Made by a program: the position numbers and the translations under genes
Notes under the pieces: model-generated
What the model saw: only the letters and a program-made list of their open reading frames with translations
Told to the model about the DNA's origin: nothing
The model's database searches: none
Part shown: positions 1 through 16,161 of the stretch, in pieces
Layout of the letters: each line of letters opens with the position of its first letter
How positions within the stretch are numbered: the first letter of the stretch is position 1
Origin: Macrostomum lignano
Taxonomy: Eukaryota
Assembly: GCA_002269645.1 (NCBI GenBank)
Contig: NIVC01002436.1
Location: 1 to 16,161, forward strand
DNA: 16,161 nucleotides
Direction: 5' to 3'

Positions 1-929
1 CTACTTTCAGCTCTAACTAGAGTTCCATTGTAGCATTGGATATAGCTATGAAAAGTTATAGATATGGTTTTTTGGCAAAGGCAAAGTATATAAATATGGA
101 TATGGTTGTGGAAATATATTTCCCATATCTAGTTATTATATCTAGGCCTACCTAGCAATATTACTCAATTGAAACATGATTTACAACCATTAGAAAGTTG
201 TTAATTTGATAGATTTTATCACTTTAAAAGAGCTTATAAGTCTTTATAGGCCCCTAAAGATTTAGAAACTTAAGCAACAAAGAGTTTTGATTCCATATGC
301 ATGTTGTAGTTGGGCAGTAGATTCATTGCCCAAAAGTATAAGAGTTTTTATTTTACAATGTAAAATCTAGCTAAAGCTCTTAAGTCTAGGGTTGGGGACT
401 AGGATGGGATTGGGATTGTGGGACTAAATTTGATATGAATTTTAGTATTAATTTAATATAACATTAATTATAATATAACATATAGCATTAAATATAACAT
501 TTAACATTAATTTAATATATTAATGTAGCTCCCTACATTAATATAGGGAGCTCTTGAGTCTTGAGTTTCTAAAATCAGGGACTCAAGCAACAAAGACACT
601 ATATGCACTCTAGTGTTGAAATGGGAGGGAAGGTAAAGTTAAGACGTTTTCACTTTCAATACAAAGGTAGCTAGCTCTAAAGTCCTTGGGTTCAAAGACT
701 CAATTTTTACACCATATGCACATTGTGGTTAGGATGGTAGGGGCTTATTAGAATGAATGAAACTAATAAAGAAGCCATCTAGCATTTGCCATTATCAAAG
801 AAGGCTAGATTGCAAAGGAGACTTCTTAGAAACAATTGATGTGTAGGCTATCGCCCTCATAGAAGATCTTGAATGGTAAGAATTGGAGATTTTGTTACTT
901 TAGTAACTTAAATGCAATAAAAGATGTCA

Positions 930-1040
930 GGAAAGAGGAGAGAAGAGAGAAGGAAAAAGAAAAGAAAAGGAAAATAAAAGAGGGGAGAGAAGAGAGGGGA
1001 AAAGGAAAAGAGAGAAAAGAAAAAGAACAAAGAAGAGAAT
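930..1040. repeat. Purine-rich (GA/A) low-complexity tract
   Basis: Almost entirely A/G; accounts for the K/E/R-rich spurious ORF 869..1105. Confidence 0.8.
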
Positions 1041-1169
1041 CTTACTATTTGTCCTTGGCCTTGCCTGCACTATCCTTGCAGCTTAAGCAGCAGCACTTTA
1101 TGTAGCAGCTCAGGGCAGAGGGCCTCTGACCAGATGATATGGCTAGCCAATCAGTCATTGCCCATCTTA

Positions 1170-1382
1170 CAGTCATGCACAAAAGTAAGTACACCCCAAG
1201 CAAAAATTGAGAAAACTGTTAAAATTTCTGAACCATCAGCTGTATTACAACAAAACTGCATCACAATGATCCTTATTGACTGGCATTTATTTTGACACAT
1301 CAAGCTTTGAAAAACTCTTTGTGGCTACGGAGCTATGGCAAAAAATGCTCAAACACACCTGTGCAAAAGTAAGTACACCCTG
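1170..1382. repeat. Complete Tc1 terminal inverted repeat with outer and inner direct repeats
   Basis: CAAAAGTAAGTACACCC occurs at 1180-1196 and 1364-1380, the IR/DR layout known from Sleeping Beauty/Minos-type elements. A minus-strand AATAAA at 1286-1291 lies downstream of the transposase stop. Confidence 0.88.
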
Positions 1383-1384
1383 TC

Positions 1385-2407
1385 TTAATACTTTGTAGCT
1401 CCACCTCGTGCAGCCACCACAGCCAAGAGCTGCTTGCGGTAGCCATTCACCAGCGCAGTGCACCTCTCAGCGGGCACTTTCCGCCACTCCTTGATGCAGA
1501 ATTCGGCCAATTCCCGCAGATTCTTTGGCTTCCTCGCGTGAACCATCTTCTTGAGATCCGTCCACAGCATCTCGATCGGATTCAGGTCAGGGCTCTGGCT
1601 TGGCCACTCCATGACCTTGATGCGCCTCTGCTGCAGCCATCGCCGAGTTGCAGCGCTCGTGTGCTTGGGGTCATTGTCCTGCTGCAGTGTCCAAGCTCGT
1701 CCAAGACCGAGGTCATGCACTGATGGCTGCAGGTTTTCATTAAGGATCTGCTGATACACAGCCGAATTCATCTTCTCGGTGATGTGCATCAGCCTGCCGG
1801 TGCCAGCAGCTGCAAAGCAGCCCCACAGCATGATGCTGCCGCCTCCGTGCTTGACTGTCGGCTTCAGGTGTTTCTGCTCAAATGCGGTGTTCGGCTTGCG
1901 CCACACGCGCTGCTTCTCATTCCTGCCGAACAGCTCAATCTTGGTTTCATCAGACCAAAGCACTGACTGCCAGTAGCTGTCTGGCTTACTCAGCATCGCA
2001 TTAGCAAACTGCAGCCTGGCATCGCGATGTCGCTGCTGCAGCAAAGGCTTTTTTCTTGGAATGCAGCTGCGGAGGCCCACACGGTTCAGGGCTTGGCGAA
2101 CAGTAGTCCTGTGCGGCAAAAAGCCAGCTGCATTCAGCATCTGCTGCAGCTCGCCTGATGTTGAATTCGGGTTTTGGCTGACCTCTTGCGTGAGTTTGCG
2201 CAGCACGCGAGCTGAAATTTTACTCGGCCGGCCACTGCGAGGTAGAGATGCTGTGGTGCCGTGCTGCTTGTACTTTGCGATGATGCGCCTAACCGTTGAT
2301 ACATGCACATTGAAGGCAGTCGATATCCGCTTGTAGCCATCGCCACTATCGTGAGCTGCTACAATGCGATTTCTTAACTGAACTGACAGCTCCTAGCCTC
2401 TTGGCAT
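1385..2407 (-). pseudogene. Tc1 transposase, 340 codons, single premature stop at codon 5
   Basis: ATG at 2407 reads MPRG*ELSVQLRNRIVAAHDSGDGYKRISTAFNVHVSTVRRII, with TAG at 2395-2393. The ORF-track start at 2308 is an internal GTG. Motifs GRPSKI, WSDETK, QQDNDPKH, SPDLNPIE; 34 residues between the second D and E. Confidence 0.92.
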
Positions 2408-2458
2408 TGTCCTGGCGTGTATCAAGTCAATGACGAAGCGGCTGCATTGCACATAAGC

Positions 2459-2464
2459 TTTATA
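2459..2464 (-). promoter_or_regulatory. Candidate TATA box of the transposase
   Basis: TATAAA on the minus strand about 50 bp upstream of the ATG at 2407. Confidence 0.35.
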
Positions 2465-2611
2465 GTAGCATGAAAACCAGTAGCTGAGCTGATTGAGGGC
2501 AGGGTCAAGCAGGACTAAAGTCGCTGGTGACGTAACAGACAGTGAGGCGTCTGGCAATGTACTTATGGTGGCTCGCATCTGCACAGAGGAGGTTATACTG
2601 GTAGTAAAGGG

Positions 2612-2689
2612 CAGGGTGTACTTACTTTTGCACAGGTGTGTTTGAGCATTTTTTGCCATAGCTCCGTAGCCACAAAGAGTTTTTCAAAG
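2612..2689. repeat. Partial right Tc1 TIR (inner DR only)
   Basis: Exact reverse complement of 1305-1382; the match stops at the first base of the LTR (2690). Confidence 0.92.
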
Positions 2690-3115
2690 TGATGTAACCA
2701 CGCTCTGGTCGCGGGATAGGGCATGGGAACTTTTTTGAAAGTGCCTCCTATCCCGTGCACCCTCTGCACAGAGCTGTCGAGACTCGGCCAGGTCTCCGAC
2801 CGGGCCTGGAGACTCCCGCTCTGCTGCACCCCTCCTGCTGCCTTGGTCCCGTCTCTCCTGCCGCCACACCTGCCTTTCCGGAGCCCCTACCCCTTTCTGT
2901 ACCTCCCCCTCTACCCTATCTCTTCTGTTCCCGCCCTATTCTTCCTGTACTTTCTCTACCTCCTCCCTTTTTTTTGTCTCCCTCTGCACTCTTTTCCTGC
3001 GCTGTCCCCTCTTTCCCTGTGTCTACTTACAGTACTTTGTGTGCTCACCGTCTCCCCATCCCCTCTCAAACTCCCAAACGGTGACGCAAGTCGTGTGACC
3101 CCTTCTCCCCCTCGG

Positions 3116-3494
3116 TGACTCATCGATGACTCATCCCCCTCTCTTGCGCAACCTTTTCTCACGCTATTGTTCTCCTTCCCAAATTTCTCATGTGACACCC
3201 ACCCCACCTCCGCTTCTATTGTTCTCGTTTTTGCTTCTTTTGTTCTCTCGACCCCCACCAATTATCACATTTTCTCCGATTTTCTCTTTCTTTTGTTCTC
3301 GTTTTCGCACCTAATTATCACCTTTTCTCCAATGTTTACTTTTCCATTGTTCTCAGTTTTCCCCAATTATCCCCGATTTCCAATTCCTTTGTTCTCGACC
3401 CCAGCCCTATTGTTCTCAATGTTTGCTTGCGCAACACTTTCGCGACCACCCGCTGCGCCAATTATCCCCCCACCCCACCTCCGGATTGCGCAAT
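3116..3494 (+). promoter_or_regulatory. U3 enhancer-like motif array (also in the 3' LTR)
   Basis: TGACTCA at 3116 and 3127; TTGCGCAA at 3144, 3427 and within ATTGCGCAAT at 3485; seven TTGTTCTC between 3164 and 3417; four AATTATC; a degenerate period of about 53 bp over 3238-3390. Confidence 0.55.
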
Positions 3495-3539
3495 TTCCCG
3501 ATTTCTCATGTTGCTATGCCGGTCTCATGCTTCTCATCA

Positions 3540-3631
3540 TGACTCATTCTGACGTCATTCTGCCGGCAGCCAATCAGAGAGAGGGAGCCATGGTAACGAC
3601 CTTGAGGAGGCGGCTGTGAGGTCTATAAAAG
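3540..3631 (+). promoter_or_regulatory. LTR core promoter: AP-1, CRE, CCAAT, X-box-like, TATA
   Basis: TGACTCA 3540-3546, TGACGTCA 3550-3557, CCAAT 3570-3574 within AGCCAATCAG, CCATGGTAAC 3588-3597, TATAAAAG 3624-3631 (3' copy at 13736). TSS inferred near 3655. Confidence 0.7.
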
Positions 3632-3958
3632 GAAGCGATTTCGGCATGAGAATACTCAACTGAGTTTATCTCTGTTCCTCTCCTCGTCCTTCTTTGGACT
3701 TGCTGTCAGATTGAGTTCTGACCCATTCGTCTATAAGACGAATCCCTGCCGGTCCGCGGTCTGTTACCGCCAAGTTATCCTTAGCTCCCCAAGTGAGCTC
3801 GCCTATCGGCCAGCGGTCTGATACCGCCCAGCATCATCAGCATCGCCTGATCTACATCAGCGCCTCGTCGCTCCAGCGCATCGCCGCTTCACCGTCTGCC
3901 TGACTGCAGCCTACAGCCGCCCTCGGTCACTCCGCCTCTCTCTCTCTCTGTGCAGCTG

Positions 3959-3967
3959 CCGGTAAGT
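3959..3967 (+). promoter_or_regulatory. Candidate 5' splice donor inside the LTR
   Basis: CCG|GTAAGT with the intron starting at 3962 (14075 in the 3' LTR); full match to GTAAGT. Confidence 0.5.
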
Positions 3968-4911
3968 TCCTACTACTAATTTGTGCTCTAATTGCCTTTG
4001 CTTATCCGGGGTTTGCCTATTTTCCATTGTCTGATTAGAGAGCTGAGCCAATTGTGATACCGTATCTTTTGCTGTATTTTACTCAATAGTGAAGCCGCCT
4101 AATTGCCTGCTTATTTGCCTAAGGGCCTAATTATTAACTATTAACTAACTTCATCATTATTCAATCTTTCACCATCATTTCACTCATGGCTTGCTAAGCC
4201 TTTCTCCCGGGGTGGCAAAGCATAAGGAAGTTTGGGTAAGCTAATGGCCTCTCCCCGTGCAAAGCCCGCCTGTGAGTGCGTGCTGCGGGGCCGCGTGTGC
4301 GTGCAGTAGAGGGATTAGCGAGTCTTGGCACAGAATGGCAGTAGGAAGGTTGCAACCCCATGCTAACGCGTCCCTTCGCCCTGAGCAATCTAAACTGTAG
4401 ACAGTACATGTTCGCCTCATACTACTCTTAGTAATCAAAGTCGCAAGTCAGCCTCGCTCACAGCCACAAAGGATCCCCTGCTGAGAAATCCTCCAGGATT
4501 GAGCCCAGAGTTCCCGATCATGCCCCAAGCAGAGTCCCTGTACTCGGCTGCATGCGTCTCCCCTGTTAGCCTAAATCCCCTGGTAACCAATCCAGGCGGG
4601 GCTCTAGCCTCGAGAGGTCTGGTAGAAAGATCCAGGTGCGCCAGGTCACATAGAGTGGTGGCAGCCACTCGGTCATACCATGACCGAGTGACCAACTATT
4701 GCACCTTGGCTACAGGTGGGGTCCATGTGGGTCCTTGGCCCTCTGGTCACGAAGCGCTACCAAAGCTACTAATCATGTGGGCGGGACAGTCTGGTGCTGG
4801 AGGTCCGTCAGGTCATTGCCCGGTCATAGGCAGCCTACGGTCATTGCCCCCTCTAGCCATGCGTTCGTCTCTCTACGGAGCGGACAGGCGACAAGGGCGG
4901 TTACATCAAAA

Positions 4912-4929
4912 TGGTGGCAGCGGTGGGAT
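4912..4929 (+). other. Primer-binding site, tRNA-Leu (AAG/UAG-type)
   Basis: TGGTGGCAGCGGTGGGAT, 3 nt after the LTR, is the reverse complement of ATCCCACCGCTGCCA-CCA, which I recognise as the 3' end of metazoan tRNA-Leu(AAG/UAG). Confidence 0.85.
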
Positions 4930-7259
4930 CTGGTGCAAACAGCGCTGAGTTTCGGACTGGTGGTTTAGATGTGACAAGCGCACCTGTGGCATCCCTCAGA
5001 ATGGTGGCCGAAGCGCAAAGAGTGCCATGTCTAAATCTACCAATCGTAAAAATCGCCAATCGTCATTCTCTTCTCCCATGGCGTGAGGCAACAAAATCCA
5101 AAAATATTAATGTAACTTTTCAAATTTTTCGGGCTGCGAATTCGTTCAATTCATTCGAAATTTCCAAATTCATTCATTCGCCAAAAGCCCCTGATTCAAT
5201 TTAAAATTAATTTAGCCGATCAGTTTCAGCGCTAGAAAGTGTGAAGTGGTAGACGAGCGGATTTGATTACAATCAGAATAGCTACCTGGTAACGGAGTGT
5301 GTGAAGAACTGCGAAAGTGAATTTTCCGGACTCACTTTCTATTTCATGGTAATATGCTTTATTTCCCCTCCCTTTCTTTCTCTCGCCTAGCCTACAGCAG
5401 AACTGTGTGAGTGTTGAGGTGGACAGCCAGCCAGGTACGGAAGCCTCATCACGCAAGCACAGGGAAGCTGGAAGCGAAGCATTTCTTTCCTTTGTCCTAC
5501 CTCTTTCTTTTACTCGGGGGAGTGTAACAGTCGCTCTCCCTGATCGCTCAGTTAATCCTAGAAATGCGTAGAGACCGGAGCGTGTTTTGTTTGTCCATTA
5601 GAATGAACAGCTATCAAGGGCTATGGGGAACTCGCTATATATGCATAGTAAGGGAAGCAGTAGTCATGGCCTTGGAAACATTGGGGGATACCAAAGTCTC
5701 GCAGGAATGGGAATAGCGGTGTGATTGTATCTCTGTAGGGTATCAGTGTGACTCAAAAATCTCGGGCTAAAAAAAGTGTCACCTCCTATGGAATACCTGC
5801 GATCAGCCCGGACCTGAATTCTGCGGTAACCCCTGGTGCCTTCATGGCTGGGATTCGATCCCAACGTGTCTGCTGACTCTCCCCACTGTATTGCAGACCC
5901 GGTAGTAACTGCTTTGGTTGCATTTGGGCTGGTGCAGTGGCTGGAAATAGTAGATCCCATAGTATCCTATTGATAGTGGAGTTCAGTGAGTATTGGAATG
6001 GTGTACTGGAAGTCTGGTGGCCCCAGTGATCTCGTAATGTTTCCTGCTGCATTCTCCTCCTTTAGTAATTCCTCCCCCTGCTGTCAGTCTGATAGGGGAG
6101 GTGGGTGTGCCAATCAGCCCGACCCGGTAGAACGGCGCTCCTGCCCGACTTGTCAGCCTGGCCCAGGAAGGCGCTATTGCGCAACTCTTTTCCCCTCTGG
6201 CCACTGCAGCCCACTAAGCGCTTAGACGCAGGGTTGCATGCAGTCCCCTAATGTAAAGCCCCGGTACATAGAGTGCCACCCCAGTGCCCCGCAAGGTCAA
6301 TAAGACGGGTTGACGTCTCTGGCAACTTGGAATAACCTAGATGGAGGTACCGCTGTCTCCTGGTAGAACCGGGCGTTCAAGTACAGTAAAGTGGAGAGGC
6401 TGACAACTGTAGGACTTTCTCCGCCATCAGATAAAGGTCCCAAGTATGCTATTTCGAGCTGCAGCAAAGGTGGAGTATCGGAGGGGCAAGCATTTCAGGA
6501 AGATACTCACTTAGGTCTGTTTATCCTAGGAAAGCGGGCGAGAGTTTCAGGCTTGTAATCCGCCTAACCTGAAAACTTCGGGGACAGTTTAGTCTGGACT
6601 CCCGCTGCGCGCCTTCGCTCTGAACAGAAGGGGGAGGTCTTGGTTTTTGTGGATTCTGCTAGACGTAGGGGAGCTGGATTCCCGCCTTTTGTGAAGCTGC
6701 GTGTACAAGATTGGTAGTCCTGAGGTGGAAGCCCCACTGGACTCCGACGGTTTTCCGGCTGTGCAAGGGCAGTAAAGTGGGAGGACCTCCATGGGGATTG
6801 CTCCCGCCACTTGGGTTTTTGGGTCCAGGCGCCAACGCTTCTTCGTAGTAGCTTTCTTAAGGAAATGGGGTCCGGCGCGCAACCCTAGGGGAGAATTTGT
6901 ACAGGTGCCGTAAGTCCGTTTACGGTCGGCATTTGGGTTCCCTAGCATGGCCGCAAAATGAAGGTCAAGTCTCTCTGAATAGCCAATTTTTCCCTGTCAG
7001 GATGTGCCATAGACAACTGGTAGTGGTAGCCGCAGTTTGAGTCAGTGTGCTTTGCCGAGTGAAGCCGTTAGGACTGCCTAAATGGAATTATGTGGAGCCA
7101 CCCGTTTTTCAATTTGTTTTCTTCGACGCCGCAAGTGTGTGAGTTTTGTCTGTGTTTGTGTGTTTCGGATCAACTTTTCGGTCTTTACCTGTAGTTGCCC
7201 CGGTTTTCTTTTCTTTTCCTTCCCGGTAGTGGGTACTCCCCCAGCTATCCGGCTTTCAC

Positions 7260-9503
7260 ATGTCACGGGCGCGTGGAGATAGGGTCGTAGAAGCTGTGTG
7301 CGCAGACGCCCCTGGTCAACCACCCTCGGCCGCTGACACCCCAGCAGTTGCCGCCCCCGCAGCCGCAATGGCCGCAGCCGCTGGTAATCAGGCCAACCAG
7401 CCTCCAGATGCAGTAGTTACTGATGAGCCTGACATAGGAGCTGCCGCTCCTAACCCAGAATCAGGGGGGCATGTCGCCGTTGCGGCTCCTCCCGTTTGTC
7501 AACCTTCTTCAGTCATCGTCCTAGAACCGAAGGTACGCCCCCAGTTTCATCTCGACCCATTCAATGAGTCACGGGACAACATCTTCCTGTGGGTGGGGCG
7601 GCTCGAATTCAAGTTCAAAGTGGAGGACATCAGCACCGATGCCGATAGAATCCTCACCCTAATCAGCCACCTACAAGGCGAACAGCAAGATATCGTCGTC
7701 GGCCAGGCGAGGCGGCTTGGCACCTATTCTCAGCTGCGTGACATGCTGGTGGAACGTTGCGTAAGTGTGTGGAGCCCCATGGCCCGACACTGCTTCAACC
7801 AGACGCTGGAGCAGGAGCCCGAGGAGAGTGACTTCCGCTTCGCGACCCGCCTGCTCCGCACCCTCCAGTGGACCATGCGTGGCCGGCCGCCGGACGAGAT
7901 TGATCTGGAAGCGCAACTTGCCTATATGTCCAAGGCCCGGATGCCGCGAGATGTGCGAATTCAGCTCCTGGCGCAACGACAGTTCCCCGATGTGACCGCT
8001 CTCGTGACTCGTCACCAGGAGCTGAGCGAAGCCGTACAGTTGGCGGAGGCCTTCGACACCGACTCGCCGGCCCAGCCAGAAGAAACCGAACCCGACCAGC
8101 CAACACCGTCTCTACCTTCGCCACCGCCGCCGTCTCCTCCGAAGGCTTGGTGGGTGGCGACGGGAGGCGATATGGAACTAACACCGTGGTCGGAGACTAC
8201 CGTCAGAGTGCGAGGGCGACCTTGGGAAGGCGACTGTCTGGTGGAGGGAGTCGACATGGAAGCCTTCCCGGAGATCGCGGTCAGTCGCTCGTTGGACCAA
8301 GCCGTAGACGGGTGGGTCCGAGTTCGCCTCATCAACTGGTCCGAAGAACCGGTACAGCTGCCCGCTGGCACGGTAGTAGCGCAGGCGAGCGCCTTAAAGG
8401 AAGTGGCCCTGGTCAACCGGATTACGCCAATGGGCAACACCGGGCCCGGCCCCACAGCCACTCCAAAGGATTCAACAGCTGCCAGGAAGCCGCCGGACTG
8501 GATGAAAGACCTGGAGATGGGCAGTCAACTCTCTCCCCAGGAGCGGCAACGGCTATTACGCCTACTCAACGACAACACCGATGTCTTCGCCGAGGAGGAG
8601 AACGACCTGCGGGTCACCGACGTCGTCACACACGAAATCAAGTTGACGGACTCGAGGCCCGTCAAGATGCATCCAAGACGCCTCCCTCAGGCCTACCAGG
8701 AAGAAGTGCGGCACCAGGTGCAGGGCTGGCTGGAGACCGGCAAGGTAAAGGTCTCCAAGAGTCCTTACTCCTCCGCGTTGGTCTTGGTCCCCAAAAGCGA
8801 TGGATCGTTACGAGTGTGCATCGATTTCCGGGAGGTCAACGAGCGCAGCGTGGCCGAGGTAACCCCTCTGCCTCGAATCGATGAGCTGCTGGCTTCGCTG
8901 GGCGGGTCGGCGTACTTCACGTCCCTCGATCTGCGGAGCGGTTACCACCAAGTGCCCATCCAGCCGGAATGCCGCCCCTACACTGCATTCGCTGTGCCCA
9001 ATATGGGGCTGTTTGAATGGAACGTAATGCCGTTCGGACTGAAGGGCGCCCCAAGTACCTTCTCTCGGCTGATGAACCTGGTGTTGGCCGAGCTCCAACC
9101 CGCAATCGCAATGGCCTACATTGACGATGTCATCGTGCATTCTCGCGATTTTAGCACCCACCTGAATCACCTGCAACTTGTCTTTAACAAATTAAGAACA
9201 GCAAACCTGCGGCTGAAGCCGTCCAAGTGTGCTTTCGCCAAATCCGAGGTCACCTTTCTAGGATATGTGGTCTCGAGAGAGGGCGTCGCACCCTGCCCGC
9301 ACAAGACGTGTGCCATTGACACCTGGCCGCGGCCCCAGAGCGTCACGGAGGTCCGCCAATTCTTGGGGAAGGCCGGATATTATCGGCAGTTTATTCCCGA
9401 CTACAGTGAGGTGGCCGCACCACTGCACGCCCTGACTAAGAAAGGGACGAAGGACATCCCGGGTCGCTGGGGCCCGAGCAGGAACAAGCATTCGAGAAGT
9501 TAA
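7260..9503 (+). CDS. gag-pol: Gag (capsid-like) - dUTPase-fold-like segment - reverse transcriptase, first part of the polyprotein
   Basis: Gag-like region about 7530-8042 (DPFNESRDNIFLW, QEPEESDFRFATRL). RT motifs LRVCIDFR, LDLRSGYHQ, MPFGLKGAP, YIDD (9117-9128), FLGYVV. No CCHC knuckle and no D[ST]G. Confidence 0.93.
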   Translation: MSRARGDRVVEAVCADAPGQPPSAADTPAVAAPAAAMAAAAGNQANQPPDAVVTDEPDIGAAAPNPESGGHVAVAAPPVCQPSSVIVLEPKVRPQFHLDPFNESRDNIFLWVGRLEFKFKVEDISTDADRILTLISHLQGEQQDIVVGQARRLGTYSQLRDMLVERCVSVWSPMARHCFNQTLEQEPEESDFRFATRLLRTLQWTMRGRPPDEIDLEAQLAYMSKARMPRDVRIQLLAQRQFPDVTALVTRHQELSEAVQLAEAFDTDSPAQPEETEPDQPTPSLPSPPPPSPPKAWWVATGGDMELTPWSETTVRVRGRPWEGDCLVEGVDMEAFPEIAVSRSLDQAVDGWVRVRLINWSEEPVQLPAGTVVAQASALKEVALVNRITPMGNTGPGPTATPKDSTAARKPPDWMKDLEMGSQLSPQERQRLLRLLNDNTDVFAEEENDLRVTDVVTHEIKLTDSRPVKMHPRRLPQAYQEEVRHQVQGWLETGKVKVSKSPYSSALVLVPKSDGSLRVCIDFREVNERSVAEVTPLPRIDELLASLGGSAYFTSLDLRSGYHQVPIQPECRPYTAFAVPNMGLFEWNVMPFGLKGAPSTFSRLMNLVLAELQPAIAMAYIDDVIVHSRDFSTHLNHLQLVFNKLRTANLRLKPSKCAFAKSEVTFLGYVVSREGVAPCPHKTCAIDTWPRPQSVTEVRQFLGKAGYYRQFIPDYSEVAAPLHALTKKGTKDIPGRWGPSRNKHSRS
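8148..8410 (+). other. dUTPase-fold-like domain, probably non-catalytic
   Basis: SLDQAVDGWVRVRLINWSEEPVQLPAGTVVAQ aligns by eye with the dUTPase pattern VIDxDYRGEIxVxLxN...IxxGDRIAQ, but lacks the motif III Tyr and a recognisable motif V. Confidence 0.5.
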
Positions 9504-11890
9504 AGCGCGCCTTGGTTACCGCCCCGGTGCTGCACCACCCAGATTTCGGGCCTCAGGCGGGCATCTTCGTGCTCGACTGCGACGCGAGCTTGAATGCCCT
9601 GGGTGCAGTCCTCAGCCAGAGGCAAGCGGACGGAAGTGAGCGGGTCATCGCCTACGGGAGCCGAAGTCTGGTGTCTAGTGAGCGTAACCACTGTGTCACC
9701 AAACTGGAGATGCTCAGCCTAGTGTTCTTTACGCGACAATTCCGGTATTACCTGCTAGGTCGCCGCTTCATCGTCCGCACTGACCACCGCTCTCTGACGT
9801 GGCTAAGAAATTTCAAGGAGCCGACCGGATTGATCGCTCGCTGGTTTACTCACCTCGCTGAGTACGATTTCGAAGTGGAATACCGCCCTGGGCGGCTACA
9901 CACCAACGCCGACGCGCTCAGTCGCCGGCCTGCACACCAGCATGGGGACTGTCCCATCTGCCGACCGCCAGAGGACGCCCGACCACCAGGGGAGCTGGAC
10001 GAGGACTTGCGAACTTTCCGAGTGGAGACAAAGAGGCGTCTGCTGGAACAGCGGGACCTCCTCAGCAAGGCGGAGCTCATGGAAGCGCAAAGGAAGGACC
10101 CTGCCTTGGCCTGGATCATGCGACGACTAGGAGAAGGTGCAGAGAAAGCCCCGCCAGCTGGGACGGAATTGTGCCCACCCTTGGTGCGCCGGGTGGCCCC
10201 TTTTTGGGGCTTGCTCAGTGTGGACGAGGGCGTACTAAGGATTGATGTGGAGGGGGTCGCGGCCAAGAAGAAAATCGTGTTGCCCGAAAGCTTGGACCAG
10301 AAGGTGTTCCGGTTGCTGCACGACGATCCTCTGGCCGGGCACTTTGGGCGAAGGAAAGTGGACGAGCGCTTTCGCCAACGGTTCTGGCGCCCCGGCCTGC
10401 ACCGACGGATCGCCGAGATGTGTGCGGCCTGCGAGTGCTGTTTGCGGTCCAAGCCGCACAAGCGGGCCAAAGCTTCGCCGCAATCTCTTGAACTTAGCGA
10501 GAAGTTCTCTCGCATTCACTTGGATTTTGTGGGGCCCCTGGGTCGAGGCCAGAAGTCAAGGAAGGGGAACACCAGTATCCTCACGGTGACGGACAGCTAC
10601 ACCGGCTGGGTCGAAGCTTACCCTACCCGGGACCAGACATCGAAGACCGTCATCCGTCTGCTGGTGCAGGAATACATACCGAGGTTCGGAGTACCTGACT
10701 GGATACACACGGATCAGGGACAGCACTTTGAGTCCCGGGACTTCCAGCGCTTTTGTGACTCTCTGGGTATCCGCAAAACCCGCACGACGCCATACCATCC
10801 TCAATGCAATGGGAAGGCCGAAGTCCAGCACCGCACGATCCGGGCCCTGTTGACGGCGCAGCTGGAACAGGACCACGACTTGTGGGATGAGAAGCTGCCG
10901 GCATGCCTCCTGGCGATGCGTTCCAGCCTGAACCGCATGACGGGGTATTCCGCGTTCAGCTTAACGTACGGGCAAGAGGCTCGACTGCCCTTGGACGTCG
11001 CTCTCGAGCCAGCTGAGGCCGCTCCCGGGCATGCTGCCTACGCGGCCCGTCTGGCGGCGTATCTCGATCAGGCGCGCGCAGATATCGAGGAAAAGTTCGA
11101 GACCCGAGTTCAACACCAAGCGCGCCGACCGCAGAAGTGCCGCAGCCTGGACATCGGTGACATTGTGTTCTTGGCCAACCCTCATCTGGAAGAATGGGAG
11201 ATTCCTAAGTTTCACAAGGCGTTCACCGGCCCCTGGAAGGTGGTGGCCCAGCCGTCCCAGGCCGTGTTCGACATCGCCCCGGTGCACCCCCAGCCAGGCA
11301 GGCCCGCGGTATACCGGACCCATCGCGATACGCTCCGTCCCGCGCCGGCCCAATATCAGCCCGAGGTGCCTCAGGCAGCTGCCCGCAAGTCTCCTGCCGG
11401 ACCGGGCCGACCACCAGTTCGCCCAGCGCCTCGAGCCCCGGAAGCACCGCAGTGGTTCCCCGACTCCGATTCGGAGGAAGAAGAGGAAATGTATGTCAGA
11501 TGGCCTCTGCGAAACCGGCTCCCTCCGGTGACGGTTCCCGCCGAAGTAGCATTGCCGCCGGCAAACCATCCAACCCAACCAGTTGACGTCCCAGAGCCCG
11601 CCGCCGATCAGGAACCAGTAGAGCAGGGCCCGCCAGCCCCCGAACTGCCCACGCCCCCCGCAGCGGGAGAGCTCGAAGCCAACGAGGAACCGCTGGATGA
11701 GCCACCGTTGGGCCCCGTGTTGCGCCCTCGGGCTGCCCTGAGGCGCCCAGAACGTTGGGGTTACGAGGTGCGGCGGCTGGATTCGACCCAGGAGGCAGAT
11801 GACTCCGACTACGACTGGGGCCCTCCATCGGACCCAGAGGACTGCTGGAACAGCAGCATCAGTGGGTCACTTGACTGGGATCCTCCCTGA
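9476..11890 (+). CDS. pol: RT connection - RNase H - integrase - Pro/acidic tail, in the -1 frame relative to 7260..9503
   Basis: EQEQAFEKLKRALVTAPVL from 9476. RNase H motifs DCDAS, KLEML, RTDH, NADALS. Integrase HHCC (HDDPLAGH...CECC), D,D(35)E (HLDFVGP, HTDQG, GKAE) and a GPW motif. Confidence 0.93.
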   Translation, partial: EQEQAFEKLKRALVTAPVLHHPDFGPQAGIFVLDCDASLNALGAVLSQRQADGSERVIAYGSRSLVSSERNHCVTKLEMLSLVFFTRQFRYYLLGRRFIVRTDHRSLTWLRNFKEPTGLIARWFTHLAEYDFEVEYRPGRLHTNADALSRRPAHQHGDCPICRPPEDARPPGELDEDLRTFRVETKRRLLEQRDLLSKAELMEAQRKDPALAWIMRRLGEGAEKAPPAGTELCPPLVRRVAPFWGLLSVDEGVLRIDVEGVAAKKKIVLPESLDQKVFRLLHDDPLAGHFGRRKVDERFRQRFWRPGLHRRIAEMCAACECCLRSKPHKRAKASPQSLELSEKFSRIHLDFVGPLGRGQKSRKGNTSILTVTDSYTGWVEAYPTRDQTSKTVIRLLVQEYIPRFGVPDWIHTDQGQHFESRDFQRFCDSLGIRKTRTTPYHPQCNGKAEVQHRTIRALLTAQLEQDHDLWDEKLPACLLAMRSSLNRMTGYSAFSLTYGQEARLPLDVALEPAEAAPGHAAYAARLAAYLDQARADIEEKFETRVQHQARRPQKCRSLDIGDIVFLANPHLEEWEIPKFHKAFTGPWKVVAQPSQAVFDIAPVHPQPGRPAVYRTHRDTLRPAPAQYQPEVPQAAARKSPAGPGRPPVRPAPRAPEAPQWFPDSDSEEEEEMYVRWPLRNRLPPVTVPAEVALPPANHPTQPVDVPEPAADQEPVEQGPPAPELPTPPAAGELEANEEPLDEPPLGPVLRPRAALRRPERWGYEVRRLDSTQEADDSDYDWGPPSDPEDCWNSSISGSLDWDPP

Positions 11891-12087
11891 GGTGCCACTC
11901 TTGCGGGTCAGCCCCTGGCCCCGTGGAGATTAGAATCATTATTAGGACGATGACTTCACCTTAGGCACTGTACCGTATGACAAGATATATTTTACTACTG
12001 CAATTGGCTCAGTTTGACATGAAAGGCATGGCGAATGGGTGGATCTCGCATAATGTACAGGTGAAAAGAAATCAGGTTGGTGATGGG

Positions 12088-12270
12088 ACTTACCGAGTAG
12101 TTGTATAGTTTGGAAAATCGCGCTGAGTGCCTTGGTTGGAAACTGCGACTCCGTGTAGGTTGCAGGCAGCCGGCTCCCGTTATCAGTGGCGCCTTTTATA
12201 CAGTGGCCAGCGCACGGCGCGGCGCCTCCCAGCCTACAACCGATCGCCCCGAAGCCCTCTGACTGGCTGA
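12088..12270 (-). promoter_or_regulatory. Candidate internal antisense promoter and first exon
   Basis: On the minus strand: CAGCCAGTCAGAG around 12266, TATAAAAG at 12200-12193, then CG|GTAAGT with the intron starting at 12093. Confidence 0.5.
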
Positions 12271-12787
12271 AGCGGGGTCCGAGCCTTCAAGGACGCTAGG
12301 CCTCCGTGCGGTTGAACTCCCGGCGAAATTAGCTTATTAATTTACTGCGCTGCATTAGTATTTTTCCCCTGTGTAATTGTCATTCTCCCCGAGGCTCTGC
12401 CCTTGGCTGTGTGCTAGCAACCCTTCCCCCCTTCTTTTTCCCCACTTCCCTCACCCTTCCCCGTTTCCTCTCTTTCCCAGCTGCGCTTCTATCCAATTAT
12501 GATAATTTATTGTTGACAATTCGCTATTTTTCTCCCTACTATTGCGCTGTCTGTGTTTCCCCCCTCCCACTTTAGCCACAGCAACAGTTGAAATTTTTGA
12601 AATTCTGTATTGCACTCCAACCTATGTATCTCGTTTGTGAATTTATTGCTATCCCCTCTATTTTATCGCCTTTTTCCATTCCCGCTCGCGGTTTGTTAAT
12701 TCTGTGATTTCACGTTCGGTTGAGATCCCGCTCCCGTCTGTGTGGTTCCATGTTGGGCAGTGATGATGACGGAACCAGTTCCGTCAC

Positions 12788-12804
12788 AAAAGGCAGTGGG
12801 GGTG
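12788..12804 (+). other. Polypurine tract
   Basis: AAAAGGCAGTGGGGGTG directly before the 3' LTR. Confidence 0.8.
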
Positions 12805-15021
12805 TGATGTAACCACGCTCTGGTCGCGGGATAGGGCATGGGAACTTTTTCGAAAGTGCCTCCTATCCCGTGCACCCTCTGCACAGAGCTGTCGAGACTC
12901 GGCCAGGTCTCCGACCGGGCCTGGAGACTCCCGCTCTGCTGCACCCTCCTGCTGCCTTGGTCCCGTCTCTCCTGCCGCCACACCTGCCTTTCCGGAGCCC
13001 CTACCCCTTTCTGTACCTCCCCCTCTACCCTATCTCTTCTGTTCCCGCCCTATTCTTCCTGTACTTTCTCTACCTCCTCCTTTTTTTGTCTCCCTCTGCA
13101 CTCTTTTCCTGCGCTGTCCCCTCTTTCCCTGTGTCTACTTACAGTACTTTGTGTGCTCACCGTCTCCCCATCCCCTCTCAAACTCCCAAACGGTGACGCA
13201 AGTCGTGTGACCCCTTCTCCCCCTCGGTGACTCATCGATGACTCATCCCCCTCTCTTGCGCAACCTTTTCTCACGCTATTGTTCTCCTTCCCAAATTTCT
13301 CATGTGACACCCACCCCACCTCCGCTTCTATTGTTCTCGTTTTTGCTTCTTTTGTTCTCTCGACCCCCACCAATTATCACATTTTCTCCGATTTTCTCTT
13401 TCTTTTGTTCTCGTTTTCGCACCTAATTATCACCTTTTCTCCAATGTTTACTTTTCCATTGTTCTCAGTTTTCCCCAATTATCCCCGATTTCCAATTCCT
13501 TTGTTCTCGACCCCAGCCCTATTGTTCTCAATGTTTGCTTGCGCAACACTTTCGCGACCACCCGCTGCGCCAATTATCCCCCCACCCCACCTCCGGATTG
13601 CGCAATTTCCCGATTTCTCATGTTGCTATGCCGGTCTCATGCTTCTCATCATGACTCATTCTGACGTCATTCTGCCGGCAGCCAATCAGAGAGAGGGAGC
13701 CATGGTAACGACCTTGAGGAGGCGGCTGTGAGGTCTATAAAAGGAAGCGATTTCGGCATGAGAATACTCAACTGAGTTTATCTCTGTTCCTCTCCTCGTC
13801 CTTCTTTGGACTTGCTGTCAGATTGAGTTCTGACCCATTCGTCTATAAGACGAATCCCTGCCGGTCCGCGGTCTGTTACCGCCAAGTTATCCTTAGCTCC
13901 CCAAGTGAGCTCGCCTATCGGCCAGCGGTCTGATACCGCCCAGCATCATCAGCATCGCCTGATCTACATCAGCGCCTCGTCGCTCCAGCGCATCGCCGCT
14001 TCACCGTCTGCCTGACTGCAGCCTACAGCCGCCCTCGGTCACTCCGCTCTCTCTCTCTCTCTGTGCAGCTGCCGGTAAGTTCCTGCTACTAATTTGTGCT
14101 CTAATTGCCTTTGCTTATCCGGGGTTTGCCTATTTTCCATTGTCTGATTAGAGAGCTGAGCCAATTGTGATACCGTATCTTTTGCTGTATTTTACTCAAT
14201 AGTGAAGCCGCCTAATTGCCTGCTTATTTGCCTAAGGGCCTAATTATTAACTATTAACTAACTTCATCATTATTCAATCTTTCACCATCATTTCACTCAT
14301 GGCTTGCTAAGCCTTTCTCCCGGGGTGGCAAAGCATAAGGAAGTTTGGGTAAGCTAATGGCCTCTCCCCGTGCAAAGCCCGCCTGTGAGTGCGTGCTGCG
14401 GGGCCGCGTGTGCGTGCAGTAGAGGGATTAGCGAGTCTTGGCACAGAATGGCAGTAGGAAGGTTGCAACCCCATGCTAACGCGTCCCTTCGCCCTGAGCA
14501 ATCTAAACTGTAGACAGTACATGTTCGCCTCATACTACTCTTAGTAATCAAAGTCGCAAGTCAGCCTCGCTCACAGCCACAAAGGATCCCCTGCTGAGAA
14601 ATCCTCCAGGATTGAGCCCAGAGTTCCCGATCATGCCCCAAGCAGAGTCCCTGTACTCGGCTGCATGCGTCTCCCCTGTTAGCCTAAATCCCCTGGTAAC
14701 CAATCCAGGCGGGGCTCTAGCCTCGAGAGGTCTGGTAGAAAGATCCAGGTGCGCCAGGTCACATAGAGTGGTGGCAGCCACTCGGTCATACCATGACCGA
14801 GTGACCAACTATTGCACCTTGGCTACAGGTGGGGTCCATGTGGGTCCTTGGCCCTCTGGTCACGAAGCGCTACCAAAGCTACTAATCATGTGGGCGGGAC
14901 AGTCTGGTGCTGGAGGTCCGTCAGGTCATTGCCCGGTCATAGGCAGCCTACGGTCATTGCCCCCTCTAGCCATGCGTTCGTCTCTCTACGGAGCGGACAG
15001 GCGACAAGGGCGGTTACATCA
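12805..15021 (+). repeat. 3' LTR (2217 bp)
   Basis: Direct repeat of 2690-4908 with the same TGATGTAACC...GGTTACATCA ends; followed by TCTGG rather than a PBS or TSD. Confidence 0.96.
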
Positions 15022-15182
15022 TCTGGCTAAAAAACGTTCATGGCAACTGAGGGTACCCGAATGTGCGAATATAGTCAGTCATTCATGCAGTATCTACCAT
15101 CCCATATGGCGGTCTCTTAGCCTTATCGGTCTCTTTCCTTAAATCGCATATTTTGATAATATGATTATTATGGATTAGTCCC

Positions 15183-15266
15183 ACGTTTATATTTTAATGA
15201 TTCATAAGCAAACTATTGCTGATATTACACGCTTGCAGTCGATGGACGTTTATATTTTAATGATTC
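15183..15266 (+). repeat. 21 bp direct repeat pair
   Basis: ACGTTTATATTTTAATGATTC at 15183-15203 and 15246-15266. Confidence 0.8.
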
Positions 15267-15670
15267 CATCGCAAACAGTGGGAGGCATGAACCATGATTA
15301 CTAATTATTATTATTATTAATATTACATTATTAATTAAATGACTAAAAATTATGAATTTATAAATACAATATGAACTTTCTTAAGGATACTAGCTTCCTG
15401 CCAAAAACTAATCAATACAAATCTATAAATGAAAATCTACATTACGCTTTTAATTATGCTTAATCATGCTTTCTATTATTAAGAATACATTACAGACAAT
15501 CTATAATTAAATAATTATTTTGCATTTTAAATATCCTATTATCGATTAATAATTCTGATTATTAATATATCATCTGCTTCGTGACATTCAATAAACTTTA
15601 ATTTCATTTCCTTTATTATAATTATCTGGTATCATGGGATACACATCTGGTATTCAGATAATATATATAC

Positions 15671-15820
15671 AAAGGGAACAAATTGGATAATGGGAAAGGG
15701 GAACAGATTGGGATAGTGGGAAAGGGGAACAGATTGGGATAATGGGAAGGGGAATACATTGGATAGTGGGAAAGGGGAACACTTGGGATAATGGGAAAGG
15801 GGAACACATTGGGATAATGG
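15671..15820. repeat. Minisatellite, six copies of a 24-26 bp unit
   Basis: Consensus about AAAGGGGAACAGATTGGGATAATGGG, copies head to tail without spacers. Confidence 0.9.
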
Positions 15821-15858
15821 AGATGCTAATCAGCACGGGCTGGCGAAGCCTCAGTCAG

Positions 15859-16161
15859 TCAGCAATGAGCTGGCGTCTCCTCCGCCCGCCACGGTCTCGA
15901 CGCCCAGTCCGGACAGTCGCTCGGCGGTCCGCGGGCGCTGAAGATGCCGCTGCGCCAACACCGCCTTCTTCATCAGCGCCGAGTTTGCCCGTCGCCGTCG
16001 CCGTCTCGCCGCAGCCGGTCCATCTCAGCGCGCTGTCTGTCGTCGGCCAGCGAGTCCGGTAGACCTCGTCAGGCTGCGCTTCATCCGGCGCAGCTCCTCG
16101 GATTCCCAGGCGAGTTGGCGGACGCGCAGAGAGCCGGACGGACGGTGGAGTCCTCTTCGTC
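15859..16161 (-). pseudogene. 3' end of a frameshifted gene for an uncharacterised, C14orf93-C-terminus-like protein (runs off the window)
   Basis: Joining frames gives DEEDSTVRPAL / VRQLAWESEELRRMKRSL / DEVYRT / SLADDRQRAEMDRLRR / GIFSARGPPSDCPDWA. This resembles an acidic patch - WxSxxLxxxKxxLD - SxRxPPxxxPxWA pattern I recall from that family. No database search was run. Confidence 0.45.

Follow-up and report, generated by a model that had tools for sequence, protein, structure and literature searches.

A candidate antisense promoter between integrase and polypurine tract of a defective Ty3/gypsy element from the flatworm Macrostomum lignano

The window analyzed here, a stretch of 16,161 nucleotides from Macrostomum lignano (contig NIVC01002436.1 of assembly GCA_002269645.1, forward strand), carries a Ty3/gypsy-type element in which two LTRs of 2.2 kb with TG...CA ends, a primer-binding site, which we take to be of the tRNA-Leu type, and a polypurine tract (PPT) are all present (Table 1). 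Reverse transcriptase (RT), RNase H and integrase (IN) follow one another in that order between a leader of 2.35 kb and a 3' UTR of 914 nt, and the best matches of pol are 34-46% identical. The element is a defective Ty3/gypsy derivative. Searches returned no Rfam match, no tRNA gene and no heat-shock element, a 23-nt promoter word was absent from JGI metagenomes, and no relatives were present in viral contigs. None of the six families that PMC12801592 describes in detail was matched to the present element, and a family documented in the supplement of that paper has LTRs of about 340 nt.

Table 1. Features of the element, of the candidate antisense unit and of the blocks common to the window and its partner
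Feature	Position	Strand	Remarks
5' LTR (TGATG...CATCA)	2690..4908	+	U3 with 3 AP-1-, 2 CRE- and 3 C/EBP-like sites and several CCAAT words
LTR sense unit	3567..3967	+	CCAAT 3567-3579, TATA 3624-3632, ATG-free exon about 3654-3961, donor CCG/GTAAGT
Primer-binding site	4912..4929	+	from sequence
AATAAA proposed as poly(A) signal	5358..5363	-	chance level
119-aa ORF proposed as accessory gene	6589..6948	-	chance level
Strongest plus-strand acceptor of the element	7207..7229	+	30 nt upstream of the gag ATG; rank 1 of 272
Gag-like region joined directly to post-protease spacer and RT	7260..9503	+	reading frame interrupted close to the RT/RNase H boundary
RNase H and integrase frame	9440..11890	+	domain search
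Diverged but alignable partner segment	11971..12067	.	about 80% alike, other sequence beyond 11971; X7 record 23, X15 record 7
Shared 3' block, near-unchanged in partner	12068..12804	.	contains the whole antisense cluster and the PPT; X2 record 16
Splice donor CG/GTAAGT	12088..12095	-	intron base 1 = 12093; GGTAAGT = 12094-12088
Predicted ATG-free first exon	12094..12170	-	putative start site
TATA box TATAAAAGG	12192..12200	-	9-mer identical to that of the LTR
GC-box-like GGGAGGC	12224..12230	-	between CCAAT-like site and TATA; loose pattern, weak
CCAAT-like 13-mer CAGCCAGTCAGAG	12257..12269	-	NF-Y-type flanks, core mutated to CCAGT; fails exact NF-Y consensus
Polypurine tract (PPT)	12788..12802	+	from sequence
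3' LTR	12805..15021	+	6 differences from the 5' LTR in 2220 columns

No protease was recognized in front of RT. A profile built from 65 of 81 long relatives gave only a chance match of 2.7 bits to an aspartic protease when all six frames were searched, the element contains no D[STC]G motif, and a CCHC knuckle is absent from the Gag-like region. The post-protease spacer of the relatives starts at 8160 (E 1e-39); between 7260 and 8160, the proline-rich end of Gag passes straight into this spacer. An assembled contig from one sequencing run (X15) has no substitution relative to the window over 7358-12081, and the loss of the protease is therefore not an assembly error. Over the same stretch the two differ by one gap, and the break between the RT and RNase H frames (9440-9503) may be private to the present copy or an assembly error. 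Two protein searches returned no close relative of Gag; for a capsid domain, Retrotrans_gag clusters at 0.85-0.88 are no more than a lead, one nematode CCHC-type protein matched the Gag region at E 3e-4, and DUF7041 stayed below the cut-off. As the pol carrier has no protease, this enzyme is needed in trans. A partner element, described below, is the obvious candidate source, and its interior may also simply be that of a diverged complete element.

The Gag mRNA is probably spliced from a donor inside the LTR, thereby skipping the primer-binding site, or trans-spliced. The 308-nt LTR exon (3654-3961) is free of ATG, as are 52 of 1036 windows, and the unspliced leader contains 40 ATGs. Two plus-strand acceptors in the 3' UTR, at 12481 and 12576, are strong (ranks 2 and 6 of 272). 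Downstream of the LTR TATA box (3640-4908), none of 12 common poly(A) hexamers occurs on the plus strand.

According to the initial annotation, a second, minus-strand promoter lies in the interval from IN to PPT. The motifs on which this annotation relied, the CCAAT-like 13-mer, the TATA box and the donor CG/GTAAGT, are all present in the window sequence at the correct positions. The LTR counterpart of the 13-mer is CAGCCAATCAGAG (3567-3579 and 13679-13691), with which it agrees in 12 of 13 letters, the TATA word is matched in nine of nine letters, and the donor heptamer GGTAAGT recurs in the LTR at 3961-3967. We also reproduced the reported spacing, i.e., 66 nt from CCAGT to TATA on the antisense strand and 54 nt from CCAAT to TATA in the LTR. 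Judged as an NF-Y box, the antisense site has appropriate flanks and an appropriate place upstream of TATA, and fails in the pentamer, which reads CCAGT instead of CCAAT. Because the CCAAT pentamer is described as an almost absolute requirement for NF-Y in mammals (PMC6843132), the site may be dead. The sequence context of the putative start near 12170 is GAGCCGGCTGCCTGCA, and by eye no clear initiator is found around this position. The cluster coincides with a local peak in GC content (0.60-0.66) and CpG density (10 per 100 nt) at 12141-12340, the remaining windows of the 3' UTR ranging from 0.38 to 0.59 and from 2 to 8 per 100 nt, respectively. The antisense unit itself is devoid of AP-1, CRE and C/EBP words, and no minus-strand ORF of at least 70 aa starting with ATG occurs within 11891-12804.

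In order to avoid circularity, the frequency of such clusters was assessed with generic rules, which ask for TATAWAWR, for a donor 50-450 nt downstream of this word and for RRCCAATSR with no more than one mismatch 30-110 nt upstream, and chance was modeled by dinucleotide shuffles of the 914-nt 3' UTR (n = 5000) and the 7.9-kb interior (n = 600), either strand being accepted. TATAWAWR and a donor alone arose in 143 of the 5000 UTR shuffles and in 48 of the 600 interior shuffles, and the complete ordered set including the NF-Y-like site in 39 and 9, respectively. With the strict words derived from the LTR, a post hoc choice, none of the 5000 UTR shuffles scored. The minus-strand cluster at 12200 is the sole one on both strands of the real interior that passes the generic rules; when an exact NF-Y site is required, the real 3' UTR sequence fails the cluster test. 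Taken alone, the donor heptamer is at chance level (three matches were reached in 19 of 200 shuffles). The absence of ATG from the proposed exon of about 75 nt, which had been listed among its hallmarks, is real for the 77 nt from 12170 to 12094 but uninformative, since 449 of 1082 real non-coding 77-nt windows are likewise without ATG.

The shared motif words are the textbook consensus sequences of NF-Y, TATA and U1; they are general consensus sites, chosen after the fact from a large scan. Four scorings were used to align the antisense unit with the LTR unit. Out of 1000 shuffles each, 81, 2, 62 and 4 reached the observed score, and with every scoring real pol windows outscored the alignment. 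An additional match of 14 out of 16 letters to LTR exon 1 occurs in the right order. A likeness this marginal does not show common descent of the two units, and with general consensus words and a mutated CCAAT core it was an overstatement to say that the cluster mirrors the LTR promoter. The case for descent from an inverted LTR is likewise marginal. A resemblance of 12271-12804 to U3 was rejected, since equally good scores came up in 29 of 1000 shuffles and in 4 of 65 control windows.

We linked these results with information from 24 sequencing runs, 20 of which were guessed to be RNA and four of which are of undefined kind. All data are assembled contigs, which are strand-less and drop minor forms, and four runs (X7, X8, X2 and X15) were compared with the window in detail. 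The interior is present wholly or partly in 18 of the 24 runs, and nine runs carry a share of 0.34-0.39 of its words because a partner element with another interior exists. Contigs match the window through LTR and leader up to 7392 in all four runs and match it again from 11971 or 12051 up to the PPT-LTR junction, with other sequence between these points. Loose ends of at least 255 letters were seen behind 7392 in all four runs and before 11971 in two of them; X15 record 7 extends 1834 letters beyond 11971, giving a partner interior of at least 1.8 kb. By eye, the 5' edge of this interior resembles a diverged gag. In X15 the shared leader reaches a word depth of 305.5, and the partner contig has a depth of 184 against 39.1 for the contig with pol; these values hint at more partner copies and do not represent copy number. 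The low or absent coverage of pol in X7 and X8 is not taken as a sign of expression. Length differs from the window at three non-coding places in all four runs.

The complete antisense cluster lies in the block that the partner shares. X2 record 16 (12051-12803) has five other letters (12054, 12058, 12062, 12067 and 12378) and one gap (12633), with zero substitutions over 12068-12377. X7 record 23 and X15 record 7 have 19 other letters, 12 of them listed at 12016-12067 and the other seven placed by deduction from X2 and X8. The last partner difference is therefore found about 20 nt behind the antisense donor, and a random break would fall within 25 nt in about 3 of 100 cases (a post hoc figure). 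Divergence that begins just behind the donor would fit a retained module and lends it weak support; recombination over a replication block would give the same picture. The identity with the partner can stem from a recent exchange by recombination across a block that packaging or priming requires, and not from selection on a promoter. The leader is near-identical in all four runs, so that no signal of selection can be read there.

Partner-type contigs cross the antisense donor unspliced in all four runs, and those of X2 and X8 continue through the promoter into the PPT-LTR junction; sense RNA or DNA suffices to explain them fully. Among the joints listed, none falls at 12093/12094 and none leads from the LTR donor to the leader, which is no evidence of absence. 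The X2 and X8 contigs end near 12042-12051 and those of X7 and X15 continue, a pattern that a variant among partner copies explains. One X8 contig departs from the window exactly behind 3961, the LTR donor, into sequence outside 2600-12804. This suggests that the LTR's own donor is in use, and the departure may reflect LTR-driven splicing into a host exon or into the partner interior.

More distant relatives were surveyed in 80 metagenome loci (best segment 29-65% identity), 38 of which have at least 500 nt behind pol. The loose cluster test was passed by 2 of these 38 on the minus strand and by none on the plus strand, neither of the two contains TATAAAAG, and blastn and tblastx gave no similarity of UTR, leader or LTR to the 80 loci. 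Among relatives this distant, the antisense cluster is therefore no trait of the family as a whole.

The explanation that we tentatively prefer, with a confidence that stays somewhat below even, is that the minus-strand cluster is an internal antisense promoter producing a spliced non-coding RNA in the manner of micropia or HeT-A. A TATA-type promoter between IN and PPT would start near 12170 and face pol. Because the antisense unit is without AP-1, CRE or C/EBP words, we propose that it borrows an enhancer, probably the U3 array of the 3' LTR, which lies 0.9-1.4 kb away and back to back. The early donor at 12093 would favor elongation of the capped antisense RNA, and this RNA, complementary to the interior of the element, could pair with genomic RNA or feed ping-pong piRNA, so that the family would be damped via double-stranded RNA or piRNA. 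Ping-pong piRNAs against transposons have been described for M. lignano (PMC4604429). The motifs, their order, their rarity and their place in a cis block common to two partners are observations, and together with the GC/CpG peak they make the second transcription unit of the initial annotation plausible; transcription itself, use of the donor, absence of a protein product and silencing are predictions. The same design of promoter, exon and donor appears to work in the LTR, as judged from the X8 contig that leaves at the LTR donor, and both the lack of a longer minus-strand ORF and the precedents of micropia, HeT-A and TART speak for a non-coding product. The CCAGT core, the absence of a clear initiator, the post hoc consensus words and the absence of the trait from distant relatives speak against a promoter, and the combination of a perfect TATA box and a strong donor would be no less suited to a coding mRNA.

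A doubtful but serious alternative is that the cluster is inert. Its consensus words would then have come together by chance, or would be what is left of a decayed structure such as an inverted LTR piece of older date, and the cluster would persist through its place in a 3' block that is homogenized among the partners. The mutated CCAAT core and the failure of the exact NF-Y test are in line with it, as are the frequency of TATA plus donor in shuffles, the uninformative exon and the contigs that cross the donor unspliced in all four runs, and the 14/16 match to LTR exon 1 would suit a relic. However, the full ordered cluster is rare under generic rules, the GC/CpG peak sits at the same place and the divergence boundary just behind the donor, and homology to the LTR is no more than marginal. 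If the cluster is inert, interest is left in the partner structure only.

It is unlikely, although conceivable, that the promoter and exon 1 belong to an antisense accessory gene in the interior of the partner, of the Grande gene23 type, and are mere passengers in the pol-bearing copy. The loose ends at 7392 and 11971 attest to a partner with another interior, a strong TATA box, a strong donor and an ATG-free exon suit an mRNA leader, and antisense ORFs between pol and the 3' LTR are common in plants, with a promoter of their own in Grande (PMC7264820, PMC11963269). On the other hand, the gag-like 5' edge of the partner interior means that sense genes may fill it.

Hardly tenable, finally, is the further proposal of the initial annotation, in which a splice from the exon to the leader would skip all of gag-pol and allow expression of the 119-aa ORF found there, gag-pol thereby coming to lie nested within an intron. 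The ORF and the single minus-strand AATAAA do exist and stand in the right order, a purine occupies position -3 of the ORF start, and both intron ends lie in partner-shared blocks, so the splice would work whatever the interior. However, when the leader was shuffled 1000 times, an ATG ORF of at least this length arose in 169 cases and a minus-strand AATAAA in 523. A simple pyrimidine score places the minus-strand acceptors upstream of the ORF (6974-7077) at ranks 26, 31, 79, 97 and 181 among 225, three of the five would place an out-of-frame ATG (7011) first, and the strong leader acceptors are on the plus strand. The ORF is without a match in Pfam or the Atlas (recognition 1136), its exact sequence is absent from the collection, and reading through two places of length difference between the runs and the window opens no long ORF in the leader.

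For the preferred reading, that of an internal antisense promoter, several known systems offer comparison. On record in the literature covered are antisense promoters of micropia, Grande gene23, AtRE1, HTLV, HeT-A and TART (PMC7264820, PMC11963269, PMC2615633). Micropia of Drosophila hydei, also of the Ty3/gypsy type, has an internal antisense promoter and forms non-coding RNAs of 1.0 and 1.6 kb against pol (PMC7264820, PMC2615633). Its RNA is demonstrated and testis-specific, whereas here a promoter facing pol is a candidate predicted from sequence, which lies between IN and PPT with a strong donor behind it. Gene23 of maize Grande has its own antisense promoter in the interval between pol and the 3' LTR (PMC7264820), and the corresponding intervals of RIRE2, Retand and Grande are kilobases long with a conserved antisense ORF (PMC11963269). 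The putative promoter of the present element occupies the same interval, which in contrast measures 914 nt and lacks a minus-strand ATG ORF of the above size, so that the test for a Grande-type ORF failed in this copy. HeT-A and TART are read from a promoter close to the 3' end into non-coding antisense RNA that is spliced, and they also have a link to small-RNA silencing and an enhancer shared by two directions (PMC2615633), but they are non-LTR telomeric elements with heterogeneous starts, whereas a TATA-type unit in an LTR element is concerned here. HBZ of HTLV-1 is likewise read in antisense from the 3' end of a retroelement, with its promoter inside the 3' LTR (PMC7264820). It encodes a protein, whereas no protein is evident for the present cluster, which stands at a distance of 0.5-0.7 kb from the LTR. 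The reason why some LTR elements retain antisense promoters is still debated (PMC7264820). Animal cases are few. For M. lignano, there are transgenesis and reporter assays with LTRs, piRNAs are described from its stem cells (PMC12801592, PMC4604429) and RAMPAGE data exist (PMC5730564), and a TATA-type spliced antisense unit in such a flatworm would, if true, be directly testable. Neither an antisense unit in a Macrostomum LTR element nor a protease-less pol carrier with a partner was found in the literature covered; other parts of PMC12801592, Repbase and subscription papers may describe the family.

The protease-less element and its partner may be a better lead than the antisense unit. We consider it improbable, yet worth stating, that the two form one two-part retrotransposon, in which one member, itself devoid of a protease, would contribute RT, RNase H and integrase and the other Gag and protease, both would have the same LTR, leader and 3' block, and a spliced antisense unit in this block would read into either interior, setting the balance of the partners or expressing an accessory gene. 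If mutual dependence is true, this would be an unusual division of labor among animal gypsy elements. In soybean, autonomous and non-autonomous partners reportedly swap terminal regions (Du et al. 2010, cited in PMC6894440). The likeness consists in two interiors under near-identical LTRs and flanking cis blocks; the difference is that here the carrier of pol is the defective one.

No target-site duplication of the element is present, the flanks reading AAAG and TCTG. Upstream lies a Tc1 element (1169-2689). Its transposase shares 94% identity with a protein of Macrostomum lignano and no more than 68% with any of the other 119 matches listed. The LTR interrupts the right inverted repeat of the Tc1 element, and this repeat is not continued beyond the 3' LTR. 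Two insertions may be joined at the locus, and for this reason the identity of the LTRs does not date the present copy. The 3' flank contains a 26-nt tandem array of the GGGAAAGGGGAAC type at 15667-15846.
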